DNA of 64,000 nucleotides, from NCBI RefSeq assembly GCF_041916735.1, contig NZ_JAYRYY010000017.1; one strand, written 5' to 3'. Origin of the DNA: Zoogloea sp. (GTDB lineage: Bacteria > Pseudomonadota > Gammaproteobacteria > Burkholderiales > Rhodocyclaceae). The translations under genes and the position numbers were made by a program. Positions 1-64,000 of the stretch are shown piece after piece. Positions within the stretch are counted from its first letter, which is position 1; each line of letters begins with the position of its first letter. Below the pieces are notes generated by a model. It was not told where the DNA came from. It searched no databases and saw nothing but the letters and a program-made list of their open reading frames with translations.

Positions 1-417
1 GATCTGGGGCAGCCAGCTGTCCTGGTCCAGCACGGCATTGCCGAGCACCCGCAGCTTGACCCCGAAGACGTCCTGATTGAAGGCGAATCCGTTCCCCAGC
101 CCGAGTGCGCCGCCCACCTCGCGGGTGTTGAAGCGCTGGCGGGCGTAGGACAATTCGAGGCGATCCCACAGGCCCACGGCGACGCCGCCCGTGGCCAGCC
201 CGTAGTCCTGGGACCACACGCCGGTGTAGAAGGCGCTGGCGCCGATCTGGTCGCGGGTGCCGTAACCGGCGATCACCGCCCACGGCGTCAGCCCCCCGCC
301 GGCCGAGCCTTCCAACTGGGTGACGCCGCCCGTGAGCAGCAGCTTGTCGCTGCCGGCGAGGGCGGGCAATGCGGCCCCCCAGGCAAGCATGAGGGTCAGT
401 TTCTTGATAACGTGCAT
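1..417 (-). CDS. DUF3034 family protein, predicted exported/outer-membrane beta-barrel (N-terminal part only; runs off the window edge)
   Basis: Manual translation: MHVIKKLTLMLAWGAALPALAGSDKLLLTGGVTQLEGSAGGGLTPWAVIAGYGTRDQIG...GVKLRVLGNAVLDQDSWLPQI. Signal peptide followed by the GGV..EG.AGGG.TPWA motif I associate with DUF3034; GGAGG RBS upstream. Confidence 0.8.
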   Translation of the reverse strand, partial: MHVIKKLTLMLAWGAALPALAGSDKLLLTGGVTQLEGSAGGGLTPWAVIAGYGTRDQIGASAFYTGVWSQDYGLATGGVAVGLWDRLELSYARQRFNTREVGGALGLGNGFAFNQDVFGVKLRVLGNAVLDQDSWLPQI

Positions 418-481
418 GGCAATCTACCTCCCGAGGTCTTGAATTGGGCGGCGCATTCCTCACCGGGTCCGCCGCACCCCA

Positions 482-510
482 ATTACGCGGGGTGTGGCAA
501 TCCGGATGCA
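482..510 (-). promoter_or_regulatory. Putative ECF sigma promoter TGCATCC-N16-CGTAAT driving the DUF3034 gene
   Basis: Reverse complement of 482-510 reads TGCATCC ggattgccacaccccg CGTAAT; same motif and spacing as 542-570 and 2261-2288. Confidence 0.75.
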
Positions 511-541
511 CACGGGCTTGCCCGCCCGCCATGGCCGGTCC

Positions 542-570
542 TGCATCCGCCAACGCGCCGTGTGCGTAAT
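542..570 (+). promoter_or_regulatory. Putative ECF sigma promoter TGCATCC-N16-CGTAAT driving the sigma/anti-sigma operon
   Basis: TGCATCC (542-548), 16-nt spacer, CGTAAT (565-570), about 105 nt upstream of the sigma start; ECF genes are commonly autoregulated. Confidence 0.75.
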
Positions 571-677
571 GGGGGAACACGCTGCCGTTCATGCTGGTCT
601 GCGCGCAGCGCCCCCGATCCACTCCCGGAGTTGTCCGAAATGGCCTCTGACGCCTGTCACTGCAAGGAGCGATGTCC

Positions 678-1352
678 ATGACCGAGGAGCTGCTGCCGGT
701 GATCCCGCCTGGCACCGCCCGGCCGCCCGGCCCCCTTGATGAGGGAGAAACGGGTGTGCCCCGGCGAGAAGAATGGGCTGCGCCGGATGATCTTGAACTG
801 GAGGCTTGTCTGAAACGCATCGGCGGTGGCGACGAGCTTGCCCTGGCCGACCTCTACGACGCCACCTGTGGTCGGGTGAATGGCATCGTCCTGCGCATCG
901 TCCGGGATACCGTGGCTGCCGAAGAGGTGGTGGAGGATGTCTTCTTCCAGGTATGGCGTCAGGCACTGCGCTACGATCCGGCCCGCGGTCGGCCGTTGGC
1001 GTGGATACTGACCATTGCGCGCAGCCGTGCGCTGGACCATCTGCGTCGCGCCGACCCGGCCGTGTGTCATCCCGAACCGCATACGCTGCTGGAATTCGAA
1101 CCCCATGCCGGCGGCGACCCGCCCGATCTTCTCGCCGCCTGCCAGGACAGCAGCCTCGTGCACGCCGCCCTGGCGGCCCTTGATCCCATACCGCGTCAGC
1201 TGGTGGCTCTGGTCTTTTTCCGCGGCCTTACCCACGAGGAAGTCGCCCAGCATGCAGGCCTGCCCCTCGGAACCGTCAAATCCCACGTCCGGCGTGCGTT
1301 GCTGAGTCTGCGTGCAACGCTGACCGCGCATATCGACAGGAGCACTGCGTGA
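678..1352 (+). CDS. ECF RNA polymerase sigma factor (SigK/RpoE-like)
   Basis: Region 2 (LADLYD...AEEVVEDVFFQVWRQA.RYDP.RG.PLAWILTIARSRALD) and region 4.2 (GLTHEEVAQHAGLPLGTVKSHVRRAL). AAGGAG spacing favours ATG 678 over 672. Confidence 0.92.
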   Translation: MTEELLPVIPPGTARPPGPLDEGETGVPRREEWAAPDDLELEACLKRIGGGDELALADLYDATCGRVNGIVLRIVRDTVAAEEVVEDVFFQVWRQALRYDPARGRPLAWILTIARSRALDHLRRADPAVCHPEPHTLLEFEPHAGGDPPDLLAACQDSSLVHAALAALDPIPRQLVALVFFRGLTHEEVAQHAGLPLGTVKSHVRRALLSLRATLTAHIDRSTA

Positions 1353-2185
1353 TGATGAACAACAAACACATGCTTGATCCCGACGATCCGGCCGGCGGGG
1401 GTGATGTGCACGACCATCTGCTCGAAGCCATTACGCCCGTCCCCTTGTCCCCCGATCGGGCTGATGCCGTGAAGCAGCGTCTGCTCACCCGTATCCGCGC
1501 CAGCCGCACTGCCGGTGCCGACTTCATCCATGTGCGCCTTGAGGAGGGCGAGTGGGGCCGTCTGGTGCCCGGCGTTCGCGTCAAGCGCCTGAGTGGCGAC
1601 GCCCGCTCGGTGCTGCTCGAACTGCAACCCGGCGCGGCGATCCCCTTCCATCGTCATCATGAAGACGAGGAATGCGTGGTGCTCCGCGGTGAGGCCCAGT
1701 TGGGCGATATCACCGTGGGGGTCGGCGACTATCACCTGGCCCGTTCCGGCAGTCGCCACGGTATCGTGCGTTCGGCTCGCGGGGCCCTGCTCTACCTGCG
1801 CGGCACGCCCATCGGCCATGGTATGGAGGTCGCCAGGGACGTGATCAGCGCCCTGCTCCCCGGTCGCGGTCAGGTGCCCCTCACGGTGCACCGCGACGAG
1901 GGAGAATGGACCGAACGCCAGCCCGGTGTCCGCCTCAAGCTGCTGCATGACGACGGGCACGAGCGCTCCCTCCTGCTCAGCCTCGCCCCGGGCGCCCATG
2001 CCGACTTCCGCGATCCGCCCCTCGACAGGGAATGCCTGGTGATCGAAGGCGAGGCCTTTGCGGGTGACAGGTTGCTGCGCGCCGGCGATTACCAGCTCGC
2101 CCCTGATGGAGTGCGGCAGCCGCCCTTAAGCAGCGACGTGGGCAGCCTGCTTTTCGTGCGTTCGTCGAGCCGGCCGGCCGCCTGA
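1349..2185 (+). CDS. ChrR-like anti-sigma factor with tandem cupin domains
   Basis: Overlaps the sigma stop (GTGA). Two cupin repeats (W..LVPGV.VK.L...S.LLEL.PG..IPFHRHHEDEECVVLRG and W...PGVRLKLL...SLLLSLAPGA...ECLVIEG). Confidence 0.82.
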   Translation: MMMNNKHMLDPDDPAGGGDVHDHLLEAITPVPLSPDRADAVKQRLLTRIRASRTAGADFIHVRLEEGEWGRLVPGVRVKRLSGDARSVLLELQPGAAIPFHRHHEDEECVVLRGEAQLGDITVGVGDYHLARSGSRHGIVRSARGALLYLRGTPIGHGMEVARDVISALLPGRGQVPLTVHRDEGEWTERQPGVRLKLLHDDGHERSLLLSLAPGAHADFRDPPLDRECLVIEGEAFAGDRLLRAGDYQLAPDGVRQPPLSSDVGSLLFVRSSSRPAA

Positions 2186-2260
2186 GGGGGGTGTCCGCGC
2201 CCTGCGGGCCGGGTGACTGCGTCTTCTGACGTGGCACCCGGCCCGCGGTGCTTCAGGCCG

Positions 2261-2288
2261 TGCATCCAGGCCGGTATGGGCTGCGTAG
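2261..2288 (+). promoter_or_regulatory. Putative ECF sigma promoter TGCATCC-N16-CGTAG driving ferritin-like/cytochrome c genes
   Basis: TGCATCC (2261-2267), 16 nt, CGTAG (2284-2288), 47 nt upstream of ATG 2335. Confidence 0.72.
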
Positions 2289-2334
2289 AGGGGTTGAAGC
2301 ACCCGTTCCCATCCCCTCGTCAAGGAGTCAGACC

Positions 2335-2913
2335 ATGTCCGCCAATACCCTTCCTGCCCGCCGCAACTTCCTGTCCACCTCCGGCAAGGCCACCCTCTCG
2401 GTTGCCGCCATCGCCCTGCTTGCCGGGCGCCCCGATCTGGCCTCAGCCGCCCCAGGCGACATGGGCAAGGATGTGGACATCCTCAACGTCGCCCTGGGCC
2501 TCGAACACGAGGCCATCAACGCCTACCAGCTTGGCGCGGGCAGTGGCCTCTTGCAGAAGCCGGTGCTCGACGTGGCCGTGCTGTTCCAGTCCCATCACAA
2601 GGGGCACCGGGACGCGCTCATTGCCACCATCGAGAAGATGGGCGGCAAGCCGGTGATGGAAAGATCCCTCGACGACTACGCCAAGGCCCTCAATGCCGGC
2701 ACGCTGAAAAGTCAGGCCGATGTGCTGGCCCTGGCCACACGGCTCGAACTCGGCGCCGCCAATGCCTATCTTGGGGTGATCCCGTCCTTCAAGGACGCGG
2801 CGCTGGCCCAGGTGGCCGGGCGCCTCGCCGCCGACGAAACCATGCACTGGACGGCCTTGTCGTCCGCGCTGGGTCGCACGCTTCCGGCCAAGCCGCTGAG
2901 CTTCGGCGCATGA
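2335..2913 (+). CDS. Tat-exported ferritin-like (four-helix dimetal) protein
   Basis: Twin-arginine signal PARRNFL; ferritin-like ligand pattern LEHEAINAY, HHKGH, LELGAANAY, DETMH; AAGGAG RBS. Confidence 0.85.
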   Translation: MSANTLPARRNFLSTSGKATLSVAAIALLAGRPDLASAAPGDMGKDVDILNVALGLEHEAINAYQLGAGSGLLQKPVLDVAVLFQSHHKGHRDALIATIEKMGGKPVMERSLDDYAKALNAGTLKSQADVLALATRLELGAANAYLGVIPSFKDAALAQVAGRLAADETMHWTALSSALGRTLPAKPLSFGA

Positions 2914-3272
2914 AGCCCGCACTGTGCCTGGCCCTGGCCGGCCTGGCGGTGCTTGCGGCACCTGCCGGGGCGGCCGATGACGCCGACCCGGGCCGCGCCC
3001 TCTATGAGGCGCGCTGCGGTGGCTGCCACGCCCTCGCCGCGGACCGGGTCGGGCCGCGCCATGCCGGGGTGATCGGCCGCAAGGCGGGCAGCATCGCCGG
3101 CTTTGCCTACTCCCCGGCGCTCGCCCGCTCGCAGATTGTGTGGACCGAGGAGAGCCTGGAGCGCTGGCTGCGTGACCCGGAGGCCCTGGTGCCGGGCCAG
3201 CGGATGAACTTCCGGCTTGGCGACGCGGAGGAGCGGCGGCGGATCGTCGATTACCTGAGCCGCAATCGCTAG
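2910..3272 (+). CDS. Class I c-type cytochrome (cytochrome c2-like)
   Basis: Signal peptide, CGGCH heme motif, VGP, GR.AGS..GF.YS.AL, PGQRM axial Met; ATGA overlap with the ferritin-like gene. Confidence 0.92.
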   Translation: MKPALCLALAGLAVLAAPAGAADDADPGRALYEARCGGCHALAADRVGPRHAGVIGRKAGSIAGFAYSPALARSQIVWTEESLERWLRDPEALVPGQRMNFRLGDAEERRRIVDYLSRNR

Positions 3273-3276
3273 CGTC

Positions 3277-4230
3277 TCACGCTACCCGGTTGCGCGCCTC
3301 CCCGGCGGCGAAGGCTTCGATGTTGCCGATCAACTGGTCCGCCAGGGCCTGCATGGCCTCCCGGCTGGACCAGGCCACGTGGGGGGTGAGGATGAAGTTG
3401 CCCGCGTCCAGTAAATCGTGAGCGAGAAGGGGATTGTCCCGGGGTGGCTCCTCGCTCAGCACGTCGAAGCCGGCGCCGCCGATCTGCCTGTGGCGCAGGG
3501 CCTCGGCGAGGGCTGCTTCATCCACCAGACCACCGCGGGCGGTGTTGATGAGCAGGGCGCCGGGCTTCATGGCGGTGAGCTCTGCCGCACCGATCATGTG
3601 CCGGGTGGCGTCGTTGAGGGGGCAGTGCAGGCTGATTACGTCGGCTTCGCGGAGTAGCTGCGGGAAGGCCACGTAGCCTTCGCGCACCGTGTCGGCGCCC
3701 TTGCGCTCGCCGCGGATCACCCGCATGCCGAAGGCCTCGGCGAGGCGGGCGACGCCGTCGCCCAGGGTGCCGCTGCCGAGAATGCCCAGGGTCTGGCCGG
3801 CCAGGTCGCGGATGGGGTAATCGAAATAGCAGAACTGCTCGCTTCGCTGCCAGCGCCCGGCCGCCACCGAGCGGTGGAAGGGGCCGATCTGCCGGGACAG
3901 GGCCAGCAGCAGGGCAAAGACGTGCTCCGGCACGGTCTCGCGGGCGTAGCCGCGCACGTTGGAGACGACAATGTCGCGGGCCCGGCAGGCCTCCAGATCG
4001 ATGTTGTTGTAGCCGGTGGCGGCAATCGCCACCATCTTCAGTCGTGGCACGCCGGCCAGGATGTCGGCGGTCAGCAGGCGCTTGTTGACGACGGCAATGG
4101 TGGCGTCGGCCAGACGGGCCGCCACGTCTTCCTGGCGGGTGGCGTCGAATTCAATCCACTCGTGGGCAAAGGCCGGGCGCCGGACCTGGGCGATCAGGGC
4201 GCCGGCTTCAAGATTGACGATGCGGTGCAT
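3277..4230 (-). CDS. hprA: D-2-hydroxyacid dehydrogenase (glycerate dehydrogenase/hydroxypyruvate reductase-like)
   Basis: ATGYNNID, G.LG.G.LG Rossmann motif, DVISLHCPL, LINTARGGLVDE, DVL..EPP, LTPHVAW. Confidence 0.85.
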   Translation of the reverse strand: MHRIVNLEAGALIAQVRRPAFAHEWIEFDATRQEDVAARLADATIAVVNKRLLTADILAGVPRLKMVAIAATGYNNIDLEACRARDIVVSNVRGYARETVPEHVFALLLALSRQIGPFHRSVAAGRWQRSEQFCYFDYPIRDLAGQTLGILGSGTLGDGVARLAEAFGMRVIRGERKGADTVREGYVAFPQLLREADVISLHCPLNDATRHMIGAAELTAMKPGALLINTARGGLVDEAALAEALRHRQIGGAGFDVLSEEPPRDNPLLAHDLLDAGNFILTPHVAWSSREAMQALADQLIGNIEAFAAGEARNRVA

Positions 4231-4308
4231 GGGGCTTCCTGGAGCGGGGGGAGCCCAAGCATAGCGCGCCCCGGCGGCCGGGCAGAACCGGGGTTTACCG
4301 CAGGCGGC

Positions 4309-4941
4309 TCAGAACTCCACGCCGGCCTGGGCGGCGATGCCGGCCTTGAAGGCGTGCTTGACGACACCCATCTCGGTGACGGTGTCGGCGGCTTCGATCA
4401 GGGCCTCGGGGGCGCCGCGGCCGGTGACGATGACGTGCTGCATTTCGGGCCGGCTGTTGATGTCGTGGAGGACTTCGGCCAGGTCCAGGTAGGCGTACTT
4501 GAGGGCGATGTTGAGTTCGTCGAGGACGACCAGGCCGATCTCCGGATTGTCCAGGAAGCGCCGCGCCTGTTCCCACCCGGCTTTGGCGCTGGCCATGTCG
4601 GCACTGCGGTCCTGGGTGTCCCAGGTAAAGCCGTCGCCCATGACGTGCCAGCTCACCTCGGGCTGGCGGCGGAAGAAGGCTTCCTCACCCGTGTCGGAGC
4701 GGCCTTTGACGAACTGCACCACGCCCACCTTCATGCCGTGGCCGATGGCCCGGGCGAGTACGCCAAAGGCGGCGCTGGACTTGCCCTTGCCGTTGCCGGT
4801 GTTCACCAGCAGCAGGCCGCGGGTGTCGGTGGCGGCGGCGATGGCCGCGTCAACCACGGCCTTCTTGCGCTCCATGCGGGCCTTGTGGCGGGCGTTGCGT
4901 TCTTCGTCGGTGGACGTTGCGTTCAGGTCGGTTGCGCTCAT
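4309..4941 (-). CDS. cobO: Cob(I)yrinic acid a,c-diamide adenosyltransferase
   Basis: TGNGKGKSSAAFG, VVQFVKG, GFTW, VLDELN, VIVTGR, AD.VTEM..VKHAF..G..AQ.GVEF. Confidence 0.96.
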   Translation of the reverse strand: MSATDLNATSTDEERNARHKARMERKKAVVDAAIAAATDTRGLLLVNTGNGKGKSSAAFGVLARAIGHGMKVGVVQFVKGRSDTGEEAFFRRQPEVSWHVMGDGFTWDTQDRSADMASAKAGWEQARRFLDNPEIGLVVLDELNIALKYAYLDLAEVLHDINSRPEMQHVIVTGRGAPEALIEAADTVTEMGVVKHAFKAGIAAQAGVEF

Positions 4942-4970
4942 GGCTTCTCTCGGGGGTGGTTGTGACCGGT

Positions 4971-5753
4971 TCAGACCGGCACGAACAGGGTGTGTTCGCC
5001 ATCGGCGATGGCCCGCAGGGGGTGGCCGAAGGCGGCAGACAGACGCCCAGTGGTGAGCACCTCGGCCGCCGGGCCGATCACGTGGCCGCCCTCACCGTTG
5101 AGCAGCAGCACATGGCTGGCGTAGCGGGCGGTGAGGTTGATGTCATGGAGGACCATCACCACTCCCGCACCACTGCCGGCCAAGCCGCGAAAATGATCGA
5201 GAACGGCAACCTGATGGTGCAGATCCAGGTGGGCCAGGGGTTCATCGAGCAGATACAGGCGTGGCTGCTGGACGAGCAGGGTGGCAATGGCCAGGCGCTG
5301 GCGCTCGCCGCCGGAAAGGGTGGGTACCTGGCGCGTGGCAAAGCTTTCCAGGCCCATCTGCGCCAGGGCGGCCAGGGCAATCGCTTCGTCGTCCGGGCCT
5401 TCCCAGTCCCAGCGGCCCAGGTAGGGGTGGCGGCCGACCAGGGCGGTTTCCAGCACTGTGGCGCTGAAGAAGTCGGGCTGGCTTTGGGCGAGCAGGCCGC
5501 GTAGGCAGGCCTCATGGCCCCGGGGCCAGCCGGCGTAGGGCTGGCCGGACAGCAGCACGGCGCCACGGGCGGCATCGCGCAGGCCGGCGAGGGTATGGAG
5601 CAGGGTGGTCTTGCCGGCGCCGTTGCGGCCAAGGATCACCAGGGTGTCTCCGGCCTGGAGGGTGAAATCCAGCTCGCGACACACCTCCCGGCGCCCCACC
5701 TGGACGGTGAGCCGTTCGGCGGCCAGCACGGGGGGGCGGGCATCCATCTTCAT
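4971..5753 (-). CDS. btuD: Cobalamin/Fe3+-siderophore ABC transporter ATP-binding protein
   Basis: Walker A GRNGAGKTT, LSGGERQR signature, LLDEP, HD; ATGA-coupled to the permease. Confidence 0.88.
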   Translation of the reverse strand: MKMDARPPVLAAERLTVQVGRREVCRELDFTLQAGDTLVILGRNGAGKTTLLHTLAGLRDAARGAVLLSGQPYAGWPRGHEACLRGLLAQSQPDFFSATVLETALVGRHPYLGRWDWEGPDDEAIALAALAQMGLESFATRQVPTLSGGERQRLAIATLLVQQPRLYLLDEPLAHLDLHHQVAVLDHFRGLAGSGAGVVMVLHDINLTARYASHVLLLNGEGGHVIGPAAEVLTTGRLSAAFGHPLRAIADGEHTLFVPV

Positions 5754-6784
5754 CGCGGGTGACGGGCCAGCAGGAACAGGAACACGGGCACGCCGATCAG
5801 GGCGGTGAGCACCCCCACCGGCAGCTGGATGGGGGCCACGACGGTGCGTGCCGCGGTGTCGGCGGCGCACAGCAACACACCGCCGGCCAGGGTGGCGGCG
5901 GGCAGCAGCAGGCGCTGGTCGTTGCCGATGGCCAGGCGCACCAGGTGGGGCACGATCAGGCCGATGAAGCCTACCGAGCCGACGGTGGTGACCGCTACGG
6001 CAGTGAGCAGGGAGCCCAGACCGTAGACCAGCCCGCGCAGGCGCCCGACCCGCACGCCGAGGGCGCGGGCGGTGACTTCGCCACGGGTCAGCAGGTTGAG
6101 TTCGCGGGCGAAGGGCAGGGCCGCCGCAAGTCCGACGGCCAGCAAGGCCAGGGCCGGCCACGGCCGGGTGGCGCCGCTGGCGTCACCCATCAGCCAGAAC
6201 AGCATGCCCTTGACCCGCCCCTCCGGGGCCAGACTGAGCATCAGGGCCACCGCCGCGCCGCAGCCGGCGGCGACGATGACGCCGGTGAGGAGGAGACGGG
6301 TCTGGGTCCAGGACCCGTCTCCGTGGGCCAGCCCGAAGACCAGCAGGGTGGCGCCGAGGGCGCCGATGAAGGCTCCCGCGTCGATCCAGCCGGCCACGGC
6401 TCCGGCCAGGATGGCACCCAGCGCACCGACGGCAGCCCCGCCGGAGATCCCCAGCACGTAAGGATCGGCCAGGGGGTTGCGCAGCAGCACCTGCATCAGC
6501 GCACCGGCCAGGGCCAGCAGGCCACCGCAGGCAAAGGCGGCCACGGCCCGCGGCAGGCGCAGGCTGCGGATGATGTCGGCCTCCATGCCACCTTCGGTGC
6601 CGGAGAGGGCGGTCAGGAGGTCGTCGAAGGAGACCGGCAGGGCGCCGGCCGAGAGGGACCAGACAAAGGCCGCGAGAGCCGCCAGCACCAGGCCGGCGAG
6701 CACTGCCGCGGCGCGGCGGCGCAACGACAGCATGCCGGTGTTGCACCTTGCGGCCTGCTCCTGGGCCATGGTCCCTCCGCTCAT
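5750..6784 (-). CDS. btuC: FecCD/BtuC family ABC permease
   Basis: LRLPR, Q.LLRNPLADPY.LG.SGGAA, G.VGFIGL.VPH..R, LPVG..TAL.G.PVF. Confidence 0.9.
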   Translation of the reverse strand: MSGGTMAQEQAARCNTGMLSLRRRAAAVLAGLVLAALAAFVWSLSAGALPVSFDDLLTALSGTEGGMEADIIRSLRLPRAVAAFACGGLLALAGALMQVLLRNPLADPYVLGISGGAAVGALGAILAGAVAGWIDAGAFIGALGATLLVFGLAHGDGSWTQTRLLLTGVIVAAGCGAAVALMLSLAPEGRVKGMLFWLMGDASGATRPWPALALLAVGLAAALPFARELNLLTRGEVTARALGVRVGRLRGLVYGLGSLLTAVAVTTVGSVGFIGLIVPHLVRLAIGNDQRLLLPAATLAGGVLLCAADTAARTVVAPIQLPVGVLTALIGVPVFLFLLARHPR

Positions 6785-6787
6785 GTC

Positions 6788-8593
6788 TTACTTCGGAGCG
6801 TAGCGTACGCCGACGAAGACGTTGGCGCCGGGGGTGTTGTAGCCGTAAGCGGTCTCGTATTGCTTGTCGAGCAGGTTGTTCATCCGCCCTTCAACGGCCC
6901 ATTCGTGGGTGAGGGCGTACTTGGCATAGGCGTTGAGTACGCCATAGCCGCCCAGCGGACGGATCTCGTTGGCCCGGTCGTAGCGGTCGCCGGAGCCGCG
7001 CCACTCGACACCCATGGTGAGCGCCTGGATGCGCCGGCTGATGGAAAGGTTGGCGAACTTGTTGGCGCGGCGTTGCAGGCGCTTGTCCGTGTCGGCGTCC
7101 TTCGGGTCGAGGAAGTCCACGCTGGCGCTCAGGTCGAAGCCGGCCAGTTGTCCACCGTAACCCAGGGTGATGCCCTCGAGCTTGGCATTGGCCACGTTGC
7201 GGGGGATGAAGTTCTGGTCGTTGGCGATCAGGTTGCTGATGCGGTTGCGGTAATAGGTGGCGCTCAGGTTGTGGCTGCCCTTTTCCCACAGCAGGCCGAT
7301 TTCCTTGTTGTAGGCATTCTCGGGCTTCAGCTCGGGGTTGCCGAAGCCCGGGTAGTACAGCTCGTTGAAGGTCGGCGCCCGGAAGGCTGAGCCGATGCTG
7401 CCCTGGACGCGCAGGGTTGGCAGGATCTGGTAGCCGTAGCCGGCGTAGCCTGTGGTCTTGCCGCCGTACTGGGAGTTGTCGTCGTGGCGGGCGTTGAGCT
7501 GCAGGCGGTGGGCGTCGATGCTCGCCGTCCAGCCGAGCAGGAAGGAATTGACCGAGCGGCTGACATCGAAGGTGCCTTCGTTGGTGGCCTTTTGGTGCAG
7601 GTTTTCGTAGGCGGCAAGCAGGCTGCCCACCGGCAGGCGCACATCGTGCTGCCACATGAACTGGTTCTGGGTGGTCTTGATGGTGGCGCCGTTGGGAGCG
7701 TAGGAGGCGAAGTTCTCGTAATCGTCGATGGACTGGCCGAAGCGCACGGTGCTGGTCCAGATGTCGGTGAACCGGTTGCGACTGTAGAGGTTCCAGGCGC
7801 TCTGGGCGGCGTTGTTGTAGTTGTTGTAGGTCCGGCCCGAGTCGTACATGGAGCGGCTTTCGGCATAGAGCACCGAGCCGCCCAGTTCGTGACCAGCGGC
7901 AGGGCGCCAGGCGAAGTTGCCCGAGAAATTGCCGTTGCGGTACAGGTCGTTGTCGGGGTTGTAGGTGGACAGCTTGCGGTTCTGCGCGCTGAAGCTGTCC
8001 GTCTGGGAATAGCCGCCGCGTGCCGAATAGGATATCTGCTCGGTGCCGCCCGCCACGCCGGCGGAGACTTCACGGGTGCCGTAGCTGCCGGCGCCCACGA
8101 AGGCATTGATCTTCGGTTCGCCGCGGCCTTTTTTGGTGATGACCTGTATCACACCGCCGATGGCGTCGGCACCATACAGGGCCGAGGCGGGGCCGCGGAC
8201 GATCTCGATGCGTTCGATCTGGGACAGGGGAATGTCCTGCCAGGCGGCCGTGCCCAGGGTGGCGGAGCCCAGGCGCATGCCGTCCACGAGGAACAGGGTG
8301 TGCTTGGAGTTGGTGCCGCGGATGGAGATGTCGGTGGCCTTGCCCGGGCCGCCGTTGGAACTCATCTGGATGCCGGGCTGGCGGGCCAGCAGTTCGGGCA
8401 GCGAGAAGCTCGGGCCGGCCCGTTCGATACTCTCGCGGTCGATCACCGTGGTGTCGGCGATGGCCTCGTCGGCACGCTGGGCCTGACGGGTGGCGGTCAC
8501 GGTCACGGTGGGTTGATCGGTCCCGGCGGCCAGTGCTGGGGTAGAAAAAGCGGCAGCGACCGCGATGGCGGCAGCGGAAAGGCGGATGATCAT
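6788..8593 (-). CDS. btuB: TonB-dependent vitamin B12 receptor
   Basis: Signal peptide, TonB box TVTVTATR, plug motifs (IRGTNSKHTLFLVDG, IERIEIVRGPASALYGADAIGGVIQVIT), C-terminal N.LDK.YE...GY..PG; lies downstream of a cobalamin riboswitch. Confidence 0.93.
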   Translation of the reverse strand: MIIRLSAAAIAVAAAFSTPALAAGTDQPTVTVTATRQAQRADEAIADTTVIDRESIERAGPSFSLPELLARQPGIQMSSNGGPGKATDISIRGTNSKHTLFLVDGMRLGSATLGTAAWQDIPLSQIERIEIVRGPASALYGADAIGGVIQVITKKGRGEPKINAFVGAGSYGTREVSAGVAGGTEQISYSARGGYSQTDSFSAQNRKLSTYNPDNDLYRNGNFSGNFAWRPAAGHELGGSVLYAESRSMYDSGRTYNNYNNAAQSAWNLYSRNRFTDIWTSTVRFGQSIDDYENFASYAPNGATIKTTQNQFMWQHDVRLPVGSLLAAYENLHQKATNEGTFDVSRSVNSFLLGWTASIDAHRLQLNARHDDNSQYGGKTTGYAGYGYQILPTLRVQGSIGSAFRAPTFNELYYPGFGNPELKPENAYNKEIGLLWEKGSHNLSATYYRNRISNLIANDQNFIPRNVANAKLEGITLGYGGQLAGFDLSASVDFLDPKDADTDKRLQRRANKFANLSISRRIQALTMGVEWRGSGDRYDRANEIRPLGGYGVLNAYAKYALTHEWAVEGRMNNLLDKQYETAYGYNTPGANVFVGVRYAPK

Positions 8594-8743
8594 TTTATGG
8601 TTTCTCCCTTGCCCGGCCGCGTCCCCGCCGCCGGGTGGATTGCGCATGGCGGCGCCGGGGGAGGTTTTGCAGAGAGAGTCCGGAAAGATCCATGACCGCG
8701 CTCGTCGCCACCACCCCGTGGCACTGCCGCTTCATGTGATCAA

Positions 8744-8970
8744 GGCCGGTATCCGGGCTCGCAGGCGGGGCCGGCAGGGCAGCAATGATGCCGAGCCGGA
8801 CGTGGTGTATCGCCTTCCCAGGCCAGTGGCCCAGTGGCGGTGTGACACACTTTGCGCTTGCTTACCGTTGCGGGGGCAGCACAGGCATTGCGGCTTCGGC
8901 GAGAAGCACGCGCACCTGTTTCCCGTTTAACTCCGGGTCTGGACGACCTGTGGAGCACCTGGAACACGTT
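8744..8970 (-). ncRNA. Cobalamin (AdoCbl) riboswitch
   Basis: Minus strand contains the conserved B12-element blocks in order: AGGTGC, GTTAAACGGGAA.CAGGTG, AATGCCTGTGCTGCCCCCGCAACGGTAAG, GCCACTG, TGGGAAGGC, GAGCCCGGATACCGGCC; upstream of btuB. Confidence 0.95.
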
Positions 8971-9074
8971 TGCCCGGTAAAGTGCTTGATGCACCGGACA
9001 GCCTGACATAATACCACCTAAATCAGATACTTCCTGAAATTGACCTCCGTTCACGGAACGATTCAAGCGTCCTT

Positions 9075-9620
9075 ATGCCCTGCGAATTGATAATCGGCGG
9101 CGCCCGTTCGGGCAAGAGCCGCCATGCCGAACAACGTGCTGCCGAAAGTGGTCTGTCGGTGCATGTGATTGTCACGGCCGAAGCACTCGACGAAGAGATG
9201 CGCCTGCGCATCGCCCGCCATCAGGCTGATCGGCCTGCCGGCTGGAAGGTGGTGGAAGCACCGCGGGGGCTGGCGGCGGCGCTGACGGCCGAAGCCGCCG
9301 AGGGGCGCTGCGTGGTGGTCGACTGCCTGACCCTGTGGCTGGCGAATCTGCTCGCGGGTGCTGAAAACCTGCCGCCCGGCGCCGATGCAGAGCAGCTTCC
9401 GGCCCTGACTACGGAACGCGCGGCCTTGCTTGGATTGATTCCGACACTGCCGGGCAAGGTTCTATTCGTGGCCAATGAGGTTGGTCTTGGCCTGGTTCCC
9501 GAAACACCCCTCGGCCGGCTCTTCCGGGATGAGGCTGGCCGTCTCAACCAGGCGGTGGCGGCCCTGTGCGATGGTGTGACACTCGTTGCCGCCGGCCTGC
9601 CCTTGAGGCTGAAGGGGTGA
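9075..9620 (+). CDS. cobU: Bifunctional adenosylcobinamide kinase/adenosylcobinamide-phosphate guanylyltransferase
   Basis: GGARSGKSR, DEEMR.RI..HQ..RP..W...E, VVDCLTLW, VANEVGLG..P...LGR.FRD.AG.LNQ. Confidence 0.95.
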   Translation: MPCELIIGGARSGKSRHAEQRAAESGLSVHVIVTAEALDEEMRLRIARHQADRPAGWKVVEAPRGLAAALTAEAAEGRCVVVDCLTLWLANLLAGAENLPPGADAEQLPALTTERAALLGLIPTLPGKVLFVANEVGLGLVPETPLGRLFRDEAGRLNQAVAALCDGVTLVAAGLPLRLKG

Positions 9621-9780
9621 TGCTTCGCCGCACTGGCGTTGTAAATAGTTGGTTGGCATGTTGATGGCAGGGGGTGGAAATAAGTCACATCCAGAAGGTG
9701 TGCCAGCTCACTGCGAACGCCCCTTGGGCAGTGCACCATCGAAGCCATTACAAAAATTTACAGCGGGAGGCGTCGATACC

Positions 9781-10089
9781 ATGGATACCCAGCATCTTGC
9801 CGGCGGCGTAGGCCAGCCTTGCCGGATTGCCCTGCCCTCGCAGCCTGGTAGCGGCGCCACCTGGTATGTGGATTCGTCCGCCAGCCCGCTTCGCGTCACC
9901 CTTGAGCAAACCGTCGATCAACAGGGTGCCCGCCGCCGTGGCAGTCAGGTTTTCCTGGTGGTGGGTGAAGCGCCGGGTGACTACGAACTGCGATTCGTGC
10001 TCAAACGCGCCTGGGAAAGCCAGGTGCGCAACAGCCGGCGAGTCGTCTTTCAGGTGCGCGGTAATGATCGCCGTGGCCTGTGCAGCTGA
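9781..10089 (+). CDS. Protease inhibitor I42 (chagasin)-like protein, divergent
   Basis: G....I.LPSQPGSGATW ... G.Q.F...G..PG.Y.LRF..KRAWE matches the I42 fold pattern (L.SNPTTGY.W ... G...F....G...L.F.Y.RPWE); GGGAGG RBS before ATG 9781. Confidence 0.65.
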   Translation: MDTQHLAGGVGQPCRIALPSQPGSGATWYVDSSASPLRVTLEQTVDQQGARRRGSQVFLVVGEAPGDYELRFVLKRAWESQVRNSRRVVFQVRGNDRRGLCS

Positions 10090-10191
10090 GTTTTCTTGCC
10101 GTGCCGACAAGCTGCCGGTACGTGGGGTGAAGCCGCGCTTGTAATTAACTGTGCTCCGTCCTAGCATCCGCGGCCTTGACCCTGCCTGCCG

Positions 10192-11235
10192 ATGCGCCCC
10201 ATGAACATCTCCATTGCCCGTCCCGATCGTGCCCTTGCGGCCGCTCTCCAGCAGCGCATCGATGCCAAGACCAAGCCTCTCGGGGCACTTGGGCGACTTG
10301 AGGCGCTGGCCCAGCAGATCGGCCTGATCCAGCAGTCCCTCTCCCCCGAGCTGCGCAGGCCGCACATGCTCGTCTTTGCCGGTGATCACGGCGCGGCGCG
10401 TGCCGGTGTCTCGGCCTATCCCCAGGACGTGACCTGGCAGATGGTCGAGAACTTTCTCGCCGGCGGGGCAGCGATCAATGTCTTTGCCCGTCAGGCAGGC
10501 ATGGCCCTGTCGGTGGTGGACGCGGGGGTGGCACGGGATTTCGGCAAGCGCCCCGGGCTGATCGACGCCAAAGTGGCCCCGGGAACCGCCAACTATCTGG
10601 AAATGCCAGCCATGGACGCGACCCGTCGGGATGCAGCCATGGCCCGAGGGCGCGAGCTGGCCCGCGAGCTGGCCGAACAGGGCTGCAACGTGGTGGGTTT
10701 TGGCGAGATGGGCATCGGCAACACCGCTTCGGCGTCACTGCTGACCCACTGCCTGACCTGCGCCGAGCTTGACATCGTAGTTGGCCGCGGCACAGGGCTG
10801 GACGACGCTGGTCTGGCCCGCAAGCGCCGGCTCCTCGCCCAGGCCGTGGCCCGTGGCGGGCGGGTGGCCGATCCGCTGGAAGCCCTTGCCCAGTATGGGG
10901 GTTTCGAGATCGCCATGATGGCCGGGGCCATGCTTGGTGCTGCCGAAGCGGGCATGATCCTGCTGATTGACGGTTTCATCGTTACCAGCGCCCTGCTGGT
11001 GGCCCACAGCCTGTGCCCGGCGATCCTCGACTACTGCGTGTTCGCCCACCGCTCCCAGGAGCCCGGCCACGCCGTGCAACTCGCCCATTTCAACACCGAG
11101 CCCCTGGTCCAGCTTGATCTGCGGCTGGGGGAAGGTACAGGCGCCGCGCTGGTGTACCCGCTGGTACAGGCGGCGGTGAACTTCCTCAACGAGATGGCGA
11201 GCTTCGACTCTGCCGGTGTAAGCGGTCAGGCCTGA
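10192..11235 (+). CDS. cobT: Nicotinate-nucleotide--dimethylbenzimidazole phosphoribosyltransferase
   Basis: [58 protein letters not shown]. Confidence 0.96.
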
Positions 11236-11251
11236 ACCCGATCGGCCACCC

Positions 11252-12025
11252 ATGATCCGCACCCAGATCGAGCTATTTTTCATCGCCCTCGGTTTCTTCA
11301 CCCGTTTGCCGGTACCCGGTTGGGTCGAGTTTGCCCCGGAAAAGCTGGGTCAGGCGGCTCGATTCCTGCCGTGGGTCGGCTGGATCGTCGGCCTGATCAG
11401 TGCGCTGGTATATGGTTTGGCCGTGCAGGTGCTGCCTGTCGACCTGGCGGTCGTCCTCGCGATGGCGGCGGGCATCCGGACCACCGGCGCCTTCCACGAG
11501 GACGGTTGGGCCGACACCTGCGATGGGCTAGGCGGCGGCTGGAACCGCGCGCAGATCCTGGCGATCATGAAGGATTCGCGGATCGGCAGCTATGGCACCA
11601 TCGGCCTGGTCCTGATGCTCCTCGCCAAGTACCTCGCGCTGGTCGATCTGGGCGCTGAGCAGGACTATCCCGTGATCGCCGCCCTGTTGGTGGCACATCC
11701 CCTGTCGCGGCTTACGGCGGTGAGTCTGATGGCCGTTCTCGATTACGCGCGGTCCGACGACAGTGCCAAGTCCGCCACCGTCGCCCGCCGGCCGACTTTG
11801 GCCGAGCTGGGTATCGCGACCCTGGGGGGCGTCCTGCCCTTGCTGCTGCTCGATCCCGTCGAAGCCTTCCTGGTGCTGGTGCTTGCCGCCGTCGTCGGGG
11901 TGCTGGCCATGCGCACCTTTGCCCTCCGGCTGGGGGGCTATACCGGGGACTGCCTGGGGGCCACTCAGCAGGTCGCGGAATTGATCATCTACCTGGGACT
12001 CCTGGGCGCATGGAACTTTACCTGA
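11252..12025 (+). CDS. cobS: Adenosylcobinamide-GDP ribazoletransferase (cobalamin synthase)
   Basis: [42 protein letters not shown]. Confidence 0.96.
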
Positions 12026-12561
12026 TCCGCCATCCTCGACCTGAGGTGCCGCCCGGAACCTGCTATGGCCAGCTCGACCTTGGACTCGCGGAATCGCCGC
12101 AGAGCGTAGCCGAGCGTCTGCGTCCGCTGCTGCCCGATACCTATGCCCTCTATGCCAGCCCCCTGCGCCGGGCTCGCCTGCTGGCCGAGGCCCTGGGCAG
12201 TCCCGAGGTGGATCCACGCCTGATGGAAATCCACTTCGGCGAGTGGGAGGGCCGCAGTTTCGACGAGATCGGGCAGGTCGCGCTGGATGCCTGGTCGGCC
12301 GCGCCCCTCGATTTTGCTCCGCCGGGGGGGGAGTCACCCCGCCAGATGGCTGCCCGCGCCCTCGATTTCCTGGCGTGTCTGCGCCAAGCCAACCCGCCGG
12401 CTGCGGTGGTGGTTGCCCATGGCGGCCCCCTGCGTGCCCTGGCCGGCCGACTGCTGGGGCTGCCACCTGAGCACTGGCTGGGTCTGGATTTTGCCTTTGG
12501 CGAGGCGACGCGCCTCGATCTCCACGACTGGGGCACCGTGCTGCGCTGGTTCAATCGCTGA
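12010..12561 (+). CDS. cobC: Alpha-ribazole phosphatase (histidine phosphatase family)
   Basis: LIRHP, CYGQLD.L, SPL.RA, E..FG.WEG, PPGGES, V.AHGG; overlaps cobS. Confidence 0.9.
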
Positions 12562-12677
12562 AGGGTGTGGATACACGCCGGGGCGAGCGCGAAGCGCCGG
12601 CTTTCGATGCATCCCGACGCGACTGACTTCCGTGCACGTCATATACTCGGGGTTCCCTTTTTCCAAACCCCTGTGCC

Positions 12678-13517
12678 ATGGACTTTTTTTCCGCCGACGA
12701 CGGCGAACGAATCCATCTCAAGATCTCCGGCCGCGGAACTCCGCTGGTGCTGCTCCATGGCTGGACTTCCACCCACCGGGACTGGAACCCTTTCCTTGAA
12801 GCATTCGAGGCCTGCCACCGGGTCTTTCGCTGGGACGCCCGCGGCCATGGCGGCCATGGGCTCAGGTCCGCCAGCGTGCCGACGGTGGAGCGCATGGCGC
12901 GGGATCTCCACACCTTGCTGGAACACTACGGTCTCGAACAGGCGGTGGTGGTGGGGCACTCCATGGGCGCCCTGACCCTTTGGCAGTATCTCCGTGACTT
13001 CGGCTGCGCCGGCCTGTCTCGGGTGGTCTTCATTGATCAATCGCCCAAGCTGCTTACCGATGCCGGGTGGCAACGGGGGATCTACGGCGATTTCGATCAT
13101 CGTCGCAATGCGCAGTTCATGCGCGAGCTGGAGAGTGACTTCGCCGAAAGCGTCCTGCGTCTGGCGGCCTTCGGCCACAATGAGCGCTCCCGCACCAAAT
13201 ACCTGGAAAACGGAAGCGGCATCGAGACCGCCCGCCAGCGCCTGCGTGCCCTGGACCCACGGCCTCTGATCGACTGCTGGGCCAGCCTCACGGCGGCCGA
13301 CTACCGGGATGTACTGAAGACCATCGCCATCCCCGCGCTGCTGGTGTACGGAGGGGCCAGCAATTTCTACTCCACCGGCACCGCTGAATATGTGCGCGAC
13401 AGCATTCCCAATGCCTTGTTGCAGGTCTATGAAGGGGTCGATCACGCACCTCACCTGTGGGAACGCGCCCGCTTCATCCAGGATGTGCTGGACTTCATCG
13501 CCCAGCCCCCGGCCTGA
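12678..13517 (+). CDS. Alpha/beta fold hydrolase
   Basis: LLHGW, D.RGHG, GHSMG nucleophile elbow, HAPH. Confidence 0.88.
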   Translation: MDFFSADDGERIHLKISGRGTPLVLLHGWTSTHRDWNPFLEAFEACHRVFRWDARGHGGHGLRSASVPTVERMARDLHTLLEHYGLEQAVVVGHSMGALTLWQYLRDFGCAGLSRVVFIDQSPKLLTDAGWQRGIYGDFDHRRNAQFMRELESDFAESVLRLAAFGHNERSRTKYLENGSGIETARQRLRALDPRPLIDCWASLTAADYRDVLKTIAIPALLVYGGASNFYSTGTAEYVRDSIPNALLQVYEGVDHAPHLWERARFIQDVLDFIAQPPA

Positions 13518-13538
13518 GCGCGACTGAGCTGCCCGGTG

Positions 13539-15185
13539 TCAGCCCTGGGCGAGGCGTGCTTTCAGCACCGCCGCTGAGGCTTCCGAAACCACCAGGGTGA
13601 GTTTCATGGTCGCCCGGGTGGCCCCTACGAAGAGTCGGCGCATGGCCTTGTCATCGAGCATGTCGAAATCGATCTCGGTGAAGATCACGCAGGGCGCCGC
13701 CCTGCCCTTGAAGCGCAGCACCGAGTCGATGAGGATGTCGCCCTCGGTCAGTATCGGATTGCCCAGCAGGTCGTAGTGGCCGGTGGGCGCGCGGAGGCTG
13801 TAAGGCCCGAGTCGGGTCAGGGGGCTGAGGGCGGAATGCTCGCGCCCCCGGTAGCTGATCAGGGCAATATGACTGCGCTTGAACCCCAGCCCGATGGCCT
13901 TGGTGATGGCAGCCACCGAACGGCTTACCAGTTCGTCCGGAGTGGCGTAGGTAAGGATGTCCACTTCGGGGCCGGTGAGGGGGCTGCCGGCGACCACCGG
14001 CTCGGCCAGGGGCAGGAGCAGGCGGAAGGTGGCGAGGATGTCCCGCGGGCTGCGGTAGTTGGTGTCGGAGCGCAGGGTCACCCAGCCCGGCAGGGCGGTT
14101 TCGGGACGGCCGTAGAGGTTCTGCAGGGGGTCTTCCAGCCACCAGGCGCGACCATCGGGGCGCAGGAAGCGCAGGAGATTGTCAGCCCAGCCGGCCTGGA
14201 AGTCCTGCCCCTCATCAATGATGATCTCGTCAAAGCGGTCGGTGGCCGAGGGCGCATACCCATCCAGAAAGGCCTCCAGGCGGTCGAACACGCCGGGCTG
14301 GCTGAAATCGGGCACCTGCCCAAAGGCGCGGCTGAGCCGGTCGGCGAACTGGTGGTAGGTGGCCACTTCGCCTCCGGGTGGGGCAATCAGCGCGATGTGG
14401 TCGGCCAGCGGCCGGTTGTAGCACACGTATAGGGGCCGCCGCCCTGCCGCCAGGGCGTCCCGGTAGGCGGCCATCGCCAGTTGAGTCTTGCCCGAGCCTG
14501 CCGTGCCGATCACACGGATGCGAAAGGGCGTGCACTCGATGCGCCGCGCCCATTCAGCGAGGCCACCAGAGAGGCGCGTGTACATGGCATGGGCATCGTC
14601 AACGACCGCATGCACCTCCGGCACCAGTTGCAGCACCTCACCCAGGAATCGATGGACACGAGCCCTGTCCGGCACCGCCTCGCCGTGGTCGGGCAGGATG
14701 GCGCGGATGATGGGCACCAGGAAATCGCGCTTGGTGGCATCGACGATGCGGGCCGGGTCGATGCCTGCGGTGCCGGCCTGCTTCACCCGGTAGTCGGGGC
14801 AGTAAAGCAGAGCCTCCACCGGCACCGCCTCGCCGCCACAGGCGCTCCTCAGGCGGCGGGTCAGGGCATCCACGTTGCGCGCCAACTGCACGGGAACGCT
14901 CTTGTCGCGGTCGGCATAGCGCTTCACCAGCCCTTCCGGCGTCTCCGCCAGAAAGCCGGATTTCTGCTCGATCAACAGCACCTTGCCGGTGGGCCCCACC
15001 ACGGCGAAGTCGATCTCGCCCACCAGGGCGTGATCGGCCTGGGCGATCCGCGTCCAGTGCACACCGTGGTACACGGTGTAGCTGTCGTCCAGCCCATCCG
15101 CGAGGAGGGCGAGGGTTTCGATCTCGCGCAGGGCCGCGCCGATTGCCTTCAGCTCGCGCCAGCCAGCAGGATGAACAAGGGCCAT
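13539..15185 (-). CDS. NERD nuclease domain fused to a compact SF1 (UvrD-like) helicase/ATPase
   Basis: N-terminal EIDF.VV...V.LIEQKSG (PD-(D/E)xK), Walker A GTAGSGKT, Walker B IIDEGQDF, NYRSP, RFKG..A..V and LFVGATRA (UvrD C-terminal). Confidence 0.85.
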   Translation of the reverse strand: MALVHPAGWRELKAIGAALREIETLALLADGLDDSYTVYHGVHWTRIAQADHALVGEIDFAVVGPTGKVLLIEQKSGFLAETPEGLVKRYADRDKSVPVQLARNVDALTRRLRSACGGEAVPVEALLYCPDYRVKQAGTAGIDPARIVDATKRDFLVPIIRAILPDHGEAVPDRARVHRFLGEVLQLVPEVHAVVDDAHAMYTRLSGGLAEWARRIECTPFRIRVIGTAGSGKTQLAMAAYRDALAAGRRPLYVCYNRPLADHIALIAPPGGEVATYHQFADRLSRAFGQVPDFSQPGVFDRLEAFLDGYAPSATDRFDEIIIDEGQDFQAGWADNLLRFLRPDGRAWWLEDPLQNLYGRPETALPGWVTLRSDTNYRSPRDILATFRLLLPLAEPVVAGSPLTGPEVDILTYATPDELVSRSVAAITKAIGLGFKRSHIALISYRGREHSALSPLTRLGPYSLRAPTGHYDLLGNPILTEGDILIDSVLRFKGRAAPCVIFTEIDFDMLDDKAMRRLFVGATRATMKLTLVVSEASAAVLKARLAQG

Positions 15186-15294
15186 GGCTTTGGGTTACAG
15201 TGATTTGCGAACGGGCGCCGCTTAATGGCGCGCCGACCATTCTGTCAGCACAGGCGGCCGTTTGTCATGCCGCCCGCAAAAGGAAGCCCTGCCC

Positions 15295-15759
15295 ATGAAG
15301 ATCCCGACTCTACTTACCCTGCTGACCGGTCTGGCCCTGTCCGCCCCTGCCCTGTCCGACGAAATCGGATGCGTCACCACCACGTGGAAGCTGATCGGCG
15401 CCAATCACAAGGTTTGCGTGGAAGCCTTCAAGGACGCCAAGGTGCCCGGTGTCACCTGCCACGTCAGCCAGGCCCGCACCGGCGGCGTGTCGGGAAGCCT
15501 GGGCCTGGCCCAGGACCCGTCCCAGTTCTCGCTGGCATGTCGCCAGACGGGGCCCATCACCGCACCGGCCAGGCTGCCGGAGAGCGAGGTGGTGTTCTCG
15601 GAAGACACGTCCCTGGTCTTCAAAGAGACCCGCGTCGTTCGCATGTGGGACAAGGCCAACAACACCCTCGTTTATGTTGCCATCAGCCGCAAGCTGATCG
15701 ACGGCGCCCCTGCCAACAGTATTTCCACGGTGCCGGTGATGCCCTGGGGAGGGCACTGA
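15295..15759 (+). CDS. creA: CreA family periplasmic protein
   Basis: Signal peptide; EAF.D..VPGVTC.VS.A..GGV.G.LGLA.D.S..S.ACRQ.GPI; FK...V.R..D...N.LVY...S.KLIDG.P.NSIS.VP. Confidence 0.92.
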   Translation: MKIPTLLTLLTGLALSAPALSDEIGCVTTTWKLIGANHKVCVEAFKDAKVPGVTCHVSQARTGGVSGSLGLAQDPSQFSLACRQTGPITAPARLPESEVVFSEDTSLVFKETRVVRMWDKANNTLVYVAISRKLIDGAPANSISTVPVMPWGGH

Positions 15760-15771
15760 AGCCACACCCCG

Positions 15772-17073
15772 TCAGGCTTCGGTGGCTTCGGGTGGCGGTT
15801 CGATGGGCAGAGTGATGGTGAACGTGGTGCCCTTGCCCACTTCGCTGCTCACCTCGATGTGGCCGTGGTGGCGTTCGACGATGCCCCAGGAGAGGGACAG
15901 GCCAAGGCCGGTGCCCTGGCCCACGGGTTTGGTGGTGTAGAAGGGTTCGAACACCCGCTGTAGATCGGTGGCCGGGATGCCCTTGCCCGTGTCCGTCACG
16001 CTGATCCACACCGCGTCGTCCCCCTTGCGGCCGGTGCGCAGGGTGATCAGGCCCTGGTCTGGGATGGCCTGGGCGGCATTCACGATCAGGTTCATGAAAA
16101 CCTGGTTGAGCTGCGAGCCCAGGCAATACACAGGGGGCAACTCGCCGAATTCCTTGACGACTGTGCAGTGGTATTTGAACTGGTTGCGCGCCATGTTGAG
16201 GGTGGACTCCAGGCCGTGGTGCAGGTCCGCCCAATGCCATTCGGTCGAGCTGGTGTGGGAATAGTCCTTGAGGTCACTGACGATCCGGCGCACCCGGTCC
16301 ACCCCTTCGACTGACTCCCGGAGCAGGGACAGGATGTCCTCGCGCAAAAAGTCGAAGTCGAGCTGGCGACGCTGTGCGGCGGGTTCGGCAAAGGGGGTGG
16401 GGTCCGGCAGGCTGCTCACCGCGCGTTCGTAGGCATCCACCAGGGCCAGCAGATCGCCCACATAAGTCGTGAGCGTGCCCAGGTTGGAGCCCACAAAGCC
16501 CACCGGGTTATTGATCTCATGGGCAACGCCCGCCGCGAGCTGCCCCAGAGAGGCCATCTTCTCGGCTTGCAGGAGTTGCAGCTGTGTCTTTTCGAGCGCC
16601 TGGGCGCCGTGTTCAACCTTGTGCCGGAGGCGCTGGTTGTTGTGGTCCAACATGTCCCGCGCGGCCTTGGCTTCGAGCTGCACCTGGACCCGGGCATTCA
16701 CCACCGCCGCGCGGATGGGTTTGTGGATGTAGTCCGCCGCGCCCAGGGCAAAGCCGCGTTGTTCGCTGTCCTCGTCCATCAGGGCCGTCACCAGGATCAC
16801 CGGGATGTCCCGGGTGGCCGGCGTCTGGCGCAGGCGCGTCAGGACGTCAAAGCCGTCCATGCCCGGCATCATCACGTCGAGCAGAATCAGATCCGGTCGC
16901 GGATCACCGGCGGCGGCCTCAAGGGCCGCCTCGCCACTGTCGGCCGACACCACCCGGATGTGGTCGGGCAGCACGCCCTGCAGCACCATGCGATTGACGG
17001 GCTCGTCGTCCACAACCAGAACGGTGTTCCGGTAAGCCGTGGTGCGATGGGGTGTGCGGTCCATGTGATCCAT
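15772..17073 (-). CDS. Receiver domain + histidine kinase (REC-HisKA-HATPase); start uncertain
   Basis: VLVVDDEP, DLILLDVMMPGMDG, GVAHEINNP, NLIVNAAQA, DTGKGI, FEPFYTTKPVGQGTGLGLS. Confidence 0.9.
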   Translation of the reverse strand: MDHMDRTPHRTTAYRNTVLVVDDEPVNRMVLQGVLPDHIRVVSADSGEAALEAAAGDPRPDLILLDVMMPGMDGFDVLTRLRQTPATRDIPVILVTALMDEDSEQRGFALGAADYIHKPIRAAVVNARVQVQLEAKAARDMLDHNNQRLRHKVEHGAQALEKTQLQLLQAEKMASLGQLAAGVAHEINNPVGFVGSNLGTLTTYVGDLLALVDAYERAVSSLPDPTPFAEPAAQRRQLDFDFLREDILSLLRESVEGVDRVRRIVSDLKDYSHTSSTEWHWADLHHGLESTLNMARNQFKYHCTVVKEFGELPPVYCLGSQLNQVFMNLIVNAAQAIPDQGLITLRTGRKGDDAVWISVTDTGKGIPATDLQRVFEPFYTTKPVGQGTGLGLSLSWGIVERHHGHIEVSSEVGKGTTFTITLPIEPPPEATEA

Positions 17074-17247
17074 GATGAAATTCCACTGCTTCAGCAAATT
17101 GGTGATTATTGTATTTTTGTTAATTTTAGCAATTTGTTGATCTTCCTGCCCGTGCAGGTTTCCCGCGCGGATGCCCAGAAAGCGCCGTTCCGCCATTCTT
17201 TCACGGACGGCCTTCACCCATGTGCTCATCGTGCATTCGGAGCCAGG

Positions 17248-17261
17248 TTGATACCCGTCAA
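17248..17261 (+). promoter_or_regulatory. FNR/DNR-type box upstream of nirJ
   Basis: TTGAT-ACCC-GTCAA, one mismatch to TTGAT-N4-ATCAA, centred about 65 nt before the nirJ ATG. Confidence 0.8.
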
Positions 17262-17319
17262 GGCTGTATGGCCGGGCGGACGCGGACAATCACTCCAGAT
17301 ACTTTCGGAAGGCCAGGCC

Positions 17320-18510
17320 ATGTTCCGTATTTCCAGCTACGTTCGCGAAATTGTTACGCCGACCCCCCTCGGCCCGCGTCGGCATCCCCCTGGGCCGGTG
17401 GTCATCTGGAACCTCATCCGGCGCTGCAACCTGACCTGCAAGCACTGTTACTCCATCTCCACCGACAAGGACTTTGCCGGCGAACTGGATACGGGAGAAG
17501 TCTTTCGGGTCATGGACGATCTGAAGGCCTTTCGGGTTCCGGTGCTGATTCTCTCCGGTGGCGAACCGCTGTTGCGGCCGGACATCTTCGAGATTGCCGC
17601 CCGGGCCAAGGCCATGGGCTTCTACGTTGGCTTGTCATCCAACGGCACGCTGATCGACGAGCACAACATCGATCGTATTGCCGCCGCCGATTTTGATTAC
17701 GTGGGTGTCAGCCTGGATGGCATCCGCGACACCCATGATCGCTTTCGCCGCCTGGAGGGCGCCTTCGACCGTTCCCTCGCCGGCCTGCGCCGCTGCCGCG
17801 ATCTGGGCGTGAAGGTGGGTGTGCGCTTCACCATGACCCAGGACAACGCGGCTGATCTGCCCGGCGTGCTGCAACTGGTGGAGGACGAGGGGATCGACCG
17901 CTTCTACTTTTCTCACCTCAACTACGCCGGTCGCGGCAACAAGAACCGCGCCGACGATGCCCGCCACCAACTGACCCGCGATGCCCTCGAATTGCTCTTC
18001 GAGACCGCCTGGGGCTGCGAGCAACGCGGTCAGGACAAGGATTTCACCACTGGCAACAACGATGCCGACGGCCCCTTCTTTCTGCAATGGGTGAAGCGCC
18101 GCTTTCCCCAGCGGGCGGCCCACATCGAAGCAAAGCTGATGCAGTGGGGGGGGAATTCCAGCGGGGTGAACGTGGCCAACATCGACAATCTGGGCAATGT
18201 GCACCCGGACACCATGTGGTGGCACCACACCCTGGGCAATGTGCGGGATCGCCCCTTCGGCGAGATCTGGCACGACACGTCCGACCCGCTGATGGCCGGC
18301 CTCAAGCAGTCGCCCCGCCCGGTGAAGGGGCGCTGCGCCGACTGCCGTTTCCTGGCCATGTGCAATGGCAACACCCGCGTGCGCGCCCAGCAGCTGACCG
18401 GCGACCCCTGGCAGGAAGACCCGGGGTGCTACCTCGACAACGCCGAGATCGGCGTGGCCCGGGGCGAGCGCCTGGAGGTGAAGCCCTGGGTACGCCTGCA
18501 ATCCGCCTGA
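17320..18510 (+). CDS. nirJ: Heme d1 biosynthesis radical SAM protein
   Basis: MFRIS start, PPGPVVIWNL.RRCNL.CKHCYS (CxxxCxxC), FYFSHLNYAGRG, QWGGNSSG.NVANIDNLG.VHPD, C-terminal SPASM cysteines. Confidence 0.95.
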   Translation: MFRISSYVREIVTPTPLGPRRHPPGPVVIWNLIRRCNLTCKHCYSISTDKDFAGELDTGEVFRVMDDLKAFRVPVLILSGGEPLLRPDIFEIAARAKAMGFYVGLSSNGTLIDEHNIDRIAAADFDYVGVSLDGIRDTHDRFRRLEGAFDRSLAGLRRCRDLGVKVGVRFTMTQDNAADLPGVLQLVEDEGIDRFYFSHLNYAGRGNKNRADDARHQLTRDALELLFETAWGCEQRGQDKDFTTGNNDADGPFFLQWVKRRFPQRAAHIEAKLMQWGGNSSGVNVANIDNLGNVHPDTMWWHHTLGNVRDRPFGEIWHDTSDPLMAGLKQSPRPVKGRCADCRFLAMCNGNTRVRAQQLTGDPWQEDPGCYLDNAEIGVARGERLEVKPWVRLQSA

Positions 18511-18593
18511 CCGACCGGGACGAATTCATTCGTCCGGGGGCGCTGATCGACGGACAGAGGGCGGATGAATCCGCCCCAACGAGGAATCACAAG

Positions 18594-20153
18594 ATGAAAC
18601 GCCTGTTCTCCACGCTCGCCCTGGCCGCGTTGGCCCTCGCCAGCCAGACCGCATTCTCCGCCGAGCCTTCGGCCCTCTACACCCAGCACTGCCTGTCCTG
18701 CCACGGTGCGAATCGCCTGGGGGCCATGGGCCCGGCCCTGCTGCCGGAAAGCCTGGAGCGCCTGAAACGCAAGGACGCCCTCGCCACCATCCGCGACGGA
18801 CGCCCGGCCACCCAGATGCCGGCCTTCGGGCAAACACTGACGGGTGCCGAGATCGAGGCCCTGGCCGAGTGGATCCACACCCCGGTCAGTCCGGCCCCGA
18901 CCTGGAGCGAGGCGGACATCCGCAATTCTCGGATAGAGCACTTCCCCGCGGGCAGCCTGCCCGATGCGCGCCAGGGTGCGGTGGCCAAGGCCGACCCGAT
19001 GAACATCTTCATCGTTGTGGAGGCGGGTGATCACCATGTCAGCGTGCTCGACGGCGACCGGATGGAGCGCATCCACCGCTTTCCGTCCCGCTACGCCCTG
19101 CATGGCGGCCCCAAGTTCAGCCCGGACGGGCGCTACGTGTACTTTGCCTCCCGGGACGGCTGGATCAGCAAGTTCGACATCTGGAACCTCCAGGTCGTCA
19201 CGGAAATCCGGGCCGGCGTCAACACCCGCAATGCCGCCGTGTCGGCCGACGGCCGCTACGTTGCCGTCGCCAACTACCTGCCGGGCACCCTGGCGATCTT
19301 CGATGCAGACCTCCACCTGCTTCGGGTGATCGATGGCGCCAACCTGAAGGGTGATCAGAAATCACGCATTTCCGCGGTGTACGACGCGGCGCCTCGGCGC
19401 AGCTTCGTTGCCGCGCTGAAGGACATTCCGGAACTGTGGGAGATCAGCTACGACCCCGCCGCCCAGGACATCGCCACCGGCTTTGTTCACGACTACAAAT
19501 ACAAGGAAGGGGCCTTCATTCCGGGTTTTCTGAACCCCCGCCGCAGCCCGCTGGAACACGTACTGGACGATTTCTTCTTCACCCAGGACTACAGCGAAGT
19601 GCTGGGCACCTCCCGGGAGGGGCGTGGCCAGGTGGTCAACCTGGATGTCCGGCGTAAGATCGCCGACCTTGACCTCACCGGCATGCCCCATCTGGGCTCG
19701 GGAATCTCGTGGCAGTACCAGGGGCGACCGGTCGCGGCCAGTACCCACCTGAAGGACGCCACCGTCAGCGTCCTTGATCTGAAGGACTGGAAGACGGTCG
19801 CCACCATCCCCACCCTCGGGCCAGGCTTCTTCCTGCGCAGCCACGAGAACAGCCCCTACGCCTGGGTCGATTCGATGATGAGCCCCACCGCCCGCGACAC
19901 CCTCCAGGTCATCGACAAACGCAGTCTGGAGGTGGTGGCGCGGATTCGCCCCGAGCCGGGCAAGACCTTCGCGCACGTGGAGTTCGACCGCCATGGCCGC
20001 TATGTGATCGCCAGCCTGATGGAGAAGGACGGCGCCCTGATCTTCCTCGACGCCGCCAGCTTCCGGGAAATCAAGCGCCTGCCGGCGAGCAAGCCCATCG
20101 GCAAGTACAACCTGTTCAACAAGATCCAGCGCTCGGAAGGCACCAGCCACTGA
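18594..20153 (+). CDS. nirN: Cytochrome c / heme d1-binding beta-propeller protein (dihydro-heme d1 dehydrogenase)
   Basis: Signal peptide, CLSCH, RLG.MGPALLPE.L.R, DP.N.F.VVE.GDHH, LHGGPKFSPDGR, GPGFFLRSHE, H.EF...G, KP.GKYN; follows nirJ. Confidence 0.88.
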   Translation: MKRLFSTLALAALALASQTAFSAEPSALYTQHCLSCHGANRLGAMGPALLPESLERLKRKDALATIRDGRPATQMPAFGQTLTGAEIEALAEWIHTPVSPAPTWSEADIRNSRIEHFPAGSLPDARQGAVAKADPMNIFIVVEAGDHHVSVLDGDRMERIHRFPSRYALHGGPKFSPDGRYVYFASRDGWISKFDIWNLQVVTEIRAGVNTRNAAVSADGRYVAVANYLPGTLAIFDADLHLLRVIDGANLKGDQKSRISAVYDAAPRRSFVAALKDIPELWEISYDPAAQDIATGFVHDYKYKEGAFIPGFLNPRRSPLEHVLDDFFFTQDYSEVLGTSREGRGQVVNLDVRRKIADLDLTGMPHLGSGISWQYQGRPVAASTHLKDATVSVLDLKDWKTVATIPTLGPGFFLRSHENSPYAWVDSMMSPTARDTLQVIDKRSLEVVARIRPEPGKTFAHVEFDRHGRYVIASLMEKDGALIFLDAASFREIKRLPASKPIGKYNLFNKIQRSEGTSH

Positions 20154-20154
20154 C

Positions 20155-20502
20155 TCAGCACCCGAGGGCGGCGCGCTTTTCCTGATACAGCCGGCGGCGG
20201 CTCGTGAGCTGCTCGATGGTTGCAGGAGACTGGGGTAGCTGCATGGCCGCATCGACCCCGCGGATCACCTCCAGCAATTCCTCGCACAGGGCGGCGCGGG
20301 TGGCCGGGTCGTGGGGTGCGACCACGTCCAGCCGTTCGGCGGCCAGCGCCGGTTGAGGTGGGGCAGGAGGCATGGATGGATGGCGTGGCGTATCGGTTTC
20401 CCGCTCTGAGGCCATGGGGGCGACCATCCGGTAGTGGTCCGACCAGTAGGCGATGGCAACGGCCAGCAGCAGGGCGGTGAGGAGGGCGGAGCCTTCCTTC
20501 AC
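20155..20502 (-). CDS. Hypothetical membrane-anchored protein with a C-terminal Cys pair
   Basis: N-terminal hydrophobic helix, Pro-rich linker, LCEEL...IRGVDAAM...LGC-stop. Confidence 0.55.
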   Translation of the reverse strand: MKEGSALLTALLLAVAIAYWSDHYRMVAPMASERETDTPRHPSMPPAPPQPALAAERLDVVAPHDPATRAALCEELLEVIRGVDAAMQLPQSPATIEQLTSRRRLYQEKRAALGC

Positions 20503-20588
20503 GATGTGATCTCGTTCAACATGGCGCGGAATGTAACATCAGGCCACCTGGGCGGGGCACTGCCCGGCATTGGGAATGCATCGACGGA

Positions 20589-20602
20589 TTGAGCAGGGTC
20601 AA
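20589..20602. promoter_or_regulatory. DNR/FNR-like palindrome upstream of the DUF2249 gene
   Basis: TTGA-GCAGGG-TCAA, a perfect TTGA-N6-TCAA about 75 nt before ATG 20671, between divergent genes. Confidence 0.62.
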
Positions 20603-20670
20603 GGCCGGCGATTGCCCCGAAGGCCACTCTCCGATGTCAGCACCATCTCCATAGCCGAGGATTGACCGAA

Positions 20671-20910
20671 ATGCAGCCAAGCCAAGCCCCCGTGATTGTC
20701 GACGCCCGCGGCCTGATGCCGCCCGAGCCCCTCAACCTGACCCTTGAGGCCCTGGATGTCCTGCCCCCCGACGGCGAAGTGATATTGCTGCTCTATCGGG
20801 AGCCTACGCCCCTCTACGATGTGCTGCGTCGTAACGGCTATGCCCATCGCACCGAAATCCGCGATGGCGGAGAGTTCGCCGTTCATATCCGCCACGCGGC
20901 CCGCGTCTAG
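20671..20910 (+). CDS. DUF2249 / TusA-like small protein
   Basis: VDARGL.PPEP....LEAL..L, REP.PLY..L...G. Confidence 0.8.
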   Translation: MQPSQAPVIVDARGLMPPEPLNLTLEALDVLPPDGEVILLLYREPTPLYDVLRRNGYAHRTEIRDGGEFAVHIRHAARV

Positions 20911-20923
20911 CCCGAGCGCGGGC

Positions 20924-21616
20924 TCAGTCGTGCTCGGCAAGTTTGGCTGCGTCGTGAATGATGATGTGCTTGCCCTGCACCGAAATGAGCCCCGCGTCGG
21001 ACAGTTCGTGGAAGATGCGCGACAAGGTCTCGGGCGTCAGGCTCAGGCGCGAGGCAATCACCTGTTTGCTGGTGGGGAGGTCCACCTTCCGCTCGCCCTG
21101 GGCGATGCATGGAGCGGTTTCGGCAAGCTGGAGCAGGTAGCCGATGACCCGTTGGGTGGACGAGCGCAGCGCGTAGGACTCCACGTCCCTCACCATCGAG
21201 TGCAGGCGGATCGACATTCCCGCCAGCAGCTTGCGGGCAAAGCGCGGGTCCTGCTCGATCTGCTCGAACACCGCGCTTGCGCCGATATGCAGCACCAGGG
21301 TGTCCGCCAGGGCTTCGCCCAGCACCGGGTAGGGCTGGTCGAGGAACATCACGGCCTCGCCGAAACTCTGCAACGGCCCGAGGATCTCCACCACTTTCTC
21401 GTTGCCCTGGGCCGAGGTGAAGGCCAGCTTGACCTGCCCCCAGACCACCAGGAAAAAGCCCTTGGGCTGGTCGCCCCGCTGAAACAGCCGGTCGCCCTTC
21501 TGCACGCGTCGTTCCCGGGTGGCCGCGGCCATGTGGGTCAGATCCTCCGGGGACAGGGCGCTGAAGAGCGGCATTCGGCTGAGAAGGCCGGGGATATCGA
21601 TTTTGTCGATGGTCAT
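20924..21616 (-). CDS. dnr: Crp/Fnr family regulator, DNR/NnrR type (no FNR Cys cluster)
   Basis: LF..G, GQVKL, G.EKVVEILGP..SFGEA.MF, C-terminal HTH ASRLSLTPETLSRI; adjacent to nnrS and nir genes. Confidence 0.85.
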   Translation of the reverse strand: MTIDKIDIPGLLSRMPLFSALSPEDLTHMAAATRERRVQKGDRLFQRGDQPKGFFLVVWGQVKLAFTSAQGNEKVVEILGPLQSFGEAVMFLDQPYPVLGEALADTLVLHIGASAVFEQIEQDPRFARKLLAGMSIRLHSMVRDVESYALRSSTQRVIGYLLQLAETAPCIAQGERKVDLPTSKQVIASRLSLTPETLSRIFHELSDAGLISVQGKHIIIHDAAKLAEHD

Positions 21617-21708
21617 GGCACTGGCTATTGATCCGGGCGACGTGCCCAGCGCGGATTCTAACCCCGTCCATCGCTTCCGACAGGTCCGTACTCCCTCTCT
21701 ACTCCTTT

Positions 21709-22965
21709 ATGAATAAGCCCATCCGTCTCCATACCCGCGTCGGCGAGCCGGCCGATCCGCCATCTGCCGGGCCTTCCGGTCCGCTCTTGTTCGCCGCTCC
21801 GCACAGGGCCATGTTCCTCGCCGGTGTCGTCCAGGCGGTACTGATCTTTCTGCCTTGGACTTGGGAGATGCTGGCCCGCGCTGGCGTTGTCGGCGGCGTG
21901 GTGTGGCCCTGGCCGCCGGGCTGGGTGCATGGGCTGTGGGCGCTCTACGGCGTATTTCCCTTCTTTGCGTTCGGTTTCCTGTTCACCGCCATGCCGCGCT
22001 GGCAGGGGCTGCCCGATACCCCCGGGCGCACGCTCCGGCCGGTGTGGTGGTTGATGTGTGCTGGCTGGTTAGTCTTTGACGGCGGCCTGCTGGCCGGTCA
22101 GGGCGGGCTATGCGCGATCGGTCTGGGGGTGGTGCTGGCCGGATGGGTGTGGGCCCTGCGCCGTCTCCACCCCATCGCCTTCAAGCCCGGCGCGCCAAGG
22201 CTGCACCCGGGCAGCGCCTGGGGCGCGCTGGCGGCGGGTGCGCTGGGGCTGCTGGCGTGGGTGGGCTACGCCCTTTCCGGAGAGCCCATCCTGGCCCGGG
22301 CAGGCATTGCCATCGGGGTGTGGTGGCTGCTGGCACCCCTCTTCATGGTGGTCAGCCACCGCATGATTCCGTTCTTTTCGGCATCGGCACTGCCGCGCTA
22401 CGAGGTGGTGCGCCCGGATGCCGCCCTTCGGGTGCTCATCGGGGCCAGCCTGATTCATGGTGCGCTGGCGGCCGCGGACCTGGCCGCCTGGGCGTGGCCG
22501 TCCGATCTCCTCGCCGCCGCGACCGCCCTGTGGCTGAGCGCCCGGTGGCAGCTCAGGCGCAGCCTTGCCGTTCCCTTGCTGGCCATGCTCCACCTGGGTT
22601 TCCTGTGGCTGGGCATTGCCTGGCTGCTGAGCGGCGTGCACGGGCTTGTTCCGGCCAGCGGCCTTGGCCTGGCGCCCCTTCACGCGCTGACGGTGGGTTA
22701 TTTCGGATCAATGACCCTGGCGATGGTGTCGCGGGTGAGCCTGGGTCACGCCGGCCAAGCCCTGGTGGCCGACGCCCTGATTTGGCGGCTGGCCCTTGGC
22801 CTGCATGCCGTCGTCCTCCTGCGGGTTCTCGCCGATTGGGTGCCGGGTGGCCAGACCGGGTTGCTGGTGGCGAGCAGCCTCGGCTGGCTGGCGATCTTCG
22901 TGCCATGGGCGATACGTCTGATCCCGCTTTATCTGCGCCGCCGCGCCGACGGCCGCCCAGGTTGA
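21709..22965 (+). CDS. nnrS: NnrS family NO-response membrane protein
   Basis: APHR.MF..G, H.....G..PFF.FGFLFTA.PRW, LLAMLHLGF.WL, LHA.TVG..G.M.LAM.SRVSLGH.G, R.DG.PG end. Confidence 0.9.
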   Translation: MNKPIRLHTRVGEPADPPSAGPSGPLLFAAPHRAMFLAGVVQAVLIFLPWTWEMLARAGVVGGVVWPWPPGWVHGLWALYGVFPFFAFGFLFTAMPRWQGLPDTPGRTLRPVWWLMCAGWLVFDGGLLAGQGGLCAIGLGVVLAGWVWALRRLHPIAFKPGAPRLHPGSAWGALAAGALGLLAWVGYALSGEPILARAGIAIGVWWLLAPLFMVVSHRMIPFFSASALPRYEVVRPDAALRVLIGASLIHGALAAADLAAWAWPSDLLAAATALWLSARWQLRRSLAVPLLAMLHLGFLWLGIAWLLSGVHGLVPASGLGLAPLHALTVGYFGSMTLAMVSRVSLGHAGQALVADALIWRLALGLHAVVLLRVLADWVPGGQTGLLVASSLGWLAIFVPWAIRLIPLYLRRRADGRPG

Positions 22966-23097
22966 ATCCATGAACTATGACCGCATTGCGTTCAATTTGT
23001 GGACGCCGCCGTCATGAAAGCGGGACTTCCTACCTTAGCCGGAAGGCGTTGAGCGGGCATCATCGGCCGCAAACTGCCTCACCCGGATCAGCTCAGG

Positions 23098-26000
23098 ATG
23101 AAAAACAAGCCCACACCGACGGCCGACTGCCGCCCCGCAGAGAGCCACCTGTCACCCGAATGCACCCTGTTCGACGCGCTGTCCTGCCTGATAACCCGTG
23201 GCCTTGGCGCCATTCCGGTAGGCGAGCCGGGCGAACAGCAGAAGATTCTGGATGCAAGCACGCTGGTCAAGGCCTGGCAGGCCGGTCTTCCTGGCGAAAC
23301 CCCGCTTTCGGCGCTGACGCTCGAACCCGCCGACGCTGCGCGTCCGGAGGTGCCGGGCGCCGAAACCCTGATCAACGGCCTGCCGCTGTTGCTGTGGCTG
23401 AAGGATCGCCAGGGGCGCTTTCTGCTCGTCAATCAGAGTTTTGCCGAGTCGTGCGGGCAGGCATCGCCCCAGGCGGTGCTGGGAAAGACCGACCTGGATC
23501 TGTGGCCGCGGGAGAAAGCCGAGCTGTATCGCACCCAGGACGCCGAAGTGATGGACAGCGGGCGCCCCCGCACCCTGATCGAAGAGATCAACGACAAGGG
23601 CACGCCCACCTGGTTCGAAACCTACAAGGCCCCCGTGCGCAGCCGTGACGGCCGCATCCTCGGTACGCTCGGGTTCGCCTGTGACATCAGTGAACGCATG
23701 CGCCAGGAGGCCGCCTCCCGCCACGATCAGGCCCAGCTTGCCTATGTGCTGGCCACCATCGGCGAAGGGGTGTGGGATCGGGATCTGCTCACCGACCGGG
23801 TGACCCACAATCCGCGCTGGTGTGAGCTGCTCGGGCTCGACGAAAGCTATCTGGCACATCCGTCGGCGGACTTGTTGGCGCTGGTGCATCCGGACGACCG
23901 GTCGCGGGTCTCCAGGGTCATCGACACCTGCCTCTGCGGGGGCGGGGCGTATTGCTGCGAATATCGCATCCGCCATGCCAACGGGCACTACCTGTGGGTG
24001 CGTGACCGGGGCGACGTGGTCGAGCTGGACGAGCACGGCCAGCCTCTGCGCATGGTTGGCAGCATCGCCGACATCACCCACGCCCGCGAGACCGCCGAGG
24101 CCTTGCAGGAAAGCCAGACCCGCTACCAGCAGGTGTTCAATAACGTCCGTGAGGTGATCTTCCAGACCGATATCTTTGGCAACTGGGAGCTTCTGAATCC
24201 CGCCTGGACGGACATCAGCGGCTTCACGGTCGACGAATCCCTGGGACGTAATTTCGGCGACTTCCTGCATCCGGACGACCGTGCCCACAAGTACAGCGCC
24301 TTCAAGCCGATCATTGCCCGCACCCTGCCCCATTGCAGCGCCACCCTGCGCCTGCAATGCCGGGATGGCAGCTACCGCTGGATGGACATCTTCATCCGTG
24401 CGCAGCTCAATGAGGCCGGTGAGATCATCGGAACCTCCGGCACCCTCAACGACGTCACCGCCCGGGTTGCCGCCGAAGACTATCTGCGCCTCACCGCCAG
24501 CGTCTTCCGCCATGCCCACGAGAGCATCATCATCACCGACCCGAGCGCCTGCATCCTGGAGGTGAACGACAGCTTCTGCGCCCTGACTGGTTATACCCGC
24601 GACGAAGTCATCGGTCAGAACACGCGCATCCTGCGTTCGGGAATGCACGAGCCGGCTTTCTACGAACATATCTGGGCCGAACTGCTTGAAACGGGGACCT
24701 GGCAGGGCGAAACCTGGAACCGCAAGAAGAACGGCGAACTCTACGCCCAGCTTGGCAATATCTCGGCCGTGCGCAACGAAGCCGGTCAGACCACGCACTA
24801 CGTCGGCCTTTTCACCGACATCACCGACATCAAGGAGAGCCAGCGCCATCTCGAGCACCTGGCCTACCACGACGCCCTGACCCAGCTTCCCAACCGCAGC
24901 CTGCTCGCCGACCGTATGCAGATGGCGCTGGCCCAGGCCGAGCGCAACCATACCCTGGCGGCCGTGGCCTACCTGGACCTGGACGGCTTCAAACCGGTCA
25001 ATGACAACCTCGGCCACGACGCGGGCGACCTGCTGCTGGTTGAGATCGCCCGCCGCCTTCAGGCATCGACTCGGGCTGGCGACACGGTAGCCCGCCTGGG
25101 GGGCGACGAATTCGCACTGATCTACAACGGTCTCGAGCACAGCGACGAATGTGAGCAGGTCTTTGCCCGTCTGCTTGCCAGCATCGCCGAGCCGGTCACC
25201 ATCGAGGGCATGGAGCTGCGTGTCACCGCCAGCATTGGCGTGACCCTGTGCCCCCTGGACGGCTCCGATCCGGAGACCCTGCTAAGCCATGCCGACCGGG
25301 CCATGTATTTGGCCAAGCAGGCCGGCCGCAACTGCTTTCACCTCTTCAACCCGGAGCGTGACCGCGCCCTGCGGGCCCATCGCGATGCCCAGATCCGCGT
25401 TGAAACCGCCCTATGCGACGGCGAACTGGAGCTGCATTACCAGCCCAAGATGGATGCCCGCTCCAACCACCTTACCGGCGTCGAAGCCCTGATCCGCTGG
25501 AAACACCCGCAACTCGGGCTGCGTCTGCCCGGCGAGTTTCTGCCCATGGTCAGCGAATCGCGTTTCGAAGTGGAATTGGGTAACTGGGTCTTGGCCACCG
25601 CCGTCGCCCAGTTGGACAGCTGGTGCCAGGCGGGCTTCTCCACCCCGATGAGCGTCAATATCTCCGCGCGCCACCTGCTCCATCCGGATTTCGTCGCCGA
25701 ACTCAAGAGCGTCCTCAAAGCCCACCCCGGCGTGGACGCCGGACTGCTCCAGTTCGAAGTGCTCGAAACCGCTGCGCTCGGCGACGTCAAGCGCATCGCC
25801 GCGATCATGGCCGAATGCAACAGTCTGGGTGTGAGTTTCGCCATTGATGACTTCGGTATCGGCTTTGGCGCAGTGAACAGCCTGCGCAGCCTGCCCGTGC
25901 GAAGCATCAAGATCGATCGCTCCTTCATTCACAACATGCTCAACGATGACGACGATCTGGCCACCGTGCAGAGCGTCATTGGCCTGGCCACCGCCTTTCA

Positions 26001-26154
26001 TCGGGAAGTCATCGCCGAAGGCGTCGAAACCTCCAGCCATTGCCAGGCGCTGCTCAAGCTCGGCTGTCATCAGGTCCAGGGCCACGGCATCGCCTATCCG
26101 ATGACGGCCGCCCGCATGCAGGCGTGGATGCAGGAGCACGCCCGCCGGCACTGA
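23098..26154 (+). CDS. Multi-PAS diguanylate cyclase/phosphodiesterase (PAS x4-GGDEF-EAL)
   Basis: Four PAS/PAC repeats, AYHDALT.LPNR, RAGD I-site + RLGGDEF, EALIRW, DDFG. Confidence 0.93.
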   Translation: MKNKPTPTADCRPAESHLSPECTLFDALSCLITRGLGAIPVGEPGEQQKILDASTLVKAWQAGLPGETPLSALTLEPADAARPEVPGAETLINGLPLLLWLKDRQGRFLLVNQSFAESCGQASPQAVLGKTDLDLWPREKAELYRTQDAEVMDSGRPRTLIEEINDKGTPTWFETYKAPVRSRDGRILGTLGFACDISERMRQEAASRHDQAQLAYVLATIGEGVWDRDLLTDRVTHNPRWCELLGLDESYLAHPSADLLALVHPDDRSRVSRVIDTCLCGGGAYCCEYRIRHANGHYLWVRDRGDVVELDEHGQPLRMVGSIADITHARETAEALQESQTRYQQVFNNVREVIFQTDIFGNWELLNPAWTDISGFTVDESLGRNFGDFLHPDDRAHKYSAFKPIIARTLPHCSATLRLQCRDGSYRWMDIFIRAQLNEAGEIIGTSGTLNDVTARVAAEDYLRLTASVFRHAHESIIITDPSACILEVNDSFCALTGYTRDEVIGQNTRILRSGMHEPAFYEHIWAELLETGTWQGETWNRKKNGELYAQLGNISAVRNEAGQTTHYVGLFTDITDIKESQRHLEHLAYHDALTQLPNRSLLADRMQMALAQAERNHTLAAVAYLDLDGFKPVNDNLGHDAGDLLLVEIARRLQASTRAGDTVARLGGDEFALIYNGLEHSDECEQVFARLLASIAEPVTIEGMELRVTASIGVTLCPLDGSDPETLLSHADRAMYLAKQAGRNCFHLFNPERDRALRAHRDAQIRVETALCDGELELHYQPKMDARSNHLTGVEALIRWKHPQLGLRLPGEFLPMVSESRFEVELGNWVLATAVAQLDSWCQAGFSTPMSVNISARHLLHPDFVAELKSVLKAHPGVDAGLLQFEVLETAALGDVKRIAAIMAECNSLGVSFAIDDFGIGFGAVNSLRSLPVRSIKIDRSFIHNMLNDDDDLATVQSVIGLATAFHREVIAEGVETSSHCQALLKLGCHQVQGHGIAYPMTAARMQAWMQEHARRH

Positions 26155-26304
26155 AACCGGTTTCCCGGTGCGCCCATCCTTCGCGCACCGGGTCGCCCAT
26201 GCCCGTGACCCCGCGCGATGCGCCGCGGGCGCCATTTCGTGCGACCATTCGCGGCGCGGCCGATTTCCCCTGGCCGGCTTCCCGCAACAACCGCATACCC
26301 AACC

Positions 26305-27069
26305 ATGGAATTCCTGACCGACCCGCAATTGCTGATCGCATTTCTGACCCTCACCGCCCTCGAGCTGGTGCTGGGGATCGACAACGTGATCTTCATTTCC
26401 ATCCTGGTGGACAAGCTCCCCCCCGAAAAGCGCGCCTTCGCCCGCCGCCTCGGCCTCTTCCTGGCCATGTTCATGCGCATTGGCCTGCTGATGATCCTGT
26501 CCTGGCTGGCCGGCCTCACCGAGCCCATGGTCACGGTACTCGGCCGCGGCTTCTCCGGGCGCGACCTGATCCTGCTGGCCGGCGGTCTCTTCCTCGTCTG
26601 GAAGAGCACCCAGGAAGTCCATCAGCTGATGGAAGGCGAGGAAGGCGAAGCCTCCAGCGCGGTCAAGGCCACCTTCAGCGCGGTGATCCTCCAGATCATT
26701 CTCATCGACATCGTCTTCTCGCTGGATTCGATCATCACCGCCATCGGCATGGTCAATAACCTTCAGGTGATGATCGCCGCGGTAGTTGCCTCGGTGGGCC
26801 TGATGATGGTGGCCTCGGCGCCCATCGGCGAGTTCGTCTCCCGCCACCCCACCGTCAAGATGCTGGCCCTGTCCTTCCTGCTGGTCATCGGCGTGGTCCT
26901 CATCGCCGACGCCTTCGGACACCATGTGCCCAAGGGCTACATCTACTCGGCGATGGCCTTCTCGGTCATGGTGGAAATGCTCAACCTGCGCATGCGCAGC
27001 CGGCAGGCTGCCAAGGTCGAGCCGGTGCAACTCCACGAACCCTATGTGCGTGAAGGCAACAAGCAGTGA
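26305..27069 (+). CDS. TerC family integral membrane protein
   Basis: LELVLGIDNVIFISIL, GRDLILL.GGLFL.WK, DIVFSLDSIITAIG, HP.VKMLAL.FL, KGYIY.AM.FS. Confidence 0.92.
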   Translation: MEFLTDPQLLIAFLTLTALELVLGIDNVIFISILVDKLPPEKRAFARRLGLFLAMFMRIGLLMILSWLAGLTEPMVTVLGRGFSGRDLILLAGGLFLVWKSTQEVHQLMEGEEGEASSAVKATFSAVILQIILIDIVFSLDSIITAIGMVNNLQVMIAAVVASVGLMMVASAPIGEFVSRHPTVKMLALSFLLVIGVVLIADAFGHHVPKGYIYSAMAFSVMVEMLNLRMRSRQAAKVEPVQLHEPYVREGNKQ

Positions 27070-28049
27070 CGGCGCCCTTCGGGCCGCTCACTCCTGATTT
27101 CATCCTCGGCGCGGTGGAGGCCTCCGGCCTCCGCTGCGATGGCCGCCTGCTGACCCTCAACAGCTATGAAAACCGGGTCTATCAGGTCGGCATCGAGGAC
27201 GCCGTCGCCCCCTTGATCGCCAAGTTCTACCGCCCGGGGCGGTGGAGCGACGCAGCGATTCTCGAGGAACACGCCTTCCTGGCCGAGCTGGCCGAAGCTG
27301 AGATCCCGGCCGTGGCGGCCCTTGAGATCGGCGGGCACACCCTGCACCACCACGAGGGCTTCCGCATTGCCCTCTTTCCCCGGCGGGGCGGGCGGGCGCC
27401 CGAACTGGACGATCCTGAAGTGCTGGGCTGGCTCGGGCGCTTTCTTGGCCGCATCCACGCCGTGGGCGGCACCCGGCCCTTCATCCACCGCCCCACGCTG
27501 GATATCCGCAGCTTCGGGGAAGCCCCGCGGGATACCTTGCTGGCCTCTCCCTTCCTGCCGTCCGAACTGCGCGACACCTGGTTGTCGGTGGTGGAGCAGG
27601 CCCTCGACGGGGTGCGCCGCTGTTTCGAGCACGCCGGCCCCCTGCCACAGATCCGTCTGCATGGCGACGTGCACGGGGGGAACGTGCTGTGGACCGACGC
27701 CGGCCCCCATTTCGTGGATTTCGACGATGCCCGCAACGGCCCTGCCGTTCAGGATCTTTGGATGCTCCTCTCCGGTGATGCCCAGGCCATGGCCCGGCAG
27801 CTCGACAGCGTGCTGGAAGGCTATGAGCAGTTCGCCAGCTTCGATCCACGCAGCCTTCATCTGGTCGAAGCCCTGCGTACCCTGCGCCTGATCCACTACG
27901 CCGGATGGATCGCCACCCGCTGGGACGATCCGGCCTTTCCGGCCGCCTTCAGCTGGTTCGATTCGCCGCGCTACTGGCAGGACATGATCCTGTCGCTGCG
28001 TGAACAGGTGGCCTTGATGGATGAATCGGCGCTGACGCGGCTGTTCTGA
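27066..28049 (+). CDS. srkA: Stress response Ser/Thr kinase SrkA (YihE/RdoA)
   Basis: LNSYENRVY, AKFYRP.RWS...ILEEH.F, RLHGD.H.GN, DFDD...GPAVQDLWMLL, LRTLRLIHY.GW.A.RW.DPAFP. Confidence 0.93.
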   Translation: MTAPFGPLTPDFILGAVEASGLRCDGRLLTLNSYENRVYQVGIEDAVAPLIAKFYRPGRWSDAAILEEHAFLAELAEAEIPAVAALEIGGHTLHHHEGFRIALFPRRGGRAPELDDPEVLGWLGRFLGRIHAVGGTRPFIHRPTLDIRSFGEAPRDTLLASPFLPSELRDTWLSVVEQALDGVRRCFEHAGPLPQIRLHGDVHGGNVLWTDAGPHFVDFDDARNGPAVQDLWMLLSGDAQAMARQLDSVLEGYEQFASFDPRSLHLVEALRTLRLIHYAGWIATRWDDPAFPAAFSWFDSPRYWQDMILSLREQVALMDESALTRLF

Positions 28050-28079
28050 CACGAGGCCGGCCGCCCCGGCGGCGAACGC

Positions 28080-28589
28080 TCAGGCCGTGGCTTCAGGCGC
28101 CTGGAAATCCCCGCTGCGGAAAGCTTCCAGCAGGCGACGCATGCGCCCTGCATCCTCCTCCGTGAAGCCCTGCTTGAAGTCCGTCAGCACCAGCCTGGCG
28201 CGAGTGGGCCAGTTGCCCGGCGCGTCGTCCACCGCCAGCCACTGGGCGCCCGGCGCCCGGCGTTCCAGCCACTGCCTGGCTTCGCGCTCGCGCAGGCCGT
28301 AAAGCTCATTGGGTGTGCGGGGAAAAAGGGTGGGCGAGCAGTCGATCACCCTCGCCCGGACGTCCTCGGCAAAGCGCGCCGACAGCTTCTGCAGGGAAAA
28401 CAGGGTGCGCCAGTCGGAAGAAATGATCACCCGCGTCTCCGGGTATTCGCGCAGCACCGACTCCAGCAGCGGCAGGCAGCGAAAATCCTCCGCCTCGCCC
28501 CACGGATGGGTCACCCCGTCGAAATCGAGGAAGACGTAAACCGGGGCAAGGACCGCCGGGGGGGTGATTTTGGCCATTTTTTGATGCAT
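28080..28589 (-). CDS. HAD-superfamily protein (Swiss-army-knife RNA repair-like HAD_SAK type); start uncertain
   Basis: VFLDFDGVTHP, VIISSDWR, RE.E...WL, W.AVDD. Confidence 0.75.
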   Translation of the reverse strand: MHQKMAKITPPAVLAPVYVFLDFDGVTHPWGEAEDFRCLPLLESVLREYPETRVIISSDWRTLFSLQKLSARFAEDVRARVIDCSPTLFPRTPNELYGLREREARQWLERRAPGAQWLAVDDAPGNWPTRARLVLTDFKQGFTEEDAGRMRRLLEAFRSGDFQAPEATA

Positions 28590-28724
28590 CGCAACAAGGG
28601 CACTGAGGAAAGGCGGAAACTTGCCGTTTAAAGAAAACTCACTACGTAACACTCACACTGGACTATTCTAAGGTCAGCAATTGTTGCAGTGCGGTAATTT
28701 TTCTCGATCCAACGGAGCCCAGCC

Positions 28725-29504
28725 ATGAAACCCATTATCAACCTTGAAGGCAAGGTCGGCCTTATCACCGGCATCGCCAACGAAAAATCCATCTCCACCG
28801 GCGTTGCCGAATCCTGCATCGAAGCCGGTGCAAAGGTCATCATCACCTACCAGAACGAGAAGACCCTGGCTTTTCTGGAGCCCATTGTCACCCGCCTGGG
28901 TGTCGAGGATGTGCTGCTGCTCGACGTGACCAAGCCCGAGACCATGGACGAAGTCTTTGCCAAGATCGACGCCAAATACGGCAAGCTCGACTTCGCCATC
29001 CACTCCATGGCCTTCGCCAAGCGCGACGACCTGCACGGCCGCGTGGTGGATACCTCCGCCGACGGCTTCGCCCTGGCCATGGACGTCTCCACCCATTCCT
29101 TCGTGCGCCTGGCCCGCAAGGCGGAGCCCCTGCTGGACAAGGCCGGTGGCGGTTCCCTGATCACCATGACCTACCTGGGGAGTGAAAAGGTTATCGCCAA
29201 TTATGGCGTAATGGGCCTGTGCAAGGCGGCCCTCGAAGCCGCCACCCGTTACATGGCCTTCGAGCTGGGCCCCAAGAACATCCGCGTCAATGCCATCTCC
29301 CCGGGCCCGCTGATGACCCGTGCCGCTTCCGGCATCGCCGGTTTCGACGGCCTGATGGCGGCTGCGGTGGATCGTTCCCCGCTGCATCGCCTGGTGACGC
29401 CGGAAGACATCGGTGCGCTGACCGCCTTCCTGGTCTCCGACGCCGGCCGCAACATGTCCGGTGGCGTGCATTTTGTGGACGCCGGGTACAACATCATCGC
29501 GTGA
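28725..29504 (+). CDS. fabI: Enoyl-ACP reductase
   Basis: GLITGIANEKSI..G.A, D..IHSMAFA, TYLGSEKV..NY.VMG..KAALE, RVNAISPGP..TRAASGI. Confidence 0.93.
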   Translation: MKPIINLEGKVGLITGIANEKSISTGVAESCIEAGAKVIITYQNEKTLAFLEPIVTRLGVEDVLLLDVTKPETMDEVFAKIDAKYGKLDFAIHSMAFAKRDDLHGRVVDTSADGFALAMDVSTHSFVRLARKAEPLLDKAGGGSLITMTYLGSEKVIANYGVMGLCKAALEAATRYMAFELGPKNIRVNAISPGPLMTRAASGIAGFDGLMAAAVDRSPLHRLVTPEDIGALTAFLVSDAGRNMSGGVHFVDAGYNIIA

Positions 29505-29520
29505 CAGCTGCCGGTCTGCG

Positions 29521-30114
29521 ATGATCGACCACCCTGCCGCCGGAAAGGGGGAGACAACAGCCAGCGTCTCCCTGTCCGATCCGGTACCGGCCCACCCCCT
29601 GCTCGACGGTCTGCCTGAACTCGGGCGGGGGGAGTCCTCCATCGTTCTCGACCCGGGTGACGGTCAGCGGGTCTTCAAGATCGTCAGTTCGCCCGCCGAC
29701 TACTTCTACCTCGCCGCCGACGATCGCCCCAGGGGCGTCCATTTCCCCCGCCTCTTCCACGACCACGGCGTCATCGGCATGGCCAGCTCGGGCTATTCCT
29801 TCCGCCTGCTCGAGATTGAACGCCTGCAACCCGTTTCCGGTGAGGCTGAGCAGCTTGCCCGCCTGCTCTCCCGGGCCTACTGGGAGGGCTGCGAGAAGTG
29901 GGCCAACATGGGGGTCAATCGTGGCCGCCTGGCCCTCTACCACATCAGTCAGGAACCGCCGCCAGGCCTGCCCGACAGCCTGGTTCAGGCCATCGCATCC
30001 CTTTCCGACTTCATCGAGGAGTATCCGGTGCAGCCCGACATCCTCAACCCCCACAACCTCATGATGCGCCCTGACGGCACGCTGGTGCTGTCTGATCCCG
30101 TGTTCCTGCCCTGA
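29521..30114 (+). CDS. Small atypical protein-kinase-like fold protein
   Basis: Gly loop LGRGESSIV, beta3 Lys VFK, catalytic-loop-like DILNPHNLMM, metal-binding LSDPV near the C-terminus. Confidence 0.6.
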   Translation: MIDHPAAGKGETTASVSLSDPVPAHPLLDGLPELGRGESSIVLDPGDGQRVFKIVSSPADYFYLAADDRPRGVHFPRLFHDHGVIGMASSGYSFRLLEIERLQPVSGEAEQLARLLSRAYWEGCEKWANMGVNRGRLALYHISQEPPPGLPDSLVQAIASLSDFIEEYPVQPDILNPHNLMMRPDGTLVLSDPVFLP

Positions 30115-30137
30115 GGGCGTGTGCCGCGCGGACACGT

Positions 30138-30161
30138 AAAAAAGGCGACCCGAAGGTCGCC
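30138..30161 (-). terminator. Rho-independent terminator of the PEP-CTERM gene
   Basis: Minus strand GGCGACC-TTCG-GGTCGCC-TTTTTT: perfect 7-bp stem, UUCG loop, U-tract. Confidence 0.85.
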
Positions 30162-30185
30162 AGAGTGTTGCTGTGAAGCCCGGAC

Positions 30186-31094
30186 TCACACCTTGCGGCG
30201 GCGGGCGCCCAGACATCCCAGCCCGGCCAGCAGCAGGGCCAGCACACCGGGTTCAGGCACCGGCTGAGTACTTGGGTTGTTGGGATCAACTACGGGGTTG
30301 TAGCTGCCGTCAAAGATCCAGCGGCGGATGTCATGGTCCGCGGTAGCCGCACCCGTACCCGAGGTGAAGCCAATGTAGGCGTCGGTGGTGCCGAGCAGAG
30401 CCACCAGGTCAACCGCATAGCTCATCAGGATGGTTGTCGGCCGAGTGCTGTTCAGGGACAGGCGAACTTCAAGCATGTCCGTTGCTCCGTTGTAGTCCAC
30501 CCAAGCATGGAAGATGGCTTGGCTGTCGAGCTGAGCGGGCAGGGTATCTGCCCGCACCACCGAGCACACGTTGCCATTGACGTTGATGCCGGCATGATTG
30601 CCGTTGTTACCGTCACAGGAACCGTTATCCCAGTTGTCGAATTCGACCCCGATGCTGGGGCTCAGGCCTTCGTAACCGATGCCCCCGCCACCGCCGCCAG
30701 CGGTGTTGGAAACGGTCTGCACCGTAAATACAATTCCGTCTGCACCGCCGTTGCCCTGGTTCGTGTATTGGAACTCGAAGTAGCTGCTGAAGGACGCATC
30801 CGAGGCCAGGGAGAAGGGATTGGTCAGGAAGGCGCTGCCCGACTGACCATAGTCGTTGGTCAGACGTAGCACGCGCTGGTCACCGGGATTGGGGCCGACC
30901 ACCCCCTGAGCGCCGGTGTTTATGCTGGCCGTTGCTCCGTTGAGAGTGAAATCGGCCAGACTATTGAAGTTCTGCATGCTGACCACGGCGGCCTGGGCCT
31001 GGGTAGCTCCGGCCAGTGCAGTCGTAACGGCCAGAGCCGACAGGAGGTGGCGAGCACCACCGGTGGGAATCGAACATCCGGACAAAAGGGGCAT
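30186..31094 (-). CDS. L-type (legume) lectin domain protein with PEP-CTERM sorting signal
   Basis: Signal peptide; GADGIVF, IGVEFDNW, NHAGIN, AWVDYNG, YIGFTSGTG; C-terminal VPEPGVLALLLAGLGCLGARRRKV. Confidence 0.9.
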   Translation of the reverse strand: MPLLSGCSIPTGGARHLLSALAVTTALAGATQAQAAVVSMQNFNSLADFTLNGATASINTGAQGVVGPNPGDQRVLRLTNDYGQSGSAFLTNPFSLASDASFSSYFEFQYTNQGNGGADGIVFTVQTVSNTAGGGGGGIGYEGLSPSIGVEFDNWDNGSCDGNNGNHAGINVNGNVCSVVRADTLPAQLDSQAIFHAWVDYNGATDMLEVRLSLNSTRPTTILMSYAVDLVALLGTTDAYIGFTSGTGAATADHDIRRWIFDGSYNPVVDPNNPSTQPVPEPGVLALLLAGLGCLGARRRKV

Positions 31095-31166
31095 GGGTCT
31101 GTCTCCTCATGGTTGTTGGGAGCGCCCGGCAGACACGATTTGGAGCGCATCCTACCCGAGCGAGCA

Positions 31167-31182
31167 AGCAGGCTCCATACCT
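31167..31182 (-). promoter_or_regulatory. Putative sigma54 (-24/-12) promoter of the PEP-CTERM gene
   Basis: Minus strand AGGTATGGAGCCTGCT = GG-N10-GC, followed upstream by an A/T-rich tract. Confidence 0.6.
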
Positions 31183-31245
31183 AAAATCTTAACCCATTGA
31201 AAAACAAAAAAATGGTGATGTCCTGTGGCCGGCAACCGACGGCAT

Positions 31246-31262
31246 CGTAAAGAATTCTGACA
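31246..31262 (-). promoter_or_regulatory. Putative enhancer (PrsR-type activator site)
   Basis: Minus strand TGTCAG-AATTC-TTTACG resembles the TGT(A/C)AA-N5-TT(T/G)ACA palindrome I recall upstream of PEP-CTERM genes. Confidence 0.45.
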
Positions 31263-31283
31263 GTCCGCCGGAAAGTCCGGCGA

Positions 31284-32192
31284 TCAGATCACCGCGTCCC
31301 TCACCTCGCCACCCAGCGCCTCCAGCAGCGCAGGGATCAGACGTGACAGTTCTCCGCTCATCAGGGCGAAATCGGCTTCCATCTGCATATCGGCGGCGTC
31401 GGCCTGGCGTTCGGCTTCTTCCTTGATCACATCGAGGAAGGCCACGCGCTTGATCTCCATTTTTTCGGTGAGGATGATCGAGATACGGTCGTCGAAGGTC
31501 ATCGCGAGGCGGGTCGGCAGCTTGCCGGCGGCCAGGTGGTCCTGCACGTCCTTGCCGTCGAGGGCGTGACGCACGTAGCGCACGGCAGCCTTCTCGTCGG
31601 TCACGGCACGCAGCTCGCAGTCCAGGTCGATGGTGAAGTTGCCGCAGGCCTGGTTGGCCGCCAGCCAGTCAGTCATCACCGACACCGGCGAGAGCTGGGT
31701 CTTGACCATCTTCACCGGCAGTTCGTCGAGGGTGTCGCGCAGGGCGTCCAGCACTTCCTCGGCACGGGCCGGGCTGGCCGCGTCGATCACCAGCCAGCCG
31801 CCTTTTGGGTCGATCCAGGCATACACCTTGCGGCGGCGGGTGAAGGCCCGGGGCAGCAGCTCCTGTAGCACCGCCTCCTTGATTTCCTTCATCTGCTTGC
31901 GGCCGGGCTTGAAGCCCTGCTGGGCCTCGATCTGCTCGGCCTTGTCGGCCGCCACCTCATTGACCACCGATGAGGGCAGCAGCTTCTGCTCGACCATCAG
32001 GGCGATCAGGAAGTGCCCGCCCACGGCCAGCACGAAACGGTCGTCCTTGGTTGGCGAACTCCAGCCCCGGCTCGCCATGTCCTGGCTGCCACAGGGCGCA
32101 AAGGGGCGGGCGGCGAGCTTTTCGTTGAGGGTTTCGACGGTCAGGCCCCAGTTTTCGGGGAGACGGTAAATCTGGAGATTGCGGAACCACAT
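31284..32192 (-). CDS. rdgC: Recombination-associated protein RdgC
   Basis: MWFRNLQIYRL, GW..P, EQK.LP.SVV, LLPRAF, TRLA.T..D..S..L, ADF.LM.GEL. Confidence 0.96.
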   Translation of the reverse strand: MWFRNLQIYRLPENWGLTVETLNEKLAARPFAPCGSQDMASRGWSSPTKDDRFVLAVGGHFLIALMVEQKLLPSSVVNEVAADKAEQIEAQQGFKPGRKQMKEIKEAVLQELLPRAFTRRRKVYAWIDPKGGWLVIDAASPARAEEVLDALRDTLDELPVKMVKTQLSPVSVMTDWLAANQACGNFTIDLDCELRAVTDEKAAVRYVRHALDGKDVQDHLAAGKLPTRLAMTFDDRISIILTEKMEIKRVAFLDVIKEEAERQADAADMQMEADFALMSGELSRLIPALLEALGGEVRDAVI

Positions 32193-32282
32193 GGCGGGAA
32201 ACGATCCGTGCTGATGGAAAGGAGGCGGCATTGTAGCGGCTCATCGCGGTACTGCCAGACCGTTCGGCGGATCATCCGGCGG

Positions 32283-32312
32283 TTGACACTCTGCAATTCA
32301 GAGTTATATGCT
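32283..32312 (+). promoter_or_regulatory. Putative sigma70 promoter
   Basis: TTGACA (32283-88), 18 nt, TATGCT (32307-12), upstream of ATG 32351. Confidence 0.65.
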
Positions 32313-32326
32313 CTGAATCACAGAGT
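32288..32326. promoter_or_regulatory. Tandem palindromic operators (A/G)CTCTG-N5-CAGAGT overlapping the promoter
   Basis: ACTCTG-caatt-CAGAGT (32288-32304) and GCTCTG-aatca-CAGAGT (32310-32326), 22 bp apart. Confidence 0.72.
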
Positions 32327-32350
32327 AAATTCAAGTGGAATTTCCCGATC

Positions 32351-33406
32351 ATGGCCGACCCCATATCCCGCCAGCTCGACAACATCCAGTCCATGCTCGT
32401 CCGTGGTCAGCGCAACCTGCGCATGGAGCGTCACAGCCTTGTGCTGTGGGGTCTTGGTGGGGCCGGGCTGTTCCTCTCCAGCGACCTGGTCTTTACTGCC
32501 GAGCAGATCCCGGATACCACCCAGCGGGCCCTGGTCTGGCTGGTCTTCATTGCCCTGGTGCTGGGCGGCGCAGGTTATGCGGACTGGCATCTGACCCGGC
32601 GCGTCAAGGCGGCCCGGGACGAAACCTGGTCATTCATCCACCGTCAGGTGGTCAAGCTGATGTGGCTGCTGATGGGCATCGGCGCATTGTTCACCTTCGC
32701 CACCTTCTTCTTCGGCGGGGCCTACATGCTGTGCACCGTGTGGCTGGTGCTGATCGGCCTGGCGCTATACGTGCATGGGCTGTTCTCGGAGGAAGTGCTG
32801 GAATGGGCCGGCGGCATCATCATCGCCATCGGTGTGGCCGGGCTGGCCGCCAGGCTGCCTTTCGAGACGATGAAATGGATCGCTGCCTCGGTGTTCGGGC
32901 TCGGCCTGCCGATGCTGTCCGGCCTGCTTGACCATGGTCGGGAGCGTCCCTTCGCCCTGCGTCTGGCCCAGGCCGCGGGCTGGACGGTGCTGGTGCTGGC
33001 CGCGCCCCTGGCCGGTCACCGCTACGCCTCCGCCCAGCTGCCCCCCGAGGTGCCGGTCACGCCGCTCGATACCTACCGGTCCGGCGCCGATTTGAGCGGG
33101 CTGCGCATTGTCGGCCTGCCCGCCGGCACCCGCGTGCCGGTGCGGGTCGAGGTGTCCGGTGATCTGTTCCGTCCGGCGGCCGATGCCATCCTGCCCCTGA
33201 CCCTCGACCAGCCCCTGGAGATCCTGGTGCGCGACGGTCAGCCCACCGGCGATGTACGCGCCCCGGGGGGGCCCTGGCGGCTGGCCCGGGAAACCCACTG
33301 GATCTCGATCCCGTGGATGCGCGCCAGCCTCGACCCCACCCATGGGCCGCAGGTCGAATCCGCGCTGGAGGTGAACTTCCAGGGTGGAAACGCCCGTCGT
33401 CACTAA
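32351..33406 (+). CDS. Uncharacterised polytopic membrane protein with a C-terminal soluble domain
   Basis: About 7-8 hydrophobic segments followed by a hydrophilic beta-rich C-terminal domain of ~120 aa. Confidence 0.8.
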   Translation: MADPISRQLDNIQSMLVRGQRNLRMERHSLVLWGLGGAGLFLSSDLVFTAEQIPDTTQRALVWLVFIALVLGGAGYADWHLTRRVKAARDETWSFIHRQVVKLMWLLMGIGALFTFATFFFGGAYMLCTVWLVLIGLALYVHGLFSEEVLEWAGGIIIAIGVAGLAARLPFETMKWIAASVFGLGLPMLSGLLDHGRERPFALRLAQAAGWTVLVLAAPLAGHRYASAQLPPEVPVTPLDTYRSGADLSGLRIVGLPAGTRVPVRVEVSGDLFRPAADAILPLTLDQPLEILVRDGQPTGDVRAPGGPWRLARETHWISIPWMRASLDPTHGPQVESALEVNFQGGNARRH

Positions 33407-33445
33407 CGCGGCCCCCCTTTTCCCAAGTCAAGAAGGAGTTCCACC

Positions 33446-33844
33446 ATGTTCCTGCGTTTCTCCGCCGGTGTGCTTGCCGCCCTCGCCCTCACCGCTTGCG
33501 CCAATCTAGGCAAGCCTGGTGCCGACGAGCTGGCACGGCTGCCCGTCGTCCGTTTCGGCGAAGCAGCGCCCGCCGGCCAGCCCTTCATCCTGCACTATCC
33601 GGCCGGTGCTCCCATGCCGGTGGAGGCGCGCATCCACGGCAGCCTGCTCGATGGCGAAGCCCGCAGCACCCTCACCGTGCGCACCCGTCAGGATGTCTAT
33701 ACCTACAAGCAGTGGGCCAGCCTGGACGGCAAAAACTGGAAGCCCGGCAATGAAGTGATCGGCGGAAACTTCGAAATCCGCGTGCCCGGCGAACAGGATG
33801 GGCGCAATCCGGGCTCGATGCGGGCAGAATTCAACCTGAAATAA
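33446..33844 (+). CDS. Uncharacterised lipoprotein
   Basis: Lipobox LALTAC; AAGGAG RBS. Confidence 0.8.
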   Translation: MFLRFSAGVLAALALTACANLGKPGADELARLPVVRFGEAAPAGQPFILHYPAGAPMPVEARIHGSLLDGEARSTLTVRTRQDVYTYKQWASLDGKNWKPGNEVIGGNFEIRVPGEQDGRNPGSMRAEFNLK

Positions 33845-33881
33845 GCAGACGGAAAGGCCCGCCCAGTGCGGGCCAACGCCC

Positions 33882-34211
33882 ATGGAACCCCTCGACGCCC
33901 TTCTCCACCAGCCCCTGCGCACCCAGCTTGCCGCTTTTCTCGCGGGGGCTGGCGAGGCCAGTTTTTCCGAACTCAAGCGAGGCCTGGAAGTGTCGGACGG
34001 CAATCTTGAGTCCCACCTCAAGAAGCTGATCGCCGCCGATTACGTGTCGCTGCGCCGCAGCGACGGCCCTGGCCGAAGCCAGACCAGCTACAGCCTGACC
34101 CCCACCGGGCTGGACGCCCTGCATCGCTACGTGAAGGCGCTCCAGAAGCTGCTGCCCATGGGTGACAGCCCTCCCCTGCCGGGCGGCCTGGCCCGGGACA
34201 GGGGGGGCTGA
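33882..34211 (+). CDS. Winged-helix transcriptional regulator (ArsR/MarR-like HTH_34 type)
   Basis: LLHQP.RTQL.A.L....ASFSELK..L.VSDGNL.SHLKKL..A.YV ... T.Y.LT..G..AL..Y. Confidence 0.88.
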   Translation: MEPLDALLHQPLRTQLAAFLAGAGEASFSELKRGLEVSDGNLESHLKKLIAADYVSLRRSDGPGRSQTSYSLTPTGLDALHRYVKALQKLLPMGDSPPLPGGLARDRGG

Positions 34212-34212
34212 G

Positions 34213-34899
34213 TCAGCCCTTGGCGGGCGTCTCGTCGCGCCAGCCGTTCTCGAAGACCACGGTTTCCAGGGGCATGCGCTCGGCCCATTGGTGGATCTCC
34301 AGCATCGGACGGGGGTAGAAGGCCTCCACGTGGCCGATGCACAGGATGGCCACCGGGCGGGCGCCCACGGGCATGCCCAGCAGCGTGGCCAGCTCGGCGG
34401 GGTCGAAGATCGACACCCAGCCCAGGCCGATGCCTTCGGCCCGCGCGGCCAGCCACATGTTCTGGATGGCGCAGGCCACTGAGGCCAGGTCCATCTCGGG
34501 CAGGGTGCGACGGCCGAAGACATGTTTCTCGCGACCGTCGGCCAGGGCCACCACGATCACCTCGCCGGCCTCCAGCAGGCCTTCCACCTTGAGGCGCATA
34601 AAGTCGTCTTCGCGCTCACCCAGGGCCTTGGCGGTGGCCCGGCGCTCCACCTCCACCAGGGCGTGCATGCGTTCGCGCAGGCCCCGGTCGGTGATGCGGA
34701 CAAAGCGCCAAGGCTGCATGTAGCCCACGCTGGGGGCATGGTGGGCGGCCCACAGCAGGCGCGCCAGGAGTTCCGGTGCCACCGGGTCGGGCCGAAAGTG
34801 GCGCATGTCGCGACGCTCAGCGATGGCCCGGTAGATGGCGGCCACGTCGGCATCGGGAAAACGGTGGGGGCTGGCGTCGGTGGAATCGACCATGATCAA
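34213..34899 (-). CDS. bluB: 5,6-dimethylbenzimidazole synthase
   Basis: YRAI.ERRDMRHF, AH.APSVG.MQPWRF, LKVEG, RRTLPEMD.ASV.CAIQN.WLAARAEG.G.GWVS. Confidence 0.95.
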   Translation of the reverse strand: MIMVDSTDASPHRFPDADVAAIYRAIAERRDMRHFRPDPVAPELLARLLWAAHHAPSVGYMQPWRFVRITDRGLRERMHALVEVERRATAKALGEREDDFMRLKVEGLLEAGEVIVVALADGREKHVFGRRTLPEMDLASVACAIQNMWLAARAEGIGLGWVSIFDPAELATLLGMPVGARPVAILCIGHVEAFYPRPMLEIHQWAERMPLETVVFENGWRDETPAKG

Positions 34900-34986
34900 T
34901 CCGCAATTGGCAGGGGGGCGATCGAATCGCCCGAAAAAAACCTTGTGCAGTGCCGGCGACGGGTGCTCCGACGCACGGCTCCCAGT

Positions 34987-36453
<1,467 letters not shown>

Positions 36454-36528
36454 GCCGGATTATCCCGGAAAGCGCCGGCCCGCGCCGGCGACACAGGAAA
36501 AAGCCCGGGAGGCGGCCTCAATGTTTGT

Positions 36529-37326
36529 TCAGTTGCGCAGCTCCTGCTGCCAGCGTGCCCGTTCCCGGGCCAGACGCTCCTGCACGCGTCGTTGCTCTTC
36601 CATCTCGGCGCGGCGCTCGGCTTCCTCCTTCATGCGCTGCTCGCGCTCGGCCTGCATGCGGGCGGCCTGCTCGGCGCGCTCCAGATCGGAGGACACCCGG
36701 TCGGCATAGTAGGTGCGCTCACGCAGGGCGTCCTCGCGCTTGCGTTCCTCTTCCCGGCGGGCCCGTTCCTGGCGCTCCTGCTCATAGCGGCTGGCGGACT
36801 CCGCCCGCTCCTGGCGTTCCCGCCGTTCCTGCTCGGCAATCTCCTCCTCGCTCATGTTGCCGTACATCTGGCGCCGCTCGGCGGCCATCACCCTTTCCTG
36901 GGCCTGGGCGGCCATCTCGCCACTGGCAACGCGCCCGGCCTGCTTGAAGGCAAAGAGGGAGAAGAAGATCTGGATCAGCATGCCCACGATCATCAGCCCA
37001 CCGATGATGGTCAGCATGATCCTGCCCGGTGTCCATTTCACATCGCTGATCTCCACCTTGAGGGGTGCGCCGCTCTCCAGCGGCAGGGGAGATGTCGCAG
37101 TGGTGTGGATCAGGCTGGCATCGTAGGCGGCGCGCCGGCCAGGTTCGGAAAGGATCCAGAAGGCTTCCTTGATGGCCTTGACGCGGTTGTCCGCATCCGC
37201 CGGCGGCAGGCCGTGCCGGCCCGATTGGTAGCGTTCCAGCAGCAGGAGATGGGCGGCCTGGATTTCTGCGGTGGTGGCGTCCGGGGCGACGCTGAGCAGG
37301 TCGTAAAGGGTTGATTTGGCCTTCAT
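36529..37326 (-). CDS. J-domain-like protein (no HPD) with a transmembrane helix and coiled coil
   Basis: TLYDLLSV...AT.AEI..A ... I.EA..ILS.P.RRAAYD; central TM segment; E/R-rich C-terminus. Confidence 0.78.
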   Translation of the reverse strand: MKAKSTLYDLLSVAPDATTAEIQAAHLLLLERYQSGRHGLPPADADNRVKAIKEAFWILSEPGRRAAYDASLIHTTATSPLPLESGAPLKVEISDVKWTPGRIMLTIIGGLMIVGMLIQIFFSLFAFKQAGRVASGEMAAQAQERVMAAERRQMYGNMSEEEIAEQERRERQERAESASRYEQERQERARREEERKREDALRERTYYADRVSSDLERAEQAARMQAEREQRMKEEAERRAEMEEQRRVQERLARERARWQQELRN

Positions 37327-37422
37327 GGGGTGGCAGACGCGGCTGAATGGGAATGCGGAAGAGATTATGGCCGACGCGCAGGATCTGCGGAAAGGTGGTG
37401 TTCTGCCTCCGGGCGGGCGGTT

Positions 37423-37740
37423 TCAGCCCCCAGGCCGGCAATCGGCGGCGCAGCGTAAATGGGCGGCCTCGCAATCGGCATCGCGTTCGGAGCGCCGCTT
37501 GTTCGCTTCGGCCTGACGCGCCTCCAGGCGCTCCATTTCGGCGCTGGCGTCGGAGCCCATGCGCACGTCCTGCCGCTGATAGACCCACCCGGCCCGTTCG
37601 GCCTGGTCGAGGGCGCGCGCGTCGCGCTGGCATCGGCTGCGCTCGGCGACGCACGTCTTTGCGCACAAGCCAATCTCTTCAGCCCGGGTGGGCAAGGCGG
37701 AGCCGAGGGTCAGGAGGATCAGGAAGAGGGCGCGGGGCAT
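37423..37740 (-). CDS. Hypothetical secreted six-cysteine protein
   Basis: Signal peptide; Cx3Cx6C near the N-terminus and Cx6Cx3C near the C-terminus. Confidence 0.6.
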   Translation of the reverse strand: MPRALFLILLTLGSALPTRAEEIGLCAKTCVAERSRCQRDARALDQAERAGWVYQRQDVRMGSDASAEMERLEARQAEANKRRSERDADCEAAHLRCAADCRPGG

Positions 37741-37836
37741 GTTTTGCGGGACGGGAGCAGGGCTGGCCGGAAGCTCTCCGGCTGCGGGATAATCGGGCTT
37801 GATTGCCTTCAGTCGTCACCATTAAAGGATAACACC

Positions 37837-38262
37837 ATGACAATGCGCTTCATGTTGGCCGGAGCCGCCCTGCTGCTGGGCAGCCAGATGGCAATGGCCC
37901 AGGCGAATCTGGGGGAGTTGCTGGAGCAGGGCGCAAAACGCCTCGACAAGGCCGAGGTGCAGGCGCTGCTGGTGGGCGCCACCCTGTCAGGGCCGACCAC
38001 CACGGGGGGCGATGTGCGCCTGGAGGTGAAGGCCGATGGCAGCCTCAGCGGCAATATCCGGGGTGTCCGATCCGTTGGCGTGATGGGCACCTGGAAGCTT
38101 GAGGACGACGGCCAGTTCTGCACCGACCTGACCAGCGCCGGGTCGCGGTCGATGCAGATTGCGTCCTGTAATCACTATTACCGCCGGGGGAGCGATTACT
38201 TTGCGGTGGATGCAGCCGCCACGCCCGATACCCTGGTCCGTCGGCGTGAGGTGAGCCGCTAG
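37837..38262 (+). CDS. Hypothetical secreted protein (DUF995-like beta domain)
   Basis: Signal peptide [21 protein letters not shown]; L...EV.ALL.G.T, G.W.L.DDGQFC; AAAGGA RBS. Confidence 0.65.
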
Positions 38263-38277
38263 GCCGTCAGCTTGCGC

Positions 38278-38978
<701 letters not shown>

Positions 38979-38982
<4 letters not shown>

Positions 38983-40199
38983 GAGCGGATCGCCTGAACC
39001 GGGTCCATGCGCGAAGCGCGGCGGGCCGGGATGAGCGCCGACAACAGCCCCACGCAGGTGGCCACCAGCGCCGCCATGACGATGAAGCGCGGCTCCAGCT
39101 CGGCGGCAAAGAGGGGCTGGCCATCAGCGTTGCGATAGATCGCCGAAAACACATTGAGCAGGGTGAAGGCCAGCGCGCTGCCGAGCACTGAGCCCACCGC
39201 CCCCACCACCGCCCCCTGGATCAGGAAGACCTGCAGGATCATGCTGCGGCTGGCGCCCATGGCCCGCAGGATGCCGATCTCCTTCTGCTTCTGCACCACA
39301 CTCACCACCAGCACGCTGGCAATGCCCAGGGCCACGATGATGACCACGAAGCTGCGGATCAGGTTGTTGGACACCGACTGGTTGCGCAGGGCCGCGAGCA
39401 GCTGGGCGTTGGTCTGCATCCAGCTTTCCACGGTGAGGCCGGTGGCACCCCGCAGGCGATCCGCCACCGGCTGGGCCTCGAAAATGTCGGCCACGGTGAG
39501 ATCGAGATTGGAGACCCCGCCCGGCAGATCGAGCAGGCTCTGGGCCAGGGGCAGGGTCACGAAGACCCAGCGGCGGTTGAGATCCTTGTTGCCGATGTCG
39601 AAGATGCCGCCCACCTGCAACAGCTCGTCGCGACCGTTGGGCAGGGCCACGCGGAGTTTGTCATCCATGCGGATGCCCAGATCCTTGGCCAGTTCGCTGC
39701 CGATGACCGCCCGGGTGCCTTCCACGGCGAAGCGCCCGGCCACCATGTATTCCTCCATGCGCACGATGCGCCGGTAGCGTTCGGCATCAATGCCCATCAG
39801 GGCCACCGATTTGTTGGCCTGACCCCGCACCGCGAAGGCCGGGCCGGTCACCACCGGCGATACCGCGGTCACGCCGGGCATGTCGGCGGCCAGACGGGCG
39901 ATGTTTTCCCACTGATCAATGGAGCGCAGGCGCTGGGCACGGGGTTCGATGATGGAGGCAAAGCCGTCGTCGTCGATGGCCCGGCGGTTGGTCTCCTCGG
40001 CCGGTCGGATCACCACATGGGCCTGGCTGCCCAGCACCCGGTCCACGATCTGGGCCTGCAACTGGGTGATGAGCTGGGTCAGAAAGACGATCACCGCCAC
40101 GCCACCGGTGGTGCCGGCGAGGATCAGCAGGGTCTGCATGCGCCCCTCGCGCAGAAAGCGCAGGGCCACCAGCGGGGCAAAGGGGAGCCGGAACTTCAT
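38979..40199 (-). CDS. ABC transporter permease (MacB/FtsX-like)
   Basis: One TM, a large periplasmic domain, then three TMs; [10 protein letters not shown]. Confidence 0.92.
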
Positions 40200-40233
40200 C
40201 GTGCAAAATGTGGAGAGTAGGCGGCGGCCGCCA

Positions 40234-41472
40234 TCAGCGGGTCATGCCCTGGGGCACCTGCACGCCGGACACCTTGGGCTTGCGAGCCTCGCGGATGCGG
40301 ACCCGGTCACCCTCAAGGGCGCCGCTGGCGGGCAGTATCACTTCGTCGCCCTCGGCCAGACCACTCACCACCTCGACACGGCCGATGCCGCTCAGGCCGA
40401 GGCCGACCGCGGCACGTGTGGCGATGCCGTCCCGGGCCACCAGCACCCAGGGCTTGCCGCTGTCCACGTCGCGCACCGCCTCGGCGGGCAAAACCAGGGT
40501 GGCGTCCCGGTGACCGGTGATGGTCTCGACCGAGACCGTCATGTCCGGGCGCAGGAAGGCTTGGGCCGCGAGCACTCGAAAGCGCGTCTCGACGGTGCCG
40601 CGCTGGGGGTCCACCGCCGGTGCCAGATAGTAAAGCTCGGCGTCGAAAGGCTGGGCCGGAAAGGCGTCGGCCACGCCCCGGGCCTTCTGGCCGGGCTTGA
40701 GGAGGCGCAGGTTCTTCTCGTCGACGGTGGCGTAGACGCGGGTCTCGCCGGCCTCGGCGAGCTCCAGCAGCACCTTGCCGGCTGTGGCCACGTCACCGGG
40801 CTCGGCCTTGCGGGTCAGCACCACGCCGGCGGCCGGGGCGGTCAGGGTGAGCTGGGCAGCACGGGCGCGGGCATTGACGAGTTGGGCACGGGCCTGGTCC
40901 ACCCGGGCGCGGGCGGCCTCGCGTTCGCTCCCCCCGGCCTGCTGGGCGGCCAACTGGGCGCGGGCCGTGTCGGCGGCGGAACTGGCATTGGCCGCGTTGC
41001 GCAGGGCGTCGTCGGCCTTTGACTGGGCGTAGAAACCCTTGGCCACCAGCTGGCGGGCGCGTTCGGCTTCGGCCAGCGCCACCTTGCGGTTGGCCTCCGC
41101 CTGGGCGAGCTGTTGGGCGGCCACGGGCCGGGCCACGGTCTCGATCTGGGTGAGGCGCGCCTCGGCTTCGGCCAGAGCAGCGCCGGCCTGCGCCACCAGG
41201 GCTTCGGCATCATCGGCACGCAGACGGGCCAGCACCTGGCCCGGTCGAACGGGATCGCCCTCGCGCACGCGAACCTCCAGCACCGTGGCCGCCACCGGGC
41301 TGCCAATGACGATGCGCGCCGGCGTGGCGATACGGCCGGTGGCCACCACCGACTGGGTGAGCGGCGCGCGGACAACGCGGGCCACCTCCACGTCGCGTCC
41401 CCGGGGCCACAGCACGGCCGCGGCCACAACGCCGACCGCAGCCAGCGCAAGGATCACAATGCGGCGCTTCAT
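40234..41472 (-). CDS. Efflux periplasmic adaptor (MacA/HlyD-like membrane fusion protein)
   Basis: N-terminal anchor, lipoyl halves (V.EGD.V..GQ.LA; AP..G.V), helical hairpin, LRPDMTV. Confidence 0.92.
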   Translation of the reverse strand: MKRRIVILALAAVGVVAAAVLWPRGRDVEVARVVRAPLTQSVVATGRIATPARIVIGSPVAATVLEVRVREGDPVRPGQVLARLRADDAEALVAQAGAALAEAEARLTQIETVARPVAAQQLAQAEANRKVALAEAERARQLVAKGFYAQSKADDALRNAANASSAADTARAQLAAQQAGGSEREAARARVDQARAQLVNARARAAQLTLTAPAAGVVLTRKAEPGDVATAGKVLLELAEAGETRVYATVDEKNLRLLKPGQKARGVADAFPAQPFDAELYYLAPAVDPQRGTVETRFRVLAAQAFLRPDMTVSVETITGHRDATLVLPAEAVRDVDSGKPWVLVARDGIATRAAVGLGLSGIGRVEVVSGLAEGDEVILPASGALEGDRVRIREARKPKVSGVQVPQGMTR

Positions 41473-41963
41473 GCCGGCTCAGCCAGCAGTTTGTCGAGGA
41501 GAGCGTGGAGCTTGGGAAAGTCGGGCTCGCCCAGGAACTTCTGAACGACACGGCCCTGGCGGTCGATCACGAAGGTGGTGGGCGTCAGGCGCACCTCTTC
41601 GAAACCCTTGGCGGCCTCGCCGGTGGTGTCGAGTGCCACGGTGAAGGGCAGACCGTTGCGGGTCGCGAAATTGCGCACGTACTCGGGGGGGTCGTAACTC
41701 ATGGCGATGGCCACGGTTTCAAAGCCGCGGGGGGCAAACTTGCGATGGGTTTCCACCAGCCTGGGCATCTCGGCAACGCAACTGGTGCAGGTGGTGGCCC
41801 AGAAATTTACAAGGACCACCTTGCCCTTGAGGGCGCCCAGGCGCGCACTTTGACCGTCGAGGGTGGTGTACTTAACATCCGGCGCGGCCGGGTTGCCGCA
41901 GGCGTTAAGGAATGCAAGGAGAGCGACTGAGGCCAGAAGGCGCGTGATAGCCTTGAAAAACAT
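41469..41963 (-). CDS. TlpA-family thiol:disulfide oxidoreductase lipoprotein
   Basis: Lipobox FLNAC, VVLVNFWATTCTSC (CxxC), PTTF.ID..G. Confidence 0.9.
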   Translation of the reverse strand: MFFKAITRLLASVALLAFLNACGNPAAPDVKYTTLDGQSARLGALKGKVVLVNFWATTCTSCVAEMPRLVETHRKFAPRGFETVAIAMSYDPPEYVRNFATRNGLPFTVALDTTGEAAKGFEEVRLTPTTFVIDRQGRVVQKFLGEPDFPKLHALLDKLLAEPA

Positions 41964-41991
41964 TGTTCTTAACCGGAAGAGGAGGTGTGCC

Positions 41992-42675
41992 GTGCGTGGG
42001 ATTCTGCGAGCTTTGCTGCTGCTTGTCATCTGTGGTCAGGCCTGGGCCATCGGTCTTGCCGACCTGACCGACAAGGATGCCTCCGGCGGATTGCGGGAAG
42101 CGCTGGTCCAGGGGGCGGAGAAGGCGGTAGGACAACTGGGGAGCGATGGGGGTTTCCTCAACAACCCTAAAGTGAAGATCGGCCTGCCCGACAGCCTCGC
42201 GCCCCTGGAGGGCATGCTCCGCACCATGGGCCGCGGCAAGGATCTGGACGCCCTGGTTGCCACCATGAACAAGGCCGCCGAACAGGCCGTGCCCAAGGCC
42301 AAGCCCCTGCTCGTGGACGCGGTGCGGAAGATGAGTGTCGAGGACGCCAAGAAGATCCTCACCGGCGGTGACGATGCGGCCACCCGCTACTTCAAGGACA
42401 ACACCGCCGGCGCACTGACGGAATCCTTCCTGCCCGTGGTGAAGGAAGCCACCGACAAGTTGTCCCTGTCGGCCCAGTACAACAAGTTTGCCGGCAAGGT
42501 CAGCCAGTTCGGCGCGGCCAAGGGTGACGAGTTGAAGATCGAGAACTACGTGACCCGCAAAGCCCTCGATGGCCTCTTTCTGATGATCGCCGAAGAGGAA
42601 AAGGCGATCCGCAAGGATCCGGTGGGTGCGGCGGGCGGTCTGGCCAAGAAGGTCTTCGGCGCCATCGGGCAGTAG
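41992..42675 (+). CDS. DUF4197 domain secreted protein
   Basis: GLREAL..G...AV..L...GF, M.KAAE.AV, ILTGGD.AAT.YF, YVT.KALDGLF..IAEEEK.IR.DP. Confidence 0.9.
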   Translation: MRGILRALLLLVICGQAWAIGLADLTDKDASGGLREALVQGAEKAVGQLGSDGGFLNNPKVKIGLPDSLAPLEGMLRTMGRGKDLDALVATMNKAAEQAVPKAKPLLVDAVRKMSVEDAKKILTGGDDAATRYFKDNTAGALTESFLPVVKEATDKLSLSAQYNKFAGKVSQFGAAKGDELKIENYVTRKALDGLFLMIAEEEKAIRKDPVGAAGGLAKKVFGAIGQ

Positions 42676-42712
42676 AGGCCACCGTCGCGCGTCACAGGCC
42701 GAGTCGCCGATT

Positions 42713-43402
42713 GTGCATGCTCCGCCCCGCCTGCTCGCCCTGGGTGATACCGCATTCACGGTGGAGTTTGCCGCGCAGCCCTCCGCCGACATCCAGGCCC
42801 GGGTGCTCGGCTTCGCTGCTGCGCTGGCCGAGTTCAAGGGCGCGGGCAAGCTGCCCGGGGTGATCGAGTGGGTTCCCACCTTCCGCTCCGTCACGGTGCA
42901 TTTCGATCCCGATGACTGCGACCGGCGACGCCTCGCCGCCTGCCTCGAGGCGCTCGCCGCCGAAGGCCGACGGGCCACCGGCAGCGGGCGTGAGTGGGTC
43001 ATTCCGGTGTGTTTCGAGGGCGAGTTTGCGCCCGATCTGGACTCCGTGGCGGTCGCCCGGGGTTTGAGCCGCGAGGCGGTCATCGCGCAGCTCACGGCCA
43101 CCGAGTTCACCGTCTGCATGCTTGGCTTCCTGCCCGGCTTTCCCTACCTGAACGGCCTGCCGGCCAGCCTCGAGATGCCCCGCCTCGCCACCCCGCGTCA
43201 GCGGGTGCCGGCGGGTTCGGTGGCCATCGCCGGGCGCATGGGGGCGATCTACCCCTGGGACAGCCCCGGTGGCTGGCGCCTGATGGGGCGCACTTCGGTG
43301 ACCCTGTTCGACGTCTCCCGGGCCGAGCGCCCGGCCCTCTTCGCTCCCGGCGACCGGGTACGCTGGCAAGCCGTGGGGCCGGAAGCCCTGGCCGTATCGT
43401 GA
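42713..43402 (+). CDS. pxpB: 5-oxoprolinase subunit B
   Basis: LGD.A..VEF, VP.FRS..V.FDP, IPV.F...PDL, LGFLPGF.YL, PR...P..R.PAGSV.IAG...IYP..SPGGW.L.GRT. Confidence 0.92.
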   Translation: MHAPPRLLALGDTAFTVEFAAQPSADIQARVLGFAAALAEFKGAGKLPGVIEWVPTFRSVTVHFDPDDCDRRRLAACLEALAAEGRRATGSGREWVIPVCFEGEFAPDLDSVAVARGLSREAVIAQLTATEFTVCMLGFLPGFPYLNGLPASLEMPRLATPRQRVPAGSVAIAGRMGAIYPWDSPGGWRLMGRTSVTLFDVSRAERPALFAPGDRVRWQAVGPEALAVS

Positions 43403-44421
43403 ATGCCTGCCTGGAGATCCGCTCGCCGGGCCTCGGCGTCAGCATCCAGGATGCCGGCCGCCACGCTTACCGGCACATCGGCGTGCCCCTGTCCGGTGCC
43501 CTGGACCCGGTCTTTCTGGCCGCGGCCAACGGCATGCTGGGCAATCCCGCCGACGCAGCCGGCCTCGAGGTGCTCCTCGCTGGTCCGGTACTTGAAGCCC
43601 TGCACGCTCCGGTGCGTGTCGCCCTGGCCGGGGGTATGGGTGCCTGGCGCCGGAGTCCGTCAGGCAGTCGACTTAGCGTCCCTGCCTGGTCCACGCTCAC
43701 GCTCGGGGCGGGGGAGCAGCTGCATGTGGGGGGGCCACGGGGCGTCGGCTACATTGCCGTCGAGGGCGGTCTGCTTACAGCGCCCCTGCTTGGCAGCCGT
43801 TCCACCTACGCGCGCGCCGGGCTCGTCCATCCGGGCACGCTCCTGCCCTGTCAGGCCGCACGGGAACACGTCGGCGAGCGGTGGAACACCCCGCTGCTCC
43901 ATGAAATCGGCCCGATCCGCGTCATCCTCGGCCCGCAGGATGAGCACTTCACCGCCGCGGCCCTGGAGGCCTTCCTCTCCCAACCCTTCCGGATCACCCG
44001 CGAACGGGACCGCATGGGCATGCGCCTGGCCGGCCCGCTCCTGGCCCACAGCGCGCGGGGCGCCGACATCGCCTCGGACGGCATCACCCCGGGCGCCATC
44101 CAGGTGCCGGCCGACGGACAGCCCATCCTGCTCCTGGCCGATTGCCAGACGGTGGGGGGCTACCCCAAGATTGCCACCGTGATCTCCGCCGACCTGCCAC
44201 GCCTCGCCCACCTGCAACCCGGTGAGACGATCCACTTTTGCGCCGTTGATGCCGACGGGGCTGCCGTGGCCCGGCTGGCCCAGGCCCATCGCCTTGCCGA
44301 CTGGCTGGCCGCTGCCCGGCCGGCCCATGCCGCCGACCAACCCGACACGGCCCTGCTGCTGGCGGCCAACCTGGCCGGCGCGGCGGTGCGCGGTGACGAC
44401 CCCCACCTGTGGACTGACTGA
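43399..44421 (+). CDS. pxpC: 5-oxoprolinase subunit C
   Basis: IQD.GR..Y...GVP.SGALD, LGSRST, DRMG.RL.G, SDG..PGAIQVP.DGQPI.LL.D.QT.GGYPKIA.VI..DL..LA.L.PG. Confidence 0.92.
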   Translation: MNACLEIRSPGLGVSIQDAGRHAYRHIGVPLSGALDPVFLAAANGMLGNPADAAGLEVLLAGPVLEALHAPVRVALAGGMGAWRRSPSGSRLSVPAWSTLTLGAGEQLHVGGPRGVGYIAVEGGLLTAPLLGSRSTYARAGLVHPGTLLPCQAAREHVGERWNTPLLHEIGPIRVILGPQDEHFTAAALEAFLSQPFRITRERDRMGMRLAGPLLAHSARGADIASDGITPGAIQVPADGQPILLLADCQTVGGYPKIATVISADLPRLAHLQPGETIHFCAVDADGAAVARLAQAHRLADWLAAARPAHAADQPDTALLLAANLAGAAVRGDDPHLWTD

Positions 44422-44434
44422 ACGAGACCCGGCA

Positions 44435-45211
44435 ATGACCCCCATCCTCAACCTCAATGCCGATCTGGGCGAGAGCTTTGGCGCCTGGCAGATGGGCAGC
44501 GACGCCGAACTCCTGGACTGTCTCGACAGTGCGAGCATTGCCTGCGGCTTTCATGCGGGTGATCCGCTGGTCATGCGCAACACGCTTCGTCTGGCGAAGG
44601 CGGCCAAGGTGGGCGTGGGCGCCCACCCCTCCTTCCCCGACCTGCAAGGCTTCGGCCGACGTCCCATGACGCTGCCACCGGCCGAACTCGAAGCCATCCT
44701 GATCTACCAGATGGCCGCACTTGCCGGCATGGCCCGCACGGAGGGCGTGGACATGATCCACGTCAAACCCCATGGCGCCCTGTCCAACATGGCCTGCGTG
44801 GACCCCCGTCTGGCGGAAACCGTGGCGGGCGCGATTCGTGGGTTCGATGCGCGCCTGATCCTCCTTGCGCCCGCGTGCTCCGCCCTGGCCGACGCCGGCC
44901 GTCAGGCCGGGCTGCGGGTGGTGGAAGAAATCTTTGCCGACCGGGCCTATCTTGACGACGGCAGCCTGGTGCCCCGCAGCCGCCCGGACGCCATGATCCA
45001 CGGTGCCGCCGCTTCCCTGGCCCACGTGATCGCCATGCTCCAAGCCGGAGCCCTCATTTCCGTGAATGGCACCCATCGCCCCACCCGTATCGGCAGCATC
45101 TGCGTGCACGGCGATGGCCCGGAGGCCGTGGCCACCGCCCGCACCCTCAGGGCCGGGCTGCTCGAACGGGGCTACCGTCTGGCGGGCCTGGGGGCGATTG
45201 CCGACGGCTGA
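44435..45211 (+). CDS. pxpA: 5-oxoprolinase subunit A (LamB/YcsF)
   Basis: LNADLGESFGAW.MG.D, IACGFHAGDP, GAHPSFPD..GFGRR, HVKPHGAL.N, E.FADR.Y, SIC.HGD. Confidence 0.95.
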   Translation: MTPILNLNADLGESFGAWQMGSDAELLDCLDSASIACGFHAGDPLVMRNTLRLAKAAKVGVGAHPSFPDLQGFGRRPMTLPPAELEAILIYQMAALAGMARTEGVDMIHVKPHGALSNMACVDPRLAETVAGAIRGFDARLILLAPACSALADAGRQAGLRVVEEIFADRAYLDDGSLVPRSRPDAMIHGAAASLAHVIAMLQAGALISVNGTHRPTRIGSICVHGDGPEAVATARTLRAGLLERGYRLAGLGAIADG

Positions 45212-45297
45212 GCAGCATTCCCGGTGCCTCGGCCGCCCTTGCGGAACCCCTCGCGCCGCGCCGCGTCCACCACAGGTCGCATTGAGGAAGAACAACA

Positions 45298-46584
<1,287 letters not shown>

Positions 46585-46698
46585 ACGGCGGCGGGATCGG
46601 CGACCCCGGACCCTGCACGCACCCGCCGTCATCGAATCGTCACAGGCTTGTCATCATGAGAAGGCAGGCTCGCGGCTCCGAAGCTCCGCCCGACTGCC

Positions 46699-47712
46699 GT
46701 GCTGCCCACCGACGCCGCCTATGGCTCCGACCGTTCCGGCCTGATTTCCGGCTTCCTGTTCCATCCCGGTGCCCCGGGTCAGGCCATGGACACCGTCCAG
46801 GCGGGCCATTGGCTCGCCGGGCGGGAAGCGCCGAACGGGGCCTTTGCCTGGCTGCACTTCAACCTCGCCAATGCTGCCACCGAGCGCTGGCTGCGGGAGC
46901 ACCTGGGAGACGTGGAGGCCTTTTTCGATGCCCTCCATGAGGGCTCCCGTTCGACCCGCATCGAGTACGCCCACGACGCGCTGATCGCGGTGGTCAATGA
47001 CGTGCTCTACGAGTTCGACTTCGAACCCTCGCAGATCGCCACCCTGTGGATGTGCGTGGATGAGCGCACCCTGGTCAGCGCCCGCCTGCAACCCCTGCGC
47101 TCCATCGATCGCCTGCGGGCGGCGGTGAAGAACGGCGAGACCTTTGATTCCAGCGTGGCCCTGCTGACCCACCTGCTGCGCGACCAGGCGGATGTGCTGG
47201 TCCAGATCGTCCGCGCCGCCACCGAGCGGGTGGACAAGGTGGAAGACAGTCTTCTGCTGGGCCGCGTCAAGCACAGCCGGGCGCGGCTGGGCGCCCTGCG
47301 CCGGGTGCTGGTGCGTCTGCGCCGTCTGCTCGCCCCGGAACCCGGCGCCCTCTTCCGCCTGCTCAACCAACCCCCTGGCTGGATCGCCCAGGAGGACGTA
47401 CATGAGCTGCGCCATTCCACCGAAGAGTTCTCTGCCGTGCTCGGCGACATGACCGCCGTGCAGGAGCGCATCAAGCTGTTACAGGAAGAGATCGCCGCGC
47501 AGGTGACCGAAGAGACCAATCGCAGTGTCTTCGTGCTGACCATGGTCACGGTGCTGGCGCTGCCCATCAACATGATTGCCGGCCTGCTGGGCATGAACGT
47601 GGGGGGTGTCCCGCTGGCCGAACACGCCCACGGTTTCTGGATCGTCGTGGCGATCATCGCCAGCTTCACAGTGGCGGCGGCGTGGTGGGCATTCCGGGGG
47701 CGGGAGGAGTAG
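46699..47712 (+). CDS. CorA/ZntB family divalent cation transporter
   Basis: WLH.N, two C-terminal TMs with the LLGMNVGG.P signature. Confidence 0.88.
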   Translation: MLPTDAAYGSDRSGLISGFLFHPGAPGQAMDTVQAGHWLAGREAPNGAFAWLHFNLANAATERWLREHLGDVEAFFDALHEGSRSTRIEYAHDALIAVVNDVLYEFDFEPSQIATLWMCVDERTLVSARLQPLRSIDRLRAAVKNGETFDSSVALLTHLLRDQADVLVQIVRAATERVDKVEDSLLLGRVKHSRARLGALRRVLVRLRRLLAPEPGALFRLLNQPPGWIAQEDVHELRHSTEEFSAVLGDMTAVQERIKLLQEEIAAQVTEETNRSVFVLTMVTVLALPINMIAGLLGMNVGGVPLAEHAHGFWIVVAIIASFTVAAAWWAFRGREE

Positions 47713-47812
47713 CCCCCTCCACTGTGGGGTCGAATGAACCCACTTTCCTCAATTTGATGTCGTCTGACGCCCTGAGCTCGCCCGCCGTGGCTTTCCGTTC
47801 TTCCACGTCACA

Positions 47813-48306
47813 TTGGCCGGGTCTCGCCCCGGCGGGCGACCTTCTTCTTTGTTGTACGACAAAGAAGAAGGCAAGAAAACGTACCCCGCTGTCGCGCCCC
47901 CTTCGGGGGTTCCCTCCTTCCGGCAATGCCGGGCGGGGTCTTCGCAAACTCGCCCTTCGGGCTCAAACATGCGAAGCCCTTTTTCCGCCCGTCATCACCT
48001 CCAGTCGGCGCGCCAGAGGGGAATGGAAATGAAGGTGATCAAGGGCCAGTGCCCGACTCAATTTCCGCAGGGGCTCGGTGTATCCGAAAAGCCCGTTCCG
48101 CCCCGCCGAGCAGCGCACCAGCAGGCGGGGAAGTCCGGCGCGGCTGTCTGAGCCCGAAGGGCGAGTTCCGCGCCGGCCGCCTGATGGGAGCAGCGCAGGG
48201 CAGTCATTCGCGCAGCGAATGACCGGGGTGGCCGGGTCGCCTTTCTTGCCTTCTTCTTTGGCGAAGCAAAGAAGAAGGTCGCCCGCCGGGGCGAATTCCC
48301 GGCCAA
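47813..48306. repeat. Inverted doublet of REP/MITE-like elements (REPIN-like, ~490 bp)
   Basis: 47813-47878 is nearly the reverse complement of 48242-48306; inner IR 47947-47969 vs 48145-48167 matches 22/23; each end has a CTTCTTCTTTG...CAAAGAAGAAG hairpin. Confidence 0.85.
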
Positions 48307-48377
48307 CGATACGCAAAACACCGGAAACACAGCCCGCAGGGGCGCTCACCCCATCCCGCCCCCATCCCAACAGACCG

Positions 48378-49127
48378 CTAACGCCTGACCTGCGGCCCCT
48401 TCGCCACGTTCTTGGTCAGCAGCTTCCACGCCACACCAAAAACATCATCCCCCCGTGACACGGCCTTGCGGGGCAGGGCCAAGGGGTCTTCGGCGGGGGT
48501 GGCCGCTGCGCGCACGCAGGTGGTGCCGGTAACGTAGCCCGCCGCGGCGGCTGCCTGCACGGCGCGCAGGTCGTGACTGCCGTAGGGATAGCAGAAGTGA
48601 TCCACCCGGCGGCCGAGGAGATCTTCGAGTGCCCGCTTGCTGTCGCGGGTTTCGGCGGCGATGCAGGCGTCGTCCTGCTCGGCGAGGCGCAGGTGACTCT
48701 TCGAATGGGAGCCGATGGTGAAGCCCAGGTCCTGCACCTCGCGCAGCTGGGTGGCGTTCATCAGCGGCGCGGGCTCGGGACCGACGCCGGCGTCCCAGCT
48801 GGAGGTGGTGCCGACGAGGCCGCTCACGGCATACACGGTGGCCGGGTAGCCGTGGGCCTTGAGCACCGGGGCGGCGTTGGCGAGGAAGTCCACATAGGCG
48901 TCGTCGAAGGTCAGCACCAGCGGGCGGGGCGGCAGGGCGATCTCGCCGCGCAGGCCGGCGGCGGCATCGTCGAGGCTGACCACCGAATAGCCGAGCAGCC
49001 GGAACATCTTCATCTGGGCGCGGAAACGCGGCAGATGGCAGTAGAGGGCGCCGTGGGCCTTGACCCGGCCGGGGAAGTGACCGACCCGGTGGTACATGAG
49101 GATCTGCACCTGGGTCATCGGGCGCAA
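48378..49127 (-). CDS. Polysaccharide deacetylase (NodB/CE4), copy 1
   Basis: ILMYHRV, LTFDDAY, GSHSKSH, FCYPYG. Confidence 0.9.
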   Translation of the reverse strand: MRPMTQVQILMYHRVGHFPGRVKAHGALYCHLPRFRAQMKMFRLLGYSVVSLDDAAAGLRGEIALPPRPLVLTFDDAYVDFLANAAPVLKAHGYPATVYAVSGLVGTTSSWDAGVGPEPAPLMNATQLREVQDLGFTIGSHSKSHLRLAEQDDACIAAETRDSKRALEDLLGRRVDHFCYPYGSHDLRAVQAAAAAGYVTGTTCVRAAATPAEDPLALPRKAVSRGDDVFGVAWKLLTKNVAKGPQVRR

Positions 49128-50182
49128 GCCTCGCGATAGACGGCGATGGTTCTGTCGAACATGGCGTCCTCCGTAAAGCCGGCTTCGAAGCGCTGGCGGG
49201 CGCGGGCGCCAAAGGCCGCCCGCCGGGCCGGATCCGCCAGCAGCGGGGCGATGGCGGCCGCCAGGGCTGCCGGATCGTTCGGTGCCACCAGAGCACCGCT
49301 GGCCCCGTCCTCCACCACCTCGCCGATGCCGCCGACGCGGCTGGCGACGATGGGCAGGGCGCAGGCCGAGGCTTCAAGCAGGGTCAGAGACAGGGCTTCG
49401 CGCCGTGATGGGGCCAGTAGCAGATCAGAGGCTGCGAGCAGGGCCGGCACATCCTCCCGCAACCCGAGGAAACGGACCCGCTCGGCAATGCCGAGTTCCC
49501 GCGCCAGTGCCTGCATCTGCGGCCCCAGGTCGCCATGATGATCACCGGCCAGCAGCAGGGTCCAGCGTTGTTCGCGCAGGCGGGCCAGGGCGTGCAGGGC
49601 GGTGTCGTGGCCTTTGGCCGGGACGATGCGGGCTGCCATCAGCAGGCACGGTTCGTCGTCGGCCAGACCGAGGCCGTGCCGGGTGGTCTGGCGGGCATCG
49701 GCGGGTAGACGCGCGGCGATGTCGGCGATGCCGTGATGCACCATGCGGATGCGCGCCGGATCGTAGCCCTGGCGCTCCAGGAAGTCGGCCACCGCGCCCG
49801 ACACGGCGATGATGCGGTCGGCCCGGCCGAAGTGCTTGCCGGCATTGTCCGAATGGGCCGTGGCCACGTTGGGCAGGCCGGCGAGGCGGGCGGCCAAGCC
49901 GGTGTACCAGGCACCACGGGTGAGATGGCCGTGGAGGAGATCCACCCGTTGGCGGCGGGCGTACAGGGCCAGGCGGACCAGGGAGGGCAGGTCATACAGC
50001 CCCAAGAGGGGCAGGTCGATGCCGTCAAAGCCGTCGGCGCGGAGCTGCTGGCCGAGCCAGCCGGCCATGGGGCCGGCATACAGGCATTCATGGCCCCGTG
50101 TGCGCAGGCCGCGCATGAGTTGCAGGGCGTGGCGCTCGGCGCCGCCGCTCTTCATGCTGCGCAGGATGGTGAGGATCTTCAC
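49115..50182 (-). CDS. Glycosyltransferase family 4
   Basis: GGAERH, PS..EALS..LLEA.A...P.VA..VGG..E; GTG start coupled to the upstream GT. Confidence 0.9.
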   Translation of the reverse strand: MKILTILRSMKSGGAERHALQLMRGLRTRGHECLYAGPMAGWLGQQLRADGFDGIDLPLLGLYDLPSLVRLALYARRQRVDLLHGHLTRGAWYTGLAARLAGLPNVATAHSDNAGKHFGRADRIIAVSGAVADFLERQGYDPARIRMVHHGIADIAARLPADARQTTRHGLGLADDEPCLLMAARIVPAKGHDTALHALARLREQRWTLLLAGDHHGDLGPQMQALARELGIAERVRFLGLREDVPALLAASDLLLAPSRREALSLTLLEASACALPIVASRVGGIGEVVEDGASGALVAPNDPAALAAAIAPLLADPARRAAFGARARQRFEAGFTEDAMFDRTIAVYREACAR

Positions 50183-51261
50183 CGGCCGAGCACCTGATGG
50201 TAGAGGGCCAGGTTGCCGTCCACCATGCGGTCGATGGAGAACTCGGCCAGGATGCGCTGCCGGCCGGCCTCGCCGTACTGGCGACGCAGGGCCGGATCGC
50301 CAGCAAGGCGGTCGATGGCTGCGGCCAGTGCGTCCACGTCGCCGGGCGGGCACAGGATGCCGGTCACGCCGTCCTGCACGGCTTCGGGAAGCCCGCCGGC
50401 CCGGCTGGTGATGACCGGCACGCCGGCCGCCGCAGCCTGTAGCAGCGATACGCCCAGGCCTTCCATCTCGGCCGGATGCGCCAGCATGTCGAGACCGCCG
50501 ATCCAGCTCGCCAGATCGTGGCGGAAGCCGGTGAAATGCACCACGCTGTCAAGCCCGCGGGCGGCCACGTCGCTGCGCAGCTCGCCGAGCAGTGGCCCCT
50601 GACCGAAGACCAGCACCTGTAGTTCGGGGTAGCGTTCGACCAGCCCGGGCAGGGCGGAAAACAGGTAGCGGTGACCCTTGCGGGGAATCATCTGGGCCAC
50701 CATGCCAATCACCAGGGCGTCCTGGGGCAGACGGAACTCGGCGCGGAAGGCGGAGGGATCGACAGGTGCGAGGAAGGGGGTCGGGTCCACGGCGCTGCGC
50801 ACGCAGCTCACCTTGTCGGCGGCCAGCCCTTCGTCGAGCAGCACCTGGCGGATGGCCTCGGAGATGGTGATGACGTGGTCGTAGAGCCGGTATTTGATAG
50901 CCACGGCGAGGCGCGACTCGGGGTTGTCCACCCGCCGCGACAGCACGCAGGGCACGCCCGCCAGTTTGGCCGCCAGACCGCCCCAGGTGTCGGCGCCGCG
51001 GCGGCTGTGGAGGTGCACCAGGTCGGGCCGTTCGGCGCGGATCAGGCGCGCCAGACGGAAGACCAGGCCGATGTCACCGTCGCCGCCCATGCGGATGGGC
51101 AGCACCCTTACGCCGGCCGGTGGCTGGCGGCTCATCTCGCTGTCGATGGGGCAGGCCAGCAGGCTGTCGATGCCCCTGGCCGCCAAGCCTTCGGTGATGT
51201 ACTGCACCTGACGGGCACCCCCATAGAGGTGCTTGCCGGCTTCCACGTGGAGGATCTTCAT
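50179..51261 (-). CDS. Glycosyltransferase family 4
   Basis: ILH......YGG..QV, KG..YL, EGLG.SLLQA.A.GVP.I.S..GG.PE. Confidence 0.9.
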   Translation of the reverse strand: MKILHVEAGKHLYGGARQVQYITEGLAARGIDSLLACPIDSEMSRQPPAGVRVLPIRMGGDGDIGLVFRLARLIRAERPDLVHLHSRRGADTWGGLAAKLAGVPCVLSRRVDNPESRLAVAIKYRLYDHVITISEAIRQVLLDEGLAADKVSCVRSAVDPTPFLAPVDPSAFRAEFRLPQDALVIGMVAQMIPRKGHRYLFSALPGLVERYPELQVLVFGQGPLLGELRSDVAARGLDSVVHFTGFRHDLASWIGGLDMLAHPAEMEGLGVSLLQAAAAGVPVITSRAGGLPEAVQDGVTGILCPPGDVDALAAAIDRLAGDPALRRQYGEAGRQRILAEFSIDRMVDGNLALYHQVLGR

Positions 51262-52304
51262 GGCGTGGTGACTTGGGCGGCGAGCATGGCCCGGGCGCGT
51301 TCCAGCACCATGGCAGGGGTGATGTCGCGCAGGCAGGTGAACTTGCCGCCGCAGGTGGGGCGACGTCGGCACGGGGAGCATTCCAGGCCCAGCCAGATCA
51401 CGCTGCCGGTGGGCCGGCCGGTGTCGGTGTAGGGGCAGGTGGAGCCGAAGATGGCCACCGTGGGGCGGGCCAGGGCGGTGCCCATGTGGGTCAGGCCGGT
51501 GTCAACGCCGATGAGCAGGGCCGAGTGGGCGATCACCGCGACAGCCTCGGGCAGGCGGGTCTTGCCGGCCAGGTTGACGATGCGCGGGTCGGCGGCGGCA
51601 ATACGAGCGGCAGCCTCGGTATCGGCCGGGCCGCCGAGGATCACCGGGGTCAGGCCGGTGGCCTCGATCAGTAACGGGGCCAGGGCCTGCCAGGCGTCCT
51701 CGAACCAGTGCTTCTGGGGCCGCGTGGTGAAGGGGGCGAAGACGGCGTAGGCCCCCGGGGCCAGACCGTGATCGGCGAGGGTGCTGCGCACGGCCGCATC
51801 GGTCGCCGGGGCCACGCTGAGGGTGGGCAGGAAATCCCCCGCGTCAAAACCCATCTGGCGCGCCAAGTATTGGTATTCGGAGCCGATCCGGGCGGCCTCG
51901 CCTCCCCGCGGGATGACTTCGCTCATGAGCCACTGGCTGCCTTCCTTCGACCCCAGCCCGACCCGCCGGGGGGCCCCCGACAGCCAGGTGAGGAATCCGC
52001 TCTTCAGCAGACCCTGGAGGTCCAGGGCCAGATCGAAGCGGCGTGCGTGCAGTTCCCGCCGCAATTGGCCCACGCGCCGCAACAGTTCGAGGCGCTGGCC
52101 GGACTTCCACAGGCGTACCCACTCGGCCTTTGACCAGGGGATCACTTCATCGATGTCGCGGTCGGGCAGCAGCAGTTCGTGGATACCCGGCTCAACGAGC
52201 CAGGCGATATGGGCGTCCGGATGGCGGCGCCGGATGGCCCCGGGCAGGGCCGAGGCAAACACCACGTCACCGATGGCGGAGCTGCGCACGATCAGCACCC
52301 GCAT
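51258..52304 (-). CDS. Glycosyltransferase family 9 (LPS heptosyltransferase-like)
   Basis: VLIVR.SAIGDVV, DLQGLLKS, K.W, G.DTG..H...A...PT..IFG.T. Confidence 0.92.
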   Translation of the reverse strand: MRVLIVRSSAIGDVVFASALPGAIRRRHPDAHIAWLVEPGIHELLLPDRDIDEVIPWSKAEWVRLWKSGQRLELLRRVGQLRRELHARRFDLALDLQGLLKSGFLTWLSGAPRRVGLGSKEGSQWLMSEVIPRGGEAARIGSEYQYLARQMGFDAGDFLPTLSVAPATDAAVRSTLADHGLAPGAYAVFAPFTTRPQKHWFEDAWQALAPLLIEATGLTPVILGGPADTEAAARIAAADPRIVNLAGKTRLPEAVAVIAHSALLIGVDTGLTHMGTALARPTVAIFGSTCPYTDTGRPTGSVIWLGLECSPCRRRPTCGGKFTCLRDITPAMVLERARAMLAAQVTTP

Positions 52305-52460
52305 TGTCAGCTCCGCGCCATAGGGTGGAGCGCCGCAAATGGGGGCGGGCGGTGCGCAAGGGCGCAGGCGGGATCGGCGGGAAGCAGCGGCATCAACAAC
52401 GCGGGCGAGGGCGGGAAGGCGCTATTGTGCCCCAATCCGGCCTGCTTTCTTCCGCTGAAG

Positions 52461-53222
52461 TCAGGCAGGCAGGGGGTTGCGGCGGATGGGGGCGCTCTTG
52501 TAGGCGTTGCGCGCCAGGAGTTTCCAGAACAGTCCAAAGGCGGTGGTGCCTTGGTGTACGGCTTTGCGAGGCAGGGTCAGCAGATCATCGGCGGGGGTGG
52601 CGGCTGCGCGCAGGCAGGTGGTGCCGGTCAGGTAGCCCGCGGCGGCGGCGGCCTCCACGGCCCGCAGGTCATGGCTGCCATAGGGGTAGCAGAAGTGCTC
52701 TACAGGCGAACCCAGCACGTCCTGGAGCACCTTCCTGCTGTCGGCAAGCTCCCGGGTGATGGAAGCGGCGGAGTCCAGCGTGGCCAGGCGGGGATGACTC
52801 AGGGTATGGGAGCCCACGGTGAAACCCATGGCCTGAACCTCTTTCAACTGGGCAGCGTTCATCAGCGGGGCCGGGCTTAGTCCTTCGGGGGCGACCCAGT
52901 CGGAATGCCCTCCCAGTTTTCCGGCCACCGCGTAGACGCAGGCCGGATAGCCATGTTCCGCCAGCACCGGCGCCGCATGTTCGAGAAAATCCACGTAGGC
53001 GTCGTCAAAGGTCAGGGCGACGGCCCGGGGCGGCAGCTCAGTCTCACCGCGCAGGCCGGCAACGGCCGTATCAAGGCTGATCACGGGGTAGCCGAGGCGC
53101 CGGAGCATGCCCATCTGCGCCTTGAACCGGGGCAGGTGGCAATACTGGCCTCGATGGGTGGGCATGCGGTCGGGAAAATCGCCGACCCGGTGGTACATCA
53201 GAATATGGATACGTGCGGTCAA
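52461..53222 (-). CDS. Polysaccharide deacetylase (NodB/CE4), copy 2
   Basis: ILMYHRV, LTFDDAY, GSHTLSH, FCYPYG; visibly paralogous to 48378-49127. Confidence 0.9.
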   Translation of the reverse strand: MTARIHILMYHRVGDFPDRMPTHRGQYCHLPRFKAQMGMLRRLGYPVISLDTAVAGLRGETELPPRAVALTFDDAYVDFLEHAAPVLAEHGYPACVYAVAGKLGGHSDWVAPEGLSPAPLMNAAQLKEVQAMGFTVGSHTLSHPRLATLDSAASITRELADSRKVLQDVLGSPVEHFCYPYGSHDLRAVEAAAAAGYLTGTTCLRAAATPADDLLTLPRKAVHQGTTAFGLFWKLLARNAYKSAPIRRNPLPA

Positions 53223-53234
53223 GTGCAGCCCCTC

Positions 53235-53927
53235 TCACACCCTGGCTTGAACAAAAGCCCACACGATCAACCCGACGAAGCCCGTCCACACGCAGATATT
53301 GCGGATCTTCTTGAGGGAGCGCTGGAGCTTGACGCGCTGCCGGCTGGCCTGGAAATGCTCGACCACCGGGGTCTCGTCGCCCCGGTCAAAGATCTTCACG
53401 TAGCTGGATGGCAAGGCGGCGACGCGGAGGGTGGGCGTGCGCGCCATTGCCGCCGTGAAACTGTCCTGGTCCACCCCGAGCAGCATGTTCTCCTGGGCGT
53501 CGATCCACGACTGGACGAAGGTTCGCACGGCGGGCACATTGCGCAGAAAGAGCGTACCCGTAAGGTAGGGGTGGGACATGCCGCTGTCGGGGGACGCCTT
53601 GAATACACCCAGATCGGCCGGGAAGTCGTCAAACAGCACCAGGGGCGAACGCACGACGGAGTCGGCGTCGAGGTAGACGATGTTGCGATCCGGAAAGCGG
53701 GTCAGGCATTCGAGCAGGAACTCGGGTTTGATCCGGGTATTGGCCTCCCAGAAGCCTCGGCTGGCATAGCGTTTGAAGAAGCCGGGCGTGCCGGTGGCGT
53801 CCAGGGAGGCGCGCAGTGCCTCGGCCTCACGAGTGTAGTTATCGGTATAGAAGCAGCAAGCGACGAAAGATCCGTTGCCGGACCCTTCAATGAAGCGCTC
53901 TCCCTCTTTCAGATCATTTTGTGACAT
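53235..53927 (-). CDS. Putative GT-A fold glycosyltransferase (nucleotide-diphospho-sugar transferase-like)
   Basis: FYT..Y...A..L..SL, KP.F....L, VYLDADS (DxD), GTLF; C-terminal TM anchor. Confidence 0.65.
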   Translation of the reverse strand: MSQNDLKEGERFIEGSGNGSFVACCFYTDNYTREAEALRASLDATGTPGFFKRYASRGFWEANTRIKPEFLLECLTRFPDRNIVYLDADSVVRSPLVLFDDFPADLGVFKASPDSGMSHPYLTGTLFLRNVPAVRTFVQSWIDAQENMLLGVDQDSFTAAMARTPTLRVAALPSSYVKIFDRGDETPVVEHFQASRQRVKLQRSLKKIRNICVWTGFVGLIVWAFVQARV

Positions 53928-54076
53928 TCAGGTATCAGGGGTCTTTTTTCCGATTATCACCGAAAAGAACCCCCTGAAACCCACCGATCTTTACATTTGT
54001 AAGCAGATATTCGGGAACAAATCCCTTTCCTTTCAAATACCTGTCATCACCCTGTCAAAATGGCCGGGAACTCGGC

Positions 54077-55111
54077 TTACACACCGTTCAGGCCGGGCGC
54101 ATGCAGCTCCCTCATGCGACGCAGGACGTCGTCGACATGGATGGCCGACATGCCTTCGCCGACCAGCGCGTGCAACAGCGGATCATGGGCAAGGGGCGGT
54201 GTGACACCGAAAAGCCCGAGGGACGGCACGCCGTTGGCAACCGCCATGTTCAAGACCCCCGTATCGTTGCCCAGGCAGAACTGGCATTGGCGCAGCAGGG
54301 CGGCGGAGCGCTGGATGGATGCCTGAGTGGAGGCGACGAGGTTGCCGCGCAGGTGTGAAGGTGTGGCTTCGACGATGGCCCGGGCTGCGTCCGCCTCCGC
54401 CGGGCCGCCGAGCAGCACCACGGCGATGCCCTCTTCCAGCAGGTGCGTTGCCAGCTCCGCAAAGCGCGGCGCCCCCCAGTTCTTGCGGGCTTCCGAGGTT
54501 CCGATCGAGAAGGCATGGCGGTGGGGCGGGAATGCCCGCAGGTCTTTCTCGGCCTGGGCGAGGGCATCGGGCAGCACAGCCATGCGTGGTACGACCGGCC
54601 CATCGACCAGGCCGTGGGCAATACTGAAGGCGGTTGCCTCCGGGAACACCCAGTTGCCGGGCCCGGTGTAAGGCTGGATGAAAGCTTGTTCGGTAAGTAT
54701 CAGGCGTTCCAGGGCTGTGAAACCGAAGCCGATGCGCTGCGGAATACCGGCCAGGACGGCCATCAGCGCGTAGCGGGCCCGTCCGGAAAAGATGAAGATG
54801 CGCTCGTAGCGGCGGGCCCGCAGCGCGCGGATGAAGGCCAACTGGGCGAAAAAACCGTCATGCCGACCCTTGCGGTGCTCGGATTTGCGCGGCCGGTGAT
54901 CGTACTCGATCACCTCGTCCACCCAATTCTCGGCGGCCAGCACGTCGACGGCCCGGGATGACGGCCTCGCCATCACACTGGCCTTGCCCCCCGCGCTCCG
55001 TTCGGCGATTGCACGCAGGTAGGGCAGATGCCAGACCAGATCACCAATTCCGCTACGGTGGTGGACCACCAGGGTACGCGGGCGGAGTCCGCCTTCCAGG
55101 GGTTTGCTCAT
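54077..55111 (-). CDS. Glycosyltransferase family 9
   Basis: GIGDLVW, KNW....F.EL, GNDTG.LNMA.A.G.P..GLFG.T. Confidence 0.88.
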   Translation of the reverse strand: MSKPLEGGLRPRTLVVHHRSGIGDLVWHLPYLRAIAERSAGGKASVMARPSSRAVDVLAAENWVDEVIEYDHRPRKSEHRKGRHDGFFAQLAFIRALRARRYERIFIFSGRARYALMAVLAGIPQRIGFGFTALERLILTEQAFIQPYTGPGNWVFPEATAFSIAHGLVDGPVVPRMAVLPDALAQAEKDLRAFPPHRHAFSIGTSEARKNWGAPRFAELATHLLEEGIAVVLLGGPAEADAARAIVEATPSHLRGNLVASTQASIQRSAALLRQCQFCLGNDTGVLNMAVANGVPSLGLFGVTPPLAHDPLLHALVGEGMSAIHVDDVLRRMRELHAPGLNGV

Positions 55112-55845
55112 CGGCCCGCCTCCCGCTGGCGGCGCATCTCGGCCCGAAGCTGCCGGGCCATCAGCTTCACGGTCAGCTTGCGGCGCTGGGACATGGCGAC
55201 ACGGGCCAGATGCCGCAGGAAGGTCTTGCGGTCGCTGCTGCCATAACGTCCGACGATGGTGCTGGCGAGGCTCGGGTCTTCCTCGACCACGGTGGGCGTC
55301 AGGACGGGAATGCGCAGGCCATGACGCCAATACAGATCCAGGGTGTCGTCGATGGGGCAGTTCAGCGTATTCAGGCGCTGTAGCATCCGCCGTGCGCCGG
55401 TCTGGCTGACCAGGTAGCCCTGGGTGCCGCTCGGGTTCTTGGTGGGGAGCACAATGCGGGCGCCACCGGGCAGGATCGCCAGGGGCTCGCCACGGATGGG
55501 CCGCAATGCGGATAGACGCACGGCGTCAAAGGGAACCCCGCTGGCCAGCACCTGGTGCACGATCTCCATCAGGTTCGGGCTACAGCGCACGTCGTCTTCG
55601 AGGACGATGGCATGATTCAGACCGCGTGCGACCACCGTTTCCCAGAAGCGTACATGGCTGAGGTAGCAGCCGATCTCCCCCGCAGACAGATCGGGATGGG
55701 TGCCCGGTGGCAATGCCTCGGGCGGCACGCGGGCGCCCTCGACCGCGGGAAGGATCTCCGCTTTCAGGCCCAGGTCACGAAGATGGGCAAGGATCTGCTC
55801 ACGCCTTTCCGTGGCCCGCTCCATATTGATAACGAAGATATCCAT
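55108..55845 (-). CDS. Glycosyltransferase family 25 (LPS biosynthesis)
   Basis: IFVIN..RA.ERR, GEIGCYLSH, A.VLEDD, GTQGY.VS..GA, PID. Confidence 0.92.
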   Translation of the reverse strand: MDIFVINMERATERREQILAHLRDLGLKAEILPAVEGARVPPEALPPGTHPDLSAGEIGCYLSHVRFWETVVARGLNHAIVLEDDVRCSPNLMEIVHQVLASGVPFDAVRLSALRPIRGEPLAILPGGARIVLPTKNPSGTQGYLVSQTGARRMLQRLNTLNCPIDDTLDLYWRHGLRIPVLTPTVVEEDPSLASTIVGRYGSSDRKTFLRHLARVAMSQRRKLTVKLMARQLRAEMRRQREAGR

Positions 55846-55850
55846 GGGGC

Positions 55851-56744
55851 TCAGTCTTCCCGGTCCTGGCGATGTCCGAAGAGCTTCATGATGTCGCGTT
55901 TTTTCTTCTCCACCAGACCGGCCAGGCCATGACGGAGCCCCGCCAGGTGCCCCGGGCGGACGTGGATGGCGATGACCCGGGGGGTGCGCTCGATGGGCGG
56001 AAGGGTGTCGAGAATGGCATTCAATTCGTCGGCCGGTACGACGCCATCAGCCGCCAGTTTGCGGTAAAAGGCGCCGGAGGCCTGGATCGGCTTGACGTGG
56101 CGGATCACCGCCGTATCGATGATTCCGACCCGGCCACCCTCGGCACGCGCCAGATGACTGAAGGCGTAGTCACTGCCCCAGGTGCTGCGGGTAACCGGAA
56201 TGTCCGCCAGCTTGCGTGCCAAGAAGGCGGTATCGAAGCACGGGCACATGATCTCGACGAAATTGGTCTCGCGCCATTCGGCAAGGGGGTTTCTGAGCAT
56301 GATGCGCAGCGACCAGTAGCCGCTCCAGTCCTGGGCAGGATGGGACACGGTCAGCCCCAGGCGGTCGGCCTGCGCGAAGAAGGCCGACAAGCTGCCCACG
56401 GTCAGGTCCAGGTCGTCGTCGGCTAGCAGCACTTGGCGATAGGGGCTCAGATCAAGCCTGCCGGAGGTGACGCAGTCGCGGAAATGTTCCAGTTTGTTGT
56501 AACCGCCTGTTTCCGTGGCAATGGCAGCCGGATCGGCGGGCGTCGGCGTGTAACAACTGAGGAAGAGATCCCAGTTGCGCTCGGGTTCCTGCGCCAGCCA
56601 ACGGGGGTAGAGGCCATTGGCGCCAGTGCGCATGAACACAAGATAGGGCCGCGAGCCCGCTCGGGAGTCTGTCGGTGATTGAGACGGGAAGGCGGCAGGC
56701 TCCGACGAAGGCGCCGGGCTCGGCAGGGTGGGCGCAAGCGACAT
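55851..56744 (-). CDS. DUF707-like putative glycosyltransferase
   Basis: WDL.L..Y, Y..V.L.DDD, F......L.VS.PA, TNFVEIM.P.F, WG.D, I.I.D...V.H.KP. Confidence 0.65.
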   Translation of the reverse strand: MSLAPTLPSPAPSSEPAAFPSQSPTDSRAGSRPYLVFMRTGANGLYPRWLAQEPERNWDLFLSCYTPTPADPAAIATETGGYNKLEHFRDCVTSGRLDLSPYRQVLLADDDLDLTVGSLSAFFAQADRLGLTVSHPAQDWSGYWSLRIMLRNPLAEWRETNFVEIMCPCFDTAFLARKLADIPVTRSTWGSDYAFSHLARAEGGRVGIIDTAVIRHVKPIQASGAFYRKLAADGVVPADELNAILDTLPPIERTPRVIAIHVRPGHLAGLRHGLAGLVEKKKRDIMKLFGHRQDRED

Positions 56745-56872
56745 ATCGTCCGCATTGTGCCGTAATCCCTCGATTTGTGTGTCCCGACTTCGCCGGGGAA
56801 ATCTGTTGGTGGCTGCTTTGCGCTAACCTTCGGGAATTGCCCGTCTCGCCGGATCATCGGCCTGCCCCCTGG

Positions 56873-57679
56873 ATGCTCGATCTCCCCAACGTCAGTCTGG
56901 TCTGCCTCGATACCCGCCATCCGGAGCTCGCGGTTTTTGCGATGCGGCGCTGCCTTGATCAGGCCCGGTTTGGTGAAGCGGTGCTGCTGACGGTGGCGGA
57001 CTACGTCAGCCCCGATCAGCGCATCCGCGTCCAGCCAGTGATGCGCCTGCGCAGCGTGGCCGACTACTCGGCCTTCATCATCAAGTCCTTGGGCGCTCAG
57101 GTGGGCGGGAGCCATGTGCTGGTGATGCAATGGGACAGCTTCATTCTCGATGCCGCGGCCTGGGACCCGGCCTTCCTCGATTACGACTACCTGGGCGCCC
57201 CCTGGCCGCACCGGGTGCCGCCGGTGGGGAATGGTGGTTTTTCCTTGCGCTCCCGGCGCCTGCTCGATGCCCTTCAAGACCCGGCGATCCGCGATTTTCA
57301 GCCTGAAGACTACTGCATCTGCGAGCTTTACCGGGATCGCCTGGAAGGAGAGCACGGTGTCCGCTTTGCACCGCCGGAACTGGCACGGCGCTTCTCATTC
57401 GAGCTGGAGGCGCCGAGCGGGCCTGCCTTCGGCTTCCATGGCCTGTTCAACTTCCACCGGGCGCTGTCCGAGCCGGAGCTGCTGGCTTGGCTGGACAAGG
57501 CACCGGCAGGGCTGCTGCGTTCCATGCAGGGCCGCCGGTTGGTGAAGAACCTGATTCAAGCCGGTCGCAGCGCGCCGGCCCGGAAGATTCTCCAGGTGCG
57601 AGCCCGCGGTGGCCTCAAGTTGCGGCTCGATGCCCTCAAACTGGGCAGCCTGTTGGCGGCCCGGCGCCTGTGGACGTGA
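56873..57679 (+). CDS. DUF5672-like putative glycosyltransferase
   Basis: L.NV.LV..D, YS.F..K.L, VLV.QWD.FI.....W...FL.YDY.GAPW, VGNGGFSLRS.RL, ED...C, FGFHG. Confidence 0.78.
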   Translation: MLDLPNVSLVCLDTRHPELAVFAMRRCLDQARFGEAVLLTVADYVSPDQRIRVQPVMRLRSVADYSAFIIKSLGAQVGGSHVLVMQWDSFILDAAAWDPAFLDYDYLGAPWPHRVPPVGNGGFSLRSRRLLDALQDPAIRDFQPEDYCICELYRDRLEGEHGVRFAPPELARRFSFELEAPSGPAFGFHGLFNFHRALSEPELLAWLDKAPAGLLRSMQGRRLVKNLIQAGRSAPARKILQVRARGGLKLRLDALKLGSLLAARRLWT

Positions 57680-57685
57680 TGCCGG

Positions 57686-58975
57686 TCAGGTCCGGGGCGG
57701 CGTGGCGGGATGGGCGCCGGCCGCAAATATCGCCAGCAATACGCAGAACGCCAGCGTGCCGAGGGAAGAGGCAAACATCGACCCCACGTTGGAAAACACC
57801 AGCTCGCCGATCAGGAGCACCAGCCCCCAGGTGGCAAACAGGCGCTTGTCTGCGTCGGGGCTGCGCCGGGCCGCGATGAAGTGGCCCAGCGTGCCGGCCC
57901 AGAAGGCCAGCATGGCCAGGGTGCCCACCACTCCGGTGGTGGTGAGATGATCAATGAACAGGTTGTGCAGCCCACCGAAGGTGTTCAGGATTGGCGGCAG
58001 GGTGCCTGCCGCCACGGCAGACGCCACCGCGTTGCGGAAATTGCCCAGGCCGATTCCGAACACCGGATTGGCCAGAAACTGCTCCCAGCCCCACTGCCAG
58101 CTCAGCAGACGCAGGCCGAGGGATGTTTCCCGTGCGCTCGAAGACCCGGGGTCGGCGAGATAGGCCCGGACCTCGGAGATCCCTTCGGCCAGCCGCATGC
58201 CGACCAGTTCGCTGGCGAGCAGGGTGGCCAGCAGGGTTGATACGACACCCGTAATCACCCAGCGCCGGGGGATGGCGCGGCGGTCCGGCATGGTCAGGAC
58301 GGCCAGCGCCATCAGCGGCAATGCCGTCCACGCCGAACGGGTCTCGGATAACAGGGCCGCCATCAGTCCGCCCGCGATGGCCAGCACAGCCAGGGCTGGC
58401 GCTCCGGACAGGGGGCGGCCACCGACCGCGAGCCCCCCGGCCAGCCCGGCCACCGCCACCACTGCGCTGTAGTTGCCGAAGGGGCCGGGGCTCGAAAACG
58501 GCCCCATCGGCCGTCCGGAGTTGAGAGCCAGCAGCCCGGGGCCGCCACCGCTGCCGACAGCCAGAGCGGCCAGCGCACCCGCAGCCAGGCCAGCCAGGGC
58601 CAGACCGAACAGCATCGACCGGCGGGATATGCCCTGCTTGCGGAACAGCAGGTACACCAACAACGCGGCCAGCAGGTGGGCCGGCCGGTCAAGGGCCCGG
58701 GCGTTCCAGCCGAGCAGTGCCATATTGAGCAGGTAGGTGGCCGGGAGTGCTGCGCAGGCCAGCATGAAGCGCCGATCAAGACGGTCGGGCCGATACCCGG
58801 ACATGACGGCCAGCACCAGCCCGCCGGCGGCCATCAGGACAGCCAGATTGCGGGCCAGCCCGGCCGAGAGCATCAGCCCGAGCAGGAACAGGGGGGCAAG
58901 CCAGGGTTCCAGGCTGGCGGCAAGGCCGGGCAGCCAGGCGGCGGGCTGAGAGGAATGGTGGCGCTCAGTCGACAT
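57686..58975 (-). CDS. O-antigen ligase-like (WaaL/Wzy_C) membrane protein
   Basis: Many TMs; S.TR.AW; periplasmic loop with TS.GLRL..W...W..F...P..G.G; LHN.F.D. Confidence 0.82.
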   Translation of the reverse strand: MSTERHHSSQPAAWLPGLAASLEPWLAPLFLLGLMLSAGLARNLAVLMAAGGLVLAVMSGYRPDRLDRRFMLACAALPATYLLNMALLGWNARALDRPAHLLAALLVYLLFRKQGISRRSMLFGLALAGLAAGALAALAVGSGGGPGLLALNSGRPMGPFSSPGPFGNYSAVVAVAGLAGGLAVGGRPLSGAPALAVLAIAGGLMAALLSETRSAWTALPLMALAVLTMPDRRAIPRRWVITGVVSTLLATLLASELVGMRLAEGISEVRAYLADPGSSSARETSLGLRLLSWQWGWEQFLANPVFGIGLGNFRNAVASAVAAGTLPPILNTFGGLHNLFIDHLTTTGVVGTLAMLAFWAGTLGHFIAARRSPDADKRLFATWGLVLLIGELVFSNVGSMFASSLGTLAFCVLLAIFAAGAHPATPPRT

Positions 58976-60002
58976 CGAGTAGACAAACCCCGGTGGTGCG
59001 GAAGGCCTCCCTCATCTGGCGCATCTCGGCGTCGGACTTGAAGCGCACCCGGTTCCAGCCAAAGGCCACCACCCGGGTCGCCGCCGGGCTGGTCTGGCGG
59101 GCGAACAACAGGGCGCTTGAGCGTACTCCGACCACTGCGTCGTAGGGGGTGTTGGCGAGGTGTACTTCGAGGGGTTCGTCGAGGGTCACAAGGGTGTAGT
59201 CCGGATGATTGAGTTCCAGCTCGGGGTCTTTCGGGTGTCCCTTGTAAAAGATCTGCCCCATGCCTTCCGCCATCAGCCAGGCGTGTATCCCGGCGCTCAC
59301 CGCGTCGCGGTCGGCGGGCTTCATCAGGCCGGCGCCCACCAGCGGCTGACCGATGACCAGCGCGCGCCGCGGGCCTTCAGCCACGGCGGTGTCGCCACGC
59401 GGTGTGACCAGCGGCGGCAGGACGACCGTCCTGTCGGCGGGGTATTCGTGGGGCAGGCCGGGGAGCACGTAGATGCGATCGCAAAAGGCTGCGTCGGAGC
59501 CGATGCGATCGCCCGAAAAGCACCAGTAGTCGAGCTCCGGGGCGATCAGACGGCGCAGCTTGCGGGCGTATTGGGCCAGCCGCTTGCCCGCACTCAGGGG
59601 ATAACGGCGGATGCTGATGAGCCCGTCGGGCAGGATGCGCGCGCGCATCTGGTCGGCCCCGGCGGCCCGCGGCAGTGCGCGCAGGAAGTAGTTGATGGCC
59701 TCGGTATCGAAGACGGCGCTGTGGATGTGCAGGGTGGTGCAGCGGCCGACCATGCCGGCCACCAGGCGGATGTTGGCGCGCTGCCGGCGCAGGCGCCCGA
59801 AAGGGCCGGGCAGGGGTTCCCAGCGCGGCCACGGCATGTACGCCGCCGCATCCCAGTCGGCTTCGCGGACGATGGGGGTGACGCCGGGCTTGTACCACAC
59901 CAGCACCTGTCGGGCGCCCTGCTCGTGGGTTTCGGCGATGCGACGGGCAGCCAGATATTGCAGCGGCGAGGCGACGAAATAGACGGCGACGCGATCGCTC
60001 AT
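58965..60002 (-). CDS. CMP-sugar-dependent glycosyltransferase (sialyl-/Kdo-transferase-like, GT-B)
   Basis: YF..SPLQY start, YKGHPKD (HP motif) and GVRSSAL (S-S motif), as in bacterial sialyltransferase families. Confidence 0.65.
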   Translation of the reverse strand: MSDRVAVYFVASPLQYLAARRIAETHEQGARQVLVWYKPGVTPIVREADWDAAAYMPWPRWEPLPGPFGRLRRQRANIRLVAGMVGRCTTLHIHSAVFDTEAINYFLRALPRAAGADQMRARILPDGLISIRRYPLSAGKRLAQYARKLRRLIAPELDYWCFSGDRIGSDAAFCDRIYVLPGLPHEYPADRTVVLPPLVTPRGDTAVAEGPRRALVIGQPLVGAGLMKPADRDAVSAGIHAWLMAEGMGQIFYKGHPKDPELELNHPDYTLVTLDEPLEVHLANTPYDAVVGVRSSALLFARQTSPAATRVVAFGWNRVRFKSDAEMRQMREAFRTTGVCLLDVD

Positions 60003-60011
60003 GGGATGACC

Positions 60012-61757
60012 TCAGGCCTCATCCCGGGAAACCTGTTCACCGCTGGCCAGCAGGCGGGCATAGGCCTCGCCACGGGCGACGAGCTCGTCGTGGGTTCCGG
60101 CCTCGACGATGCGGCCATGCTCCATGACGATGATTCGGTCGGCGTCGCGGATGGTGGACAGGCGGTGGGCGATGACGATCACGGTGCGGTTGCGGCGCAG
60201 CTCGACCAGGGCATCCTTTACCGCCCGCTCGGACTCGTTGTCGAGGGCCGAGGTGGCTTCGTCGAGCAGCAGGATGGGGGCATCGCGCAGAAAGGCCCGG
60301 GCGATGGCGATGCGCTGGCGCTGTCCCCCCGACAGCTGGCTGCCATTGGCACCAACACGCGTGGCGAGGCCCTCGGGCTGCTTGTCGATGAATTCCATGG
60401 CGTGGGCGGCGCGGGCGGCGGCGATGATGTCGGCCTCGGGCACATCCGGCCGGCCGTAGGCGATGTTGGCAGCAATCGTGTCATCGAACAGCACCACTTG
60501 CTGCCCCACCCAGCCCAATTGCTGGCGCAGGTGGGCCAGGGGCAGCGCGTCGAGTCGGGCGCCATCCAGCAGGATGCGGCCGGCGGACGGTTCGAAAAAG
60601 CGTGCGATGAGGTTGATGAGAGTGGTCTTGCCGCTGCCCGAGGCGCCCACCAGGGCCACGGTCTGGCCGGGATGCACGTCGAGGCTGAAATGGCTGAGGG
60701 CCGCTTCGGCCTGACCGGGGTAGCTGAAGCTCACGTCGTCAAAGCGCAACTCGCCGATGGCGCGGGGAAAGAGGCCGGTTGCGGTATCCACCTCGGCGGG
60801 GGTATCGAGCAGCTCGAAGATGCTCTGGGCGCCGGCCAGGCCACGCTGGATCACCGCGTTGATGTTGGTCAGGCGGCGGATGGGCTCGAAGAGCATGGAC
60901 ATGGCGGTGACGAAGGAAACGAACTCGCCGGGGCTGAGCTTGTCCTGAGCCGACAGGGAGGTCGCCGTCCAGATCACCGTGGCCACGGCTGCGGCAGCCA
61001 GCACCTGGACCAGGGGCACGTTGACGGCCGACACCCGCACGGTGCGCATGGTCTGGCTGCGCAGGCGCTCGGCCACCTCGGCAAAGCGCCGGTCCTCGTG
61101 GTCGTGGGTGCCGAAGAGCTTGATCTCGCGCACGCCGCCGAGGGTCTCCTCGACCATGCCGGTGAGGCGACCGGTGGTTTCCTGCATCTCCTGGTTGGAG
61201 CCGCGCAGCTTGCGGCTGGCCACGCGGATCAGCCAGGCCACGACGGGGGCGATGGCGACGATGACCAGGGTCAGCTCCCAGGCGGTGTAGATGAGGTAGC
61301 CGGTGAGGCCGATGATGATCAGGGTGTCCCGCACCACGATGATCCAGGCGTTGGACAGGGCCGCGCCCACCTGGGGGATGTCGTAGAGGATGCGCGACAG
61401 CATGCGTCCGCCGGTCTCGGCCTGGTGCACCGGGATGGGCAGGTGCATCTGGTGGCGGAAGACCTGCTGACGCAGGTCGGTGATGGCCTTGTTGGCGATC
61501 CACTGGCTGGAGACGTTGGCGGCGTATTCGGCCACCCCCTTGGCCAGGAAGGCCAGCATCAGAAAGAGCGGCACCTGCCACTGGGCAACGTGGTTCTTCT
61601 TGATCAGGCTCTCGTCCACCAGGGGTTTGAGCAGGGCCGGCAGCACCGGCTCCAGGGACGCCGCGGCGATCATGGCCAGCACCGACAGGGCCACCACGCT
61701 GCTGTAAGGGCGGATGGAGCCGAGCAGGCGGCGGTATAGCAGGAAGGCGCTTTTCAT
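60012..61757 (-). CDS. msbA: Lipid A export ABC transporter
   Basis: Six-TM TMD plus NBD with GASGSGKT, LSGGQRQR, LLDEATSALD; LPS cluster context. Confidence 0.92.
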   Translation of the reverse strand: MKSAFLLYRRLLGSIRPYSSVVALSVLAMIAAASLEPVLPALLKPLVDESLIKKNHVAQWQVPLFLMLAFLAKGVAEYAANVSSQWIANKAITDLRQQVFRHQMHLPIPVHQAETGGRMLSRILYDIPQVGAALSNAWIIVVRDTLIIIGLTGYLIYTAWELTLVIVAIAPVVAWLIRVASRKLRGSNQEMQETTGRLTGMVEETLGGVREIKLFGTHDHEDRRFAEVAERLRSQTMRTVRVSAVNVPLVQVLAAAAVATVIWTATSLSAQDKLSPGEFVSFVTAMSMLFEPIRRLTNINAVIQRGLAGAQSIFELLDTPAEVDTATGLFPRAIGELRFDDVSFSYPGQAEAALSHFSLDVHPGQTVALVGASGSGKTTLINLIARFFEPSAGRILLDGARLDALPLAHLRQQLGWVGQQVVLFDDTIAANIAYGRPDVPEADIIAAARAAHAMEFIDKQPEGLATRVGANGSQLSGGQRQRIAIARAFLRDAPILLLDEATSALDNESERAVKDALVELRRNRTVIVIAHRLSTIRDADRIIVMEHGRIVEAGTHDELVARGEAYARLLASGEQVSRDEA

Positions 61758-62416
61758 TCCCGGTGCAGGACCTTATCGACGATCAGGCTGGCCCAGCCTT
61801 CGGCGCGGAAGCGGTTGTGCATGTCCAGGCGGTTGTACTCGGTGTCTACCCACTCCAGAAAGCCGATGGGCGACTGGCGGTTGCGCGCCACGTAGGTGGC
61901 GAAGAAGAAATCCAGTACGCCGGTCTTGGCCTGTTTGAAGTGGCCGTACTTCCAGCCCAGCTCGGCCATGGCGGCTTCGACCGGGTGGCCCAGGTGGAGG
62001 ATGCGGTACAGCGCCGCCCCCAGCCCGGCCCGGTCGGCCCCCGACTTGCAATGCAGCAGGGCCGGGTATTCGATGGTCTTGAAGAGCGCGTCCATGGCGT
62101 GCACCTCTTCGACTTCCGGCGGGGTGCGGGAGTACAGCTTGACGTCGTGGAGGGCCAGACCGAGCTGCTCGCAGGCTTCCTTTTCCAGGGCGTAGGAGCC
62201 GTAACCGTGGGCACCGCGCAGGTTGATCACGCTGCGCAGGCCAAGCTTGTCCCGATACTTGCGGAGCTGGGCCGGGCTGGGCTGGCTGCTGCGGTACATG
62301 CCGCCACCCAGGTCGTAGAAGTTGCTGTACACGGCGCGGACGGCGCCGTGATCCACCAGATGCATGTCCAGCCAGGCACGCACACGCCCGCTGGTGGTCG
62401 AGATGTCCATGATCAT
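61754..62416 (-). CDS. Cys-dependent (CX5R) tyrosine/dual-specificity phosphatase-like protein
   Basis: YRS.QP, VINLRG, HCKSGADRAG P-loop; overlaps the hldE stop and the msbA start. Confidence 0.88.
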   Translation of the reverse strand: MIMDISTTSGRVRAWLDMHLVDHGAVRAVYSNFYDLGGGMYRSSQPSPAQLRKYRDKLGLRSVINLRGAHGYGSYALEKEACEQLGLALHDVKLYSRTPPEVEEVHAMDALFKTIEYPALLHCKSGADRAGLGAALYRILHLGHPVEAAMAELGWKYGHFKQAKTGVLDFFFATYVARNRQSPIGFLEWVDTEYNRLDMHNRFRAEGWASLIVDKVLHRE

Positions 62417-63675
62417 GGCCGGGCGGGCAGCAACAGGTGAGGCCCGATCCGGGCCAGCAGATCGGCGTGGCCGGCCGGGTCGGCACTCACCACCCAATCC
62501 ACCTGGCGCAGGGCGGCAAGCACCGCCAGGGCGTCCGCGTCCGTGTCTTCGGGTTCGACGAGGAGTATCCGGTCGGCCTGGCGGCCAGCGTGTTCGAGCC
62601 GGGCCAGCAAGGCCATGCCCGGCACGCCGACGGGGCCGAGGATGACGGCAATGCGCTCGCCGGCGGCGCGGGCCCGCTGGGTGGCCCCGATCAGTGCGTC
62701 AACGCTCATGCGCCCGCGGGCCAGGGGCGAGGGCGCGTCCATGGCGGCGTAGAGTTCATCGAGAGACGCCGTGGCGGTGCCCAGCTTGCCCACCACCACG
62801 CCCGCCGCCAGATTGGCCAGGGCAGTGGCTTCAAGCAGGCTGAGGCCGGCGGCGATGCCGCAGCCGAGGGCCGCCGACACGGTGTCGCCGGCGCCGGTCA
62901 CGTCGTATACCTCCTGTGCCCGGGTGGGCTGGTGGTGGGCCGGCTGGCCGCGCTGAAGCAGGGTTACCCCCTGTTCGCCGCGGGTCACCAGCAGAGCCTC
63001 CAGATCCAGTTCGGCGCGCAGGGCTTCGCCACGGGCGATCAGGGTGGCTTCATCGGGGCAAGGGCCGACCACCGCTTCGAATTCCGACAGGTTGGGCTTG
63101 ACCAGGGTGGCGCCGTGATACCGGGAAAAGTCCGTGCCCTTCGGGTCCACCACCACCGGTACACCCCGGGTTCGGGCCAGGGCGATGAGGGCTGGCACAT
63201 CGGTGAGGGTGCCCTTGGCATAGTCGGACAGCACCAGCACATCGACACCCTTCAGGTGGGCGGCAAGCGCATCAGCCACCCGGGGGGCGTGGCGGGCGTC
63301 GAAGCGCTCTTCAAAATCCAGGCGGATGAGCTGCTGGTGGCGCGAGATGACCCGCAGCTTGGTGATCGTCGGCGCGTCCGCAAGACACTCGAAGGCACAG
63401 GCCACCCCTCGGGCGGTCAGGCTCTCGCCAAGCAGGCGGCCGGCCTCGTCGTCGCCGATCAGGCCGATGACCTGAGCCTGCGCACCCAGGGAGGCGGCAT
63501 TGAGGGCCACGTTGCCGGCACCTCCGGCACGTACTTCGTCATTCTTCACCTGCACCACTGGTACCGGCGCTTCCGGCGAGATCCGGGCCGTTGCCCCGTG
63601 CCAGTAGCGATCAAGCATCACATCGCCGCACACGAGCACACGGCAGGCGGAGAAGTCCGGCAGGGAAAAATGCAT
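62413..63675 (-). CDS. hldE: Heptose-7-phosphate kinase HldE/RfaE with a degenerate C-terminal adenylyltransferase domain
   Basis: GD.MLD.YW.G...RISPEAPVPV, GGAGNVA.N, LSDY.KG, KPN..EFE, DVTGAGDTV; the C-terminal domain lacks GCFDILH.GH. Confidence 0.9.
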   Translation of the reverse strand: MHFSLPDFSACRVLVCGDVMLDRYWHGATARISPEAPVPVVQVKNDEVRAGGAGNVALNAASLGAQAQVIGLIGDDEAGRLLGESLTARGVACAFECLADAPTITKLRVISRHQQLIRLDFEERFDARHAPRVADALAAHLKGVDVLVLSDYAKGTLTDVPALIALARTRGVPVVVDPKGTDFSRYHGATLVKPNLSEFEAVVGPCPDEATLIARGEALRAELDLEALLVTRGEQGVTLLQRGQPAHHQPTRAQEVYDVTGAGDTVSAALGCGIAAGLSLLEATALANLAAGVVVGKLGTATASLDELYAAMDAPSPLARGRMSVDALIGATQRARAAGERIAVILGPVGVPGMALLARLEHAGRQADRILLVEPEDTDADALAVLAALRQVDWVVSADPAGHADLLARIGPHLLLPARP

Positions 63676-63870
63676 GCGCAGGCAGGCACCCGCAAAGCCG
63701 GGTGCTGGAGAAATAAAGGCCGGATTATCGCATCAAGGGTGGAGGGTCGCGAAGGGGCGTTCCGAGATGTGTTCAGATCACCGTGCCGCCCGGGAGATGG
63801 GGTACGGCTTGCGGGGTATCCGGGCCTCGTCGCATACTGGGCAGGTCGTAGCTATCGGGAGGATCCTGTG

Positions 63871-64000
63871 ATGCGTGACCACTCACCGGCGCATGGAAGA
63901 GAGGTGGAGCCGGATGAAGACCTGCCGGAATCTTTCGGTGGGCTGGTGCGCTACGAGCGACATGTGCCTATCCACCAGGTGTCCTATTACCTGTGTGGTG
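63871..64000 (+). CDS. Probable CDS start running off the window edge (function not assignable)
   Basis: GGAGG RBS; open frame MRDHSPAHGREVEPDEDLPESFGGLVRYERHVPIHQVSYYLCG to the end of the window. Confidence 0.45.
   Translation, partial: MRDHSPAHGREVEPDEDLPESFGGLVRYERHVPIHQVSYYLCG

Follow-up and report, generated by a model that had tools for sequence, protein, structure and literature searches.

The first 3,272 nt of the Zoogloea sp. DNA analysed here (a 64,000-nt stretch, hereafter the window) are, taken as a whole, probably best explained as the core of a small autoregulated ECF regulon, whose sigma factor belongs to the SigK/RpoE neighbourhood and acts at promoters of the ECF18 type. The explanation follows from the motif counts, the fixed N16 spacing and the match to ECF18 and ECF11 promoters. 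The features of the locus are as follows.

1..417, minus strand: DUF3034 gene, 5' half (PF11231), first gene of a two-gene unit
C17:27855-28289, just outside the window: exported truncated haemoglobin of 144 aa (PF01152), second gene of the DUF3034 unit
484..510, minus strand: predicted ECF promoter of the DUF3034-globin unit, TGCATCC GGATTGCCACACCCCG CGTA, exact match
542..568, plus strand: predicted autoregulatory ECF promoter of the sigma-bicupin operon, TGCATCC GCCAACGCGCCGTGTG CGTA, exact match
672..1352, plus strand: ECF sigma factor of 226 aa (PF04542 and PF04545), with sigma-2 and sigma-4 domains only
1349..2185, plus strand: cytoplasmic bicupin of 278 aa (two Cupin_7 domains), presumed anti-sigma factor and sensor
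2261..2287, plus strand: predicted ECF promoter of the ferritin-like/cytochrome c unit, TGCATCC AGGCCGGTATGGGCTG CGTA, exact match
2335..2913, plus strand: Tat-exported ferritin-like protein of 192 aa (PF13668, 87 bits), with an RRNFL twin-arginine signal
2910..3272, plus strand: Sec-exported mono-haem class I cytochrome c of 120 aa (PF00034, CGGCH)

The first-pass annotation had reported three copies of TGCATCC-N16-CGTA at identical spacing, one for each transcription unit, and exact searching of the window confirmed both observations, the slightly longer ends given previously (by 1-2 nt) being due to the inclusion of nucleotides past CGTA (CGTAAT in the case of the first two). The three sites span 1.8 kb, are all intergenic and each face the next gene at a distance of 47-103 nt, with CGTA located 66 nt upstream of the DUF3034 ATG (417), 103 nt upstream of the sigma ATG (672) and 47 nt upstream of the ferritin-like ATG (2335). 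The number expected in the window is 0.02 (100 dinucleotide shuffles, with three sites in 0/100). A scan of the whole genome (4,605,886 bp in 28 contigs) retrieved these three sites only, as did the relaxed pattern TG.ATCC-N16-CGTA, while spacers of 13 to 20 other than N16 yielded 0-2 scattered sites each, the background being approximately one match to the 11 bases for each spacer class in a genome. The motif agrees with the published predicted ECF18 consensus, GCATCC (-35) / CGTAT (-10) (PMC13492112, Table 4), and has ATCC-N16-CGTA in common with ECF11 promoters whose transcription start sites were mapped, TGATCC-N16-CGTA(A/T)T (PMC4336711).

Among 55 orthologous loci (617 kb in total), 78 N16 sites were found in 48 loci as compared to four sites with N17; neither spacers of 12-15 or 18-21 nor the reversed pattern gave any site. 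An exact site precedes the sigma operon in most of these loci, and sites are positioned upstream of this operon and of neighbouring genes, facing them; the site facing DUF3034 is kept in loci L002-L005, and that facing the ferritin-like gene in L002-L005, L007 and L008. The letters of the spacer vary freely, and beyond the two boxes conservation is limited to R at +7, A at +9 and cTG ahead of CGTA. Whole-genome scans of eight relatives returned 2-5 sites per genome versus 0-2 for a control pattern, the additional sites being located upstream of exported proteins. The motifs thus behave as promoters of the locally encoded sigma factor, as the first-pass annotation had suggested, which argues that this sigma is autoregulated and drives the neighbouring genes for exported proteins.

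The sigma factor displays the organization that defines ECF (group IV) proteins, i.e. sigma regions 2 and 4 only in a protein of approximately 200 aa: it matches PF04542 (58 bits), PF04545 (50 bits) and TIGR02937 (69 bits, cut-off 42.9), and lacks regions 1 and 3. The best structure matches are SigK (4nqw, 6.5e-32) and RpoE (2q1z, 6.4e-26), and among NCBIfam models the SigK subfamily NF007228 matches best, with a score of 151 bits that is below its cut-off of 226; judged by sequence, the protein is SigK/RpoE-like and, by its promoter, ECF18-like. Bicupin-linked sigmas constitute a single clade in the tree (support 99/92), with only 37-40% identity to RskA-linked sigmas. A second, distant homologue (36% identity) is encoded at C6:59411.

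The start of the bicupin gene overlaps the sigma stop codon (GTGATG), and in 54 of the 55 related loci, which span several families, a bicupin gene adjoins the sigma match with overlapping or nearly overlapping coding regions. The protein consists of two helices (residues 14-27 and 35-56), a first cupin (60-151) and a degenerate second cupin (178-273). H101, H103, E107 and H137 of cupin 1 are invariant in 22/22 sequences and correspond to the ECF11 cupin ligands H141, H143, E147 and H177 of ChrR, to which the bicupin aligns over ChrR residues 46-181 only. It contains neither N-terminal Cys/His ligands nor the H-x3-C-x2-C zinc anti-sigma (ZAS) motif, and scores far below the cut-offs of the ChrR family models (TIGR02451, 23 versus 124.5 bits; NF051881, 41 versus 300). 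Lacking a ZAS domain and a full ASD, and with such scores, the bicupin is not the ChrR-type cupin anti-sigma factor that it had initially been taken for. It is no RskA protein either, as this gene downstream of sigma specifies Cupin_7 only, without RskA_C or a transmembrane segment. The two-helix extension, with conserved L24, L28, L45 and R48, aligns with the end of the ChrR ASD, and it is largely for this reason and for its genomic position that an anti-sigma role is inferred. An AF2 model (pLDDT 81) has 3o14 as its closest fold (E 4.4e-14, TM 0.76 on the target), and bicupin dioxygenases and decarboxylases are matched as well.

The remaining gene assignments of the first-pass annotation (DUF3034, Sigma70_r2 and r4, two Cupin_7 domains, Ferritin_2/DUF4439 and Cytochrom_C) hold. 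The window edge cuts the DUF3034 gene in half; the full gene (G000 C17:28306-29166) specifies a 286 aa protein that scores 354 bits against PF11231 and is predicted to form a beta-barrel in the outer membrane; it has a signal peptide, and its C-terminal residues are ...LQVGF. The adjacent globin is assigned to the Bac_globin fold (PF01152, 55 bits, cut-off 21), and the histidine of its PMGPLHAGLGI segment aligns with the proximal-histidine region of the globin profile c1, which matches trHbN structures. Of 15 further full-length DUF3034 loci sampled from the class, 11 have a globin gene next to DUF3034. An exported truncated haemoglobin is a recurrent target, in Zoogloea, 15 Nitrosomonas-type loci (14 of which carry a divergent exact site), L016 and genome G158. 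As read from alignments, the B10 position is occupied by Met or Phe and the usual Tyr is absent, which renders NO-dioxygenase chemistry uncertain.

The ferritin-like protein (Ferritin_2/DUF4439) has putative dimetal ligands at E57, H87/H88/H91, E138 and E168/H171, of which E57, E138 and E168-x2-H171 are invariant; compared with the reference pattern of E, ExxH, E and ExxH in a four-helix bundle, helix B has HHxxH in place of ExxH. Its AF2 model is a four-helix bundle that matches Rv2844, Dps-like proteins, RvY_06210 and bacterioferritin, and the characterised Ferritin_2 relatives are metabolite phosphatases only, not peroxidases. The cytochrome c gene, the ATG of which overlaps the ferritin-like stop codon (ATGA), specifies a class I protein (PF00034, 32 bits, cut-off 21.3) whose sequence itself shows the haem-binding motif CGGCH, the distal Met (in PGQRM) and a signal peptide for export. 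This gene pair is kept in L002-L008 and L087.

Since the globin gene is located beyond the window and an unlinked gene for a DUF3455 lipoprotein carries a conserved one-mismatch site (TGCATCC-N16-AGTA), the regulon is not strictly self-contained, contrary to the original proposal. DUF3455 is part of the SigK-RskA operon in Sphaerotilus, a genus in which an exact site is also present 77 nt upstream of the ferritin-like orthologue, the same distance at which L087 has a TGAATCC variant. TGCATCC-N16-CGTA also precedes the Sphaerotilus amine oxidase-DUF1365-CFA synthase operon, a gene set that is part of oxidative-stress ECF11/SigK regulons. Nor is the composition unique to this type of sigma: in G158, of the same order, DUF3034-globin and ferritin-like genes adjoin an RskA-linked sigma with TGAATCC motifs, RskA_C is found next to the sigma, and the operon includes a cupredoxin-like gene (below the Pfam cut-off). 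The G158 sigma is the nearest outgroup of the bicupin-linked clade. The target sets vary strongly by lineage (DUF4331-TPR-HupE, ABM, FAD oxidase and small Cys-rich proteins) and do not point to any one physiological role. The bacteria that carry the regulon live in wastewater and comprise the floc-former Zoogloea, Nitrosomonas cluster 6a, Methyloversatilis and Ca. Methylophosphatis.

The motifs with their uniqueness, conservation and orientation, the gene families and the synteny are direct observations, from which we infer as follows how the promoters depend on sigma in vivo, which stimulus acts and what the encoded proteins do. The sigma factor would read a -35 TGCATCC and a -10 CGTA, 16 nt apart and often extended to cTGCGTA, and transcription would start a few bases past CGTA at the three locus promoters. 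One promoter would drive the sigma factor's own operon, including the bicupin, another the divergent operon of the outer-membrane barrel followed by the Sec-exported truncated haemoglobin, and the third the downstream operon of the Tat-exported ferritin-like dimetal protein and the c-type cytochrome; a fourth, unlinked promoter with AGTA as its -10 box probably drives the DUF3455 gene. The translationally coupled, cytoplasmic bicupin may keep sigma inactive by means of its two N-terminal helices, the part that aligns with the last segment of the ChrR anti-sigma domain, and sigma would be released once the metal site formed by His/His/Glu/His in cupin 1 senses an oxidant or a reactive-nitrogen signal. 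The periplasmic proteins thereby produced, which include haem and metal proteins and electron carriers, would counter reactive species of oxygen or nitrogen within the envelope. Periplasmic detoxification of peroxide, NO or other reactive species is plausible as a role, and the NO/O2 option is strengthened by the exported globin among the targets.

Chance matches would be expected at the background level only, of about one per spacer class per genome, and the clustering, placement and orientation of the three sites, together with their conservation across genomes, make coincidence a practically negligible explanation. It is also very unlikely that the motif is read by a different ECF sigma or DNA-binding regulator, its linkage to the local sigma being coincidental. 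The homologue at C6:59411 would be a candidate reader, ECF11, ECF18 and related groups possibly cross-talk (PMC13492112), and Sphaerotilus has the exact motif, yet a bicupin-linked sigma was not found in the regions examined; however, motif and sigma-bicupin pair occur together in 48 of the 55 loci at a fixed 16-nt spacing, and the motif is asymmetric, always faces the downstream gene and fits the consensus of the sigma factor's phylogenetic neighbourhood.

A further alternative, which deserves more weight though we consider it improbable, accepts the three sites as sigma promoters and regards the bicupin as a co-expressed metalloenzyme or positive cofactor, with sigma controlled only by transcription, proteolysis or another protein. 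As its best fold match is a bicupin resembling dioxygenases and decarboxylases, the protein could indeed be an enzyme or another type of cofactor, and the missing ZAS motif and full anti-sigma domain and the low ChrR scores agree with this. Its near-constant position beside sigma across several families with overlapping stop and start codons, the conserved two-helix extension and the fact that RskA occupies the same position in the G158 sister-sigma locus nevertheless favour an anti-sigma function. Somewhat more doubtful is a regulon for envelope metal handling (Fe, Mn, Cu or Ni acquisition, storage or oxidation), in which the cupin site senses metal status. This would suit a Tat-exported protein that folds like bacterioferritin and Dps, the DUF4331-TPR-HupE/UreJ-like operon among the targets in other lineages, the cupredoxin-like gene of G158 and the NCBIfam label of ChrR as cadmium-responsive, among other stimuli. 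The characterised ECF11 RpoE-ChrR relatives, on the other hand, answer singlet oxygen and peroxide stress, the motif is found ahead of the Sphaerotilus CFA synthase operon, and it is a globin rather than a metal transporter that recurs as target.

Taken jointly, the bicupin and its targets permit a bolder interpretation, advanced tentatively as possible rather than probable: the bicupin represents a new class of soluble anti-sigma factor with half an anti-sigma domain, and the regulon core an uncharacterised periplasmic haem system. The bicupin would employ two helices equivalent to ChrR helices III-IV and, in a betaproteobacterial clade, would have taken the place of RskA, the membrane-bound anti-sigma of ECF18-type sigmas. 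The Sec-exported globin would work with the DUF3034 barrel, receiving electrons from cytochrome c or a cupredoxin, the Tat-exported dimetal oxidoreductase would belong to the same system, and NO or O2-derived species would be handled in the envelope of nitrifiers and denitrifiers.

The wiring of this small ECF regulon is of an ordinary kind, while its partner protein and target genes were previously unstudied. It offers a testable promoter-to-gene map for families without assigned function, namely DUF3034, DUF3455, Tat-exported Ferritin_2 and, in relatives, DUF4331, and the pairing of DUF3034 with an exported truncated haemoglobin in many Proteobacteria provides a first functional handle on both. 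The apparent swap of RskA for a bicupin, in which the promoter type and some of the effectors stay unchanged, bears on the evolution of ECF modules and on the minimal anti-sigma domain. If the regulon does answer NO or oxidant stress in the periplasm of these wastewater organisms, it would matter for the physiology of nitrification and denitrification, and an orthogonal promoter-sigma pair could become a compact genetic switch.

The closest structural counterpart of the bicupin is PDB 3o14 (Marinobacter aquaeolei Maqu_0586, deposited as 'anti-ECF sigma factor, ChrR'), a structural-genomics entry for which no functional data were found. It is the best match by both fold and sequence profile and is likewise a bicupin without an anti-sigma domain, but comprises 222 aa and appears to be devoid of the two N-terminal helices. 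Group 1 truncated haemoglobins (trHbN) are matched over their full length, with the proximal His aligned, by the divergent Nitrosomonas target, and a periplasmic location has been discussed for truncated haemoglobins of cable bacteria (PMC11976967). Unlike these, the globin encoded here is exported by Sec, has an outer-membrane barrel as its partner and is under predicted ECF control, and given its B10 residue its chemistry may differ from the NO dioxygenation of trHbN.

With the ECF11 RpoE-ChrR systems of Rhodobacter sphaeroides, Shewanella (RpoE2) and Caulobacter (SigE) the locus shares an RpoE-similar sigma, the spacing and -10 box of the mapped RpoE2 promoters, a soluble cytoplasmic sensor candidate and the H-x-H-x3-E ... 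H ligand pattern in the first cupin of the partner; Shewanella RpoE2 also drives a periplasmic peroxidase. In contrast to ChrR, the partner has neither helices I-II nor the zinc ligands H6/H31/C35/C38, and it contains a second cupin; the -35 box is GCATCC instead of TGATCC, and photolyase/CFA-synthase genes with the motif were not found in this genome. The motif agrees with the predicted promoter consensus of the ECF18/ECF19 systems with RskA (Mycobacterium tuberculosis SigK-RskA, Pseudomonas putida RpoT and Cupriavidus metallidurans RpoP), which include SigK, the best structure match of the sigma factor. Besides the -35 and -10 consensus, the locus has in common with these systems a small regulon and a sigma that, by our reading of the motifs, is autoregulated, as well as DUF3455, present in the Sphaerotilus SigK-RskA operon and behind the near-consensus site here, and its nearest outgroup sigma, that of G158, is RskA-linked and adjoins the same effectors. 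What distinguishes the locus from ECF18/ECF19 is the soluble bicupin in place of RskA and the separate clade formed by the sigmas that accompany it.

An exact search of the window recovered three copies of TGCATCC-N16-CGTA, the -35 and -10 elements of a predicted ECF promoter, with the equal spacing described in the first-pass annotation, as against 0.02 matches expected from shuffled sequence, in which no shuffle reached three. The sites, as predicted promoters, are:
484-510, minus strand: promoter of the DUF3034 gene
542-568, plus strand: promoter of the sigma-bicupin operon
2261-2287, plus strand: promoter of the ferritin-like and cytochrome c genes
A whole-genome search (4.6 Mb, 64% GC, in which the window is C17:28750-92749) established that these are the only N16 sites, none of them in coding DNA, while other spacers of 13 to 20 gave 0-2 scattered sites each. 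All three are intergenic and directed at the next gene, the distance from CGTA to ATG being 66 nt for DUF3034, 103 nt for the sigma gene and 47 nt for the ferritin-like gene. An Rfam scan of 1-3500 returned no RNA family at E <= 0.1, a sigma-70 promoter scan of the region found none, and the sole terminator-like site there falls within the bicupin gene, at a level expected by chance. The gene content first read from the locus agrees with Pfam (DUF3034, Sigma70_r2/r4, two copies of Cupin_7, Ferritin_2/DUF4439 and Cytochrom_C). The neighbours downstream of the locus look unrelated to the regulon:
3277-4230, minus strand: D-2-hydroxyacid dehydrogenase
4309-4941, minus strand: 210-aa ORF, from translation only
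4971-6161, minus strand: ABC ATPase-like ORF, from translation only
5750-6784, minus strand: permease-like ORF, from translation only
The last three resemble genes for the uptake of cobalamin or iron chelates.

Conservation of the motif was assessed in 55 loci gathered by means of the bicupin from Zoogloea, Nitrosomonas (oligotropha and ureae types), Methyloversatilis, Ca. Methylophosphatis, other Rhodocyclaceae and one member of the Porticoccaceae, the nearest being Zoogloea MAGs at 91% identity. The N16 form occurs 78 times, in 48 of these loci (617 kb), and the N17 form four times, while spacers of 12-15 and 18-21 and the reversed pattern gave zero copies in the same 617 kb. The spacer sequence is free, conservation beyond the core being limited to R at +7, A at +9 and cTG ahead of CGTA, and loci without an exact site carry one-mismatch forms at the homologous place, such as TGAATCC and CGCATCC in locus L019. 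In these relatives the site lies 5′ of the sigma operon, in many cases paired with another copy that points the opposite way, at a divergent gene. Whole-genome scans of eight relatives gave 2-5 exact sites each as compared to 0-2 for a control pattern. The conserved sites are best read as the phylogenetic footprint of an autoregulated promoter, and it is highly probable that this sigma uses these promoters.

The 278-aa bicupin is encoded from a GTG start that overlaps the sigma stop, and 54 of the 55 loci have a sigma match directly 5′ of it. The reading frames of the two genes differ; sigma-bicupin fusions suggested by ORF clustering were rejected, as they represent long alternative-frame ORFs. 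The bicupin had been taken for an anti-sigma of the type of ChrR, the zinc anti-sigma of RpoE, an assignment that had to be abandoned. Its sequence has no signal peptide, transmembrane segment or zinc anti-sigma motif, and its family profile aligns solely to ChrR residues 46-181, so that ChrR helices I-II and the ligands H6/H31/C35/C38 have no counterpart in it; owing to this truncated alignment and to scores of 23 and 41 bits with the ChrR family models, as against cut-offs of 124.5 and 300, it is placed outside the ChrR family. The invariant residues H101, H103, E107 and H137 form the same ligand pattern as the ChrR cupin domain, and the second cupin has no His/His/Glu/His site like that of the first. 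In an AF2 model (pLDDT 81) two helices (14-27 and 35-56) precede cupin 1, which a linker helix joins to cupin 2. In fold the model is matched best by 3o14, a bicupin of Marinobacter whose deposition names it an anti-ECF sigma factor; bicupin dioxygenases and decarboxylases come next. The balance is tipped slightly towards the bicupin acting as an anti-sigma by its strict synteny and translational coupling with the sigma gene and by its conserved N-terminal helices.

The window starts within the DUF3034 gene, which when complete encodes a 286-aa protein with a signal peptide and a C-terminus (...LQVGF) as in outer-membrane barrels; it is a putative barrel of this kind, and a sequence comparison with the PDB gave no match. 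Located 16 nt 3′ of DUF3034, on the same strand and in the same operon, just outside window base 1, is a globin gene:
C17:27855-28289 (L001:9856-10290 in the extracted locus), minus strand: truncated haemoglobin of 144 aa with a Sec signal peptide and PF01152 (Bac_globin)
This two-gene unit abuts a convergent ORF outside the window (C17:24220-27834, plus strand, at most 1204 aa), which from its translation alone resembles a SWIM-zinc-finger/SNF2-type helicase. Elsewhere in the class DUF3034 is present in 16 of 300 genomes, and of the 15 other full-length DUF3034 loci returned, 11 have a globin gene alongside. When DUF3034-globin pairs in 14 other genomes were searched for the motif, it was found ahead of the pair in G158 only, a genome of the same order as Zoogloea, and ECF control of the pair is thus lineage-specific. 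DUF3034 and the exported globin represent a conserved functional pair for which ECF control was adopted by some Burkholderiales lineages. Among nine related genomes only the closest Zoogloea MAG carries the pair and Z. oryzae is without it; the pair is an accessory module.

In Nitrosomonas the corresponding protein is about 190 aa, membrane-anchored or secreted, and without a Pfam match. Its profile matched group 1 truncated haemoglobin structures over their full length (E 7e-6, PDB profile search), while hhalign against the single Zoogloea globin sequence gave a probability of 2.5%, and we regard the protein as a strongly diverged group 1 truncated haemoglobin whose family is absent from Pfam's Bac_globin. 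This divergently placed target, with two invariant cysteines, was seen in the Nitrosomonas-type loci L010, L011, L013, L014, L017, L018, L020, L021, L025, L027, L032-L035 and L042, and in L016. The proximal His is kept in both globin types and B10, read from alignments, is apparently Met or Phe, which renders classic NO dioxygenation uncertain.

Genes preceded by the motif, with the genomes or loci concerned
Exported truncated haemoglobin: Zoogloea; 14 of the 15 Nitrosomonas-type loci holding the gene; L016; G158 (TGAATCC variant)
Ferritin-like gene, usually with cytochrome c: all Zoogloea loci; G158; Sphaerotilus; L087
DUF4331-TPR-HupE/UreJ-like operon: Ca. Methylophosphatis; one Rhodocyclaceae clade
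ABM-domain or FAD-binding oxidase gene, placed between promoter and sigma: Nitrosomonas
Small Cys-rich secreted protein: Nitrosomonas, unlinked site
Lipocalin-like secreted protein: Methyloversatilis, unlinked site

The operon of DUF4331 secreted protein, TPR protein and HupE/UreJ-like membrane protein was observed at L015:965-5200, L047:2300-5314 and in L051, with some sites of the N17 form. The Cys-rich protein (approximately 130 aa, no Pfam match) follows an unlinked site in L073 (N. oligotropha Nm45) and in L058 (a Nitrosomonas MAG), where the copy is seemingly broken by a stop shortly past its start.

The view of the regulon as self-contained stands for the exact sites, all three of which are at the locus, but not for an unlinked DUF3455 gene with a conserved variant site. 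The genome has 40 one-mismatch sites, most of which were dismissed as regulon members, lying within coding DNA or without a downstream gene, and just one passed the conservation test:
C20:13880-13906, plus strand: intergenic TGCATCC-N16-AGTA, preceded by an A/T-rich stretch, 5′ of a DUF3455 lipoprotein gene (C20:13907-14518)
It is kept 5′ of the DUF3455 orthologue in a Zoogloea MAG (L097) and in Z. oryzae (L098), where the flanking DNA has diverged, and is likely a fourth regulon promoter with a variant -10 element.

The ferritin-like protein bears an invariant RRxF twin-arginine signal and the invariant residues E57, H87/H88/H91, E138 and E168-x2-H171, and is modelled as a four-helix bundle whose nearest folds are Rv2844, Dps-like proteins, tardigrade RvY_06210 and bacterioferritins. 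It belongs to a very large, tight family (4547 matches, 77-80% identity across families), the sole characterised relatives of which, RvFeMP-1 and DRB0118, are dinuclear-metal metabolite phosphatases (PMC11616004). ATGA coupling to cytochrome c argues for redox chemistry as its putative mode of action, and Tat export suggests that its metal is loaded in the cytoplasm.

We propose that a cytoplasmic stimulus acts on the metal site of the bicupin, probably an oxidant or reactive-nitrogen species, as ChrR systems sense such signals, and that the released sigma would transcribe its own operon, giving positive feedback, together with two, probably three, units for exported haem, metal and electron-carrier proteins. 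A role in ROS/RNS defence may tentatively be suggested for the regulon, the main alternative, metal handling, being a distinctly less likely one. Literature searches returned no experimental paper on the bicupin partner, the effector families or the exported globin target, none relevant to DUF3034, and nothing directly usable on TGCATCC with an ECF sigma.

The nearest solved structures to the sigma are M. tuberculosis SigK (6.5e-32) and R. sphaeroides RpoE (6.4e-26), and the nearest NCBIfam model is the SigK subfamily, with a score under that model's cut-off. The bicupin-linked sigmas form a single clade (support 99/92) apart from three sigmas of Burkholderiales-type genomes linked to the membrane anti-sigma RskA. 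One of these three is the sigma of G158, whose operon (L116, G158:C1:898000-912000) comprises DUF3034, the exported globin, a cupredoxin-like protein (score under the Pfam cut-off), an ECF sigma and RskA; divergent from it is a ferritin-like gene 78% identical to that of Zoogloea, and TGAATCC-N16/17-CGTA sites lie between them, on both sides. The same effectors, preceded by sites of this type, therefore adjoin an RskA-linked relative, the anti-sigma of G158 being membrane-bound whereas the Zoogloea partner is a bicupin. In Sphaerotilus, where the sole sigma relatives are two SigK-RskA pairs, one with DUF3455 ahead of it, an exact motif lies 77 nt 5′ of the ferritin-like gene, and a second (L090, G009:C5, 6958-6984, minus strand) precedes an amine oxidase-DUF1365-CFA synthase (cyclopropane fatty acid synthase) operon whose gene content is characteristic of ECF11 and SigK regulons.

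The Zoogloea motif equals the predicted ECF18 consensus (-35 xGCATCC, -10 xxCGTATx) given in a TSS study of C. metallidurans (PMC13492112), and has ATCC-N16-CGTA in common with the TSS-mapped promoters of the ECF11 sigma RpoE2 of Shewanella (PMC4336711). The regulatory logic is standard, and autoregulation of an ECF sigma from an ECF18-type promoter is a familiar mechanism. What varies here is the partner, a bicupin that has no zinc anti-sigma domain and apparently stands in for RskA, together with the recurrence of an exported truncated haemoglobin as target and an effector set of uncharacterised families.

What the first reader, a model, noticed from the sequence alone, without database searches (positions are those of the whole stretch)
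2335..3272. Tat-exported ferritin-like protein translationally coupled to cytochrome c
Seen: RRNFL Tat motif, E/H ligand pattern and ATGA overlap with a single-heme cytochrome. Known: Tat export implies cofactor loading before export, and most ferritin-like stress proteins are cytoplasmic. Inference: a periplasmic dimetal redox enzyme with a dedicated electron partner.
Basis: partly seen in the sequence, partly recalled or inferred. Interest (0 to 1): 0.55.

Follow-up and report, generated by a model that had tools for sequence, protein, structure and literature searches.

The report
Exported ferritin-like protein with own cytochrome
A Zoogloea gene pair encodes a metal-binding ferritin-like protein, apparently exported folded to the periplasm, and a small cytochrome c found almost only beside it; both sit behind a stress-type sigma-factor promoter, so they look like an undescribed periplasmic redox stress module whose chemistry is unknown.

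Summary
Window 2335-2913 encodes a 192-aa Ferritin_2/DUF4439 protein with an invariant twin-arginine signal. It overlaps by ATGA a 120-aa mono-haem class I cytochrome c (2910-3272).

The pairing is conserved but not universal.
- 57 of 78 close loci, and about half of an even sample of the order, have the cytochrome directly downstream.
- In reverse, 18 of the 20 best matches to the cytochrome in 401 genomes lie next to a ferritin-like gene.

The putative metal ligands (E57, H88, H91, E138, D167/E168, H171) are invariant in 120 homologues. They differ from the only characterised relatives, the FeMP phosphatases: the bridging Glu is His, and the Asp essential for phosphatase activity is Ala.

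The operon has its own ECF-type promoter-like site (TGCATCC-N16-CGTA). The same site precedes the sigma gene and a divergent operon encoding DUF3034 and a secreted truncated globin. It recurs before these genes in about 70 related loci.

Best reading: an ECF-controlled periplasmic dimetal redox protein with a dedicated cytochrome partner, most likely reducing an oxidant. The metal, the substrate and the direction of electron flow are untested. The scan did not find this on other DNA; another note (e1-5248876) covers the same stretch.

The parts
1..417 (-). 5' part of a DUF3034 gene (286 aa in full; it runs off the left end of the window). It is followed on the same strand, outside the window, by a gene for a secreted group I truncated globin.
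   Evidence: Pfam DUF3034: 134.8 bits for the part in the window and 354.4 bits for the whole protein (L081:7560-8417). The globin lies at L081:7106-7540 (-): Bac_globin 55.3 bits; best match among solved structures is M. tuberculosis HbN, E 1e-16.
484..509 (-). ECF-type promoter-like site (GCATCC-N16-CGTA) facing the DUF3034 gene
   Evidence: 3 sites in the window against 0.06 expected. The same motif lies upstream of DUF3034 genes 27 times in the 80 related loci.
543..568 (+). ECF-type promoter-like site facing the sigma gene (probable autoregulation)
   Evidence: The same motif lies upstream of sigma genes 33 times in the 80 related loci.
672..1352 (+). ECF sigma factor, SigK-like
   Evidence: Pfam Sigma70_r2 and Sigma70_r4. 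Best NCBIfam model is SigK PRK09646 at 151 bits, below its cut-off of 226.
1349..2185 (+). Presumed anti-sigma factor with two ChrR-type cupin stretches. It overlaps the sigma gene by GTGA.
   Evidence: Pfam Cupin_7, 73.7 bits in 2 stretches. NCBIfam ChrR models match weakly, below their cut-offs. The overlap is seen.
2199..2251 (+). Inverted repeat (17-nt arms, 88% complementary, 19 nt between them) lying between the anti-sigma stop and the next promoter-like site. It may be a transcript-end hairpin, but no run of T follows it.
   Evidence: I9. The terminator scan did not call it.
2262..2287 (+). ECF-type promoter-like site about 50 nt upstream of the ferritin-like gene
   Evidence: The strict or relaxed motif is found upstream of the homologous gene in about 72 of 79 loci, and the joint form TG[AC]ATCC-N15-18-CGTA 60 times. 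A stricter form occurs 5 times in the genome against 0 in the control, and 3 of the 5 are at this locus.
2335..2448 (+). Twin-arginine (Tat) signal peptide, residues 1-38, with predicted cleavage after A-S-A
   Evidence: Sequence; RR invariant; model pLDDT is low here, as expected for a signal peptide.
2335..2913 (+). Ferritin-like protein (Ferritin_2/DUF4439), 192 aa, with a four-helix bundle at residues 43-178. Putative metal ligands: E57, H88, H91, E138, D167/E168, H171. Invariant tyrosines: Y64, Y115, Y145.
2910..3272 (+). Mono-haem class I cytochrome c, 120 aa, with a Sec-type signal, CGGCH at 3015-3029 and the Met99 codon at 3204-3206. Its start overlaps the upstream stop (ATGA).
   Evidence: The operon ends here, because a convergent 2-hydroxyacid dehydrogenase gene ends at 3277.

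Best explanation
The two genes form one operon behind their own ECF sigma promoter. Shown by sequence: the first product is a ferritin-like four-helix bundle with an invariant twin-arginine signal. Inferred from this: it is exported folded to the periplasm, probably with two metal ions (iron or manganese) already bound in the cytoplasm. The site is formed by E57, H88, H91, E138, D167/E168 and H171. The second product is a small soluble cytochrome c of the c2/c550 type, secreted by Sec. Its orthologues occur almost only next to this ferritin-like gene, so it is the protein's own redox partner. Inferred mechanism: after the sigma factor is released from its cupin anti-sigma factor (RskA in most relatives), the cell makes the pair. 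In this genome it also makes a DUF3034 protein with a signal-peptide-like N-terminus and a secreted HbN-like globin. The cytochrome then carries electrons from the respiratory chain to the dimetal site, which reduces a periplasmic oxidant (hydrogen peroxide or a related reactive oxygen or nitrogen species). The logic is that of rubrerythrin with rubredoxin, or of cytochrome c peroxidase, but built on a different scaffold. The general statement (exported, metal-binding, redox-coupled to a dedicated cytochrome, ECF-controlled) is the part I rate at 0.55. I rate the peroxidase-like direction and substrate at about 0.3.
For: Family and fold: Pfam Ferritin_2 and DUF4439; AlphaFold2 model with mean pLDDT 86.7; structural matches to Rv2844 (Z 19.5), a mini-bacterioferritin (18.8), PA4880 (18.5) and RvFeMP-1 (17.5) (Foldseek). 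Export: RR motif invariant; TatC present. Metal site: all candidate ligands and three tyrosines are invariant in 120 genomic homologues, whatever the neighbouring gene. Partner: the cytochrome is directly downstream in 57 of 78 uncut close loci and in about 17 of 33 evenly sampled loci, including both copies in a genome of another family of the phylum (L092, L095). Of the 20 best cytochrome matches (E up to 2.4e-24) in 401 genomes of the order, 18 lie next to a ferritin-like gene. The starts overlap or abut the upstream stop in most pairs. On the tree, the pairing is spread over deep branches. Pairwise divergences of the two proteins are correlated (Mantel r 0.58, 0 of 2000 permutations reach it). 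Regulation: the promoter-like motif occurs 3 times in the window against 0.06 expected. In the 80 related loci it occurs 144 times against about 3 expected, and 123 of these lie upstream of ferritin-like, sigma, DUF3034 or DUF3455 genes. Against a phosphatase role: the Asp that RvFeMP-1 needs for activity (D135; PMC11616004) is Ala in 27 of 32 and in 118 of 120 homologues, and the bridging Glu90 is His. Context: an exported HbN-like globin is in the same regulon here and lies within 5 kb in 35 of 80 loci.
Against: No metal, activity or localisation has been measured for any member of this subfamily. The only characterised PF13668 proteins are hydrolases, not redox enzymes (PMC11616004). The nearest structural neighbour, Rv2844, belongs to DUF4439. 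A preprint predicts proteins of that family to be non-enzymatic partners of a DD-carboxypeptidase (bioRxiv 10.64898/2026.07.15.738315). About a quarter of close loci and about half of the wider sample lack the cytochrome yet keep every ligand, so the protein can work without it or with another partner. Homologues at 34-52% identity fetched from metagenomes have no cytochrome beside them. No ferritin-cytochrome fusion was found. The cytochrome could instead serve the globin of the same regulon. The direction of electron flow is a guess.
Confidence: 0.55

Rival explanations
1. Electrons flow the other way. The ferritin-like protein is a periplasmic ferroxidase or manganese oxidase. It oxidises Fe(II) or Mn(II) at a bacterioferritin-like centre and passes the electrons to the cytochrome c and on to a terminal oxidase. 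This would remove Fenton-active metal from the periplasm during stress.
For: The fold and ligand spacing are like the ferroxidase centre of bacterioferritins and DPS-like proteins. A tyrosine seven residues after the first Glu (Y64) is invariant, as in ferritins and bacterioferritin (my own knowledge). Many hosts are freshwater Comamonadaceae and Rhodocyclaceae (Sphaerotilus, Rhodoferax, Aquabacterium, Acidovorax). Tat export of a metal oxidase has a precedent in CueO (my own knowledge).
Against: The model is a monomeric 4-helix bundle and shows no sign of a cage, so there is no store for the product. No iron-uptake or iron-regulation genes lie in the locus. Replacing a bridging Glu by His is not seen in known ferroxidase centres, as far as I know. 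No data bear on it directly.
Confidence: 0.15
2. The protein acts on nitric oxide or peroxynitrite. It works with the secreted HbN-like globin of the same regulon, and the cytochrome c re-reduces one or both proteins.
For: An HbN-like globin with a signal peptide lies in the divergent operon behind the same promoter motif. A homologous globin lies within 5 kb in 35 of 80 loci. A site rich in both His and carboxylates recalls the diiron sites of NO-reducing flavodiiron proteins (my own knowledge). The hosts are typical denitrifying sludge and freshwater bacteria (names; the physiology is my own knowledge).
Against: The globin is absent from more than half of the loci, and it also occurs in loci that lack the cytochrome. 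No denitrification genes are adjacent. The similarity to flavodiiron sites is in ligand composition only, not in fold.
Confidence: 0.1
3. The protein is not a redox enzyme. It is either a metal-dependent hydrolase like the FeMP phosphatases, or a non-catalytic envelope protein (a metal buffer or chaperone, or a regulator of a cell-wall enzyme as predicted for mycobacterial DUF4439 proteins). In this case the cytochrome is only a co-regulated neighbour.
For: The closest characterised relatives are phosphatases (PMC11616004). The best structural match is Rv2844, a DUF4439 relative, and a preprint predicts DUF4439 proteins to bind the carboxypeptidase DacB. The cytochrome can be lost while all conserved residues stay.
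Against: The Asp needed for FeMP activity is Ala, and a bridging Glu is His. The invariance of six or seven metal-type ligands argues for a working metal site. The cytochrome orthologues are found almost only beside this gene, which is hard to explain without a functional link. No peptidoglycan enzyme recurs among the neighbouring gene clusters that were annotated.
Confidence: 0.15

Closest known systems
FeMP metabolite phosphatases of Pfam PF13668: tardigrade RvFeMP-1 (PDB 8kce, 8w9k, 8wai, 8x1k) and Deinococcus radiodurans DRB0118
   Same: Same Pfam family. Best sequence match among solved structures (E 1e-3 with one sequence, 2e-11 with a profile). Same four-helix bundle (Z 17.5, rmsd 2.0 over 141 residues). 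Secreted and linked to stress. Four of the six published ligands have equivalents here (E51/E57, H93/H91, E132/E138, D162/E168).
   Different: The bridging Glu90 is His88, and Asp135, whose mutation abolishes phosphatase activity (PMC11616004), is Ala141; both changes are near-invariant in this subfamily. There is no IgG-like domain. The signal is Tat-type rather than a eukaryotic secretory signal. There is a cytochrome c partner and an ECF promoter.
Mycobacterial DUF4439 proteins Rv2843 and Rv2844 (PDB 2ib0)
   Same: The DUF4439 model is passed (40.1 bits). Rv2844 is the best structural match (Z 19.5, rmsd 1.6 over 132 residues). Rv2843 is reported as a Tat substrate, so ferritin-like proteins exported by Tat are already known.
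   Different: Only 23-24% identity. Those proteins are predicted to form a complex with the DD-carboxypeptidase DacB. No cytochrome partner or ECF promoter is described for them. I did not test whether they keep a metal site.
Ferroxidase centres of bacterioferritin and DPS-like proteins (E, ExxH, E, ExxH)
   Same: Fold and helix register. The ligand spacing is similar, and a tyrosine lies seven residues after the first Glu (sequence; the comparison rests on my own knowledge of E. coli bacterioferritin numbering).
   Different: Helix B carries HxxH instead of ExxH. There is an extra invariant Asp167. The protein is periplasmic, no cage-forming features were examined, and it has a c-type cytochrome partner rather than bound haem b or a Bfd ferredoxin.
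Rubrerythrin with rubredoxin, and bacterial di-haem cytochrome c peroxidase (analogues in function only)
   Same: The proposed logic is the same: a small one-electron carrier feeds a metal site that reduces peroxide. Cytochrome c peroxidase does this in the periplasm with cytochrome c as donor (my own knowledge). Some sources label relatives 'rubrerythrin'.
   Different: It is a member of neither family. It has no rubredoxin domain, it did not match a rubrerythrin Pfam model, and it has no haem sites of its own.
SigK-RskA type ECF regulons (Mycobacterium tuberculosis mpt70/mpt83; Yersinia cassette)
   Same: The sigma factor's best curated model is SigK. In 46 of 80 related loci the anti-sigma factor is RskA. 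These are small local regulons of exported proteins with an autoregulated sigma gene (PMC7509140). As I recall it, the -35 element CATCC resembles the published SigK site; I could not check this, because Veyrier 2008 is not held.
   Different: Here the anti-sigma factor is a soluble double-cupin protein, not RskA. The targets are a ferritin-like protein with its cytochrome c and a DUF3034 protein with a globin, not fasciclin-domain proteins.

Membership tests
Pfam PF13668 Ferritin_2 | Profile score above the gathering cut-off | tested here: met
   87.2 bits against a cut-off of 24.7, covering residues 45-180 and model positions 1-137 of 138.
Pfam PF13668 Ferritin_2 | Ferritin-like four-helix bundle | tested here: met
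   AlphaFold2 model with pLDDT of 90 or more over most of residues 41-180, and helices 43-69, 75-101, 127-151 and 155-178. Z 17.5-19.5 to ferritin-like structures.
FeMP metabolite phosphatases (RvFeMP-1, DRB0118) | Catalytic Asp at the M2 site (Asp135 of RvFeMP-1; D135A or D135N abolishes activity) | tested here: not met
   The aligned residue is Ala141. It is Ala in 27 of 32 and in 118 of 120 homologues. The requirement is from PMC11616004.
FeMP metabolite phosphatases (RvFeMP-1, DRB0118) | Bridging Glu in helix B (Glu90 of the ExxH motif) | tested here: not met
   The aligned residue is His88. It is His in 31 of 32 and in 120 of 120 homologues.
FeMP metabolite phosphatases (RvFeMP-1, DRB0118) | Phosphatase activity | not testable with these tools
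   Needs an enzyme assay.
Pfam PF14530 DUF4439 | Profile score above the gathering cut-off | tested here: met
   40.1 bits against a cut-off of 28.8. This is weaker than the Ferritin_2 match on the same residues.
Canonical diiron-carboxylate centre (E, ExxH, E, ExxH) | ExxH in both helix B and helix D | tested here: not met
   Helix D has E168-x-x-H171, but helix B has H88-x-x-H91.
Tat-exported proteins | Twin-arginine consensus (S/T-R-R-x-F-L-K), then a hydrophobic region and an AxA site | tested here: met
   A-R-R-N-F-L-S at residues 8-14, a hydrophobic stretch at residues 19-31, and A-S-A at 36-38. RR is invariant. No dedicated predictor was available, and no NCBIfam family matched the protein at E 0.01 or better.
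Tat-exported proteins | Tat machinery present in the genome | tested here: met
   TatC (PF00902) at 244 bits at G000:C3:225889-226521.
Tat-exported proteins | Export that depends on Tat | not testable with these tools
   Needs cell fractionation in a tatC mutant.
Class I c-type cytochromes (c2/c550 type) | One CxxCH site near the N-terminus, a distal Met ligand near the C-terminus, and a signal peptide | tested here: met
   C36-G-G-C39-H40 and M99 in a P-G-Q-R-M-N-F context, each kept in at least 90% of 47 orthologues. Pfam Cytochrom_C 32.4 bits against 21.3. The NCBIfam CycA model gives 63.9 bits against a cut-off of 240, so it is not an equivalog of CycA.
SigK-type (ECF19-like) sigma factor regulon | Sigma factor passes a curated SigK model and is paired with RskA | tested here: inconclusive
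   SigK PRK09646 gives 151 bits against a cut-off of 226. The partner here is a double-cupin protein. In relatives, a sigma factor 31-42% identical is paired with RskA_C.

The most novel reading that the evidence does not exclude
This is the first member of an undescribed class of periplasmic non-haem dimetal enzymes that take electrons from a dedicated c-type cytochrome, so that it works as a cytochrome c dependent reductase of an oxidant (peroxide or NO) built on a ferritin fold. Together with a secreted HbN-like globin and a DUF3034 protein, it forms a self-contained stress module switched on by an ECF sigma factor, found in about one in nine genomes sampled across the order (45 of 401).
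Probability: 0.3. Interest if true: 0.7.

Novelty: new variant of a known kind. Interest (0 to 1): 0.55.

Why it matters
PF13668 and DUF4439 are large families linked to stress, and they are almost uncharacterised. The only biochemistry so far, from 2024, is a phosphatase. This subfamily keeps the fold but has changed two key ligands and acquired its own cytochrome c and its own ECF promoter. That points to a second, redox chemistry for the family.

If this is confirmed, it would add a new kind of periplasmic defence enzyme, or metal oxidase, to the few already known (cytochrome c peroxidase, CueO, MsrP). It would also give a function to a regulon whose other members (DUF3034, DUF3455, a secreted truncated globin) are likewise unexplained. 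The module is small and self-contained, and it sits in culturable wastewater and freshwater bacteria, so it is directly testable.

Tried and rejected
1. Phosphatase by homology: rejected as the default reading, because the essential Asp and a bridging Glu are replaced.

2. Fused ferritin-cytochrome proteins as direct evidence of a link: a search among longer proteins gave six singletons and none carried a cytochrome domain. P0273 is a read-through of the adjacent genes with a frameshift. The tool warns that this is weak evidence of absence.

3. Genome-wide regulon by the loose motif GCATCC-N15-17-CGTA: 24 hits against 23 in the control, so it is uninformative. Only the clustering at this locus, the stricter motif and conservation across loci carry weight.

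4. Sigma-70 promoter and intrinsic terminator scans of 380-3400: nothing useful.

5. Using structural neighbours to choose a function: all top matches are generic ferritin-like bundles (Rv2844, bacterioferritins, Dps, Mn catalase, symerythrin) and do not discriminate.

6. Distant homologues from metagenomes (34-52% identity): no cytochrome beside them. The pairing was found only among the Burkholderiales-type homologues plus one genome of another family of the phylum.

7. Literature searches for ferritin-like plus Tat, ECF, cytochrome, DUF3455 or DUF3034 found no description of this system. A Delftia RNA-seq paper reports that a ferritin-like gene, DUF3455 genes and fasciclin genes rise together on soybean roots (PMC7725335). 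I could not check whether that gene is an orthologue.

8. The published SigK promoter sequence could not be checked, because the paper is not held.

10. Unpublished genomes G423 and G673 appear with weak cytochrome matches.
Full report
**What is there**

The window lies on contig C17 of a 4.6-Mb genome. The closest homologues carry Zoogloea names.

ORF 2335-2913 (+) encodes 192 residues. It begins with A-R-R-N-F-L-S, then a hydrophobic stretch and A-S-A. It matches Pfam Ferritin_2 (87.2 bits; cut-off 24.7) and, more weakly, DUF4439 (40.1 bits; cut-off 28.8); no NCBIfam model names it.

Its stop codon overlaps, as ATGA, the start of ORF 2910-3272. That ORF is a 120-residue protein with a signal-peptide-like N-terminus, a single CGGCH site and Met99 in a P-G-Q-R-M-N-F context. 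It is a class I cytochrome c of the c2/c550 type (Pfam Cytochrom_C 32.4 bits; the CycA model scores 63.9 bits, far below its equivalog cut-off). A convergent 2-hydroxyacid dehydrogenase gene ends at 3277, so the operon has two genes.

**Fold and metal site**

An AlphaFold2 model built on 32 diverse homologues has mean pLDDT 86.7. It shows a four-helix bundle between residues 43 and 178, and a low-confidence N-terminus as expected of a signal peptide.

Foldseek and VIA-align both return ferritin-like bundles:
- Rv2844 of M. tuberculosis (2ib0): Z 19.5, rmsd 1.6 over 132 residues
- a mini-bacterioferritin: Z 18.8
- the DPS-like protein PA4880: Z 18.5
- tardigrade RvY_06210: Z 17.5

Further down come Dps proteins, Mn catalases and symerythrin. 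These matches fix the fold but not the function.

By sequence, the only solved relative is RvY_06210, also called RvFeMP-1. That protein and D. radiodurans DRB0118 are the only characterised PF13668 members. They are metal-dependent metabolite phosphatases with ligands E51, E90, H93, E132, D135 and D162, and D135A or D135N abolishes activity (PMC11616004).

In the HMMER alignments the equivalents here are:

| RvFeMP-1 | This protein |
|---|---|
| E51 | E57 |
| E90 | H88 |
| H93 | H91 |
| E132 | E138 |
| D135 | A141 |
| D162 | E168 (or the adjacent D167, depending on the alignment) |

H171 follows in an ExxH arrangement. So the bridging Glu of helix B has become His, and the Asp essential for phosphatase activity has become Ala.

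These are not accidents of one sequence. Two sets of homologues were checked: 32 representatives at 34-71% identity and 120 genomic homologues.

| Residue | In 32 representatives | In 120 genomic homologues |
|---|---|---|
| H88 | 31 | 120 |
| H91 | 30 | 120 |
| E138 | 32 | 120 |
| H171 | 32 | 120 |
| Y64 | 32 | 120 |
| A141 | 27 | 118 |

E57, D167, E168, Y115 and Y145 are also invariant or nearly so in the 120 homologues, and the two arginines of the signal are present wherever that column is not a gap (118 of 120).

A fully conserved set of three His and three or four carboxylates on the four helices is what a working dinuclear metal site would look like. It is not the FeMP site, and it is not the canonical E/ExxH/E/ExxH centre.

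**Is the gene pairing conserved?**

I fetched 80 loci from species-representative genomes (68-97% identity, nearly all Burkholderiales in the GTDB sense).
- A homologue of the window's cytochrome lies directly downstream, on the same strand, in 57 loci.
- Two loci are cut by a contig end.
- 21 loci lack it.
- Where it is present, its start usually overlaps or abuts the upstream stop. The ATGA overlap is the commonest arrangement: 15 of the 46 orthologue loci.

In an even sample of 401 genomes of the order, 45 carry the ferritin-like gene (26 of 168 genera). In an even sample of the phylum, only 6 of 401 do. Of about 33 of these loci with enough flank, about 17 have the cytochrome. They include homologues at only about 50% identity, and both copies in a genome of another family of the phylum.

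The reverse test is sharper. I searched the same 401 genomes with the cytochrome. Of the 20 best matches other than the query itself (E up to 2.4e-24), 18 lie within a few hundred bases of a ferritin-like gene. Weaker matches are scattered paralogues or domains of larger proteins. So the cytochrome belongs to an orthologous group found almost only as the partner of this gene.

On a FastTree phylogeny of the ferritin-like proteins, the paired state is spread over deep branches. The unpaired loci fall into several separate clades, which looks like repeated loss or replacement. Pairwise divergences of the two proteins are correlated (r 0.58; no permutation of 2000 reaches it). The cytochrome diverges about twice as fast. 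This shows co-inheritance, not necessarily co-evolution.

In the Comamonas and Hydrogenophaga clades the downstream gene is instead a DUF3455 lipoprotein. In one locus (L073) the cytochrome gene lies about 0.7 kb downstream rather than directly after the ferritin-like gene; it was classed with the DUF3455 loci, so a DUF3455 gene probably lies between them.

Three distant homologues from metagenomes (34-52% identity) have no cytochrome neighbour. No true ferritin-cytochrome fusion was found.

**Regulation**

GCATCC-N16-CGTA occurs three times in the 64-kb window against 0.06 expected:
- at 2262-2287 (+), about 50 nt before the ferritin-like gene
- at 543-568 (+), before the ECF sigma gene (672-1352)
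- at 484-509 (-), before the divergent DUF3034 gene

A loose version of the motif is at chance level genome-wide. The stricter TGMATCC-N14-16-GCGTA occurs five times against none in the control, three of them here.

The decisive evidence is comparative. Upstream of the ferritin-like gene, TG(C/A)ATCC-N16-17-CGTA is present in about 72 of 79 loci, although the spacers have diverged. Across the 80 loci (730 kb) the motif occurs 144 times against about 3 expected:

| Position of the motif | Occurrences |
|---|---|
| Upstream of ferritin-like genes | 60 |
| Upstream of sigma genes | 33 |
| Upstream of DUF3034 genes | 27 |
| Upstream of DUF3455 genes | 3 |
| Elsewhere | 21 |

The sigma factor's best curated model is SigK, below its cut-off. 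Its partner here (1349-2185, overlapping the sigma gene by GTGA) has two ChrR-type cupin stretches. In 46 of the 80 loci the partner is instead an RskA-type anti-sigma factor. SigK-RskA systems are known as small local regulons of exported proteins with conserved binding sites, in Gram-negative bacteria too (PMC7509140).

**The rest of the module**

Just outside the left edge of the window, the DUF3034 gene (286 aa, with a signal-peptide-like N-terminus) is followed after 16 nt by a 144-aa group I truncated globin, also with a signal-peptide-like N-terminus. The globin's best match among solved structures is M. tuberculosis HbN (E 1e-16).

A census of the 80 loci, within 5 kb, gives:

| Neighbouring gene | Loci out of 80 |
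|---|---|
| Sigma factor | 61 |
| Cytochrome c | 57 |
| RskA | 46 |
| Globin | 35 |
| DUF3034 | 34 |
| DUF3455 | 25 |
| Cupin anti-sigma factor | 14 |

So all four effector products in this genome (DUF3034 protein, globin, ferritin-like protein, cytochrome c) carry export signals, and three of them are metalloproteins.

**How it most likely works**

Shown:
- family, fold and signal motifs
- ligand conservation
- synteny
- promoter conservation

Inferred:
- The protein binds two metal ions. Iron or manganese is likely, because Tat export allows such metals to be loaded in the cytoplasm (my own knowledge).
- It exchanges electrons with its cytochrome.
- The module answers an oxidative or nitrosative stress.

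I favour electron flow from the respiratory chain through the cytochrome to the dimetal site, with reduction of a periplasmic oxidant. This is how small c-type cytochromes normally serve periplasmic reductases such as cytochrome c peroxidase. The regulon's sensors (a ChrR-type cupin; SigK-RskA, which is reported to be redox-sensitive) and the HbN-like globin also point to reactive oxygen or nitrogen species.

The rivals, none excluded, are:
- the reverse flow, as a ferroxidase or manganese oxidase
- a role tied to NO and the globin
- a non-redox role, as a hydrolase, metal buffer or envelope regulator of the kind predicted for mycobacterial DUF4439 proteins

The loss of the cytochrome in a quarter to a half of loci, with no change in the conserved residues, is the main observation against an obligatory partnership.

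**Comparison and novelty**

The protein is a member of PF13668 and DUF4439 by profile and fold. It fails two defining features of the FeMP phosphatases and one feature of the canonical diiron centre.

Ferritin-like proteins exported by Tat are already known (Rv2843), so export alone is not new. The following appear undescribed: the HxxH subfamily, its dedicated cytochrome c, and its place in a conserved ECF regulon with DUF3034, DUF3455 and a secreted globin. This rests on five full-text searches that found nothing, and many subscription papers are not held.

One indirect lead remains unchecked for orthology. In Delftia acidovorans RAY209, a ferritin-like gene, two DUF3455 genes and fasciclin genes rise together on soybean roots (PMC7725335).

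I file this as a new variant of a known kind, with moderate interest: a clean, testable module of unknown chemistry rather than a surprise in itself.

Noticed in passing
L081:7106-7540 (-), about 460-890 bases to the left of window position 1, on the same contig: A group I truncated globin (144 aa; best match among solved structures is M. tuberculosis HbN) with a signal-peptide-like N-terminus lies 16 nt downstream of the DUF3034 gene, behind the same ECF promoter motif. A homologous globin lies within 5 kb in 35 of 80 related loci. To my knowledge, exported truncated globins are unusual.
   Followed up: partly
window 1349-2185 (+): The presumed anti-sigma factor has two ChrR-type cupin stretches, no Pfam match to a zinc-binding anti-sigma domain, and no obvious membrane segment. 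Most relatives of the locus use a membrane RskA instead. So the same regulon appears to be wired to two different sensors.
   Followed up: partly
L047:5603-6172 (+), and 24 other related loci: A DUF3455 lipoprotein-like gene follows the ferritin-like gene where the cytochrome is missing (Comamonas and Hydrogenophaga clades). In L073 it was detected together with a cytochrome gene about 0.7 kb downstream of the ferritin-like gene. Both DUF3455 and PF13668 also turn up in reports on fungal secretomes (PMC10051545).
   Followed up: partly
L007:3677-4168, L011:2645-3139, L016:3894-4400; L035:8775-10367, L058:2253-3869, L076:3012-4688; L040:2720-3868, L041:3569-4717: In related loci the same promoter-like motif also precedes genes for an SRPBCC/polyketide-cyclase-like protein, a secreted DUF4331 protein and an FMN-dependent dehydrogenase. 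These are possible further regulon members in other species.
   Followed up: partly
G000:C2:386630-386655 (-) and G000:C6:45853-45878 (-): The only two other genome-wide matches to the strict motif. Their spacers are one base shorter. The genes downstream of them were not examined.
   Followed up: no
window 4309-8647 (-): By eye from the ORF translations only, with no family search run: a cob(I)alamin adenosyltransferase-like gene, ABC transporter ATPase and permease genes, and a TonB-dependent receptor gene. This looks like an ordinary cobalamin-uptake cluster.
   Followed up: no
L081:3471-7085 (+), left of the window: A 1204-aa ORF that, by eye from its translation, looks like an SNF2-family helicase, next to the globin gene. 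No family search was run.
   Followed up: no

Follow-up and report, generated by a model that had tools for sequence, protein, structure and literature searches.

The closest characterised system with which the gene described here can be compared is the kinase of bacteriophage T7 (gp0.7, T7K; phrog_15752; PF27024, Phage_T7_kinase), which phosphorylates almost the whole proteome and disarms the defences of the host (PMC13645617, 2026). A DPV motif at residues 213-215 is its hallmark, and the serine directly following this motif, Ser216, constitutes a conserved inhibitory autophosphorylation site (PMC13645617). According to the same study, homologues of T7K occur nearly exclusively in phages; 32 bacterial hits are reported, bacteria are credited with only five sporadic cases, of which four lie in predicted prophages, variants from jumbophages and bacteria likewise lack the C-terminal shut-off domain, and the domestication of T7K-like kinases is named as an open question (PMC13645617).

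Within the analysed window (i.e., the whole stretch of 64,000 nucleotides of Zoogloea sp. DNA), a gene for a minimal kinase of T7K-like type follows directly on a gene for a second enoyl-ACP reductase, fabI2 (Table 1).

Table 1. Positions in the window of the genes, intergenic elements and kinase motifs at the Zoogloea locus.
Feature	Position	Strand	Remarks
HAD_SAK_2 phosphatase-fold gene	28080..28652	-	Divergent from fabI2-kinase; PF18143, E 4e-29
Intergenic region, 72 nt	28653..28724	.	Common to the divergent HAD_SAK_2 gene and fabI2-kinase
fabI2, second enoyl-ACP reductase paralogue (YX6K type)	28725..29504	+	First gene of presumed operon; PF13561, E 1.7e-80
Spacer from fabI2 stop to kinase start, 16 nt	29505..29520	+	Too short for promoter or terminator
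T7K-like minimal kinase CDS	29521..30114	+	197 aa; stop codon included
Glycine-rich ATP loop G35-R-G-E-S-S-I-V42 (GxGxxSxV)	29623..29646	+	Motif LGRGESSIV, residues 34-42; G35, R36, G37, E38 and V42 invariant in 33 orthologues
Beta-3 lysine motif V51-F-K53 (VxK)	29671..29679	+	V51 and K53 invariant in orthologues
Catalytic loop D173-I-L-N-P-H-N179-L-M-M-R183	30037..30069	+	D173, N179, M181 and R183 invariant in orthologues
D192-P-V194, DPV replacing DFG	30094..30102	+	Within LSDPV, residues 190-194
GC-rich hairpin GGCGACCCGAAGGTCGCC	30144..30161	.	30 nt past kinase stop, between convergent genes

Translation of the kinase frame yields the protein of about 197 amino acids with LGRGESSIV, VFK and LSDPV that had been described in the original prediction. 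The catalytic-loop motif reads DILNPHNLMMRPDG (residues 173-186), with the asparagine at D+6 instead of D+5 and with leucine in place of histidine, and after LSDPV only the residues F-L-P precede the stop codon. Among 33 orthologues, G35, R36, G37, V51, K53, E98, E100, D173, N179, M181, R183, D192 and P193 are invariant, and V194 is conserved to at least 90%. Conservation extends to 90 distant family members, in which D192 exhibits no variation and V51 and K53 are conserved to at least 90%. Because the key residues are invariant in the orthologues, and D192 even in the wider family, the motifs are not due to chance.

The protein had also been called truncated. As a lesion this is not borne out, since the short form represents the native length: 320 close homologues are nearly always about 197-198 aa long, and the chromosomal orthologues (about 190-207 aa) terminate three residues past DPV. 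Phe195, which occupies the position of Ser216 in T7K, is invariant, the Zoogloea protein ending at residue 197, and dN/dS amounts to 0.05-0.25 in 18 pairs. Conserved length and C-terminus, together with the low dN/dS, rule out a pseudogene or gene fragment. What holds of the description is that the protein ends just past the Mg-binding Asp, three residues after DPV, with a reduced C-lobe.

The AF2 model of the kinase (pLDDT 93.3, pTM 0.85) exhibits a five-strand N-lobe with the glycine loop and the lysine of VxK, followed by a C-lobe consisting of three helices, the catalytic loop and DPV; an activation segment, an autoinhibitory serine and the DNA-binding shut-off domain of T7K are all lacking past DPV. 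When this model was compared with the PDB by Foldseek, the PKL fold was recovered, with matches exclusively to kinase-like folds (PknB, APH, eukaryotic kinases) at E about 3e-4 and with low TM-scores of 0.3-0.4. In BFVD, the best fold match was a protein of Acinetobacter phage Presley (E 4.5e-9, TM 0.65), and further phage kinases were matched, several of them annotated as T7-like; those from T7-like phages reached E 5e-6 and TM 0.5-0.55.

Concerning sequence relationships, the kinase matched no family in Pfam, NCBIfam or PADLOC (the Pfam copy was without PF27024, and T7K itself is unmatched there), and in a PDB sequence search with the single protein as query the sole match was a chance one to a protocadherin. 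The phage family phrog_3809, however, matches the Zoogloea kinase alone with E 3.4e-5 and is matched by 88 of the 90 family members. A profile of the chromosomal clade aligns with one built from phage-type sequences only over 174 columns (hhalign 100%, E 2.1e-51), and the phage-type-only HMM scores 143.5 bits against the Zoogloea protein. Judged by its sequence, the kinase is thus a full-length member of this phage and mobile-element family. The family in turn is connected to T7K: the PHROG of the T7 0.7 kinase is matched by 61 of the 90 members (best E 4.9e-13), and both the family profile (hhalign 96%, E 1.5e-9) and the phage-type-only profile (95.8%, E 8.3e-9) align with residues 67-216 of T7 gp0.7. 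Direct comparisons of the chromosomal proteins with T7K gave no significant result, neither with phrog_15752 against the Zoogloea kinase alone (E 0.33) nor with pairwise BLASTP (E 0.71) nor with orthologue-only profiles (E 0.046 and 0.028); the link is therefore drawn through the phage family, and the evidence supports a transitive, remote homology. In this form the proposed resemblance to gp0.7-type kinases is supported by the profile alignment, the PHROG matches and Foldseek, and the motif D.H.GN.M...I.DPV, given for T7 0.7, agrees with the T7 gp0.7 sequence. Among 50,697 isolated phage genomes, tblastn with the Zoogloea kinase found no match, and a phage-type relative used as query found partial matches only, in Pseudomonas phages of ~112 kb.

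The gene upstream, originally named fabI, does encode an enoyl-ACP reductase (PF13561), but the second paralogue: FabI2 is of the PRK07533 type (NF005717/PRK07533, 359.9 bits versus a cut-off of 337), whereas the canonical housekeeping FabI (NF005422, 450 bits), with 42% identity to FabI2, is situated on another contig. A triclosan-type YX7K FabI2 (PMC6817880) is ruled out by the sequence, in which the canonical YX6K motif is present. The gap of 16 bp given for the two genes is exact, the fabI2 stop codon ending at 29504. At orthologous loci, fabI2 and kinase are mostly separated by 8-27 nt (63-86 nt in a few), and this typical spacing is consistent with co-transcription. In the main subclade, fabI2 is located upstream of the kinase in 30/30 loci returned by the family scan, and in the second subclade in 8 of 18 loci on the same strand and in one more divergently. 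Three genomes possess an otherwise identical locus from which both fabI2 and the kinase are missing, and the link to FabI2 is broken in 13 of the 72 kinase-positive genomes. A consensus promoter scan of the 72-nt region upstream of fabI2 called none. The hairpin downstream of the kinase was scored as terminator of a minus-strand lectin gene and may have a role on the plus strand. An upstream SrkA/YihE-like kinase was rejected as part of the module, as it is unlinked in other genera.

Two unrelated kinds of phosphatase accompany the kinase. An orthologue of the divergently transcribed HAD_SAK_2 gene exists in 46 of the 72 kinase-positive genomes, near fabI2-kinase wherever the assembly permits checking. 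Because the gene is also retained in 3 genomes without the kinase, this pairing may be coincidental, and the HAD_SAK_2 protein is the less certain candidate for a partner phosphatase in Zoogloea, Thauera and Azoarcus. In 13/13 Dechloromonas-type genomes, a DUSP-fold CX5R phosphatase is encoded directly downstream of the kinase, within a presumed operon of the order fabI2-kinase-PTP-maoC/pta-ackA; of 251 genomes, 13 possess an orthologue of this phosphatase, every one of the 13 being kinase-positive, and its motif VHCEYGVSRS is invariant. The AF2 model of this protein (pLDDT 86.9) retrieved exclusively DUSPs or PTPs among its top 50 PDB matches, although with modest E-values (8.9e-4 and weaker), and the Pfam matches to DSPc lie under the gathering score. 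In three further contexts, other phosphatase folds adjoin the kinase. The genes beside phage relatives of the kinase include no CX5R phosphatase and none that matches the CX5R profile, by which a joint capture of the kinase-phosphatase pair from a phage is ruled out.

With moderate confidence, we regard the gene as encoding a domesticated and active T7K-like kinase that a partner phosphatase restrains and that is linked to FabI2. It would belong to the T7-kinase (gp0.7, T7K) superfamily as a member consisting of the kinase domain only, acting as Ser/Thr(/Tyr) protein kinase and expressed on the same transcript as FabI2. Its activity, potentially promiscuous, would be held back by a dedicated phosphatase, namely the downstream DUSP-fold CX5R enzyme in Dechloromonas-type genomes and, with less certainty, the adjacent HAD_SAK_2 enzyme in Zoogloea, Thauera and Azoarcus. 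Kinase and phosphatase together could then form a reversible phosphorylation switch, aimed most likely at FabI2 or at the acyl and short-chain-acid metabolism that nearby genes encode. The analogy with T7K is the ground for assuming a protein substrate and not a small molecule or lipid.

If this assumption is wrong, the enzyme would phosphorylate a metabolite or lipid of the surrounding pathway (FabI2, plus MaoC-PTA and acetate kinase in Dechloromonas-type genomes), and the CX5R or HAD enzyme encoded beside it would take the phosphate off again. The position of the gene inside a presumed metabolic operon fits such a role, and protein kinases and aminoglycoside phosphotransferases account for equal shares of the PDB fold matches. 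Moreover, Kdo and WaaP kinases possess the same fold, and among DUSP-fold and HAD enzymes there are some with lipids, sugars or nucleotides as substrates. Nevertheless, we consider a small-molecule or lipid kinase unlikely: the nearest relatives in sequence and fold are phage kinases and not APH-type enzymes, the protein, ending at DPV, has no C-lobe helices of the kind that form the substrate pocket of the latter, and in 13 genomes the kinase is remote from any metabolic partner. Furthermore, T7K and its homologues are the sole relatives that have been characterised, and they are protein kinases (PMC13645617).

Regarding its distribution in phages and hosts, the kinase is carried by 72 of 251 sampled Rhodocyclaceae genomes, belonging to 28 of 89 genera, and of 293 genomes representing other families of Burkholderiales just 2 possess a homologue. 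There is one copy per genome, as in Zoogloea, except for one assembly with the gene split over two contigs. The chromosomal kinases form one clade (SH-aLRT 92 in a quick tree), which is nested among phage-type sequences and set apart by a long branch. The GC content of the gene is like that of its flanks, and between genera the core of the locus is conserved and the outer flanks vary. The kinase is thus a host gene, present as a single copy and subject to purifying selection, that was taken up once by a Rhodocyclaceae ancestor. A prophage is ruled out by synteny, copy number and GC, so that the original reading as a domesticated phage gene in a host chromosome stands. Throughout the chromosomal clade, the gene is annotated as hypothetical.

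This distribution does not fit the toxin or abortive-infection effector that had been envisaged as well, i.e., a growth-arresting kinase of an abortive-infection or toxin-antitoxin module that would be silenced by the phosphatase and freed on infection. T7K-like kinases are hyper-promiscuous and would be toxic if unrestrained (PMC13645617), the pairing with a phosphatase resembles a toxin-antidote layout, and a separate homologue in another bacterial family is situated directly 3' of McrB-like and McrC-like genes on a low-GC island. Defence and toxin-antitoxin genes, however, are usually patchy and island-borne, whereas the kinase is vertically inherited as a single copy at a conserved position in 28 genera, with host-like GC, with housekeeping or metabolic genes as neighbours and with dN/dS far under 1. 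Equally, the kinase, the HAD_SAK_2 protein and the CX5R phosphatase are all without a match in PADLOC-DB 2.0, and an anti-phage role is even less probable than the metabolic one. A pseudokinase or ATP-binding scaffold, having lost phosphotransfer and serving FabI2 or another protein as a nucleotide-sensing partner, would accord with the extra residue in the catalytic loop, the loss of the histidine conserved in phage relatives and the lack of an activation segment and of helices beyond DPV, but is the most improbable of these readings, given that 33 orthologues from many genera all retain the glycine loop, K53, D173, N179 and D192 unchanged, which is unusual for pseudokinases, and that the dedicated phosphatase next door speaks for real phosphotransfer.

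Returning to the domesticated, phosphatase-restrained kinase, a fuller history may be offered only tentatively: a phage kinase that was hyper-promiscuous and belonged to the T7K superfamily might have been captured once by an ancestor of Zoogloea, Thauera, Azoarcus and Dechloromonas, tamed through loss of its targeting domain and through a dedicated phosphatase (DUSP-fold or HAD), and turned into a reversible switch acting on FabI2 and on acyl and short-chain-acid metabolism. The Rhodocyclaceae clade is a bacterial branch with vertical inheritance; the sampled genera in which it occurs number at least 28 and comprise wastewater and aromatic-degrading bacteria. The kinase is a candidate example of how a phage kinase is tamed. 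It also provides a natural experiment, as the same kinase occurs with two unrelated phosphatase types and is gained or lost jointly with a second enoyl reductase. Should the tentative history hold, no domesticated T7K-like kinase would have been documented before this one, and kinase and phosphatase would represent a bacterial Ser/Thr/Tyr signalling pair of a new type. Three questions become directly testable in laboratory strains that are tractable: how a constitutively "on" DPV kinase is restrained, whether specificity changes when the DNA-binding domain is lost, and whether fatty-acid or short-chain-acid metabolism is under Ser/Thr/Tyr control in these bacteria.

Among known systems, the type III effector kinases of the NleH/OspG type are similar in that their kinase domain is small and lacks much of the canonical C-lobe; they are, however, secreted and retain DFG, and NleH chains give only a weak profile match to the kinase (E about 1), i.e., no significant sequence relationship. 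Pairs of a Hanks-type Ser/Thr kinase and a cognate phosphatase, e.g., PknB/PstP, are found in bacteria, and in mycobacteria the enoyl reductase InhA undergoes phosphorylation. As in such pairs, kinase and phosphatase are encoded together at the loci described here, and the parallel to InhA makes an enoyl-ACP reductase a plausible target. Yet the family of the Zoogloea kinase is another, far smaller one without activation loop or sensor domains, and the candidate phosphatase is a DUSP-fold or HAD enzyme instead of a PP2C.

The proteins of phrog_3809 (about 190-215 aa, function not assigned; e.g., U5PZN2 of Acinetobacter phage Presley), relatives of which also exist on phage-like contigs of ~108-217 kb, are of the same size as the Zoogloea kinase and possess the same motifs. 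Unlike the chromosomal kinases, the phage members keep DxHxxN, continue for 10-25 residues past DPV and lie, with no phosphatase gene beside them, in arrays of small early genes of phages.

With T7 gp0.7, the Zoogloea kinase shares a compact kinase core and the motif order GxGxxS, VxK, D...N.M and DPV for DFG: its glycine loop aligns with GNGHFSAA, its VFK with VIK and its catalytic loop with DMHSGNIM. Despite this general similarity, there are several differences: the catalytic loop of the Zoogloea kinase exceeds that of T7K and the phage relatives by one residue and is without their histidine, and both the ~65-residue N-terminal extension of T7K and its post-DPV segment with Ser216 and Ser218 are missing. 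T7K comprises 359 aa with a C-terminal DNA-binding shut-off domain, whereas the Zoogloea kinase comprises 197 aa without that domain. Finally, T7K is a phage early gene, whereas the Zoogloea kinase is chromosomal and vertically inherited and, as a further difference from T7K, paired with a phosphatase.

The ORF of 197 residues with the motifs LGRGESSIV, VFK, DILNPHNLMMRPDG and LSDPV, and the gap of 16 bp separating it from the enoyl-ACP reductase gene upstream, were recovered as originally predicted (spacer 16 nt), the protein ending three residues after DPV (F-L-P-stop). The lectin gene downstream does not keep its position in other genera. The pairing of the SrkA/YihE-type gene with the convergent HAD_SAK_2 phosphatase-fold gene (gap 30 nt) recurs in three relatives without the kinase (L066-L068); Thauera and Nitrogeniibacter do not have it.

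Features of the kinase locus in the window and of related loci in other genomes
Feature	Position	Strand	Remarks
SrkA/YihE-type Ser/Thr protein kinase gene	27066-28049	+	NF008738, E 2.1e-143; Pfam APH
HAD_SAK_2 gene	28080-28652	-	PF18143, E 4e-29
Enoyl-ACP reductase gene (fabI2)	28725-29504	+	upstream of kinase; PF13561, E 1.7e-80
Kinase ORF	29521-30114	+	197 residues encoded
GC-rich hairpin	30 nt 3' of kinase		between kinase and convergent PEP-CTERM lectin gene
Legume-lectin-domain protein gene with PEP-CTERM sorting signal	30186-31094	-	PF00139, 7.9e-32; PF07589, 1.2e-5; convergent with kinase
FabI2-type reductase cluster, L072 (Dechloromonas denitrificans CP075187)	3479-8191		
FabI2-type reductase cluster, L070 (genome G306)	1980-4298		
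Short kinase homologue, L061 (G169:C34)	4020-4562		E 4e-17
McrB/McrC-like genes with kinase homologue, L060 (G076:C70)	3984-8499		

Concerning family membership, the kinase matches no Pfam, NCBIfam or PADLOC model. Among the PHROGs, its single sequence matches phrog_3809 at E 3.4e-5, a family of unknown function, and has a weak hit to the T7 0.7 kinase family, phrog_15752 (E 0.33). An all-against-library phmmer search yielded 136 related cluster representatives, the full-length ones nearly all of 175-220 aa and alignable to about residue 195. In the 90-member family alignment D192 is invariant, and G37, V51, K53, E98, E100, L102, D173, N179, M181 and R183 are conserved in at least 90% of the members, 88 of which match phrog_3809 (best 1.4e-37) and 61 phrog_15752 (best 4.9e-13). 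The T7 gp0.7 sequence (NC_001604) carries GNGHFSAAY ... VIKV and then the catalytic-loop/DPV stretch, in agreement with the pattern given in the original prediction. The resemblance to T7 gp0.7 proposed there stands as remote homology through family profiles (hhalign 96.4%, E 1.5e-9, residues 24-191 against 67-216), whereas pairwise BLASTP between the two proteins is not significant. The chromosomal clade (57 sequences) aligns to the remaining 83 phage-type sequences with 100% (E 2.1e-51), and these to the T7 kinase (T7K) with 95.8% (E 8.3e-9), whereas the chromosomal set alone reaches T7K with an E of only 0.028. Judged from these profile comparisons, membership in phrog_3809 is thus solid, and the relation to T7K is remote and transitive.

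The AF2 model, built from the 90-sequence alignment (pLDDT 93.3, pTM 0.85), shows a five-stranded N-lobe in which beta-3 is followed by a short helix, then three helices and two short strands bearing the catalytic loop and DPV, where the protein ends. The proposed structure search (Foldseek) returned exclusively kinase-like folds from the PDB (PknB, APH(2''), ASK1, BMPR2, JNK; E about 3e-4, probability 0.97-1.0, TM only 0.3-0.4) and phage proteins from BFVD, with an uncharacterised Acinetobacter phage Presley protein first (E 4.5e-9, TM 0.65) and annotated protein kinases of Yersinia, Pectobacterium, Klebsiella, Pantoea and Enterobacter phages next. A profile search against PDB sequences gave a weak match to NleH, and weak matches to BMPR2 and Mer exactly at the glycine loop and the catalytic loop/DFG region.

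The missing C-lobe had been read as a truncation, a view that does not hold: the 320 close homologues measure about 197-198 aa with few exceptions, the genome-extracted orthologues always end in DPVF(I/L)(A/G/P), and the phage relatives extend only 10-25 residues further. In T7K itself, the kinase core stops soon after DPV, and its shut-off domain accounts for the other 120 or so residues (PMC13645617). The short length is native.

The nearest homologues, all named 'hypothetical protein' where database names were met for the chromosomal clade, come from Zoogloea, then Thauera, Azoarcus and Nitrogeniibacter. The kinase occurs in 72 of the 251 sampled genomes (28 of 89 genera) of the GTDB family, once per positive genome except for one assembly in which it is split over two contigs, and a homologue exists in only 2 of 293 genomes from the rest of the order. 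A quick maximum-likelihood tree groups the query and six metagenome representatives with all 50 sequences from Rhodocyclaceae chromosomes in one clade on a long stem (SH-aLRT 92), nested among phage-type sequences, with T7K as a long outer branch. Its single copy in its own genome, the single clade, this distribution and a GC content similar to the flanks (0.65-0.67) bear out the placement in the host chromosome outside any prophage. The kinase belongs to the host rather than to a prophage; it is inherited vertically and under purifying selection (dN/dS 0.05-0.25 in 18 pairs vs 0.00-0.15 for the reductase). The phage-type relatives that could be placed lie on contigs of 108-217 kb with arrays of small same-strand ORFs, one is situated in a mobile-element-like region, and one has a faint precomputed match to PF27024 'Phage_T7_kinase'. 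The phage-like contigs L038, L039 and L073 carry RNase_T and Band_7 genes near the kinase relatives among otherwise unannotated ORFs, and are only partially similar to Pseudomonas phages of ~112 kb (nickie, ZY21). The shorter, low-GC3 homologue in L061 covers profile positions 64-192 only, seems to be without the glycine loop and may be a decaying copy in another context.

The kinase is genetically linked to FabI2 and to phosphatases. The order HAD_SAK_2 (-), fabI (+), kinase (+) was found in all 30 loci of the main subclade that the family scan returned, mostly with 8-27 nt between fabI and kinase, and the outer flanks differ among Zoogloea, Nitrogeniibacter and Thauera. The upstream gene is not plain fabI, as first named, but a second paralogue (NF005717/PRK07533, 359.9 bits, cut-off 337), which retains the canonical YX6K motif; the canonical FabI (NF005422/PRK06997, 450 bits), 42% identical to it, is encoded on another contig. 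Three genomes (G338, G417, G528) keep the surrounding locus and canonical FabI only, fabI2 and kinase being jointly absent, so that the pair behaves as a dispensable two-gene unit. Since FabI2-type reductases are also found together with an acetate- or butyrate-type kinase and a fusion of MaoC dehydratase and phosphotransacylase (L072, L070), the role of the paralogue may lie outside fatty-acid synthesis, with short-chain acyl groups linked to CoA as substrates (route from crotonyl to butyryl).

In the second subclade (Dechloromonas/Azonexus type; kinase about 47% identical), the operon runs fabI2, kinase, a 161-aa protein, MaoC-PTA fusion and acetate kinase. The 161-aa protein has an invariant VHCEYGVSRS (HCX5RS) motif and DSPc matches below the Pfam threshold, and JGI calls it a 'predicted protein tyrosine phosphatase'; the top 50 PDB matches of its AF2 model (pLDDT 86.9) are all dual-specificity or tyrosine phosphatases (best DUSP12, E 8.9e-4, TM about 0.4). 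It occurs in 13 of 251 genomes, in all 13 directly downstream of the kinase. In G306, which lacks the kinase, maoC-pta follows fabI2 directly, and kinase and phosphatase thus look inserted into the metabolic operon of Dechloromonas-type genomes. In the main subclade, HAD_SAK_2 orthologues occur in 46 kinase-positive genomes and adjoin fabI2-kinase in nearly all, two fragmented assemblies splitting the genes between contigs. In three further contexts, a HAD hydrolase (PF00702, E 2.4e-18) or a weak His_Phos_1 protein lies downstream of the kinase, or a HAD_SAK-like gene upstream; next to the phage relatives no phosphatase was found. A phosphatase is a recurring partner, with the caveats that HAD_SAK_2 occurs without the kinase in three genomes and that, in 13 of the kinase-positive genomes, the kinase stands in unrelated surroundings (rbgA/rlmJ, DUF480, ABC transporter genes).

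The protein has a T7K-superfamily minimal kinase fold in which all catalytic residues are invariant, and its catalytic loop is one residue longer than the family's and without the family histidine. We infer an active Ser/Thr(/Tyr) protein kinase. That it phosphorylates small molecules or lipids instead is unlikely, a defence or toxin-type module is slightly less likely still, and a pseudokinase is improbable. According to PMC13645617, DPV biases a kinase towards staying permanently 'in'; here Phe195 takes the place of the inhibitory Ser216 of T7K, and the DNA-binding targeting domain is missing, which would leave control to expression, on one transcript with fabI2, and to the partner phosphatase. 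FabI2 or enzymes encoded nearby would be the most economical candidate substrates.

A separately acquired T7K-like homologue (212 aa, 31% identical, GC3 0.53 vs about 0.77 in the flanks) occurs in L060, from another family of the order. Two genes in the same orientation directly precede it, one McrC-like (433 aa, NF007277 1.2e-31) and one McrB-like (823 aa, NF008457 1.1e-31; PADLOC PD-T4-1 and REase_II matches), and it adjoins selA/selB; the arrangement looks like that of a restriction-type island in which the kinase is the third gene.

T7K homologues are reported to be confined almost entirely to phages; the five scattered bacterial cases include four that lie in predicted prophages, and their domestication has been named as an open question (PMC13645617). 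The taxonomic survey proposed originally places the chromosomal Rhodocyclaceae copies in one clade within phage-type sequences. T7K is the closest characterised protein and phrog_3809 the closest family. Three features of T7K have no counterpart here, namely its serine following DPV, its shut-off domain and its residence in a phage, and the direct model match is weak. The kinase would therefore work like a T7K-type core, yet constitutes a distinct chromosomal branch.
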